Shown piece by piece: positions 1 through 32,000 of a stretch of DNA of 32,000 bases. Each line of letters opens with the position of its first letter. Positions within the stretch are counted from its first letter, which is position 1. A program made the translations under genes and the position numbers. The stretch spans positions 1-32,000 of the forward strand of contig JBHLKY010000008.1 in assembly GCA_048886185.1 (NCBI GenBank). The letters are read 5' to 3'. The notes beneath the pieces are model-generated. The model searched no databases. It saw only the letters and a program-made list of their open reading frames with translations, and was not told the DNA's origin. This DNA is from Candidatus Hermodarchaeota archaeon. GTDB taxonomy: Archaea; Asgardarchaeota; Heimdallarchaeia; Hodarchaeales; Hodarchaeaceae.

Positions 1-33
1 TTTTGATTTTCTTTTAGAATAATGTGATTAATC

Positions 34-810
34 ATGTCTGATAATTTTCTCAGTACTGCTACAGAGGCCGCAACAGAGGCTGGAAAATTACTCCTCGATC
101 ATTATGGGACAACAACCAGAAAATTCAAACGTGATCGAAGTGTTGTAACTGAGGCTGACTTAAAAGCAGATAAATTGATTAGATCCATCATTTTAGATAA
201 ATTTCCTTCACACTCAATTCTTAGCGAAGAATCTAGTGAGACAATCAAAGATCGTGATTTTTTGTGGGTAATAGACCCTTTAGACGGTAGTACCAATTAT
301 AGTGTCTGTAATCCTTTCTTTGCAGTTTCTATTGGCCTATTATGTAAACGACAACCTTTGATTGGGGTGGTATACTTTCCCATACAAAATGAATTATTTG
401 TTGCCAAAAAGAACGAAGGTGCATACTTGAATAACGATTTGATTAATGTTGATATGAAGGCTACACTTGAGAAATCCTTCCTATCATTCTGTAATGGTAG
501 GGATTCTACATCACGAAAAACAATGATTCAAATATACAACAAGATAAAAATGAAAAATAATGTTCTACGGCATGTGGGGGCTCCTTCTCTCCAACTTAGT
601 TACGTAGCATCAGGACGTTTTGGAGTATTCATTATGCCAGGGATAAATTCCTATGATATCGTAGCAGGGGCTCTAATTGTACAAGAAGCAAATGGTAAAG
701 TTACTGATTTTCAGAATAATCCCTTTACAATAGATTCCCCGAATATCTTAGCATCTGCACCTTCAATGCATCAAACACTATTAAAGATACTAGGTCAAAT
801 TCAAGATTAA
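34..810 (+). CDS. suhB: Inositol monophosphatase family protein (IMPase/FBPase, SuhB-like)
   Basis: Motifs VTEADLKAD, ILSEE, WVIDPLDGSTNY, YVASGR and YDIVAG (usual WDxAAG). Confidence 0.9.
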   Translation: MSDNFLSTATEAATEAGKLLLDHYGTTTRKFKRDRSVVTEADLKADKLIRSIILDKFPSHSILSEESSETIKDRDFLWVIDPLDGSTNYSVCNPFFAVSIGLLCKRQPLIGVVYFPIQNELFVAKKNEGAYLNNDLINVDMKATLEKSFLSFCNGRDSTSRKTMIQIYNKIKMKNNVLRHVGAPSLQLSYVASGRFGVFIMPGINSYDIVAGALIVQEANGKVTDFQNNPFTIDSPNILASAPSMHQTLLKILGQIQD

Positions 811-903
811 TGATCCTGTAAAAACCAATTATTAGAAAAGTGAGGTTCTCATTCCGTTTATCTCTAATTTATAAACGATTATATGTAACAAAGAATTCAA
901 AAA

Positions 904-1401
904 TTAATAGATGAAAGGGATCAATTTTTTCGTCTTTTTTTGATACTCAAGATACTCCTCTTGGAACCTAGTTATAAGCATCTTTTCTTCGTTTGAAATT
1001 CGGTAAATAAAGCATGGAATGATAAATAGCATTAGTACAAACCCTAACATGCTGGATAATGTTATGGTGATTCCAAGTTGAGCAATAATATCACCAGTAT
1101 AAGCAGGATGGCGGACATATTTATACAATCCAGTCTGTATAAGTTTATGTGTGTCAAGAAGTTGCAATCGATATGAAAATTGTTTTTTGAGGATTCTACG
1201 GCAATAAAGTCGAATGCCAACTCCAAAGATGAAAAACACCATTCCAATAAACGGAAAAGGGAAATCTAAATTCATTTCTTGGATGAAAATAAAATCAATT
1301 ACTGAAATAAAAAGAGAGGTTACCCAAACTATAGAAGCTGGAACAACAAACTTCCAATCCCACGAATACTGATTTTCTCCTTTTTCTTCCATTGTTTTCA
1401 C
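904..1401 (-). CDS. Isoprenylcysteine carboxylmethyltransferase (ICMT/Ste14) family membrane methyltransferase
   Basis: Several TM segments; LIQTGLYKYVRHPAYTG and RISNEEKML...EEYLEYQKKTKKLIPFIY signature. Confidence 0.85.
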   Translation of the reverse strand: MKTMEEKGENQYSWDWKFVVPASIVWVTSLFISVIDFIFIQEMNLDFPFPFIGMVFFIFGVGIRLYCRRILKKQFSYRLQLLDTHKLIQTGLYKYVRHPAYTGDIIAQLGITITLSSMLGFVLMLFIIPCFIYRISNEEKMLITRFQEEYLEYQKKTKKLIPFIY

Positions 1402-1675
1402 ATTTAGTAATGAATAAACATGTTGTTTAACACATTAGAAGACTTAATAAAAACTGATTTTCTATCATTACTAGATGCGATTTTAGCAATAACTGAAAAT
1501 ATTTATTTATAGATTTTTGAAAGGATTAACCTTAACCTATTATTTTCTAATAACGCTCTATCTTCTAAGATCTATATGAAATTTTAAAATTCAGAGAAAA
1601 ATATTCTTTACACTTCTTCTTATCTGATCTTTATTAGGGTTTATACCTGTGCATTGATTAGATGTTACTTCAATA

Positions 1676-2098
1676 TTATTCTGCTAGACTAAGATATAAG
1701 TAGCCAATTATTAAACCAGCTATTCCAACAAAATACAGTGCAAACCATACCTCATATATGATCAGACTCGAAAAGGTAAAGATTATAACTATTCCTGCAA
1801 TCTCAAGGAGTCCTGTTCTTCCTCCAGTGTATTCTCGTACTACTGTATACACCATAAGAGTAAAAAAAAACATTATTCCCCACACAATTAAATGAAAAAT
1901 AGTCAGAAGAGGAGTAAATGTCCCTCCAAATAATTCAAACTCGAGAAAGAGAAACCCTAGAAACGAGTTTTGTAATTCAACCGGGAAAAAAAGGAATAAT
2001 AACTCCAATAAGGAACATATTGAGAATATTAAAGTACCCAGGATTAAAGTTCGTACCTCTTTTGAGACCCACAGATTTTGATAAATAGTTTGAGCCAT
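1676..2098 (-). CDS. Hypothetical integral membrane protein (~4 TM)
   Basis: 140-aa ATG ORF with about four hydrophobic segments; no recognised motif. Confidence 0.7.
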   Translation of the reverse strand: MAQTIYQNLWVSKEVRTLILGTLIFSICSLLELLFLFFPVELQNSFLGFLFLEFELFGGTFTPLLTIFHLIVWGIMFFFTLMVYTVVREYTGGRTGLLEIAGIVIIFTFSSLIIYEVWFALYFVGIAGLIIGYLYLSLAE

Positions 2099-2637
2099 AA
2101 ATCATCTAGCTCCTTTCAGAGTTCCCAAATGGTTGCCTCTTTGTGTTCATTTTTAATTTTTTGTTTTTTTTATTAGAATTCTTACAAGGATTCCTTCTCA
2201 TTTTAAGAAAAGAAATGGTTACAATATGAGAATCAAGAAAAATAAAAGAGGATTTAGATAGTGTCTCAGTAAGAACTATCTAGAGGATGATTAAAATGAA
2301 ACTGGATCCATTCAATCCTCTAAAATTTATTATTTCAGTCTATAATTATTCTAGAGAAAAGTAACCATTTGTTATTTCTAATTAATAAGACACTTACTGA
2401 TTCAGGTAAGTAAAAATGAAATTAAAAGCTAATCTTTATAAGTGGAAGAAATAGGAGGAAGATGGTGAAGGTTTAGAATAAAGCCTTATCTACATTTAGA
2501 ACCAGTGTCTCACGATTGGTAGAGTGTTCGAAGAGGACTGTAAGCTTAGAATTTACTAATTTAACATCAAGTTATGCAACCATCAAGACATTTATGTGTA
2601 TGAATAAAGACTTTACTTATTCAATGAGGTCTACATA

Positions 2638-3339
2638 ATGAAAATCGTCCTGTTAGGCCCCTATAACAGTGGAAAATCAACAACCGTTCAGAAGATATGT
2701 CGTGGCTCAGCAATTTCAATTGATTATGGCGGAACCACTGTCGCGTTAGATCATTGCCGAACTCAAATTTATGGAGTAGAAGTTTTTCTATTTGGAACTC
2801 CAGGACTCCATCGATTTGAAATAATTCGAAAAATTTTAAGCAAAGGAGCAGATGGGATCCTTTTTATTGTGGATTCAGTGAATGTAGCCTCTTTTGAGGA
2901 AGCAACGAAGCTTTTACGTGAGGTCTATGAAGTTTTACCTGGTGTCCCAATTGTACTCTGTGCCAACAAACAAGATATTAAAGGCGCAAAAAAGCCCCAT
3001 GAAGTAGCAGAGGCAGTTTTAGGTAAAAATAAAGAGAATATATCAGTAATTGGAACTTCAGCTAAAACTGGAGAACAGCTTGAACATGCTTTAGGCCTTA
3101 TAGTACTTAATGCGATCAAACAATACTATGATATACTCTTAGCGGTTAAGAAATCAAATGGAGAACTTATAGATATCGCAAAAAACATCAATAAATCCGA
3201 GAAAGAGGTTCATTCCCAACTTCAATTCGCTTCTTGGAGACGTCTGATAATTGCAGATTGGGATAACCTCAGATTTAGCTTGACTAAAGGAGTATCGAAT
3301 ATTACTGACATTCTGGAATTTGGGCACAAACAAATTTAA
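2638..3339 (+). CDS. Small GTPase of the MglA/CvnD-related archaeal class with a C-terminal extension (possible winged helix)
   Basis: G1 GPYNSGKST, TTVALDH, G3 FGTPG, G4 NKQD, G5 SAK; ~70-aa helical tail beyond the G domain. Confidence 0.85.
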   Translation: MKIVLLGPYNSGKSTTVQKICRGSAISIDYGGTTVALDHCRTQIYGVEVFLFGTPGLHRFEIIRKILSKGADGILFIVDSVNVASFEEATKLLREVYEVLPGVPIVLCANKQDIKGAKKPHEVAEAVLGKNKENISVIGTSAKTGEQLEHALGLIVLNAIKQYYDILLAVKKSNGELIDIAKNINKSEKEVHSQLQFASWRRLIIADWDNLRFSLTKGVSNITDILEFGHKQI

Positions 3340-3370
3340 GCAAGTGTAGAAAGATCATTCTAGAAAGGAG

Positions 3371-3553
3371 TTGGCATATTTGGTTGAAAAACCTGATGTC
3401 TATATTTGTCAAAATAAAAATTGTGGACACCGTTTTCAAAAAGCGAAATTCATCACTGTTGAAGAAGACGGGGTCTATATTACAAAGCCTAGCTGTCCAA
3501 AATGCGATACGACAGATATAATCTCTTCTGCTTGGTTGTTAAAAGAAGAATAG
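3371..3553 (+). CDS. Small zinc-ribbon protein
   Basis: CQNKNC...CPKC; TTG start directly preceded by GAAAGGAG SD-like sequence; co-oriented with both neighbours. Confidence 0.7.
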   Translation: MAYLVEKPDVYICQNKNCGHRFQKAKFITVEEDGVYITKPSCPKCDTTDIISSAWLLKEE

Positions 3554-3601
3554 TGAGAATTGAGAGACACCTCACGGCTGTAGAACCCTTCCAACCCTTG
3601 T

Positions 3602-4135
3602 GTGATATTCTTGAGCTTCCTGATTAGCTCCCAACGAACCTTCGAACGTGACGCTCTTTCTGAGGCATATTATGTAATCTCTGACATTTTAGGGTATAAT
3701 GTCCGTCCCCTTAGATCTCGGGTTCCAGGTTTATCAATTTTAAGGTTAAATGAGGATATCAGTCCTATTAAAGTTATCGAAGGCATCCAGAATTATATAC
3801 AAAAAAAAGGTCCCCTAGTTGCTTGTTTGAAAGTTGTACCGCTCGAATTACTTATAAAGACAGATCTTTTACAAATTACTGAAAATGCAGTATCTCTCGC
3901 AAAAGAGAAGATTCTTCCGACAAATTCATGGAAAATCTATGTAAAAAAACGACAAACTACTTTAAGAACTATCCAAGTAGTTGAAACAATTGCAGAAAAA
4001 ATCAACTGGGGAATGGTGAATTTATCGACACCTGATTTTGAAATTCGAATTGAAATTGTAAGAGATCTGACTGGAATATCTGTAATGAAGCCAAATTCTT
4101 ACCTTAGTATGGCTAGGATAACAGGAGAGAACTAA
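3602..4135 (+). CDS. THUMP-domain RNA-binding protein (Tan1-like)
   Basis: KVVP...SWKIYVKKR...VNLSTPDFEIRIEIV pattern of THUMP domains; start codon uncertain. Confidence 0.8.
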   Translation: MIFLSFLISSQRTFERDALSEAYYVISDILGYNVRPLRSRVPGLSILRLNEDISPIKVIEGIQNYIQKKGPLVACLKVVPLELLIKTDLLQITENAVSLAKEKILPTNSWKIYVKKRQTTLRTIQVVETIAEKINWGMVNLSTPDFEIRIEIVRDLTGISVMKPNSYLSMARITGEN

Positions 4136-4155
4136 AAATCTACCCTGTAGACTTC

Positions 4156-4635
4156 TCATTCTAAGGCTAAAAGAGCTATCTGTTGAAGGACTGCTTTCTC
4201 AATTTCAGAAAACGTGAAATTAGCACTGGGGAATCCATTCTTAGCCAACATATCGATAAAATATTGTCTTTTAGATGAATAATCATTTAAAAAGTTGATG
4301 TTGGGTATCAATTCAAGTTCTGCTTTGAGGTGATTATTACCATTAATGACTTGATGGGAGTTTTCACCAATTAACAATCCGACAACAACTTTTGTTGACT
4401 CCCTGATCCCTAGAAGAGTTATGGCTTTCTTAATCTGTCTTTGAGCAGCTACATATAGAAGAACTTCCATTGAAAGGCTTTTGGAAATCATTTGATTACT
4501 ATTCTTCGCATTTAATGCATGCCACACAGCGGAGTAAAGATGACGATAACTCCAAATGTACCGATTATCAAACAATTGTACTGCTGATAAACTATATTCT
4601 GTTGAAATTTGGTTTAAAATCGTTCCTACATTCAA
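4156..4635 (-). CDS. cgi121: KEOPS complex subunit Cgi121
   Basis: VQLFD...HLYSAVWHA...SKSLSMEVLLYVAAQRQIKKAI..LG signature; the frame stays open upstream to 4725. Confidence 0.85.
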   Translation of the reverse strand: MNVGTILNQISTEYSLSAVQLFDNRYIWSYRHLYSAVWHALNAKNSNQMISKSLSMEVLLYVAAQRQIKKAITLLGIRESTKVVVGLLIGENSHQVINGNNHLKAELELIPNINFLNDYSSKRQYFIDMLAKNGFPSANFTFSEIEKAVLQQIALLALE

Positions 4636-4839
4636 AGGGGATAAATTTATACCAAGTGATCCAGTGAAAACTAATAAGGATAATCCATCAACTTTATCGA
4701 GGATGTAATTCTTGTTTTGGTTGATTTATACAACTCTCCATAAGCAAATGTATAGTTCATGTTTTTAGATTTTCTTTTAACCTTTCCCAGTATTTTGGGA
4801 ATATTATTGTATTCTGGTTTAAAGTGTTGATCTAAGAAG

Positions 4840-5442
4840 ATGACTAAATTTAGAATAGTCAGTTGGCAAGAAATAGACCACCTAGCACGAAATCTTTTTC
4901 ATTTAATAAAAAATGATGGATTTGAACCTGAAATCATCTTAGGTATAAGTAGAGGAGGGACAATCCCCGCAAGATTATTGAGCGATATGTTTGATGCTGA
5001 GATTCCTTTTAAAAAAGGAGGAAATATTTCAATACTAGCTTCAATGCAAATAAAATTTTATACTGGAATTGCAGAGACTCATACGCGACCTGTAGTTGCT
5101 CAAGATGTAACTGTTGAAATACAACAAAAAAGAATTCTATTAGTGGATGATCTTGTGGATAGTGGGGAAAGTGTTCAATGTGCTCTCGATTATCTTAAGC
5201 TGAAAAATCCAAAAGAAATTAGAATAGCTACCCTTCTATATAAACCTTGGTCTAAGGTCACCCCACACTATTATGTCGAAGAAAGTAACGAATGGGTCGT
5301 TTTTCCTCATGAATATTATGAATTTATGACAGAGCGGACGTTAAGCAAAGGTTATGATACGGCAGAGGCATGGGAAACCTTTACCAAACTAGGTATCCCC
5401 GATGCAGCTGTAAATTTCTTTGTAAAGAATTTCTTGACATAA
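4840..5442 (+). CDS. Type I phosphoribosyltransferase (archaeal purine PRT-like)
   Basis: GISRGG loop, PRPP-binding ILLVDDLVDSGES, YKPWS, WVVFP. Confidence 0.88.
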   Translation: MTKFRIVSWQEIDHLARNLFHLIKNDGFEPEIILGISRGGTIPARLLSDMFDAEIPFKKGGNISILASMQIKFYTGIAETHTRPVVAQDVTVEIQQKRILLVDDLVDSGESVQCALDYLKLKNPKEIRIATLLYKPWSKVTPHYYVEESNEWVVFPHEYYEFMTERTLSKGYDTAEAWETFTKLGIPDAAVNFFVKNFLT

Positions 5443-5549
5443 CTCAATAAAAATCAAGTAAAGCATACAGTGGGGGAAAAGTACTTTTGAATAGTAAAAT
5501 CTTAGTTATTTTGATATAAAATACGTTGAATAGGATATTGTGGTTACTA

Positions 5550-7448
5550 ATGCAGTTACTGTTAGTTCATTCAGATGGATTTAGTTGGAAAGTTAATGAG
5601 AATGCAATAAGTAATCCAGAATCGCTGAATGATGATATTTTGGGAGAATATAAAACAAACGATTCTGTTATGGTTATTTTTATTGGTATAGAGGGAGGTG
5701 ATACTGAAAAACCTTCTCAAATCATTGATAGTGCTACTTTAGAGATTCATCAAGCTCTTCGAGATGTTAAGGAGACTAATATGATACTATATCCATGGGT
5801 CCACCTAGTGAAAACGACCCCAGCAAAACCAAATGACGCCTTACAAATTTTACAAGCATTAGAAGTGCAACTACGCAAAGAACTATCAAATTTTCATATT
5901 CTTCGAGCCCCTTTTGGGTACTATAAAGCTTTTTCTTTGCAATGCAAAGGACATGCTCTTGCAGAGCGCTCTAAAGAGATTATAGGGGAAATACAAAAAA
6001 CAGAAGAAAAATCCACAGTAGAAATCACTGCAGCAATCACGGCTGAAGATGAGATGAAATCTAAGTTCTTCATTCTTACTCCAACAGGTGAATTAAATTC
6101 ATGTGATTCATTCAATTTTAAAGCGCTAAAAGATTTTCAAACATTTGTTAGTTACGAAACTGCAAAAGACAGAACAGTGAGCTCTCCTCCTGAACATGTC
6201 GAACTCATGAAACAATTAGAATTAATCGATTATGAAGAAGGAAGTGATGCTGGTAATTTTCGTATTCTACCAAGAGGTTACATCGTCAAGCATTTGATTG
6301 AAAAACACGTCCTTGAGATGGCAATCGAATATGGGGCTATGGTTATTGAAACTCCCTTAATGTATTCCTATGATCATCCTTCTCTAAAAAAATATCTGGA
6401 ACGTTTTCCTGCTCGCCAATATGTTGTTAAATCGGGTCAAAAAGATTACTTTCTTAGATTTTCAGCATGTTTTGGTCAATTTCTTACTTTAGCAGACTCT
6501 ATCCTTAGTTATCGTCAGCTGCCATTGAAGATGTTTGAATTATCTAATTCTTTTAGACGGGAACAAAGAGGTGAATTAGCTGGGATCCGTCGGCTTCGTG
6601 CGTTTACTATGCCCGACTTGCATACTGTGACTATAGATATGCCAATGGCTAAGAAAGAATTTGAGACTCAATTCTTACTTGCGCTTCAGTATATGAATGA
6701 CATTGAGGTTAATTTTGAGACTGCATTCCGGATGACGACTGATTTTTTTGAGGAGAATAGGGATTGGATTATATCTCTGATAAATAAACTTGAAAAACCT
6801 ATTTTACTCGAATTATTTGACACAAGGTACGCCTATTTTATCTTGAAATTTGAATTCAATATCGCTGATGCCCAAAGAAAAGCTGCGGCCTTATCAACGG
6901 TCCAAATTGATGTTGAAAATTCAGAACGATTTAATATAAAATATATTAATGACCAAGGAGGGGAGACATATCCTCTGCTTCTCCATTGTTCGTTATCTGG
7001 ATCTACTGAACGAGTAATTTATGGAATTCTTGAGGAACAAATAAAATGTATAAAACAAGGTATCAAACCTCAGTTACCCCTATGGCTCTCTCCTGTACAA
7101 GTTCGAATTCTACCAGTCACAGAGAAACATCTTCATTATTCTGAGCAAATTGCTGAAAAATTAGAACAGAGAAACATTCGAGTGGAAATTGATGACCGTG
7201 ATCTCTCACTAGCAAAGAAAATTCGAGCTGCAGAAAAACTTTGGACCCCCCTGATATTTGTAATAGGTGATAAGGAATTAAATCAGAATAAAATAAGTGT
7301 TCGTTATAGAAAGGAAAAAACCCAAGGATTTGAATCCTTAAAAACACCTATAATATATATTGAAAAACATACTGCAGGAAAGCCCACATTTTTAAGAGCG
7401 ATTCCAAAACTGGTGTCTCAACAACCCATATTCACACGAGAGGTTTAA
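5550..7448 (+). CDS. thrS: Threonyl-tRNA synthetase, archaeal type with N-terminal editing domain
   Basis: N-terminus MQLLLVHSDGF (ATG at 5550 preferred over TTG at 5526), APFGYYKAF, LRFSACFG, FRREQRGE..G..RLRAFTMPDLH, LHCS..GSTER, C-terminal anticodon-binding domain. Confidence 0.97.
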   Translation: MQLLLVHSDGFSWKVNENAISNPESLNDDILGEYKTNDSVMVIFIGIEGGDTEKPSQIIDSATLEIHQALRDVKETNMILYPWVHLVKTTPAKPNDALQILQALEVQLRKELSNFHILRAPFGYYKAFSLQCKGHALAERSKEIIGEIQKTEEKSTVEITAAITAEDEMKSKFFILTPTGELNSCDSFNFKALKDFQTFVSYETAKDRTVSSPPEHVELMKQLELIDYEEGSDAGNFRILPRGYIVKHLIEKHVLEMAIEYGAMVIETPLMYSYDHPSLKKYLERFPARQYVVKSGQKDYFLRFSACFGQFLTLADSILSYRQLPLKMFELSNSFRREQRGELAGIRRLRAFTMPDLHTVTIDMPMAKKEFETQFLLALQYMNDIEVNFETAFRMTTDFFEENRDWIISLINKLEKPILLELFDTRYAYFILKFEFNIADAQRKAAALSTVQIDVENSERFNIKYINDQGGETYPLLLHCSLSGSTERVIYGILEEQIKCIKQGIKPQLPLWLSPVQVRILPVTEKHLHYSEQIAEKLEQRNIRVEIDDRDLSLAKKIRAAEKLWTPLIFVIGDKELNQNKISVRYRKEKTQGFESLKTPIIYIEKHTAGKPTFLRAIPKLVSQQPIFTREV

Positions 7449-7644
7449 GAAATAGTTTTTAAGAAACCACATAAATCATTAAATAAATAAAAATAGCTAA
7501 TATATCAACGAATACAAAAGCTAAAATGTCTTAATCAGAATAATTTATATCAGATAAACAGTTAATTAACATATTGGATCGTAGTAGAAGTATTCCTACC
7601 ATTAGAGTGATTTAGCCTTAGTTAATGTCTGAAAGTGAACTTTT

Positions 7645-8190
7645 ATGCCTACAAAACTGTTTGGTCGTGAAATTGAAAATCAAATCGCCTTTGTTGGATT
7701 AGCAAATGCAGGAAAAACCACATTAGTCAAAAGACTTAAAGGAGATGAAAATCTAGAGACCGTTCCAACAATGGGAATGAATATTGAGACCTTAAGAATT
7801 GGTAACATAGAAGTAATGGCAGCAGATTTAGGGGGCCAACCTACCTATCCTACTAGCTTGTGGGAACCATTTGTATCAAAAGCATCAGGTATTGTTTTTG
7901 TGTTTGATTCTGCAGACAGATCAAAGGTTGAGAATGCGGGAAAATGGTTGAAAAATGTTATTCAATGGGCACCGGAAGACTCTGCTTTCCTTTTTTTAGC
8001 AAATAAACAAGATTTATCAGAGGCAATGTCCCTTGAAAATATTATACACACGTTAGAACTGGAGAAAGAGATGTCTGCAAGGCCCAGAACCTTTGCAGTC
8101 TATCCTTGTTCAGCGTTAACGGGTGAGGGTGTCGATGAACCGTGGGATTGGATGAGTGATAGATTTCAGAGTAAAATTCCACGAAAGTAG
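7645..8190 (+). CDS. Arf-family-related small GTPase
   Basis: GLANAGKTT, PTMGMNIE, DLGGQ, FVFDSAD, NKQD, CSALTGEG. Confidence 0.92.
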   Translation: MPTKLFGREIENQIAFVGLANAGKTTLVKRLKGDENLETVPTMGMNIETLRIGNIEVMAADLGGQPTYPTSLWEPFVSKASGIVFVFDSADRSKVENAGKWLKNVIQWAPEDSAFLFLANKQDLSEAMSLENIIHTLELEKEMSARPRTFAVYPCSALTGEGVDEPWDWMSDRFQSKIPRK

Positions 8191-8199
8191 GTACCCTAA

Positions 8200-8763
8200 A
8201 TGAGTTTCCTTTCAAAGCTTCGCGCAAAATTTGCTAAAGAAAAATTAACAGTGAAGATTGCGTGGCTGGGTCTTGATCAGGCAGGAAAAACAACACTTGT
8301 CAAAAGGATAACTTCGGGGGAATTTGACAGCAGTACTTTCCGAACACTAGGTATGAATGTTGATGAATTCAGCTCTGGAAACGTTCGGTTTATCTCGTGG
8401 GACATTGGAGGCCAAGAAGCTTTCCGTGAATCATTATGGGAAAGCTATATGTCGGGTAGTATGGGTATCGTATATGTAGTTGATAGTGCTGACCGAGCAC
8501 GAATCAAGGAAGCTCAGACAGAATTATGGAAATATGTCTTAAACAATGATAAAGTAGAAAATATTCCAATTCTGGTTCTTGCTAACAAACAGGATCTTGA
8601 AAATGCCGCTTCAGCAGGTGAAGTTGCACGTGGACTTAACCTACACAAAGTTACAACTCATTCATATGCAATTGTTCCTACTTCAGCTAAAACTGGTTTT
8701 AACGTCGAAGAAGGACTGGAATGGCTTCGTCAAAGAGTAACTGAAAAGATTGAGCTCTTATAG
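8200..8763 (+). CDS. Arf/Arl-like small GTPase with N-terminal amphipathic helix
   Basis: MSFLSKLRAKF N-terminal helix, GLDQAGKTT, TLGMNV, WDIGGQ, VVDSAD, NKQD, GLNLH, SAKTG. Confidence 0.95.
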   Translation: MSFLSKLRAKFAKEKLTVKIAWLGLDQAGKTTLVKRITSGEFDSSTFRTLGMNVDEFSSGNVRFISWDIGGQEAFRESLWESYMSGSMGIVYVVDSADRARIKEAQTELWKYVLNNDKVENIPILVLANKQDLENAASAGEVARGLNLHKVTTHSYAIVPTSAKTGFNVEEGLEWLRQRVTEKIELL

Positions 8764-8809
8764 CCAAATTTCTTTTCATTCCCTTTAATTATCAATTTTC
8801 TAGATTAAC

Positions 8810-9604
8810 TTAAGATCTCTTTTTCATAACCATTTTCTCAGAGACCTCCCCAACTCGGTCACAGAGCATAAGGAATAGATCACGCATTTTCTCCAAATCT
8901 AAGTCTTCGTTAATCCGTGCATAAACACGAATTGATGGATCTTCAGCTGAATCCACTGAAATTCGAACAACTACTTTACGAACACTATGAAGTAATTTCA
9001 ATAGATTTCTATCACTAAGAAAGTATACTCCCGCTCGTTGAGAAGTTGCTTTAAGCAAGAAAAAGTCATCTAATTTTTTTACTCCAAGCTCTATCTCCTC
9101 AAGCTTAAATAAGAGCTCTTGATGCTTTTTTATTTGACCCTCTTCATGTTTGGGAAGAATTTGAATTTTCGTTGGAATTTTTCCTTTCTTGGAGTTCGCT
9201 TCTAAAGCAATGTAATCACTAACACCGGTAAACCAAGAAATAATAACAGAAAGCATAAGATGTCTTTCTTCTAAAGCAAAAATTACCCGAAAGTCTTTGA
9301 AGGATCTATCTACTGATTTCTTGTACTTTGGCAACAACATTCCGCCATTTGAACTCATCTCTTCCATAACAAGATCATCAAATTCTGTAAAGACTTCTAG
9401 CAAAGCCTCTCGTGCTAAATTCATTATTTTATGATTCTTTCTTCTCCCAGCCCATAAAAGATAAAAAGTAAAGAATAAAACGGTTCCTGGGCCTAAAAAT
9501 ATTATTATATAGTCAACCAAACCATATGCATTTTGGAGGTAAAACCGAGGTAAATATTCCAGAAGAAAGTCAAAAAATCCCGAGGACGGCATCATTGAAC
9601 TCAT
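8810..9604 (-). CDS. Single-pass membrane protein resembling CCDC47/DUF1682 (PAT complex subunit)
   Basis: TM helix followed by GRRKNHKI...REALLEVF and later EERHLMLSVIISWFTGVSDYI; these resemble remembered CCDC47 segments GKNKNSRL...RELLESNF and [20 protein letters not shown]. Confidence 0.6.
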   Translation of the reverse strand: MSSMMPSSGFFDFLLEYLPRFYLQNAYGLVDYIIIFLGPGTVLFFTFYLLWAGRRKNHKIMNLAREALLEVFTEFDDLVMEEMSSNGGMLLPKYKKSVDRSFKDFRVIFALEERHLMLSVIISWFTGVSDYIALEANSKKGKIPTKIQILPKHEEGQIKKHQELLFKLEEIELGVKKLDDFFLLKATSQRAGVYFLSDRNLLKLLHSVRKVVVRISVDSAEDPSIRVYARINEDLDLEKMRDLFLMLCDRVGEVSEKMVMKKRS

Positions 9605-9758
9605 GATCCAGAACTAGCTGAGAAATTTATTTGTTTTTCTTTGGATTCTTACCACTACAAATTCCCATCCAATATAAAGATGTTCTTTAAAGATACCTAA
9701 TAATCTCATTTAAAGCAGAAATTTTTCCCCAAGTGCATTTCCAATAAAGGATTTTTCC

Positions 9759-10358
9759 TTATTGCTTAATATAACTAGCAACTTCTTTGTACCTAAAAGG
9801 ATCTTTACCCTCTTTACCTACAACTTGGAAAAATTTGAACTGTGCAAGACCCTTCATATCAATCATAGCTGGATCAACCACAAGTGCAACAGAAAGATCA
9901 TTATGAAGCTGAAACGAATAAATATGGGTATTAATATCTGTTTGAGACAAAAATAATCCGTATCCAGGATGAGAATGCCACCATCCAAGGCAATGATTAT
10001 CATTTTCTAATATTTCTTCAAAAGCATCAAAATCATTATCAGAAAAAGAAACAGACACTTCATCACCTTCAGATACAAAAAGGATTTTAGATATTATCAG
10101 TTCATTGGTACGCTGCTGCTTTCCGCCTAGTAAGCCAATGGCCTCCCTAGGTTTGGATTTTATTGAATATTCAGTCATTTCACGTAGTAAATGTTTTGAG
10201 ATAGTTACTGATTGAACCTTAGCAACTAATGAGACGAGCTCGCCTTTGGATGTATCTGGTTTCTTAAGAATCACCTCGGATGCTGGTTTAAATATGACTT
10301 CTGTCTTTTTTTTGGAATTCTCTCCCTTTAAATCCTTTTGTTTCTCTTTTCCAGACAT
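9759..10358 (-). CDS. JAB1/MPN (JAMM) metalloprotease, Rpn11/CSN5/BRCC36-like Ubl isopeptidase
   Basis: REAIGLL...GWWHSHPGYGLFLSQTD = intact E...HxHx7Sx2D motif; VALVVDP. Confidence 0.93.
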   Translation of the reverse strand: MSGKEKQKDLKGENSKKKTEVIFKPASEVILKKPDTSKGELVSLVAKVQSVTISKHLLREMTEYSIKSKPREAIGLLGGKQQRTNELIISKILFVSEGDEVSVSFSDNDFDAFEEILENDNHCLGWWHSHPGYGLFLSQTDINTHIYSFQLHNDLSVALVVDPAMIDMKGLAQFKFFQVVGKEGKDPFRYKEVASYIKQ

Positions 10359-10390
10359 ATATCATTCACAATGCCTATGGTAAGGAATGT

Positions 10391-10933
10391 TCATTGGGCA
10401 TGTCTTTTAGTCCATTCCTCAGCGATTTCCCAAAATCGATCAAAATCCTTTTTCATAATTTCTCCAGCTTCAGGATTAAAAGGATCATTTGGATCAACAA
10501 GATATTCAGGAAAATCAGCATCCCCAGTTGCCCGATAAACATCTAGCATCATTTCGATATGTTCAAAAACACTAGGAAGAGTGATTGTTTCTTTCCATCC
10601 ACCTAGTTTTCCAAGATTATTCCAATTAACTAGACTAAGGCAGACATTAGAGCCCCATTTCCATTGTGTATTACCAGTTGCAATGTTAGGATGATAAATA
10701 GGAGTTAAAAAGTTAACAATAGGAGGTTTGAAGGGATACTCAGGAGGTAAGTCAACTGTGATCTCCCATCTACCCCCGTTATAAGGAGAATCCGCTTTTC
10801 CCTTAATTGTCGCCTTATAATGATGTAAGTCATTATTAACAATTAACCATTTAATATGGCTTGTTTTTGGTGGGTAAGTTTTCAACATTCGCTTGAACTC
10901 TTCTCTTAATCTTCTAGAGTGTAAATCCTGCAC
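10391..10933 (-). CDS. Ubiquitin-conjugating enzyme E2 (UBC fold, active)
   Basis: RRLREEF, SPYNGG, LPPEYPFKPP.V.FLTPIYHPNI, catalytic NVCL, DPFNPEAG...EWT. Confidence 0.95.
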   Translation of the reverse strand: MQDLHSRRLREEFKRMLKTYPPKTSHIKWLIVNNDLHHYKATIKGKADSPYNGGRWEITVDLPPEYPFKPPIVNFLTPIYHPNIATGNTQWKWGSNVCLSLVNWNNLGKLGGWKETITLPSVFEHIEMMLDVYRATGDADFPEYLVDPNDPFNPEAGEIMKKDFDRFWEIAEEWTKRHAQ

Positions 10934-11153
10934 GATGGTATCATCCTTCCAAGTTTATTGACTTGATACCCATGGTAATTTATATTCAATATCATTAAGG
11001 GCTAAAGATAATTAATAATTTTTTTACAAGTTACAAATATTTAAAGCTGTGGTATAGAAGCTTTTATGTGTGATAGAATAAGTTACTTTTTTAAGGACAA
11101 GAGGCTGACTATTCTTGCACAGAAATACCTCACATATTGGGTGATCAAGAAAA
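10934..11153. promoter_or_regulatory. Divergent intergenic promoter region between the E2-JAMM-CCDC47-like and UEV-Ubl-E1 transcription units
   Basis: 220-nt AT-rich gap between head-to-head genes with several TATA-like tracts; exact TATA/BRE not resolvable by eye. Confidence 0.5.
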
Positions 11154-11945
11154 ATGGAAGATATCCAAACTGATGTTTCTCAATGTAGTGGTTGTGGAGC
11201 TCCCCTTCCTATAAGACCAACATTCCAACATCCTGTAAAATGTGAATACTGTGATCTTTCAAATTACTTGAAAAGAGCTGCTGTTACACCGACAGAAGCG
11301 AAAATGATGGACGCAGAGGAGGAAGCTGAAAATTACTATCTTATTTACCAAGAATCACAAAAAATTCTAGAGAATTTTCCTGGAGAATTTGTTGGTGATG
11401 AAGTAAGTAAAATTAGAATAAAAATGCAGATTCATGAATTTGCTTTGCCTCTTTTACTCGTGTTGGACGATTTACCTGATCGACCCTATATAGATGGCCC
11501 TGCAAAACTTAGGGAAATTTTAGATTGTGAACTTAATGATTTAAAAAGTATGAAAACTTGGATCCCTGGCTCTAGTTCAGTTTTGGATGTTTTGGAAGAA
11601 ATATATCAAAGAGCAGATAAAAGGCTCCCTGAAGCTATGGGAGAACCGGTTGCTCTCTCTGATACCAGTTCTGTTCTTCAAGAAGAACGTGATCCTCTTA
11701 TACGTCAAATTCTCGCGAATTATGACGCATCAGCGGCTAAAAAAGAAATAACTGTAAGATTTTATGCTCAAGATGGTGAGGTAATCAATTTTATTATCAA
11801 AAGAAAGAAGAATTTACCCATAGGTCTTGAAAGTGATATTCTAACAAAATATCCACTAATCAGGGGTCCGTTAGAAGATTATGCAAAAGGGAGGATAGAT
11901 ATTCTAACTACACTTTCGGAAATAGAACGAATGTTTTACTCTTAA
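11154..11945 (+). CDS. Zn-ribbon protein with probable inactive UBC-fold (UEV/RWD/BRE-like) domain(s)
   Basis: CSGC...CEYC ribbon; middle region LLLVLDDLPDRPYID...LKSMKTWIPGSSSVLDVLEEI follows the UBC pattern but lacks HPN and a correctly placed Cys; GGTGA SD at 11140-11144. Confidence 0.55.
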   Translation: MEDIQTDVSQCSGCGAPLPIRPTFQHPVKCEYCDLSNYLKRAAVTPTEAKMMDAEEEAENYYLIYQESQKILENFPGEFVGDEVSKIRIKMQIHEFALPLLLVLDDLPDRPYIDGPAKLREILDCELNDLKSMKTWIPGSSSVLDVLEEIYQRADKRLPEAMGEPVALSDTSSVLQEERDPLIRQILANYDASAAKKEITVRFYAQDGEVINFIIKRKKNLPIGLESDILTKYPLIRGPLEDYAKGRIDILTTLSEIERMFYS

Positions 11946-11967
11946 GATAGAAATTTAGGTGAAAAAT

Positions 11968-12288
11968 ATGAGCAAAAAGGATGTTATTTGGGATTCTGAT
12001 AGAAGAAAACCCTCTACTGATGACAGCATTGAAAAGATGATTAAAGTGCGCTTTAAAGACCCACAACTTCCTCCAGATCAAAATATCCGTGAAAAATACA
12101 TTAATATTAATGGAACAGTCTTCCAGGCAATTACTGCGGCCCGTGATGCCTTTAATATTCCTGAAGTTGTGCCAATCGCTCTTTTATTCAAAGGAAGAAG
12201 AATGAACCCTTCAAATAATCTTTCCTCCTATGGAATTGAGCAAAATGCAATTCTAATGATCGTTCCAGACCAAATTAAGGGAGGATAA
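11968..12288 (+). CDS. Ubiquitin-like (beta-grasp) modifier with terminal di-Gly and UFM1-like features
   Basis: Ends ...IVPDQIKGG-stop; LLFKGRRMNPSNNLSSYGI resembles the ubiquitin core; KVRFK-DPQLP, AF.IP, NP and IVPD resemble UFM1; ATG at 11968 follows AGGTGA. Confidence 0.88.
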   Translation: MSKKDVIWDSDRRKPSTDDSIEKMIKVRFKDPQLPPDQNIREKYININGTVFQAITAARDAFNIPEVVPIALLFKGRRMNPSNNLSSYGIEQNAILMIVPDQIKGG

Positions 12289-12336
12289 TCCTCTCACAAA
12301 AAAGTTTCAAAGATTTCATAAAGGAATATTTCATGT

Positions 12337-13569
12337 ATGACACAAAATCTCCCTTTTTCTTCTAAATATGACAGGCAGGAACGACTAGACCTTTGGGATC
12401 AACAAATTATTGAGAAAAGTGTTATATTACTTGCGGGAGTCGGAGGAACTGGTAGTGAGCTAGCCAAAAACTTGGCTTTGTTAGGAGTTGGTACTTTAAT
12501 TCTTGTTGATGATGACACAATCGAGTTTTCAAATTTAAATCGCCAAATGTTATTCAAAGAGGAAGATGTGGAGCAAAAGAAAGCAGAGATTGCTAAAAAA
12601 AGGATTCAAGAACAATTTAATCCTGATATCATAATTGAGTCTTACTCAAAAAAATTGCAAAACATTCCCCAAAAGATTTATCAGAAGGTAGATATCATTG
12701 CTGGTTGTGTAGATAACTTTCTAGCACGACAATATCTCAATGCGATGGCAATTGAATTGAATATCCCTCTAGTGGATTCAGCTACGGATGGATATTTTGG
12801 TCAAATTCAGTATATAAAACCAAGGATAACGGCATGCCTGGCTTGTGAAACACCCCCGCCACCAGATGAAACTCGAGTTTTAACGGCCCCATGTACTTTG
12901 GTTGGTGTACCTCGTATGAGAGAACACTGTGCTTGGAAAGCTCTGTATGAATTTAACACAATCCACAAACGACAACCTGTAGAAGCATCACCAGAGGATA
13001 TTGCTGAGCTCACAAGAATCGCAAATCAGTTTACTAAAGAGTATAATTTTGGGCGTTTTGAAGAAAAAGAGCTGTCTCAGCTAGTTCTTTTTCATGTGCC
13101 TAGTCTGATCACTGTTAACGCAGTAACAAGTGGGATACAGTCTCAAGAGATAGTCAAATCTCTATTTCTTGAGAAAAAAACAATTATGAAAAAGTCAGAA
13201 CAGAAAACTTTAGAAAATCTGTTGAAAGAACATAGATTTCGCATTCCTCCATTTTCTATTTATTCAGCTTTAACAGGAACGATAAATACATTTGATCTGG
13301 TTCCTGATCCAGATTGTTTAGTATGTGGAAAGTCTAATTCTGTGATCAATGTAATAAAAACATTAACAGTGGATCCTAAATTATCTTTTGCATCTGTACT
13401 TAATCTTATTGGCCAAGAGAACAACAAAGATTACGCAGGATTCCGAGGAAATTTCCTTCTTCCTGAAGATGAAGTTATTCAAAATCTTCTTTCAGATGGA
13501 GACCGAATAACACTTAGTTCCATAACTGATAGCGAGGAAATCCGTGTACAAATCAAATACAAGAATTAG
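12337..13569 (+). CDS. Ubl-activating enzyme E1 of eukaryotic (UBA3/UBA2-like) architecture
   Basis: YDRQ, GVGGTG, DDDTIEFSNLNRQ, CVDN..AR, Zn pair CLAC/CLVC, catalytic-Cys domain APCTLVGVPRMREHC, VPSLITVNAV, C-terminal UFD-like region. Confidence 0.93.
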   Translation: MTQNLPFSSKYDRQERLDLWDQQIIEKSVILLAGVGGTGSELAKNLALLGVGTLILVDDDTIEFSNLNRQMLFKEEDVEQKKAEIAKKRIQEQFNPDIIIESYSKKLQNIPQKIYQKVDIIAGCVDNFLARQYLNAMAIELNIPLVDSATDGYFGQIQYIKPRITACLACETPPPPDETRVLTAPCTLVGVPRMREHCAWKALYEFNTIHKRQPVEASPEDIAELTRIANQFTKEYNFGRFEEKELSQLVLFHVPSLITVNAVTSGIQSQEIVKSLFLEKKTIMKKSEQKTLENLLKEHRFRIPPFSIYSALTGTINTFDLVPDPDCLVCGKSNSVINVIKTLTVDPKLSFASVLNLIGQENNKDYAGFRGNFLLPEDEVIQNLLSDGDRITLSSITDSEEIRVQIKYKN

Positions 13570-13584
13570 AATAAGAAAGGTTTT

Positions 13585-13899
13585 TCACTCTTTATAGAAT
13601 AAACGTATCTTGTTTCTTCTTTTGGGGATAATTGGTTCGATTTTTGGATTGAGATAAGGTTCTTTGAACCCCAGATCTGGGATTTTATCATAAGTCAACT
13701 TCTCATAAATTTTTCTTGTTATTTGATCCCGTGTTTTTTGTGTTGTTACTGGTTTCTTGTAGAATTTTCGAGCAACTCGTGGACGATGTTGAGGAATAGT
13801 CATACGTTTTCCACATTTGGGACAATACCAACTTCCAGAGACAGGAAGATCTCGTGGAATATAACCGCAATTCGTACATTTAAATGTACTCTGAGACAA
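13585..13899 (-). CDS. Small basic Zn-ribbon protein
   Basis: CTNC...CPKC followed by a Lys/Arg-rich tail. Confidence 0.65.
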   Translation of the reverse strand: MSQSTFKCTNCGYIPRDLPVSGSWYCPKCGKRMTIPQHRPRVARKFYKKPVTTQKTRDQITRKIYEKLTYDKIPDLGFKEPYLNPKIEPIIPKRRNKIRLFYKE

Positions 13900-14033
13900 A
13901 ATATTCTTTCCTCAAGATTTACTCGTTGATTTTCTATTCTTTAAAAGAGTAAAAATTTTTTAATTAAACATTTCTTATTTTCGATAAGAGGATTAATATT
14001 TCTGAATAATTATACTTATATTAAGAATTCTGA

Positions 14034-15797
14034 GTGAGACTAATGTTTGGGAGAAAGAGACAACAATGGTTCATGAAGGCTCAAACAGCTACTGAGCCCA
14101 TTGATTTGCGTGAGATAGCTCCAAAAGATATCCTAGAGGATGTTGCTTCATATTTAAGGATGAAAATTGGTTCTGAAGAACTTAATGGTTTTGTTAGTTT
14201 CGATGACGAGAAATTCATCCCTACTATATACCTCCAACAGTTACTGTCCCGTGAATTGGCAGAAAAAGGATTTATCGATATTTGTAGCATTATTGACACA
14301 ACTAATCTACCAGGTGAGTTATTAGAGGCTCAAATCAAGGTAAACGTTCAAGATATCGATGGTTTCTTTGATGTCATACATAGGAAATTTTTTTCTATAC
14401 AAGGAGCTAGGAATGAAATTAAACAGACTTTAGGTGCTACAACCGTATTAGACTTAAAATTTCTCCTGAATAAGCTTTTCTGGACAGAGGAACACCTAGA
14501 AGGCATTTTGGATCTTTTGGCTCAAAATAATCAATTTGTTGGGTATATTGATCCGATAAAACAACGAATATACAATTTTACTCCTTTAATCTTCTCCTCT
14601 CCATCTGACTTTCAAAGAAATATCAAGTATCTCAAACGTTTCATCAATACAAGCTTTCAAATGGAGTCACAAGTATCTTTAAAGCATATTAGCAAATTAA
14701 CAAGGCAATCCGAAGAAAAATGTCTTGAATTTCTGGAAAAAAATCGAGATAATATCAATTTTATATTTTCCACTAATTTTGATTACCTTTATCCATCAAT
14801 GGATATTATAAACCAGATTTTAAAGGATATATTCGTTTATCGTGATATTCCTATTAAATTCTGGCTTCAACGTCTTGATGTAGACAGAGGTGACCTTCTT
14901 AAAATAATTAAAATTCTAAATCAAAGTTTAAAGGGAACCTTATCATCAGAAGAGTTTATCGCTCCATCTTTGGAAGAATGGTTTGAAAATGGTATTGATA
15001 TAGAAAATTTAGCTACAGCACTGAATTTAGATCCATTAAACCTACTGAATCAAATTTATAAACTGGCAAAACTCCTTGGTTTAAGCATTATTGCTGGGGA
15101 AAGTTCTGATCCCTTTCTAGTTAAAGGAGTAAAACAATTTGAAATATTTTGCCAAGTAGACACCTCTTCTTACTCTAATCCTCATCTTTACTTCGAGTGT
15201 CAAAACTGTAGGCGAATCATGTGCTCAAATTGCCGTTCCGCAGGAAGTAAACATGAATGTCCGTTTTGTCGAAACATCTCTGCATTTATTATAGATCTAC
15301 CTAGACATTGTCTGTACTGTCACGTTAACTATACACATTCATATAACTTAATTGACACAGAGGAGTGCTATTTTTGCAAAAGAGGCCCTTTAAAAACAGG
15401 ATGGATCGAATTTGTACCTGATTCATCTGAAGCCTCTAAAATAACCCCAGTTTTATCAAAATTTCTCAAACAGACTGTTGAACCTGATATTCCGCTCCAA
15501 AAAATTATCTCTTTATTAAAAGGCTCAGATAGTGAAACGATTTCATTATTGGAAAGTTATATCCTACATGGAACCATACAAGGGAGGATAAGTATCCAAG
15601 ATATGTCCTTACAATTAACCACACAAGAAGAGAAATTTACTTGTGGTATTTGTGAACTATCCTTTGACGAATCTATGAGATATTCATGCTCTTCATGTAA
15701 CACAAAAGTATGTATGGGGTGTTTCAAGGAAATGAGCAGTGTGGGAATGATCTTTTGTCCTGAATGTGGCGAAAATCTTGAAAAAGAGATTCAATAG
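14034..15797 (+). CDS. Putative E3 ligase: tandem winged-helix (UFL1/PCI-like) repeats plus RING-like and C4C4 RING domains
   Basis: C-terminal C-x2-C-x11-C-x2-C-x4-C-x2-C-x11-C-x2-C (15642-15767); second RING-like C-x2-D-x12-C-x2-C-x4-C-x2-C-x8-C-x2-C (15150-15269); CLYC/CYFC ribbon; N-terminal repeats similar to remembered UFL1. Start may be ATG at 14043. Confidence 0.7.
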   Translation: [587 protein letters not shown]

Positions 15798-15823
15798 ATA
15801 ATTTAGTATAAAAAGGGTCAGAT

Positions 15824-16714
15824 TTATACCTGTTGAGCCCTAAATTTTGCCAACTTCTTTGAATACTTATCCGTAAGTTCTTTGTACTTTTCCTCGTTAA
15901 GTTTACCACTTAGAAACATTTCATCAGCTTGTTCAAGCATTTGTTCATATTTCTTAATTTTCTCTGTAATATTGTCTAAATCCTTTCTTTCTTCAGCTAA
16001 TTCTTTTTGTTGGTCCAAAACTTGTTTCTCAATCTCATATGCTAACAAAGCCTGATATTCATCAGGAACCTTAAAACCCCCGATATCCAACCCAACCAAT
16101 TCCAAACCCCAACGAGATGTCTCAGGACCGAGTTCAGATCGAGTTTGAATTTCCAAACTTCTACGCTCTTTAAGCAGCTCTGGTACTGAATAGCGTGACA
16201 TTACATGTTTCACTGCAGCAATGATTGTCTGTTTAACCCAATTCTTTAATTCATCTCCAGAATAATATTGTTTATGGGAAACAATGTTCATAATGAAATT
16301 ACGAGGATTGACAACTCTCATACGAGAAATACCATAACAACCCACCATGATGTTGTCTGATGTATAAACTCCAGGTGTTCCCCATTTGATGATGAATTCA
16401 CGCTTTGTTACCCAGATAATCTCACTTCCAGGCCGTTTAGCACTTTTGTCAAGTTCATAGATCCCACTCCCTGCGACCCCTACTAATGATCCTGATTGCA
16501 ATAATATTGCATTTTCAGGGTCTTTAACAATGAATCCATCATATTTCCGAAAACTATCATGATCTTCAGATTTTAATCTACTAATTAATGAACTTTTTGT
16601 TTCTGGGCCAAAATTCGAACTCAGAATTACTTTTCCTTTAAATTTTTTTGTACCAATGTGCATAGCATCGCCTATTCGGCGAAATAATCCACCAAATTTC
16701 TCTACTTCAGCCAT
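15824..16714 (-). CDS. SPFH (band 7) domain protein with C-terminal coiled coil
   Basis: FIV..PENAILL..G, YG..RMRVVNP..F, WGLELVGLDIGGFKVP; charged helical tail; no TM segment seen; GGTGA SD. Confidence 0.75.
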   Translation of the reverse strand: MAEVEKFGGLFRRIGDAMHIGTKKFKGKVILSSNFGPETKSSLISRLKSEDHDSFRKYDGFIVKDPENAILLQSGSLVGVAGSGIYELDKSAKRPGSEIIWVTKREFIIKWGTPGVYTSDNIMVGCYGISRMRVVNPRNFIMNIVSHKQYYSGDELKNWVKQTIIAAVKHVMSRYSVPELLKERRSLEIQTRSELGPETSRWGLELVGLDIGGFKVPDEYQALLAYEIEKQVLDQQKELAEERKDLDNITEKIKKYEQMLEQADEMFLSGKLNEEKYKELTDKYSKKLAKFRAQQV

Positions 16715-16724
16715 TATTTTTCAC

Positions 16725-17726
16725 CTACCAGTCATTATCCCCATATAATCCTGGAAAATAATATTGATCACCTGAATCAAGAGATGAAACTTTTCGAGCA
16801 ATCTTTTGATCAACTAGACTCTCAAGAACTCTAACAACACGTTGTTGGTCCCATTTTGTACCCAAAATAACCTCTTCCAAGGTGACATATCCTTTATTAA
16901 CTGCTAAATCAAAAACCTTCCTCGCATCACTACCAAGAGTCACAGGAACAAATTCCACTATTTTAATTCCTGATCTTTTTGAGATTCCTTCAATTAGGGA
17001 TTGTTTTTGAAGATTTTTACAGGTTTTTTCAAGATCCTTTATTGAAAAATCGACATCAGGAACTTGAGTTTTCAAAGCTGTATAAAGGTTTGCAAGCGAA
17101 ATATATCCACCAGAACTTGCACGAAGATTCTTACCATGTTCAAGAACAAGGTTTTCAAGTGTTTCTTCAAATCTTCGCTTCCCAAATATTTTGGGCTTTT
17201 TTGTAGTATCTAAAGCAGTTATAGTTAATGCACGGCCTTCTTTTCGCAGTAATTCTCTTTCAAGCTGTTTTATTCGTGTATCGTATTTTTCTTGCAAATC
17301 CTTAATGCTTTCTGTTGAAACAGGAGCTCCATCAGCTAATTTCTTTTGAACTTGAATAACATCATGTAATTTTGTGACATTCTCACGAATCTCACGAATC
17401 TCCTCTCGAACATCCAGCCCCTCCTCACCAAAATCGAGATCCTCTGCTAATTTTAACGATTGATCTGCTATCCTCTCGCAAAGAATTGAAGCAAGTAGTT
17501 GTGCAACCCTTATTTCACCGCTCGATTTAAGATTAGATTTTGTTTGGTCAGGATGAAGAATGTAATCAGGAATAGTTTCTGTTTTATATCGAATCTCTTC
17601 GAATTTTGTGTAGATTTTTACTGTAATGTCAGCGACACTCCGAGCATTAGTGGAAACACTATTATTTAAACGTGTTAATGCAGTACTGGCCTTTAAAAAA
17701 TATTCTTTCATGTGTTCAAGCACCAA
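16725..17726 (-). CDS. ESCRT-II Vps22/Vps36 (EAP30)-like protein with long N-terminal helical/coiled-coil extension
   Basis: GGYISLANLY...FSIKDL...VPVTL...VFDLAVNKGYVTLEEV..GTKWDQQRVVRVLESLV...YYFPGL matches the SNF8/Vps22 tandem winged helices. Confidence 0.85.
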   Translation of the reverse strand: MVLEHMKEYFLKASTALTRLNNSVSTNARSVADITVKIYTKFEEIRYKTETIPDYILHPDQTKSNLKSSGEIRVAQLLASILCERIADQSLKLAEDLDFGEEGLDVREEIREIRENVTKLHDVIQVQKKLADGAPVSTESIKDLQEKYDTRIKQLERELLRKEGRALTITALDTTKKPKIFGKRRFEETLENLVLEHGKNLRASSGGYISLANLYTALKTQVPDVDFSIKDLEKTCKNLQKQSLIEGISKRSGIKIVEFVPVTLGSDARKVFDLAVNKGYVTLEEVILGTKWDQQRVVRVLESLVDQKIARKVSSLDSGDQYYFPGLYGDNDW

Positions 17727-18190
17727 TCTTAGAATGATTTATGGGTAACTGTTTATGACATATTTTCAGTAAGGAACCTTTATCCAATAGCAAACAGGCT
17801 CTTTTTACAGATTATCCCACTTATATTTACATTAGCCACGTTTTTTATCCTTTTAAAGCTTTATGTTTGGGCTTTTTCTGACATTAACCTTAGCCATTCA
17901 GCCTTAGCTGACCGTAAAACACTTATCATCGAAGTTGTTATCAAGCTTAGAGTTACGATTTTTAGATTAGACGTAACATTCCTCAGATTATATGAAATAT
18001 TCCTTCAGCTGCTTTTCAAAAGAAGTAGATTGACTTTATGAACAAGAAAATATGATTTCATGCTAATAATTTGTCATTATTTAATCAAAACGGTCAATTA
18101 TTTTTAATTCTATCGATTTTCCCTTATGTAGGAAGATACTTTTCTGATATCCTAATCTTCTCAAACCCATGTGAAGATGCACATAAAAGA

Positions 18191-18685
18191 TCATGAGGTT
18201 TCGGTAACTTTTTGAACCATTAAATAAGCTGATTCAAAATCACGATAATAATGACGAATTTCTTTAACAATTTCAAAGCCTAATGATTTATAAAGATTTA
18301 CAGCTGCGGTATTTGAAACACGAACCTCTAAGAAGAGTTCATTCACGCCTTGTTTTATCATCGCTGCCATAGATTCCTTTAATAGATGCGTGGCAAAACC
18401 TTTTCTTCGATACTCTTGTTTAACTGCGATACTTACGGTATGACCCTTTTTAGCTCTATGAAAAATAGAATAATGGCTTAATCCTTTTTCAATTCTTGCC
18501 ATCGTATATCCAATAAGCTCCCCGTTCACCTCACCAATTAAAAAAGCAGAGGGTAGTTCTGAATAGATCGTTCGAAAAAAACTTTCTGGATAGTTTTCGG
18601 GTAATGTTTGTCTATTAATTTCCATTACCTTATCTAAATCCCTTAACTCGAACTTTCGGATGATCATTGGGGATTGTGTAGACAT
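18191..18685 (-). CDS. N-terminal acetyltransferase, Ard1/RimI (Naa10-like GNAT)
   Basis: LPENYP..FF, GYTMARIE, GHTVSIAVKQEYRRKGFA, LEVRVSN..AVNLY, YYRDFESAY; ATG at 18685. Confidence 0.92.
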   Translation of the reverse strand: MSTQSPMIIRKFELRDLDKVMEINRQTLPENYPESFFRTIYSELPSAFLIGEVNGELIGYTMARIEKGLSHYSIFHRAKKGHTVSIAVKQEYRRKGFATHLLKESMAAMIKQGVNELFLEVRVSNTAAVNLYKSLGFEIVKEIRHYYRDFESAYLMVQKVTETS

Positions 18686-18687
18686 AA

Positions 18688-18858
18688 TCAACTCTTCTGT
18701 TTCGCTAGCTCTTTCATTCTCCGTCTATAATCAGCATATTTATCATATGGAGAAAATTTTGGTGGATGAGCACTTTTATATCGTTGCTTGCAAATATCAC
18801 AAAATTCTCTAGATTGATCAATAGTATAGCTACAATTACACTTTTTTAACAGGCGCAT
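18688..18858 (-). CDS. nop10: H/ACA RNP protein Nop10 (56 aa; absent from the supplied ORF track)
   Basis: Translated by hand: MRLLKKCNCSYTIDQSREFCDICKQRYKSAHPPKFSPYDKYADYRRRMKELAKQKS*; PPKFSP.DKY..YR signature, GGAGA SD and canonical position after aIF2alpha. Confidence 0.93.
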   Translation of the reverse strand: MRLLKKCNCSYTIDQSREFCDICKQRYKSAHPPKFSPYDKYADYRRRMKELAKQKS

Positions 18859-18884
18859 TCGTATCTCCGACTACTGTAATATAA

Positions 18885-19670
18885 TTATTGTCTTTCAAAA
18901 GAATATTCAGCATCATAAGGCCCAAAGAATTGTTGTACTTCGTTTTGAACATCCTTCCAAATGCCTTCTGCGGTTCTCCAATCCCCACTTTCGACAACAA
19001 TTCGATAATCGGGTGGTGAAATGATCTGAACATCTATTTGAGACCCTCTATACTTATTACTGGATTTTTTATTGAAAGATTTGAAAAAATCCTTTAAGAG
19101 AACTACTCCTTGAGCTTCATAACAAATAATCTTCAAGAGTCCTGTCAAACGGACAGTTGGAGGTTGAAGTTCTTTTTGTGCTAGCTGATATATTTCCTCT
19201 GCTGCAACTTCAGCAATACCAATTTCTGTAAGTACATTCACACCCTGTTCTCTTGCTTTAATTAATCCTTCGTAAATAGACCCAAATTTTCCCAATAGAG
19301 ATTCTTCAACGTTATTCGCAGAAACTTCAACATTTTCACATGCGACAGCTACAATTCCACGTGCTCTGTTTTCCTGTTTAAACTCATTGAGCTTAGATCT
19401 CCGCTGTGGCTCAGATACTCGCCGGATGGACATATCTATTTCCCCCCGAGCTGCATCAACCCGAAGGATCTTCGCAACAGCTCTTTGTCCTTCCCGAATA
19501 TGACTACGAATATTTCTGACCCAGGTTCTACTTAATTCCGAAATATGAACAAAACCGGCTTCTGAACCCAGTTTTTCATAATCAAAAATCTCAAAATATG
19601 CTCCATGAGGAGTTAGTTTAGAGCAGGTACCGATTACTAATTCACCAACTCGTGGGAAGCTTGACTCCAT
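18885..19670 (-). CDS. eif2a: Translation initiation factor aIF2 alpha subunit
   Basis: FPRVGELVIG S1 domain, HISELSRTWVRNIR, KILRVD..RGEIDMSIRRV, SPPDYRI. Confidence 0.96.
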   Translation of the reverse strand: MESSFPRVGELVIGTCSKLTPHGAYFEIFDYEKLGSEAGFVHISELSRTWVRNIRSHIREGQRAVAKILRVDAARGEIDMSIRRVSEPQRRSKLNEFKQENRARGIVAVACENVEVSANNVEESLLGKFGSIYEGLIKAREQGVNVLTEIGIAEVAAEEIYQLAQKELQPPTVRLTGLLKIICYEAQGVVLLKDFFKSFNKKSSNKYRGSQIDVQIISPPDYRIVVESGDWRTAEGIWKDVQNEVQQFFGPYDAEYSFERQ

Positions 19671-19684
19671 ATTATCGCCTTATC

Positions 19685-19873
19685 TCAGTCTAAAACCTCT
19701 ATTACTTCCCCATATAACTTAGTTATTCCTCCACTTGGTTCAGCTAATGTCTTTCCACAAACTCGACAAACAACGACCGTTGTAGCATGTGAAAAGACTT
19801 CTTGCACATTTCCACACTCACAAGTTACTTTCAGAAAATGTGAACGGGGTTGAGGTATATAACGCCTTTTCAT
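19685..19873 (-). CDS. rps27e: 30S ribosomal protein S27e
   Basis: IPQPRSHFLKVTCECGNVQEVFSHATTVVVCRVCGKTLAEPSGG. Confidence 0.97.
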   Translation of the reverse strand: MKRRYIPQPRSHFLKVTCECGNVQEVFSHATTVVVCRVCGKTLAEPSGGITKLYGEVIEVLD

Positions 19874-20490
19874 AACATTTCACCTGAAATTTCTTTATTT
19901 TCACTAGTTTCTATCACTCTGGCCATTCCTCTAGCAATTAAGGCTTTGGCGTTTTCAACAGGTACCCTTACAATATCATGCCTTAAAAATGGCCCATATC
20001 GTTTATCATCCAGCCCAACGAAAGCTTCAACATCGCCGAGGATCCTAATAATCAAATTTGTTGAGGTAATGTGAATACTGTTATTATTCTCTTCAATTTG
20101 ACTGGATTCTACATCTGAATCGTTCGTAGGGGGAAGATTTTCCTGAGTATCTAAAATGTTTGGTTTCTCCATGCCGAGCGTTTCTATAGATTTTTGTAAG
20201 TTCTCAATTAACCGCCTTTCTCCCCATGTTGTAACTCCCAAATCGACAGGAACATCTAAAAGTACTGAATTAAGTATTTTTGTTAATCGTAGATGAGCGA
20301 GATCCTTTCTCAGATATTCCATTCTTACGATAATTTCATCAGCCAGCTCTTCCCATTCTAGATTTTGTATTTTTCTATAAAGTTTGGCTAATTTTCCATC
20401 CATGGAGATATAGAAATCAGCTGGTATCTCTAGGAGCGTAGAACTAACCTTTTCATCCAACCATAATTTATAAAGGCTTTTATAATCCAA
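19870..20490 (-). CDS. GINS complex subunit Gins51 (Psf1/Sld5-like)
   Basis: Helical A domain, linker, and B domain IIRILGDVEAFVGLDDKRYGPF...DIVRVP.ENAKALI..G; conserved synteny with rps27e-aIF2alpha. Confidence 0.8.
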   Translation of the reverse strand: MDYKSLYKLWLDEKVSSTLLEIPADFYISMDGKLAKLYRKIQNLEWEELADEIIVRMEYLRKDLAHLRLTKILNSVLLDVPVDLGVTTWGERRLIENLQKSIETLGMEKPNILDTQENLPPTNDSDVESSQIEENNNSIHITSTNLIIRILGDVEAFVGLDDKRYGPFLRHDIVRVPVENAKALIARGMARVIETSENKEISGEML

Positions 20491-20994
20491 ATGACCGCCT
20501 CTTTAGCCAGAAAAAGATATATACATTTAATGTAAAAGAATGAAAACCTAATAATAGATTGTGACTTCTTTTGAGGGAAGCCATTAAATATCAAACTCCT
20601 CTGTACCAAGTAATGACAAAGTACTCATGGAGAATCTTAAATATTTTATACATGTCTACAAAGATTTCAAGTATCTAACCATCTTAGATTCAACCTCACC
20701 ACAGTTATAAGCAAAGAGAAAACAACGAATGGAGCAGAGATAATTAAGGAAAAAGTTTAATAGATATTATTCACATTATGATATACTATCTTAAGAACTT
20801 AAGGTATTTTAAAATATATAAAGCCACTGGTGGGAATTTCATTGGAATTTTCGCGAAAACTTCCAATTTTGAACCCACGACATCCTCCTAACTGTTTTTC
20901 TCCCAATGTCTGAAAGAAAAATACCAAGGAGGCGCTATAACCGGGCTTCTCTATCTGGAAGATGCAATTTACATTAGCCATCTAACCAAAAACT

Positions 20995-21009
20995 AAGCCA
21001 CAGTGGCTT
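20995..21009. repeat. Perfect inverted repeat AAGCCAC-A-GTGGCTT
   Basis: 7-bp arms with 1-nt spacer in the divergent Gins51/prepilin-peptidase gap; a related AAGCCACTGGTGG occurs at 20821. Confidence 0.4.
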
Positions 21010-21158
21010 TTATTTTAAGGAGTCTTCATCAAGGCATTCAAAGATGTTTAAATTTATATAGTTCCTTTGCATACATATTGGATTCTAGAGATTTTTTATA
21101 GTTATGTTTTTCTTGATTCCTGTACCACTCTGACATAAAAGAAGGTGACCCACATCAT

Positions 21159-21986
21159 ATGATCAGATCAGAGCTAGAATTTATCCTTCTAATTCTTACA
21201 TTCCTCCTACTATCAATAGGATCATGGCAAGATCTCAAAACTCGTGAAGTAGCTGACTGGATCTGGTTTACAATGATTAGCATAGGAATTATTATACATA
21301 TATTGCAAATAATCTTGCTGATATTGACCAAAGAATTGTTTATTGGATATGTTACGTCATTAATTTTAAACTTCATATTTGCTTTAACCATTTCTTTATT
21401 TCTAACTTTTTCAGGATTGGGGGGGGAGGCTGATCGTGTTGCTTTCATCGCTTTAGGAATTGTATCTCCAATATCTCAGCCAATTTTTGTACTGAATGAT
21501 CCAATTTACGAGATAATTATCGAATCTACTCCAAGAATCCTTGGAATTTTCTTCAATTCCTATTTAATGGCCTCTCTTATTCCATTAATCATTTTTTGCT
21601 ATAACTTATCCAACAATTATCTAAATCCTGATCTTTACCTTCTTTCGAGTGAATCTCGGTGGAAGAGGCTTTTTATCCGCTTTATTGGGTACCCCCGTCA
21701 AACACAGAACCTTATCAATGAATTGAAAGAAAAACCATGGCATTATGATTTCCTAGAAGAATTTAATGAAGAAGTTGGTTGGTATGTGGTATTTCGTGCG
21801 CGTCTTGACACACCCGAGATGGATATTTCAAGAAAAAAAGAATTAGTCTCAATAATTCAATCCAAAGAAAAAGATTTTATTTGGATGCAACCATCTCTCC
21901 CTTTTATTCTTATTTTAACGATAGGTTACTTAACAGAAATCTTTATAGGAAATGTATTGTTGCTTTTTATGGTTCTCCTAGTGTAA
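21159..21986 (+). CDS. A24 family prepilin/preflagellin peptidase (FlaK/PibD-like)
   Basis: Multi-TM; SWQDLKTREVADW, GLGGEAD, C-terminal WMQPSLPFI. Confidence 0.85.
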   Translation: MIRSELEFILLILTFLLLSIGSWQDLKTREVADWIWFTMISIGIIIHILQIILLILTKELFIGYVTSLILNFIFALTISLFLTFSGLGGEADRVAFIALGIVSPISQPIFVLNDPIYEIIIESTPRILGIFFNSYLMASLIPLIIFCYNLSNNYLNPDLYLLSSESRWKRLFIRFIGYPRQTQNLINELKEKPWHYDFLEEFNEEVGWYVVFRARLDTPEMDISRKKELVSIIQSKEKDFIWMQPSLPFILILTIGYLTEIFIGNVLLLFMVLLV

Positions 21987-22131
21987 TTTTCTTGAAAACA
22001 CTTCAGCTGATTCGATTTTCCTCAGAAACCAATGAGCTAAATTTATTAATAATCATTATAATCTTTGAAGTGTAAAGAAGAGAAAGACCTCAAAGACCTT
22101 AAAACAGATATATAAGCAAGGAGATTTCAAT

Positions 22132-22626
22132 GTGATAGATCCCAGAAGATTTGATACCGTTCTTAGTAAAATCATCAAAAGCGAACCGGGTATTAAGAAG
22201 GTCATACTTGTCGATCGAACTGGTCTCACTATTGCCCATGTTTCTAAATTCAGCTATGTTAGTATTGATGTAGATGGAATTGGAGCCATTGCATCAGCTG
22301 TTTTCATGGCATCGGCTGAACAAGGATTAAATCTGACAATTGGAGGCCTAGATATTGTTACTTCAGAATTTGATACTGGGAAGATCTTTGCAAGCACATG
22401 TGGGCGTGGTATTCTGACTATCATTTCAGATGCCGATGTGAACATTGGCATGATTAGGCTATTAATGAGAAAAGCCAATGAAGAGCTCAGCAGTATTTTG
22501 GATGAATTTTTAGCGGGAAAACCAACACGATCAATAGGAGGGGTGGCTTCAGCGGCTCCTGAGGTTCGTACAAGCCTAGAAAAGGATGAATTAGAAGCAG
22601 CGTTACGTGAACTTGAAAAGTTTTAA
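22132..22626 (+). CDS. Roadblock/LC7 (MglB-like) protein with C-terminal tail
   Basis: VILVDRTGLTIA, IGAIASAVF, GILTIISD..VNIGMIRL; directly upstream of the MglA-like GTPase. Confidence 0.88.
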   Translation: MIDPRRFDTVLSKIIKSEPGIKKVILVDRTGLTIAHVSKFSYVSIDVDGIGAIASAVFMASAEQGLNLTIGGLDIVTSEFDTGKIFASTCGRGILTIISDADVNIGMIRLLMRKANEELSSILDEFLAGKPTRSIGGVASAAPEVRTSLEKDELEAALRELEKF

Positions 22627-22673
22627 TTAAATCTAAGAATCCCGACTCCTGACCTGCGAAGGAGACTTATTAC

Positions 22674-23261
22674 TTGAGAAAGGACGCGGAAGGTCGTCAC
22701 CGATTCAAAATAGTTTTCTACGGTCCATCTCTAGGAGGAAAAACGTCCACTCTTGCCTGGTTATACAATAAAGTGGATGGACTGGAAAAAGGAAAATTCA
22801 CACAATTAGCAGATCCAACAGGACGGACACTATTCTTTGATTTTGTACCAATGCAGGCAACTACTGGTGTTGTGTTTGACGTATATACTACTGCTGGACA
22901 AGAACGTCATAAACACCAGCGGAAAATAGTAATTCAAGGAGTTGATGGGCTCATTTTTGTAGTTGATTCAAGTGCATCACAATTTCAGGAGAATATTGAA
23001 TCACTTAATGAGTTACAGATGCATTTAGGCGATCAACTGGGTACAAGCATCCCTTTGGTTATTACACTTAACAAACGAGATGTTCAAGATGCTTTACCTA
23101 GATCAGAGTTGATTCAAAGGTTGAAAATCCAAGATTATCCTATCTATGAAACTGTTGCAACCACAGGTCTTGGAGTGAAGCGCGCGTTTCAATCTCTGGC
23201 TCGTGAAATATTAATGATCCAACTTTACGGGACAAAAGAGTCTCAAATTACCAGAACTTAG
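22674..23261 (+). CDS. MglA-like small GTPase
   Basis: KIVFYGPSLGGKTS, RTLFFDF.P, YTTAGQ (Asp-less G3), GVDGLIFVVDS, NKRD, close to Myxococcus MglA motifs. Confidence 0.92.
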   Translation: MRKDAEGRHRFKIVFYGPSLGGKTSTLAWLYNKVDGLEKGKFTQLADPTGRTLFFDFVPMQATTGVVFDVYTTAGQERHKHQRKIVIQGVDGLIFVVDSSASQFQENIESLNELQMHLGDQLGTSIPLVITLNKRDVQDALPRSELIQRLKIQDYPIYETVATTGLGVKRAFQSLAREILMIQLYGTKESQITRT

Positions 23262-23849
23262 ATAAGATCCATTGAAAGGGATTTTTTTTATTGGTTAAGC
23301 ACTAAATTTTAAATTAATGAAAAATCGAAAAATTTTGTCTATCCATCCTTCAATTCCCTTCTTATGAAGAAGCTGAAAATATTTCTTCCTAATAAAGAAT
23401 TTAAGGCTTTTTTAGGATCTTAATTTTCAATCAAAGCCAATTTGTTGTTTTCATGAGTATTTACAGCATCTTCAGATAAATAAATCATATGTGGAAACAT
23501 TATATATTAAAGAAAGATGAATTCAATAAGATTTCATTGATGGTTAACTTTCTTCAAAATTTGATGATCTGTAATTCGCATTATAATATCTGCATGTTAG
23601 GCACTAATTTTTTTCCCTTCCTATATTTTTATCCTAGATCTGCTTTGATGGTTAGAAGAAGTTGTTTCTTAGGAATCATGAATCCTGTAAAATTTTTGGG
23701 GAAAAGAATTCACAATGTTTTTAAGGTGTTAAAGCAGAAAATTCACATAAGTTGGCTAAAGCGAGAATGTAAAAAGAATTTATCTACTACAAAAATATCA
23801 GAAATCTAAAATAATGATCTAAGAATGACGAGTTTTAGGGGTGTAATGC

Positions 23850-24254
23850 TTGTACATTCCAGATAGCGAAACAGATACCCAGGTTCATAAGGAAATAGCT
23901 GAAGTGCTTGAGGCTTTTGTGGGTAAATTACCAGCAATAGATTTTGCCTCAGTAGTGTCTTTAGAAGGGCTTCCAATTTCATCTTGGCCACCAACACTCC
24001 CAGCAGGCTTGGATGATGTGCGAGTAGCCGCTATGACAGCTGCCATACTAAGCTTAGGCGAGAGAGCAGTGATGGAGACAGGAAAAGGGGAAATGACTCG
24101 TATCTTAGTTGAAGGGGACAATGGTTATATGATTTCTGTACAAGCAGGAACAAAAGCTGTCTTGACGGCTTCAGCAAGCCGTTCTGTTAAGCTAGGACTT
24201 ATTTTTTTAGATATGAAACAAGCAGCTAAAAAAATAGGGGATATACTTGGATAA
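23850..24254 (+). CDS. Roadblock/LC7 (MglB-like) protein
   Basis: VVSLEGLPIS, RVAAMTAAILSLGERA..E.GKG...ILVEGDNG, LGLIFLDMK. Confidence 0.92.
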   Translation: MYIPDSETDTQVHKEIAEVLEAFVGKLPAIDFASVVSLEGLPISSWPPTLPAGLDDVRVAAMTAAILSLGERAVMETGKGEMTRILVEGDNGYMISVQAGTKAVLTASASRSVKLGLIFLDMKQAAKKIGDILG

Positions 24255-24302
24255 TAATACTTTTCATTTAGGGGGAGTAGAACTCAGAACAAGAAACGCA
24301 CT

Positions 24303-25580
24303 TTAAAGCTCATACAGTCTTTCTTTCATTTCTTGTGCTTTTTGACGATAGAATTCATGGAATTGATATTCATTTATCACTTGTGCTTTTTCAGCTGCAA
24401 ATTCAAAGTGCATCAATGCCTTCTCATAGCTCCTTTGGAGTGCTTCGATCTCCCCTAATAATCCATGGGCTAATACTAGCCCTTTTAATTCCTCAAGGGC
24501 CTCAAAGTGTTGGATAGCTTCTTCAAGATAATATGAGGCTTGAGCAGCACTAGCACTATCCCCTTGCTTTACATATTGGCCTAAAATTTTAGCCATATTT
24601 ACCTGTGAAACTGCTAGAGAATAACGATCTTGTCGAGACTCAGCTAGAGAACGAGATTTATCAAAATTCTTCATAGCTTCGTCAAATTTTCCCACACGAA
24701 AGTAACATTCGCCAATATTACAATAAGCATTAACAACGGCTCTATGAATGTTCGCTCTTTTTGCACGTTCAAGTGCTTGTTCAAATTTCGTGATGGCCTC
24801 TTCATAAAGACTATTTTCATATAAGAGAATGCCCTCAGAAGAGAAAATATTCTCCTCTAGCATTGGGTCTCCCAATTGGCTTGTGAACTCCCATAGTGCT
24901 TCCAATCGATTCTTAGTAAAATCATAATTCATGGAATCAAGCGATAATTCTGATTGGGCAAATACAGCATGAAATTTACCATTTATATCTGATAAAATGT
25001 CGAATATCTTGTAAGCTTTAGTAAAATTCTCCATAGCTTTCCTTGGATCTGTTTTCATAATTTTTCTACCTTGTTCTATTAAAAGCCATGGTTCCTCTCC
25101 AATTATATCGCTAATAGTTTTCCATTCTTTTTTAGGTTTAGCTGAAATACTAATTTTGCTTTTCCATAAATCAGGCTTGTCAAACAAATCAGAAACTAGG
25201 TTTAAAAGAAGATTACTATCGCCACCAGCTTTTTCTGACAAGCTTTTGGGACCCACTCCACGAAGTCTTAAATCACCTTCAGAAAACTCAAAAAGGACTC
25301 CCAAAGGCACACTTCTTGTTTGAGATTCTCCCCACTTCCTACCTACAACAACAAAGAAATTGGTTGGTGGAAATAACACTTCATCTCGTGTAACTGATTT
25401 TAATCCTTGAATCCAAGTATAATCAGTTTTAAAAAAACTGGCTATCAATTCCCCTTTAAATTCAGGATCCCAATCGACTAAGGTTGCTGCATCAAATAGC
25501 TCGATTTCTTCATCGTGAGGACCTAACGCAAAGCTAACCTTCCAACTAACCATAACCAGCTTCACCCTTATATTTGACAA
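24303..25580 (-). CDS. TPR-repeat protein with unrecognised N-terminal beta-rich domain
   Basis: Repeats such as EEAITKFEQALERA and YCNIGECYFRVGKFDEAMKNFDKS; start may be ATG at 25553. Confidence 0.8.
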   Translation of the reverse strand: MSNIRVKLVMVSWKVSFALGPHDEEIELFDAATLVDWDPEFKGELIASFFKTDYTWIQGLKSVTRDEVLFPPTNFFVVVGRKWGESQTRSVPLGVLFEFSEGDLRLRGVGPKSLSEKAGGDSNLLLNLVSDLFDKPDLWKSKISISAKPKKEWKTISDIIGEEPWLLIEQGRKIMKTDPRKAMENFTKAYKIFDILSDINGKFHAVFAQSELSLDSMNYDFTKNRLEALWEFTSQLGDPMLEENIFSSEGILLYENSLYEEAITKFEQALERAKRANIHRAVVNAYCNIGECYFRVGKFDEAMKNFDKSRSLAESRQDRYSLAVSQVNMAKILGQYVKQGDSASAAQASYYLEEAIQHFEALEELKGLVLAHGLLGEIEALQRSYEKALMHFEFAAEKAQVINEYQFHEFYRQKAQEMKERLYEL

Positions 25581-25800
25581 GGGATAGGTATAATCTTCAT
25601 TTATAGATTATTAAATTATCCTAAAATTTTTTTTATATATTTCTTTAGTGAACTTATTCACTTCTATTCTATTATTGTTATTATAATTATATCAGCATGA
25701 CTATTAGACTCAAATAGTAATTGGACTTTTATATATAGGATTGATTCCGATTTTTCCTCCTAAATAAATTTACCATCAAGATCAAGTACAATTATAATAC

Positions 25801-27234
25801 TCATGGCTCTAGATCATCAATGGAAAGTTTTCGATCTCCACGATATTTTGGGTGATACATTTTAATGGTTTTTGGCGGAATACGCTTTAACTCATCCTCG
25901 GGAAGATCTGATAATAAATCCCAGGCTAGTTCGAGCGTAGTAAAAATTTCTCTTTCTTCATAATACCCCTGTTGTAGAAACTCATTTTCAAACCGATCAG
26001 CGAAATCTAAATACTTTTTATCCACGCTTGTCAAGCTTTCTTCACCCACCACGGCCACAAGATCTCGTAAATTTCGGCCCAAAGAATATCCTGCGAACAT
26101 CTGATCTGCTACTGGCTTATGAGTCACGTGTGTCCGATTTCGACCTATTCCTTCACGCATCAAACGGCTAAGGCTAGGCATTGGGTCGATAGGTGGATAA
26201 ATACCCCTTCGGTTAAGGTCACGATCAATGATTAACTGCCCCTCTGTAATGTAACCCGAAAGATCAGGAATAGGATGTGTAATGTCATCAGAAGGCATTG
26301 ACAAGATTGGGAGCTGTGTTATTGTACCTTTCTGCCCTTTTATTCGTCCAGCTCTTTCATAAATAGTAGCAAGATCAGTGTAAAGATACCCTGGATATCC
26401 TCGCCGACCAGGAACTTCTTCACGGGCAGCTGAAATTTCACGTAAAGCTTCTGCATAATTTGTCATGTCTGTCAAAATTACTAAGCAATGATAATCATAT
26501 TCAAAAGCCAAATACTCAGCAACAGAAAGAGCAATTCGAGGAGTAATCAACCTTTCTGCAGCTGGAGAATCTGCAAGATTTAAAAATAAAATCACTCGTT
26601 CAAGGGCGCCTGTTTTTTCGAAGTCAAAACGAAAAAATCTAGCCTCTTCGGTTGTAATCCCCATGGCAGCAAAGATCACAGCAAATTCTTCTTCTTTTCC
26701 AAGTACTTTTGCCTGTCTCGCAATTTGTGCTGCAATATTGTTATGAGGCAACCCACTTCCAGAAAAAATTGGCAATTTTTGCCCTCGAATAAGTGTATTC
26801 AGACCATCAATAGATGATATTCCAGTTTGGATGAACTCTCGGGGATATTCTCGTGCATAGGGATTAATAGGGGCTCCTGTTATGTCGAGATGCTCTTCAG
26901 CGAAAATTTGAGGCCCTACATCAATAACCTTTCCACTTCCAGAAAAAACTCGGCCAAGCATATCTTGAGACACTGCAATTTTGATAGTTTCTCCAAGAAA
27001 TCTAACAGATGTCTTTTGAGTATCGAGACCTTGTGTTCCTTCAAAAACCTGAACTACTGCAATATCTTCGGATACTTCTAACACTTGTCCAGTTCGTCGT
27101 TCACCAATTGGAGTTGTAATATTCACAATCTCACCATAAGAGACCCCTTTGATTTTTTTCACGAAGAGGAGAGGACCAGCAATTGATGAAACTGTTGTAT
27201 AAGTTACAATTGAAGAAAGAGATTCATCTGTCAA
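25801..27234 (-). CDS. atpB: A/V-type ATP synthase subunit B
   Basis: [78 protein letters not shown]. Confidence 0.97.
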
Positions 27235-27485
27235 AGTTTAACACCGAAAAAACGACTTTTAACCTAATAAAACTCTCACTGAAAGTTTTTCAAAATTGTT
27301 TCGTTCTTTTGTGAGAAGAGTGTATAAATGTTAAATACTAGAATAATCTTTAGATTTAATGAAATAATACAAATATTTGTTTTTCATTCCGTTAATTCAG
27401 AATAACTTCTCCGTACTCTTCTATTCAGGGTTATAATTTCAAATGCCCTTCCTTAAACTTTTTACATCATCTTACGTTTGTTTTT

Positions 27486-28265
27486 CTATATTTCTTCCCA
27501 ATAAGGGAAAAATCCAGCAGAAAACTCTCGCATTAACACTTTTGCTGCTTCTACTAGGTTTGGTTCCCCGCCTCTTAAAACAAGTCCACGTTTTTGCGCA
27601 ATATGAGTAATAATCTCTTCATTATTGAGTGAAAGTGATGGAATAGCATAATGTTGAATGAATCCTTTGGTATGATTAAGTTTTATTCTTTCAATAAAAT
27701 AGAAAGAAGTAGCCAATGGATCTTCAAGATTATCGATAGAAATAGCTCCCATAAAGGCTTGAAGCTCTTTTTCTGGATGATCGAATGGAATGATTCCAGG
27801 TGTGTCATATGCCAAGATTTTTCTTGAAATCCGTATAATTTGTAAATGTCTTGTAATACCAGGTTTTTGTCCTGTAGAAACAACATGCTTACCTCTTAAA
27901 ATATTTAGCAAGCTGCTTTTACCTGTATTTGGGATTCCGACAATCGAAAGAAGTGTCTCTGGTTGATTTCGGGAGAATTGGATAATTTTTTGGCGAAGGA
28001 TTCTTGTACCTTGACGATACCGTGCAGAAATATACACAGTTGGAAACTCACGATCAAATATCATCTTTGTTCGTTCACAAATATGCCTTGGAACTAAATC
28101 ACATTTATTAAGAACGATCAGGAGGGGAATTCCCCTTTCCTTCAGGATTTTCTCGATTGTTGACACCCGACTGAGTGTTGGTAGACGACCATCAACTACT
28201 TCAAGAACCATATCGCTATTTTTTATCATTTCGAATACTTTACGATGTTCTTTTCGGCGTTTCAT
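27486..28265 (-). CDS. Circularly permuted ribosome-biogenesis GTPase (RbgA/YlqF, Nug1/Lsg1-like)
   Basis: G4-G5-G1-G2-G3 order: NKCD, ISAR, GIPNTGKSS, PGIT, DTPG; ATG at 28265 preferred over TTG at 28331. Confidence 0.93.
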   Translation of the reverse strand: MKRRKEHRKVFEMIKNSDMVLEVVDGRLPTLSRVSTIEKILKERGIPLLIVLNKCDLVPRHICERTKMIFDREFPTVYISARYRQGTRILRQKIIQFSRNQPETLLSIVGIPNTGKSSLLNILRGKHVVSTGQKPGITRHLQIIRISRKILAYDTPGIIPFDHPEKELQAFMGAISIDNLEDPLATSFYFIERIKLNHTKGFIQHYAIPSLSLNNEEIITHIAQKRGLVLRGGEPNLVEAAKVLMREFSAGFFPYWEEI

Positions 28266-28399
28266 GTCAAACAGCGGAATAAGACTATTTACGGAGAGGA
28301 TTAAAAAGGTAGTTGGATCCGCTCCTGTCAAGAGAAATGAAATGAATTATAGTATCTATATCATTCTAATACCTTCATTTCCAAGGAATCTGGATCTTT

Positions 28400-28816
28400 A
28401 TGACAACAGAAAAAGATTATATCTCAGCACTTAATCGTGCTCGGAAAAATCTTCCAGCACATGTGTTTGAAAAATCACGATTTCAAATCCCAGAAGCAGA
28501 CGTATTCAAAGAAGGAAATAAAACGTGGATAACGGATTGGAACAGAATCCTGAAAGTATTAAACCGAGAAAATGATGCAGACCATCTAGCAAAACATTTA
28601 GCAAGAGAATTTGCTACTTCTTCAACTGAAGAAAGAGGTCGGTTATGCTTACAGGGCAAATTTTCTAGTGGGATGATAAATCGTGAGTTGGCAGCATATG
28701 TAAAGGATTTTGTACTTTGTGAGGAATGTGGGAAACCCGATACTAAGCTTACTAAAGAAGGACGAATATTAATTAAAGTCTGTGAAGCTTGCGGTGCACG
28801 TGTTGCGGTCAAATAA
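28400..28816 (+). CDS. eif2b: Translation initiation factor aIF2 beta subunit
   Basis: RFQIP, GNKTWI, HLAREFATS, FVLCEECGKPDTKL...CEACGA. Confidence 0.95.
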   Translation: MTTEKDYISALNRARKNLPAHVFEKSRFQIPEADVFKEGNKTWITDWNRILKVLNRENDADHLAKHLAREFATSSTEERGRLCLQGKFSSGMINRELAAYVKDFVLCEECGKPDTKLTKEGRILIKVCEACGARVAVK

Positions 28817-28847
28817 ATCTCCTCAGCAGGTAATAACGCCTAATCGC

Positions 28848-29159
28848 GTGTATTTCAAAATCCATCGAAAAGATAATGTCGAAATCTTGGCTTTATGTGA
28901 TGAAGTGCTGCTAGGCCAAGAGTTGTTTAATGAAAAAGCACGAATGAGAATTCCAGCTGATTTTTATCGTGGTAAAGAAATTTCAGCATTAGATGCTCTA
29001 AGATTAATGCGAAATTATACGAATGTAAATGCTATAGGGTCTGTACTCGAACTTGGTATTCAAGAAAACCTCATAAACGAAGATGCCATCATTTGGTTTA
29101 CTACATCAGAAGGAAGAAAAATCCCACATTTACTGATATTCTCTATTCCCCCTATATAG
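28848..29159 (+). CDS. DUF424 family protein
   Basis: VYFKIH...ILALCDEVLLG...FYRG...NAIG...IPH; conserved between aIF2beta and Nmd3; GTG at 28848 avoids overlap (ORF track starts at 28782). Confidence 0.8.
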   Translation: MYFKIHRKDNVEILALCDEVLLGQELFNEKARMRIPADFYRGKEISALDALRLMRNYTNVNAIGSVLELGIQENLINEDAIIWFTTSEGRKIPHLLIFSIPPI

Positions 29160-29176
29160 TTATTGGATGGCCTACA

Positions 29177-30277
29177 ATGGCTAATTTGGCATCTCAATGC
29201 ATTTCATGTGGTTCACGAGAAATTTTTTTCGAAAGACTATGTCAACGATGTTACTTGGAGTCTTATCCAGTCTTAAATCGAAAAAAAGAATTGTATATAA
29301 CTGCTTGTGAACGATGTGAATTGCTTTCAATTAGGGGGCAATGGTCAAATTTCTATTTAGCTGATTTAGGTGAATCCTCGATTAACACAAAGCTTGCTAT
29401 GCTTCTTTTACAAGAATGGGAATTTTATTATCGTCCAACAGAAATTCAAATTCGTGAAATAAAAGTTTCTTCTGGAAATGAAGGAGTTTTATCACGTATA
29501 GATGGCATAATTGACATTCATGCCAGCCCAGATGCCTTTGTTCCTCTGATGACAATTTCAGAAGACTTTATAATAAATATTGAGTGGGGAGAGTGCTCTG
29601 AATGCCGAACTCGCCTCACTGGATCCTATTCTTCTAAAATTCAGATTCGATCACCTAATGAGGTTGAAAAAAAGCAACTCGAAGCTTGGAGTGTTGAGAT
29701 AGAAAATATGAGTCAATCCTATCTCTTAACAGATGGAAAAAATCCACTCTTCAAGATTGATTTTCTAAAATCAGGCTTAGACGCATTATTTCGATCAAGA
29801 AACACGGCTAATTCTGTAGGACGAGAATTTGCTAAAAAGTGCGGGGGTGTCGTTAGTGTTACCACAGAATTTTCAGGTTTTGATAAATCCAAATCTAAAG
29901 AATATCCAAGAAAACCAGTCGTTTTGATCACGCTACCAGATTTTCGTCCTGGAGACATAATGATTTTTAATGATAAGCCGATTCTAATTTTAGGATATGA
30001 CTCCAAAGTGGAATTATGGGATTACAAAAAGAAAACTAAGGAAAAAATTCCCCTTAAAACCTTTATAGCTGCCAAACCAGAGATTTTACAGGAAGAGTTT
30101 GAAGAGTTTCAATTGATAAATTTTGAACAAAAAGGAACTCTTGCACAAATCATGAACACTAACAATTTTGAAACATATTACATTGAATCTATTGAGGTTT
30201 CAGATCTTATAGAAGGTGCAACTTTCGAAGGAATACTATATGATGGAATTTTACTCAGAAAACAAAAGAAGGCTTAA
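29177..30277 (+). CDS. nmd3: 60S export/biogenesis factor Nmd3 homolog
   Basis: CISCG...LCQRC, CERC, CSEC...YSSKIQIR, C-terminal OB/eIF5A-like region; ATG at 29177. Confidence 0.9.
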   Translation: MANLASQCISCGSREIFFERLCQRCYLESYPVLNRKKELYITACERCELLSIRGQWSNFYLADLGESSINTKLAMLLLQEWEFYYRPTEIQIREIKVSSGNEGVLSRIDGIIDIHASPDAFVPLMTISEDFIINIEWGECSECRTRLTGSYSSKIQIRSPNEVEKKQLEAWSVEIENMSQSYLLTDGKNPLFKIDFLKSGLDALFRSRNTANSVGREFAKKCGGVVSVTTEFSGFDKSKSKEYPRKPVVLITLPDFRPGDIMIFNDKPILILGYDSKVELWDYKKKTKEKIPLKTFIAAKPEILQEEFEEFQLINFEQKGTLAQIMNTNNFETYYIESIEVSDLIEGATFEGILYDGILLRKQKKA

Positions 30278-30307
30278 GTGTTACAGTAAAGCATAGGAAG
30301 ACTCGAA

Positions 30308-31687
30308 GTGAATAATTATGACTTTTCTAAAGATTTAAAGGTCATTATCGAATCAGCAGCAACCATAATATCATATTATGAAGAAAAACAAGTGTCCTTA
30401 AGAAATGCTATGAAAATTCTACCTAATTTAATTGAGCACTTACCTCCTGATACATATTCACACATTCATGCACTCGTTTTTGAGACTGTTAGACATCAGA
30501 ATGTAATTAATCGGATTATTCATCTTTATTTTCACCGCTATCTTTCAGATAGAATCTCTTCTGAGCTTCGTAACTTGCTACGTGCTATTACATATCTTTT
30601 GACTCTTTCATCTAACAGTACTAGTTACCATCTTTGGGAAGAAATTCGGGAAATCACTCTTGGTTCTATTAACGATCCAAAAATTGTACCTCTAGTTGAA
30701 AATTACTTTGAAATCCTTAGGAATTGGAATTTCGATTCACTACTAGATACTCTGGATGATCCTCAAGAAAAAATGGCAGTTCTTTATTCTCATCCTACTT
30801 GGTTGGTACGTGATTGGATTAATTATTATGGATTAGAAACTACAAAAAAAATCTTAGACTCTAATAATCTTGACCAACAAGTTTATTTGCGGCTTAACTT
30901 ACTAAATCACCAAAAAATCGAAATTATTAACCAATTACAAGAGGAGGAAGTAGAAATTGAGCAAGATCAACATCTTTCTGATTTGTTAAGAGTAATTTCT
31001 TGGAAAAATCCAATCCCCCGTCTACCTTCCTTTAATAAGGGATTTTATTATATGCAGGATAAAGGATCAGCATTAATTTCTCATATTCTAGATCCAAAGG
31101 TTAATGAGGTTATATTAGATGCTTGCGCCGCACCAGGTGGAAAAACCCTTCACATTGCTACACTACAACAGGACTCTGGAACAATAATTGCCTTAGATAA
31201 CCATTTTCGGAGATTAATGGAATTAGTAAAAAAAGTTAAAATGTTTAGACTGGAAAGCATTTCACCAATCCTTTATGATTTACGCTTATGCCTTAATTTT
31301 AATATTAAATTTGATAAAATTCTTTTAGATGCTCCCTGTTCTGGATCAGGAACCTTTGCATCACGACCAGATGCTAAATGGCGAGTAGATCGTCATCAAA
31401 TCAAATGGTTAAGTAAATTACAATATACCCTTTTATCAAACACTTCTACTTTACTCAAGCCCATTCCTAGCGCATCTTTAGTCTATGCTACCTGTTCTCT
31501 TCATCCTCTTGAGAATGAATCAGTAATTAATAAATTCCTTACAAGTCACCCAAACTTCTTCTTACAACCACAGAAGATCTTTATTGGGAGACCCATCCCT
31601 GCATTTCCTCTAGGACAACGTCTTTTCCCTCACATTAACCAAACTGAAGGATTTACGATTTTTAAACTTGGATTAGAATCTGATTAA
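30308..31687 (+). CDS. RsmB/NOL1/NOP2/Sun (NSUN) RNA m5C methyltransferase with NusB-like N-terminus
   Basis: YMQDKGS, LDACAAPGGKT, ILLDAPCSGSG, LVYATCSL...ENE. Confidence 0.95.
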   Translation: MNNYDFSKDLKVIIESAATIISYYEEKQVSLRNAMKILPNLIEHLPPDTYSHIHALVFETVRHQNVINRIIHLYFHRYLSDRISSELRNLLRAITYLLTLSSNSTSYHLWEEIREITLGSINDPKIVPLVENYFEILRNWNFDSLLDTLDDPQEKMAVLYSHPTWLVRDWINYYGLETTKKILDSNNLDQQVYLRLNLLNHQKIEIINQLQEEEVEIEQDQHLSDLLRVISWKNPIPRLPSFNKGFYYMQDKGSALISHILDPKVNEVILDACAAPGGKTLHIATLQQDSGTIIALDNHFRRLMELVKKVKMFRLESISPILYDLRLCLNFNIKFDKILLDAPCSGSGTFASRPDAKWRVDRHQIKWLSKLQYTLLSNTSTLLKPIPSASLVYATCSLHPLENESVINKFLTSHPNFFLQPQKIFIGRPIPAFPLGQRLFPHINQTEGFTIFKLGLESD

Positions 31688-32000
31688 CCAAAAAATTCCA
31701 TTAGATTTACCTGTCCTGAAGCAATTTCATTAACATCAATATCTAGAGCTCCAAATAACTGGTCAAAAATAGAATCTACCATGGACTTATACGCTTTTAC
31801 ATCAAATTTGGATTTATCAGTTATCAAAGCGAGTGGTGTTACACGATCCCCTGTCTCTGTTTTAACAAAATGAATTAATTGCCCTGCTTTTACAAAAGGA
31901 GTCTTACTCTTTTTTCCCTCATGTTTCGCTTTATATTGCTTTTGATATAGATTTTCCAGCTGGTTAGCAGCCTTTACGTGTTGTGATCTCACTTTATACC
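31684..32000 (-). CDS. Family B DNA polymerase (PolB1-like), C-terminal fragment; gene begins beyond the window
   Basis: Frame open to the window edge (YKVRSQHVKAA); GQLIHFVKT, KFDVKAY...FDQLFGAL...LMEFF resembles the PolB1 C-terminus. Confidence 0.8.
   Translation of the reverse strand, partial: YKVRSQHVKAANQLENLYQKQYKAKHEGKKSKTPFVKAGQLIHFVKTETGDRVTPLALITDKSKFDVKAYKSMVDSIFDQLFGALDIDVNEIASGQVNLMEFFG

Follow-up and report, generated by a model that had tools for sequence, protein, structure and literature searches.

The window, the whole 32 kb stretch of DNA analysed here, carries three co-oriented genes, the last of which encodes a small membrane protein (P0001). The trio begins with a ubiquitin-conjugating E2 and continues with a JAMM/MPN+ isopeptidase, and its last gene runs towards an Arf-family small GTPase. 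The coordinates of these features are collected in Table 1. An earlier, sequence-only reading had placed the membrane protein gene downstream of the E2 and JAMM genes with a gap of 154 nt, and the spacer is found to have exactly this length. The window also encodes an E1, a Ub-like protein ending in GG, ESCRT-II and SPFH genes, a Roadblock-domain protein, NMD3 and aIF2-alpha, and it contains four small-GTPase genes. In this composition the window is typical of a Heimdall-group Asgard archaeon.

Table 1. Coordinates of the CCDC47-like gene, the segments of its product, the adjoining genes and the second copy in the same genome
Feature	Position	Strand	Basis or remark
CCDC47-like gene (P0001, "A-type" tail-less paralogue)	8810..9604	(-)	ORF and translation, 264 aa
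P0001 aa 1-32, short net-acidic N-terminal segment, predicted extracytoplasmic	9509..9604	(-)	Charge count, AF2 secondary structure, invariant columns
P0001 aa 33-51, single transmembrane (TM) helix	9452..9508	(-)	Best Kyte-Doolittle 19-mer, 2.0
P0001 aa 53-57, juxtamembrane motif G-R-R-K-N	9434..9448	(-)	Conservation and HMMER alignment
P0001 aa 52-264, α/β globular domain (predicted cytosolic), CCDC47 / TtfA fold	8813..9451	(-)	VIA-align, hhalign (aa 52-257), HMMER
P0001 R114	9263-9265	(-)	Invariant in family
P0001 D130	9215-9217	(-)	Invariant in family
Spacer between JAMM and CCDC47-like genes	9605..9758	(-)	154 nt, AT-rich, TATA-like strings
JAMM/MPN+ isopeptidase, immediately upstream	9759..10358	(-)	PF01398 E 3.8e-12; intact E...HSHP...S..D motif
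Ubiquitin-conjugating E2, first gene of the co-oriented trio	10391..10933	(-)	PF00179 E 2.9e-24; HPN and Cys98
Arf-family small GTPase, convergent with the CCDC47-like gene	8200..8763	(+)	Pfam; 46-nt tail-to-tail gap
Second Arf-family small GTPase	7645-8190		
B-type paralogue	G000:C5		274 aa from database start

The CCDC47-like gene is real and conserved. At E ≤ 1e-3, 66 homologues were identified; 38 of these were aligned with P0001, to which they are 47–79% identical and with which they have 57 invariant columns in common. The source labels of the close homologues are Hodarchaeales, Heimdallarchaeota or Promethearchaeota. An exhaustive phmmer search over 1.8 billion representatives added approximately 16 further distant relatives at 26–33% identity. 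Just 18 relatives were returned at E ≤ 0.001, and all named ones are Asgard archaea, the distant relatives with names being MAGs of Hodarchaeales and of Heimdall-, Hermod- and Thorarchaeota.

A Kyte-Doolittle scan identified aa 33–51 as the only strong hydrophobic segment of P0001, and in the AF2 model this region is part of a long helix (aa 29–71). The N-terminal segment contains an amphipathic helix (aa 7–21, AF2 secondary structure) followed by an F-L-Q sequence (aa 22–24) that is invariant in the homologue alignment. The first 32 residues hold one K/R and three D/E, and the 15 residues past the TM helix hold five K/R. Because of this charge asymmetry, the positive-inside rule predicts a single-pass protein in an N-out/C-in orientation, which would leave the C-terminal 213 residues, a basic domain with a pI of 9.2, in the cytosol. 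The sequence AGRRKNHKI comes directly past the TM helix, and the protein ends at residue 264, a few residues beyond the last domain helix of the AF2 model. The single TM helix, the G-RRKN-HKI string and the soluble domain of about 200 residues that had been read from the sequence are thus all recovered.

Sequence and structural relationship to CCDC47

CCDC47 and Asterix form the PAT complex, an intramembrane chaperone of the Sec61 multipass translocon. The sequence-only reading had proposed that P0001 is an archaeal homolog of CCDC47 from two motifs matched by eye, and had suggested a comparison with the DUF1682/PF07946 profile. When P0001 alone was compared to Pfam, no family was identified at E ≤ 1. 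Among 39 close homologues, 22 produced collinear matches to PF07946 (protein 39–253 to profile 11–252 of 326) that are all below threshold, the best being P0024 with 25.5 bits (E 8.8e-6) against a curated Pfam cut-off of 27.7 bits, and the distant relatives P0070 and P0074 match likewise. The cut-off is exceeded by Asgard members of other clades, namely L016 (35.0 bits, with an alignment spanning profile positions 8–314 of 326), L017 (32.6 bits) and L020 (31.8 bits), and L019 reaches 27.2 bits. One relative in the protein collection already bore a precomputed PF07946 tag. An hhalign comparison of a profile made from the P0001 clade alone (A1) with a profile made only from the other Asgard clades (A7) gave a match over 202 columns with a probability of 98.9% and an E value of 1.6e-17. 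The match covers aa 52–257 of P0001 and is not driven by hydrophobicity, since its columns begin past the TM helix. Thus, the suggested profile relationship holds through the other Asgard clades and the link between the profiles; it does not extend to P0001 taken alone, nor to its close homologues above the threshold.

The search was also made from the Asgard side. A broad profile of 30 Asgard family members (A3) was compared to the PDB (177,635 sequences), and the top match was to the CCDC47 chains 6w6l_7 and 7tm3_4 (E 0.0025), both of which bear the depositor name coiled-coil domain-containing protein 47 (human and rabbit CCDC47). In the HMMER alignments, the A3 consensus "yilGrkkNkkl" pairs with a CCDC47 juxtamembrane segment containing "GKNKN" and the consensus "LeeRhlllsliiskfrkrkDfllie" pairs with the "KRQDLL...SDQV" segment, so that both of the matches made by eye to human CCDC47 were reproduced. 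P0001 and CCDC47 are about 10% identical. Four residues of P0001 (G53, N57, R114 and D130) are paired with G, N, R and D in human CCDC47; they vary little or not at all between the Asgard clades and are the only near-universal residues of the family. PDB sequence searches with the narrow profiles A1 and A2, or with the single proteins P0024, P0087 and L016, returned no CCDC47, and the matches to A2 in a word-indexed search, run at E ≤ 10, were all Asgard proteins.

The AF2 model of P0001 is of moderate confidence (pLDDT = 72, pTM = 0.67) with aa 115–127 falling below a pLDDT of 50. A Foldseek search with this model identified the CCDC47 chains of three independent cryo-EM entries with E values of 3.7e-6, 4.7e-6 and 1.4e-4 and a probability of 1.00; TtfA was also among the best matches. 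With VIA-align, the model superimposed on 7tm3_4 with a Z of 15.8 over 214 aa (rmsd 3.8), covering CCDC47 residues 135–404, and the TM helix of P0001 aligned to the CCDC47 TM helix from residue 135 onwards. The Z scores were 14.2 for 9i78_4 and 11.9 for 6w6l_7. The model of the B-type paralogue gave a Z of 18.4 to two chains and its alignment reached residue 413. The fold comparison proposed in the sequence-only reading, an AlphaFold model against the multipass-translocon structure, gives a match to the TM helix together with the cytosolic domain of CCDC47 in three cryo-EM structures.

Since three independent lines agree (Pfam towards Asgard, Asgard towards the PDB, and structure), the TM helix, the G-x-x-K-N motif and the domain of about 210 residues in P0001 share a common ancestry with the eukaryotic CCDC47 core (PF07946). 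The proposal of an archaeal homologue stands, and neither of the two outcomes named in the sequence-only reading as refuting it, the lack of any DUF1682 profile signal and a fold unrelated to the CCDC47 cytosolic domain, was observed. Eukaryotic CCDC47 (calumin; PF07946, formerly DUF1682; 7TM3 chain 4, 6W6L chain 7, 9I78 chain 4) and P0001 have in common a single TM helix with the C-terminal domain in the cytosol (predicted in P0001), the G-x-x-K-N motif, the invariant R and D, a basic cytosolic domain, and the same α/β fold with a Z of 12–16 for P0001 and 18.4 for the B-type.

The fourth PDB match was the mycobacterial protein TtfA (6t84) with a Z of 11.7 over 160 aa; the TM helix is covered by the CCDC47 match only and not by the TtfA match. 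All other folds gave a Z of 7 or less, with the next unrelated fold at 7.0. Class I type III secretion chaperones (Spa15, ExsC, SycE, VecA), whose fold holds extended polypeptides, present a similar α/β arrangement and match the P0001 and B-type models with a Z of 6–7, which lies in the tool's range for common arrangements. Unlike P0001, they are soluble dimers of about 130 aa and have no sequence relation to it.

Paralogues, missing parts and partners

A profile search identified the CCDC47-like family in about a third of the genomes sampled from the phylum (70 of 201). It is present in nearly all genomes of the window's class and is patchy elsewhere, with three large families contributing 1/43, 0/40 and 0/19. 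The genome that holds the window has two copies, the A-type at the locus and a B-type, which an unrooted ML tree joins as sister clades with a support of 93/93. The A-type scores (E about 1e-100) are limited to the window's own GTDB genus and family, and this paralogue is found only in one genus-level Hodarchaeales lineage. The A-type has no C-terminal tail of any kind. In the B-type, the domain is extended at its C-terminal end by a strongly conserved stretch (...KKGYY.KQR..R[IV]..D.T.EKDK..RY.I). A third clade from other Heimdallarchaeia families has Lys/Glu-rich tails of about 60 aa that recall the CCDC47 coiled coil, and it provides the best Pfam scores; these copies (L016, L017, L025) are 299–308 aa in length with PF07946 coverage to position 314 of 326. 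The fourth clade consists of short forms from other classes. The tailed homologues (B-type, L016, L017, L025) belong to the same family as P0001, with profile E values of 1e-22 to 1e-82, and have the same TM helix, motif and domain; unlike the A-type, which has neither the B-type motif nor the Lys/Glu tail, they keep a C-terminal extension.

The lumenal N-terminal domain of CCDC47, which lies behind a signal peptide, is acidic and Ca-binding. P0001 differs in having no signal peptide or acidic lumenal domain, as just 32 residues, predicted to be outside, precede its TM helix where CCDC47 has this large domain. Beyond the TM helix, CCDC47 has been described as having two cytosolic parts: a globular domain in contact with eL6 and rRNA H25, and a conserved coiled coil, basic in character, that is wedged between Sec61 and the ribosome with its end in the tunnel mouth (PMC7505659). 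Both halves of Sec61 are braced by the latch helices of CCDC47 (PMC12572126). P0001 is without the connecting helix, the latch helices and the positively charged coiled coil, and it ends right after the last domain helix. For the P0001 clade, the PF07946 alignments run no further than profile position 252 of 326, and the structural superposition extends as far as CCDC47 residue 404 of 483, in agreement with the earlier remark that the acidic lumenal region and the long charged C-terminal helix are absent. Because the latch helices and the C-terminal part are absent, the latch and tunnel mechanism of CCDC47 is unavailable to P0001, which cannot act on SecY or the ribosome tunnel in the manner of CCDC47. 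As the missing part is the one that contacts Sec61 and the ribosome tunnel, the homology says nothing yet on a role at the translocon.

The sequence-only reading had also suggested that an Asterix/WDR83OS-like small membrane protein be sought in the genome. The best match to Asterix (WDR83OS, PF03669) was a 45-aa frame at an E value of 0.36, with similar noise in 4 of 14 control genomes; nothing rose above this noise in a search that a small, divergent membrane protein could escape. Neither eL6 (PF01159) nor TMEM147 (PF09767) was found in the genome, which is 96% complete, and DDRGK (PF09756) gave nothing above noise in it. The setting therefore differs from that of CCDC47 in that no Asterix or eL6 was detected and in that the gene comes after an E2-JAMM pair. 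An EMC3/TMCO1-type (Oxa1-type) insertase gene was identified with 61.7 bits, the Oxa1-type insertase being located at G000:C3:121830-122342. SecYE-beta is also encoded in the genome.

The family neighbourhoods that were examined contain no secY or ribosomal genes, and two mini-form loci showed no CstA/Get3 module and no long ORF in their vicinity. The Arf GTPase keeps its position beside the CCDC47-like gene in all 14 genus-level relatives, and a Ras/Rab-like GTPase lies directly upstream of a Lys/Glu-tailed copy in one other Heimdallarchaeia family. Whether the flanking Arf-like GTPases work with the CCDC47-like protein was weighed, but given the number of small-GTPase genes in the window and the absence of the association in other clades, the arrangement is most simply taken as one of neighbourhood.

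Candidate functions of the A-type protein

From this analysis, we lean, by a modest degree, towards the A-type being a membrane-anchored cytosolic scaffold for multi-pass membrane proteins or for their insertion machinery. By analogy with CCDC47, and with its fold-relative TtfA that works with the multipass transporter MmpL3, P0001 would hold or organize multi-pass membrane proteins, or the machinery that inserts them (SecYE-beta and the Oxa1-type insertase), at the inner face of the membrane, and its basic globular domain may serve as the docking surface. Lacking the latch helices, the A-type has no means of bracing SecY or of extending to the ribosome exit tunnel; should these activities be present in the organism, they would be the task of the tailed B-type paralogue, and the A-type may be considered a sub-functionalised copy. 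Any role of P0001 in membrane-protein biogenesis is one that we infer.

The position of the gene raises a different function, which we regard as rather unlikely. The A-type may be a membrane adaptor of the neighbouring ubiquitin-like system that is co-transcribed with E2 and JAMM, so that conjugation or deconjugation is tethered at the membrane and, for example, membrane proteins or membrane-bound ribosomes bound for the adjacent ESCRT machinery are marked or rescued. The gene order ZnR263 <-> E2-JAMM-CCDC47L -> <- Arf-Arf-ThrRS-HPRT was observed in 14 of 14 genus-level genomes, the co-oriented E2-JAMM-CCDC47L order continues in metagenomic relatives down to 49% identity, and the A-type exists only where this arrangement exists. 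However, a block of 12 genes is conserved throughout, equally including the housekeeping ThrRS, HPRT, CGI-121 and THUMP genes, and the order is therefore explained by descent in one lineage. The spacing between JAMM and the CCDC47-like gene in relatives, from -35 to 92 nt, is compatible with co-transcription, but the spacer in this window is the longest and its TATA-like strings are compatible with the gene having its own promoter. In sister families, no CCDC47-like gene follows the E2-JAMM pair, and two closed genomes have more than 1.5 Mb between JAMM and the CCDC47 homologue. The other clades of the family are in variable, unrelated contexts with none near ubiquitin genes. The block also adjoins the E1, the Ub-like GG protein, the SPFH and ESCRT-II genes and a winged-helix protein with a weak match to UFL1; UFL1 and DDRGK1, which act on ER-bound ribosomes, have been reported to be of Asgard origin (PMC10183829). 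The winged-helix neighbour (587 aa) was not accepted as a firm case of UFL1, with a match of 16–19 bits that is below the cut-off and second in the genome to that of a 920-aa gene located elsewhere.

Another explanation, also unlikely in our estimate, takes the A-type as a generic, pan-prokaryotic TM-anchored domain of the TtfA/DUF3137 kind that is accessory to some multipass transporter and bears no specific relation to protein translocation, with CCDC47 as a eukaryotic offshoot. TtfA (6T84; PF28092) and bacterial DUF3137 (PF11335) resemble P0001 in having an N-terminal membrane anchor and a domain of the same fold, and TtfA resembles CCDC47 in that it works in complex with a multipass membrane transporter, MmpL3 (PMC6593404). 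In an Atlas shape search, bacterial clusters (unnamed clusters from Chloroflexota and Acidobacteriota, DUF3137 and TtfA) were found with TM scores of 0.53–0.69, those of TtfA and DUF3137 being 0.53–0.58, beside CCDC47 at 0.66, and the feature-based nearest clusters of P0001 are unnamed and mostly bacterial. In Z score, however, CCDC47 exceeds TtfA, and the TM helix is included in the CCDC47 match alone. Weak DUF3137 matches are present in 3 of 39 homologues (E ≥ 0.02), but P0024 scores 25.5 bits with PF07946 against 13.1 bits with DUF3137, and CCDC47 is the only family that is consistent at the level of sequence and in both directions. In addition, TtfA and DUF3137 differ from P0001 in being bacterial, in giving no consistent sequence signal and in having a function in lipid export and not protein biogenesis. 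The named phmmer relatives are all from Asgard archaea, and no transporter gene adjoins the P0001 gene. 

In fold, the CCDC47 core belongs to an ancient group of membrane-anchored domains, and no fewer than two of these, CCDC47 and TtfA, have multipass membrane proteins as their partners. At the sequence level, however, the Asgard family is tied specifically to CCDC47.

It is very improbable that the resemblance arose by chance or that the ORF is non-functional: while P0001 alone has no Pfam match and its AF2 model is moderate with a stretch of low pLDDT, there are 57 invariant columns over 39 homologues and the three lines of homology are independent.

With the scaffold function favoured here, a broader scenario may be drawn, although we give it little credence. 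Asgard archaea may already have had a proto-PAT or multipass-translocon scaffold, and in this Hodarchaeales lineage the copy described here, duplicated and tail-less, may have been wired into a ubiquitin-like E2-JAMM operon beside ESCRT genes. Anchored in the membrane, it would form a primitive station at which the quality of membrane proteins, or of ribosomes bound to the membrane, is controlled, and from which surveillance of the ERAD or UFMylation type at the translocon could later have arisen.

Implications for the origin of the translocon

The PAT complex has been described as strictly conserved throughout eukaryotes (PMC12572126) and CCDC47 is treated as eukaryote-only in papers. No searchable paper was found that combines CCDC47 or the multipass translocon with Asgard archaea, or that concerns an archaeal CCDC47; where papers mention both CCDC47 and archaea, the archaeal reference is to Oxa1 or TRAP. 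The main catalogue of eukaryotic-signature proteins in Asgard archaea (Eme et al. 2023) does not list CCDC47 in the accessible portion of its supplements. A fold link between CCDC47 and TtfA or DUF3137 was likewise not found in the papers searched. P0001 is a true but stripped-down relative of CCDC47 whose archaeal function we infer. New in this analysis are the two-paralogue picture, the clades with three tail states, the profile-profile bridge and an E2-JAMM linkage that is confined to one lineage.

The tail-less, short-tailed and Lys/Glu-tailed forms are natural dissection variants with which the ancestry of the core and of the latch, as well as the core's own role, can be tested. The fold link to TtfA and DUF3137 is a hint that multipass proteins may be served by a general class of helpers anchored in the membrane. 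Among the parts of the ER translocon, OST subunits, TRAP and an Oxa1-type insertase are already counted as older than eukaryotes, and with the Asgard CCDC47 family they are joined by a part of the multi-pass membrane-protein machinery.

Tailed relatives of the CCDC47-like protein

The tail-less CCDC47-like protein of the window (A-type) has a tailed paralogue (B-type) in the same genome, and the B-type model matches CCDC47, the eukaryotic multipass-translocon subunit, in structure comparison (Z = 18.4). The C-terminal motif of the B-type protein is strongly conserved (...KKGYY.KQR..R[IV]..D.T.EKDK..RY.I). The gene immediately 5' of the B-type gene is co-directional, and its 365-aa product matches the DENN domain weakly (E = 0.045).

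In another Heimdallarchaeia family, the CCDC47 homologues of three loci (L016, L017 and L025) are 299–308 aa in length, carry Lys/Glu-rich tails of ~60 aa, and exceed the Pfam family cut-off (PF07946, 27.7 bits). Each is directly preceded on the same strand by a gene for a Ras/Rab-like GTPase.

Outgroup and bacterial resemblances

P0084 and P0070 are the closest outgroup to the A-type clade. At their loci (L033 and L034), the CCDC47-like gene comes after two genes of the same strand, one for a zf-AN1 protein and one for an uncharacterised protein of 177 aa, and a GrpE-DnaK-DnaJ chaperone operon is located 2–2.4 kb 3' of the CCDC47-like gene. In the Atlas of protein clusters, unnamed clusters of ~230-aa proteins with mostly bacterial labels (Chloroflexota, Acidobacteriota) are as close to the A-type protein in shape as CCDC47 (TM 0.60–0.69), and are closer than CCDC47 in language-model features (0.94–0.96).

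Ubiquitin-like gene block and its surroundings

Features of the window and of related loci
Feature	Location	Strand
B-type paralogue, 274 aa	G000:C5:51992-52741 (L001:892-1773)	-
920-aa gene	G000:C27:36293-36799	
Loci of the CCDC47 homologues, another Heimdallarchaeia family	L016:8380-9967; L017; L025	
Loci of the CCDC47-like genes of P0084/P0070	L033:2275-4165; L034	
263-aa zinc-ribbon protein	window 11154-11945	+
Ubiquitin-like protein	window 11959-12288	+
E1	window 12337-13569	+
587-aa protein	window 14034-15797	+
SPFH/Band-7 and ESCRT-II EAP30/Vps36-family proteins	window 15824-17726	-
Roadblock/LC7 protein, then small Ras/Arf-like GTPase	window 22132-23261	+
TPR/RPN7-like protein	window 24303-25580	

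The mature C-terminal Gly-Gly of the ubiquitin-like protein is already gene-encoded. Its gene is followed by that of a 410-aa ThiF-type E1 and preceded by that of a conserved 263-aa protein, which has a Cys-rich zinc ribbon at its N-terminus and is a candidate E3-like partner.

The 587-aa protein is conserved beside the E1 gene. Its winged-helix matches, to E3_UFM1_ligase (18.7 bits) and to PCI, are weak, and it also has a C-terminal zinc finger of the C1/ZZ type. By shape, its neighbours in the Atlas are DDRGK/UFL1/PCI proteins of Asgard archaea and the UFL1 of eukaryotes, with low TM values (0.29–0.34); the top UFL1 match of the genome is the 920-aa gene rather than this protein.

Clustering of ubiquitin and ESCRT genes has been described for Asgard archaea. 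The SPFH/Band-7 and EAP30/Vps36-family genes directly adjoin the ubiquitin-like block, an arrangement that fits this clustering. The Roadblock/LC7 and GTPase pair recalls Ragulator-Rag or MglB-MglA modules.

Follow-up and report, generated by a model that had tools for sequence, protein, structure and literature searches.

The window analysed here is the whole 32,000-nucleotide stretch at positions 1-32,000 of the forward strand of contig JBHLKY010000008.1 (assembly GCA_048886185.1) from Candidatus Hermodarchaeota archaeon (Hodarchaeales). Its central part carries genes for a JAB/MPN protease, a UBC-type E2, a ubiquitin-like modifier and an E1-like enzyme, followed by the gene described below and by genes for an SPFH protein and an EAP30 protein (Table 1). 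The host genome is 96% complete, and a 584-aa database record is 100% identical to the product of the gene under study.

The reading frame of this gene opens at GTG 14034 as well as at ATG 14043 (MFGRK); the latter, at which both the homologues and the HMM match in the genome start, is the likelier one. Residue numbers are counted from GTG 14034, and conservation figures refer to 35 homologues with identity down to 37%. The protein begins with an array of about 350 residues made of winged-helix domains, after which come, in this order, a RING-like module (module 1), a zinc ribbon, a PCI-type winged helix and a second RING-like module (module 2).

Table 1. Genes of the locus and domains of the UFL1-like, RING-like protein
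Feature	Positions	Strand	Basis or detail
JAB/MPN deubiquitinase-like protease	9759..10358	-	Pfam JAB 3.8e-12
Canonical UBC-type E2 with HPN motif and catalytic Cys, presumed partner	10391..10933	-	Pfam UQ_con 2.9e-24
Ubiquitin-like modifier, ends in GG before the stop codon (...QIKGG)	11959..12288	+	Pfam Rad60-SLD and ubiquitin
E1-like activating enzyme	12337..13569	+	Pfam ThiF 7.5e-53
104-aa zinc-ribbon protein with basic tail, adjoins the gene	13585..13899	-	sequence
Whole gene: UFL1-like winged-helix array, then RING-like zinc modules	14043..15797	+	584 aa from ATG
Array of six winged helices in tandem, residues ~4-352, homologous to that of UFL1	14043..15089	+	model, PDB profile, Foldseek, hhalign
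RING-like module 1, residues 368-418	15135..15287	+	C373, D376, C389, C392, C397, C400, C409, C412, plus H407
C4 zinc ribbon, residues 424-450	15303..15383	+	C426, C429, C445, C448
Inter-module winged helix of PCI type, residues 466-531	15429..15626	+	VIA, Pfam PCI in homologues
RING-like module 2, C4C4, residues 533-582	15630..15779	+	C537, C540, C552, C555, C560, C563, C575, C578
Conserved neighbours: SPFH protein (15824..16714) and EAP30 (Vps22/36-like) protein (16725..17726)	15824..17726	-	Pfam Band_7 4e-16, EAP30 3.4e-7

A conserved ubiquitin gene neighbourhood

The gene order is the same in two related loci whose homologues are 46-51% identical, and there too the SPFH and EAP30 genes are adjacent. 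In a relative matched at E 1e-36 the JAB, E2 and E1 genes still lie beside the gene although the locus has been rearranged, and at the distant relative P0073 the SPFH and EAP30 genes are directly upstream and co-oriented. A neighbour of 99-106 aa stands beside the gene in four related loci, distant ones included. A 263-aa protein, a further possible partner, is encoded at 11154-11945. E1 and E2 genes were not found within 8 kb of the gene in one distant relative, and ubiquitin genes were not found near it in another. By its protein family matches the cluster is of the ordinary ubiquitin type, and the 96%-complete genome holds no UFM1, UFC1 or DDRGK match over cut-off: nothing matches Ufm1 at E up to 1, and the best scores are 11.3 bits for UFC1 (cut-off 25) and 11.4 bits for DDRGK (PF09756; cut-off 27.8). 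A Pfam scan of the cluster turned up no second candidate for the E3.

Among 400 Asgard genomes the full architecture is present in 21 of the 21 genomes of one genus and in one relative. The host genome also codes for a membrane-anchored paralogue, P0121, with the same winged-helix, RING and ribbon units.

Kinship of the winged-helix array with UFL1

In the AF2 model (pLDDT 88.3) the array contains six H-H-H-E-E units, of which the first winged helix appears complete. A profile of the N-terminal part of the family, when compared with the PDB, matches UFL1 chains only, at E 1e-6 to 9e-6, the next match being at E 0.029. It finds no PCI protein at E up to 1, which puts a PCI-complex subunit out as the main identity; PCI-type winged helices are building blocks of the UFL1-family proteins themselves. 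The top five Foldseek matches of the array are likewise UFL1 chains (1.5e-9 to 1.9e-7, the best spanning 363 columns), followed by SelB (1.3e-4) and by CSN/PCI proteins at 1e-2 or worse. Alignment of the array with an Asgard UFL1 region by hhalign gives a probability of 93% and E 3e-7, and the nearest relatives outside the family, in a set of 1.8 billion proteins, are Asgard proteins above the Pfam UFL1 threshold that score 38-49 bits with the N-terminal profile. In an Atlas shape search the Asgard DDRGK/UFL1 and eukaryotic UFL1 clusters come first, with low TM-scores (0.29-0.35). VIA gives Z 10.8 (rmsd 8.6 A, 235 aligned) and Z 10.2 (rmsd 11.3 A, 228 aligned) for UFL1, a tie with CSN2 (Z 10.6, rmsd 3.4 A, 104 aligned) in which aligned length alone favours UFL1. 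The Pfam UFL1 model PF09743 scores 18.7 bits on this protein (E 0.0014), under its 23.2-bit cut-off; it is matched at E<0.1 by 17 of the 35 homologues, and P0037 alone among the homologues scanned individually passes the cut-off (27.5 bits). The array is specifically related to UFL1 and is not a set of generic winged helices; the UFL1-like scaffold proposed in an earlier note on this DNA is borne out against generic PCI or winged-helix repeats, UFL1 being best in both the PDB profile and the Foldseek searches.

The array is collinear with UFL1, with sequence-profile and Foldseek matches that cover two to five repeats, and its register on UFL1 is ambiguous because the units repeat. In the Pfam and hhalign register the match begins near UFL1 residue 60, and the N-terminal part of UFL1 that binds UFC1 and DDRGK1 may therefore be absent here. 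A UFL1-like 36-letter string at residues 66-101, which had been matched by eye to UFL1 residues ~123-158, is placed in the same register by HMMER. The likeness that had been drawn between FMKAQTA (residues 13-19) and FQRAQFA of UFL1 appears in no alignment and clashes with the register that Pfam and hhalign prefer; the A-Q pair of this motif is kept in about two thirds of the homologues.

The position of SelB next after UFL1 (in the Foldseek search and in Atlas rows 4-7) and the many weak Pfam matches to HTH families would fit a nucleic-acid-binding regulator, whose SelB-like winged helices and zinc fingers bind RNA or DNA and whose ubiquitin neighbours are incidental or regulatory. We consider this very unlikely, since in Foldseek UFL1 outscores SelB by some five orders of magnitude, SelB is missing from the sequence matches of the N-terminal profile, the linkage to ubiquitin genes is conserved, and the zinc modules are RING-like and not like nucleic-acid-binding fingers.

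Zinc modules and the winged helix between them

The Cys arrays that had been noticed by eye are all present: CQVD-x12-CQNC-x4-CSNC-x8-CPFC at 373-412, CLYC at 426-429, CYFC at 445-448 and CGIC-x11-CSSC-x4-CMGC-x11-CPEC at 537-578. They are not due to chance, as the 20 putative zinc ligands (19 Cys and D376) are conserved in the 35 homologues, the single exception being C540 (Cys in 33/35, Asp in 2/35). H407 of module 1 is likewise invariant, and the D376 position is occupied by Cys in P0073 and in the paralogue P0121. The sole conserved Cys besides the 19 ligands is C84, in the second winged helix. An RBR-type ligase or other Cys-relay E3 was considered and rejected because the last zinc domain has no conserved Cys other than its ligands. 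When modules 1 and 2 are aligned by hhalign (probability 89%, E 2e-6) the ligands are all in register, and on this alignment the two are duplicates of one another.

Module 1 is the more diverged in appearance. The central helix is absent from it in the AF2 model, its profile alone finds nothing better than E 0.39 in the PDB, and its Atlas model gives TM-scores of 0.40-0.46 to the RINGs of RNF212, NOSIP and Rtf2, which we treat as leads only. Modelled alone, residues 366-587 reached a pLDDT of only 68 and module 1 came out poorly; strands 351-366, which pack with it, had been lost in the cut. Together with the ribbon, module 1 forms a conserved unit that recurs in P0121 (probability 96.7%, E 3.3e-10).

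The spacing of module 2, C-x2-C-x11-C-x2-C-x4-C-x2-C-x11-C-x2-C, is conserved and fits that of a cross-brace. Its profile matches the RINGs of MAT1, TRIM21, TRIM32, Bre1 and UHRF1 in the PDB at E 6.7e-4 (MAT1) to 0.05, with TRIM21 at 0.0056, and all eight ligands are aligned to RING ligands of MAT1, TRIM21 and UHRF1; TFIIH p44 is also among the best sequence matches. ZZ and FYVE domains reach 0.007-0.013 in partial alignments, and VIA finds the Nbr1 ZZ domain at Z 6.2 (rmsd 1.9 A, 47 aligned). In the Atlas, RING families are matched with TM-scores of 0.58-0.73. In Pfam every RING model is below its cut-off, and the best zinc-domain match is DC1/C1_2 (23.6 vs 26 bits); the matches are weak, and the scores do not tell RING, ZZ, B-box and DC1 domains apart. 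A RING-like character of the Cys arrays is supported in part. The spacing in CNOT4 is C-x2-C-x13-C-x-C-x4-C-x2-C-x11-C-x2-C. The NOT4-type label given in the earlier note holds for the all-Cys ligand set and the similar spacing of the CNOT4 (NOT4) RING (PDB 1e4u, 1ur6), but the gap between ligands 3 and 4 is x2 in module 2 and x1 in CNOT4, NOT4 itself reaches only E 0.11 against 6.7e-4 for MAT1, and no specific kinship is shown.

Several features of an E2-binding surface are present in module 2, namely a hydrophobic residue before ligand 2, a central helix (561-569 in the AF2 model, after ligands 5/6) and a Pro after ligand 7. In the homologues residue 539 is V/I/L in 34/35, residue 564 is Y/F and residue 567 M/I/L in 35/35, and residue 576 is Pro in 31/35; these four positions we take to be of the E2-contact type found in the c-Cbl, BRCA1 and CNOT4 RINGs. 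No Arg or Lys linchpin follows the last Cys, residue 579 being Gly in 31/35.

The winged helix between the zinc modules is of the PCI type. VIA gives Z 9.7/8.8 for PCID2 (rmsd 3.5/1.4 A, 71/62 aligned), Z 8.3-8.5 for CSN and proteasome lid subunits and Z 7.6 for DDRGK1 (rmsd 2.1-2.2 A, 59-60 aligned); the Pfam PCI model gives E 1e-5 to 1e-8, and in homologues it matches this region at 7e-6. The earlier note had likened it to the DDRGK1 winged helix on the strength of a 20-letter string at residues 500-519. HMMER reproduces that register, but at E 0.23-0.67, which is not significant, and an identity with DDRGK1 lacks specificity, PCI winged helices being an equal or better fit. When the inter-module winged helix is compared with an Asgard protein that has a true DDRGK domain, it pairs with a PCI-like repeat rather than with the DDRGK region.

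The same note had gone on to suggest that a single chain of UFL1, DDRGK1 and RING parts could be the ancestral state before loss of the RING; on that reading the protein would represent the ancestral form of the eukaryotic UFM1 E3, at work in a proto-UFMylation pathway. The array is truly UFL1-related, the DDRGK1 register can be recovered, and the origin of UFL1 and DDRGK1 has been placed in Asgard archaea (Picchianti et al. 2023, PMC10183829). This suggestion nevertheless appears most improbable: besides the weakness of the DDRGK1 match, the genome has no DDRGK, Ufm1 or UFC1 match over cut-off, the E2 is a canonical UBC protein with HPN and the modifier matches ubiquitin/Rad60-SLD, and the architecture is confined to one genus and one relative. 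Other Asgard families have RING-less DDRGK+UFL1(+Vps28) fusion ORFs, which at 37-53 bits on PF09743, against 18.7 here, are closer to eukaryotic UFL1.

Proposed function and comparison with known systems

We propose, with a probability of about 0.6, that the gene product is the E3 ligase of the neighbouring cascade of E1, UBC E2, GG-terminated modifier and JAB protease. Module 2 (533-582) would recruit the charged E2, and the six winged helices would hold a substrate or partner, for which the SPFH protein, the Vps22/36-like protein and the 104-aa zinc-ribbon protein are candidates. Module 1 with the ribbon, a diverged duplicate without the central helix that packs on the array, would more likely have a structural or partner-binding role. 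The order of domains, the kinship with UFL1, the duplicated zinc module and the conserved neighbourhood are results of this analysis, and from them E2 binding, ligase activity and the substrate are inferred.

Co-folding of the full protein with the neighbouring E2 gave a score of 0.35 (runs 0.30, 0.37 and 0.35, sharing at least 90% of contacts, with partner pLDDT at least 78), compared with 0.00 for the best of three controls. The mark used is reached by 58/80 solved complexes and 2/110 mismatched pairs, and among such passes scores of 0.60 or less come from only 7/80 solved complexes but from both passing mismatches. A pass may also reflect likeness to known structures, since RING-E2 complexes are among those solved. 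The co-fold gives weak support for E2 binding; the score is that of the whole protein and is assigned to no domain, and no interface is reported.

The RINGs of MAT1 and TFIIH p44 are better known for TFIIH/CAK assembly than for ligation. That they are the best sequence matches of module 2 could mean that the protein is a non-catalytic scaffold or adaptor, in which the zinc modules bind proteins as in MAT1/p44, the array bridges the SPFH and Vps22/36-like partners and the E2 is not recruited. The best Foldseek match of the C-terminal model, Nse1 (3.1e-4 over 163 columns), is a winged-helix-plus-RING subunit of a larger complex, module 2 is without the linchpin residue, and the SPFH/EAP30 linkage is kept in a relative without E1/E2 nearby. 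We regard such a scaffold as rather unlikely all the same, given that linkage to JAB, E2 and E1 survives rearrangement of the locus, the E2-contact-type positions are conserved, the E2 co-folds above all controls, though weakly, and the cluster has no other identified E3 candidate. If the protein is instead the ligase, it would be the "missing E3" of the ubiquitin cluster in Hodarchaeales and would tie that cluster physically to the SPFH and ESCRT-II-like neighbours.

UFL1 homologues and RING E3s are each known already in Asgard archaea, and the fusion of the two is confined to one small lineage; in the literature outside subscription journals, no description of a UFL1-like and RING fusion was found. 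Small RING E3s encoded in the ubiquitin operons of Caldiarchaeum (Hennell James et al. 2017, PMC5654768) and Helarchaeia (preprint 10.1101/2023.07.25.550441) are active in vitro. As in the present locus, their RING-type finger is encoded beside E1, E2, ubiquitin and JAB protease genes. Those proteins are short and stand alone, whereas the putative ligase here has a duplicated finger fused to a 350-residue UFL1-like scaffold. Nse1 of the SMC5/6 complex (PDB 7dg2, 5hvq) resembles this protein in having a RING variant at its C-terminus, preceded by a winged helix, but with a low TM-score (0.22) and no match in sequence the likeness is probably one of architecture only.

Asgard DDRGK/HEAT and UFL1 fusions have been described (Liu et al. 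2020, preprint 10.1101/2020.10.19.343400), and IPR018611 has served as an Asgard E3 marker (Hatano et al. 2022, PMC9192718). Such fusions, which are the nearest relatives outside the family noted above, include DDRGK+UFL1+PCI(+Vps28) and HEAT+UFL1 forms. Three of them, P0077, P0082 and P0080, have the same UFL1-type repeats as our family; in P0077 and P0082 the UFL1 part is preceded by a true DDRGK domain, and P0077 also ends in Vps28. In Pfam scans none of the three has a RING or other zinc-finger family, in contrast to the RING-like modules of the present protein.

Eukaryotic UFL1 (PF09743; PDB 8ohd, 8qfc, 8c0d, 8b9x) has about six tandem winged helices, as here. It has no zinc domain, in contrast to the two RING-like modules and the ribbon found here; it pairs with UFC1 and UFM1, whereas the neighbours of this gene encode a ubiquitin-like modifier and an E2 of canonical UBC type; and its first winged helix is completed by DDRGK1, whereas here that helix appears complete in a genome without a DDRGK match over cut-off. 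One scenario for these differences is that the UFL1 scaffold first served, in the Asgard ancestor, to hold substrates for a RING-type ubiquitin ligase whose E2 was a canonical UBC protein, that soluble and membrane-anchored forms of this ligase survive in Hodarchaeales, and that on the way to eukaryotic UFL1 the RING was lost, UFC1/UFM1 took the place of the earlier partners and DDRGK1 came to provide the membrane anchor; we hold this scenario to be improbable. UFL1 is an uncommon kind of E3 in having neither a RING nor a HECT or RBR domain, and how this scaffold-type ligase arose may be approached through an Asgard relative in which the same scaffold is fused to RING-like fingers and encoded next to a canonical E2. 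It provides a concrete protein with which to ask whether the UFL1 scaffold once served ordinary ubiquitin-type ligation.

The gene and its N-terminal winged-helix array

The open reading frame 14034..15797 (+) contains all of the motifs on which the earlier note had based its reading of a UFL1-like and DDRGK1-like scaffold with NOT4-type RINGs in one chain, possibly the ancestral state. The likely start is the ATG at 14043 (584 amino acids), since the genome-wide HMM match begins there and homologues open with MFGRK. A search of 5.8 billion proteins gave 63 relatives, most of them about 583 amino acids long (the few that fall short of this come mostly from partial records or short contigs), and all source names given are Heimdall-group, Hodarchaeales or Promethearchaeota. 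In an alignment of 35 homologues with identities down to 37%, the invariant positions are seven cysteines plus D376 in the first array, the four ribbon cysteines, and seven of the eight cysteines in the last array, the exception, C540, being Asp in two sequences; this invariance argues that the arrays are selected features rather than chance. The sole conserved cysteine outside the zinc ligands is C84 (window 14283-14285, motif IDIC in the second winged helix), present in 33 of the 35.

An alignment-based AlphaFold2 model (pLDDT 88.3, pTM 0.76) has six tandem winged helices in the N-terminal 350 residues. The profile of this region matches four UFL1 entries among all PDB sequences at E values of 1e-6 to 9e-6 (best other match 0.029), and UFL1 chains are the top five Foldseek matches of the model (1.5e-9 to 1.9e-7 over at most 372 columns), followed by SelB (1.3e-4), so the UFL1-likeness seen by eye has held. 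UFL1 and PCI proteins are inseparable by VIA-align Z score (UFL1-DDRGK1 chimera 10.8, rmsd 8.6 Å; CSN2 10.6, 3.4 Å; UFL1 10.2, 11.3 Å), with aligned lengths of 228-284 residues for UFL1 and about 60-105 for PCI proteins. Pfam PCI matches, on single winged helices at about residues 125-178 and 479-522, are commoner in the homologues (27 of 35) than matches to PF09743 (17 of 35, one of which exceeds the 23.2-bit cut-off; the protein studied here scores 18.7 bits). Proteins clearly over the PF09743 cut-off also match Pfam PCI strongly, so the UFL1 family is partly built from PCI-type winged helices, and these do not constitute a rival identity. A generic PCI identity was rejected, since PCI proteins are absent from the PDB profile search at E values up to 1, and those of COP9 or the proteasome lid appear in Foldseek at 1e-2 or worse.

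The repeating units give two registers on UFL1 with similar scores. In the register favoured by Pfam and hhalign the protein begins at about UFL1 residue 60, and the UFC1- and DDRGK1-binding N-terminus of UFL1 is without a counterpart. HMMER recovers exactly the pairing of residues 66-101 with UFL1 residues ~123-158 that had been proposed by eye; the proposed UFL1 match of FMKAQTA was not recovered.

The zinc modules and the winged helix between them

The C-terminal 230 residues contain two RING-like modules, a ribbon and a further winged helix (see table). The two modules align in hhalign with all ligands in register (probability 89%, E 2e-6), D376 of module 1 falling opposite C540 of module 2. 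The 376-equivalent residue is Cys in P0073, a divergent relative, and in P0121, a paralogue in the same genome, and this Asp/Cys exchange at 376 and 540 supports the aspartate as a putative ligand equivalent.

The module 2 profile matches RINGs with all eight ligands paired, MAT1 at E 6.7e-4 and TRIM21 at 0.0056, followed by TRIM32, Bre1 and UHRF1 at about 0.01-0.05 and NOT4 at just 0.11; ZZ and FYVE domains are also matched in partial alignments. Its Atlas model has TM scores of 0.58-0.73 to RING families, and the AlphaFold2 model has a helix (561-569) in RING-like placement after ligands 5 and 6. V/I/L at 539, Y/F at 564, M/I/L at 567 and Pro at 576 are conserved, which we take to be E2-contact positions by analogy with canonical RINGs; the homologue alignment has no linchpin Arg or Lys in module 2. 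Module 1 has a shorter loop at the place of this helix, its profile alone matches no PDB sequence, and it is poorly modelled once separated from the array. Module 2 thus merits the name "RING-like", and module 1 does so by descent. The earlier "NOT4-type" fits no more than the all-Cys ligand set.

The inter-module winged helix had been likened to that of DDRGK1, an alignment which HMMER recovers only at E 0.23-0.67. By VIA-align it matches PCID2 (Z 9.7 and 8.8, rmsd 3.5 and 1.4 Å, 71 and 62 residues aligned), CSN and proteasome lid proteins (8.3-8.5, 2.1-3.8 Å, 61-68 residues) and DDRGK1 (7.6, 2.1-2.2 Å, 59-60 residues); PCI winged helices are at least the equal of DDRGK1 as a match. Aligned with an Asgard protein carrying a genuine DDRGK domain, it pairs with a PCI-like repeat and not with the DDRGK part. 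Under the condition for refutation that the earlier note itself had set, the DDRGK1 assignment fails. The best Foldseek match of the C-terminal model is Nse1 (3.1e-4), also a winged helix plus RING protein, and the resemblance is probably one of architecture only.

Units of the UFL1-like protein (residues numbered from the GTG at 14034) and genes around it (window positions)
Feature	Location	Strand	Remarks
RING-like module 1	residues 373-412		first in order
C4 ribbon	residues 426-448		after module 1
Winged helix	residues 466-531		between ribbon and module 2
RING-like module 2	residues 537-578		last in order
Arf-family GTPases	7645-8763	+	two adjacent genes; also in related locus L005
263-aa protein	11154-11945	+	N-terminal zinc ribbon, no Pfam match
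Ubiquitin-like modifier	11959-12288	+	ends ...QIKGG-stop
104-aa protein	13585-13899	-	N-terminal CxxC...CxxC zinc ribbon, basic proline-rich tail
Roadblock/LC7 - small GTPase - Roadblock/LC7	22132-24254	+	also in related locus L005
JAB protease			neighbour
UBC E2			neighbour; canonical, HPN motif, catalytic Cys
E1			neighbour
SPFH protein			neighbour
Vps22/36-like (EAP30) protein			neighbour

A ubiquitin-type gene cluster

Judged from its genes, the cluster is a ubiquitin-type and not a UFM1-type system; Ufm1, UFC1 and DDRGK have no match above cut-off in this 96%-complete genome. The modifier, whose N-terminus is extended by a charged stretch of about 25-30 residues, would require no C-terminal processing because it ends in GG-stop. 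A gene similar in size to that of the 263-aa protein lies at the same position upstream of modifier and E1 in the two loci examined. In four related loci, distant ones included, the E3-like gene has a 99-106-aa gene beside it, and the 104-aa protein is a candidate partner or substrate. Gene order is conserved around homologues of 46-51% identity. One relative (E 1e-36) has JAB, E2 and E1 genes adjoining in changed order, and another, which has neither an E1 nor an E2 gene within 8 kb, directly follows co-oriented EAP30 and SPFH genes.

Co-folding of the full-length protein with the E2, both supplied as alignments, scored 0.35 (runs 0.30, 0.37 and 0.35; best of three controls 0.00), with at least 90% contact agreement and partner pLDDT of at least 78. 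Of 80 solved complexes, 58 attained the mark used, as did 2 of 110 mismatched pairs, and scores of 0.60 or under included only seven of the 80 along with both passing mismatches. The co-fold lends weak backing to E2 binding and reports no interface, and likeness to already solved RING-E2 complexes may contribute to its score. Small RING E3s of archaeal ubiquitin operons have been validated biochemically (PMC5654768; 10.1101/2023.07.25.550441). With a probability of roughly 0.6, the UFL1-like protein would be the E3 of this cluster.

Paralogues, distribution and relation to other UFL1 proteins

P0121 (915 amino acids; contig C27, about 35183-37930; L001:205-2952:-) begins with about 370 residues of polytopic membrane helices. 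These are followed by UFL1-type winged helices, which exceed the PF09743 cut-off (23.9 bits), and by two RING-plus-ribbon units that a winged-helix-like stretch separates; one copy of the unit aligns with residues 368-451 of the protein studied here (hhalign probability 96.7%, E 3.3e-10). In effect P0121 is the same architecture in membrane-anchored form, and it is flanked by metabolic genes and a DEAD helicase instead of ubiquitin genes. The scaffold-plus-finger combination exists in soluble and membrane-anchored forms. A 557-aa membrane protein of contig C1 (L008:2106-3779:-) has a Gly/Arg-rich N-terminus and two membrane helices on either side of a large middle domain; it also has zinc ribbons and ends in a finger of the same type (CQLD-x12-CEQC-x4-CGDC-x11-CPYC), likewise with Asp at ligand position 2. 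Sister-genome ORFs of about 370-385 amino acids (e.g. G075:C115:658-1023 and G076:C231:1551-1925) match residues ~460-580 only, and by this match are shorter paralogues based on the end unit, winged helix plus module 2. Together with P0121 and the 557-aa protein they indicate a lineage-expanded finger module. Among divergent relatives, P0071 and P0073 retain all units; P0072 (L007:121-1779:+), which has an N-terminal membrane helix and the ribbon, winged helix and module 2, lacks module 1, and P0075 keeps module 1 and ribbon without module 2, so the zinc modules were apparently gained or lost separately.

In a set of 400 Asgard genomes, all 21 from the window's genus encode the full-length form, as does a single other member of the order (2e-87); the class otherwise lacks it. 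The N-terminal profile matched only 21 of 1.84 billion representative proteins, and a literature search found no description of a UFL1-like scaffold and a RING finger in one chain. In InterPro, UFL1 has the entry IPR018611. UFL1 homologues are established in Asgard archaea, where Hatano et al. (PMC9192718) take IPR018611 as an E3 marker and to which Picchianti et al. (PMC10183829) trace the origin of both UFL1 and DDRGK1.

Beyond the family and four divergent variants, the nearest N-terminal profile matches are three other-Asgard fusion proteins. P0080 joins HEAT repeats to UFL1; P0077 and P0082 are natural single chains of ~790-810 amino acids in which a DDRGK domain (E 2e-11 and 3e-11) precedes UFL1 repeats (37-53 bits), P0077 having a C-terminal Vps28 domain in addition. 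DDRGK/HEAT plus UFL1-type architectures were already noted by Liu et al. (10.1101/2020.10.19.343400). No RING family is matched by Pfam in the examples scanned, which by the Pfam model are nearer to eukaryotic UFL1 than the protein studied here. A lineage-specific fusion in Hodarchaeales is therefore the simpler reading, and an ancestral state is possible but unsupported; of the earlier note, the observation itself and the UFL1-like array stand, the RING assignment stands in part, and the DDRGK1 identity and the ancestral state are not supported. The domain order of P0077 and P0082 is the same as that of the engineered DDRGK1-UFL1 chimera (PDB 8b9x).
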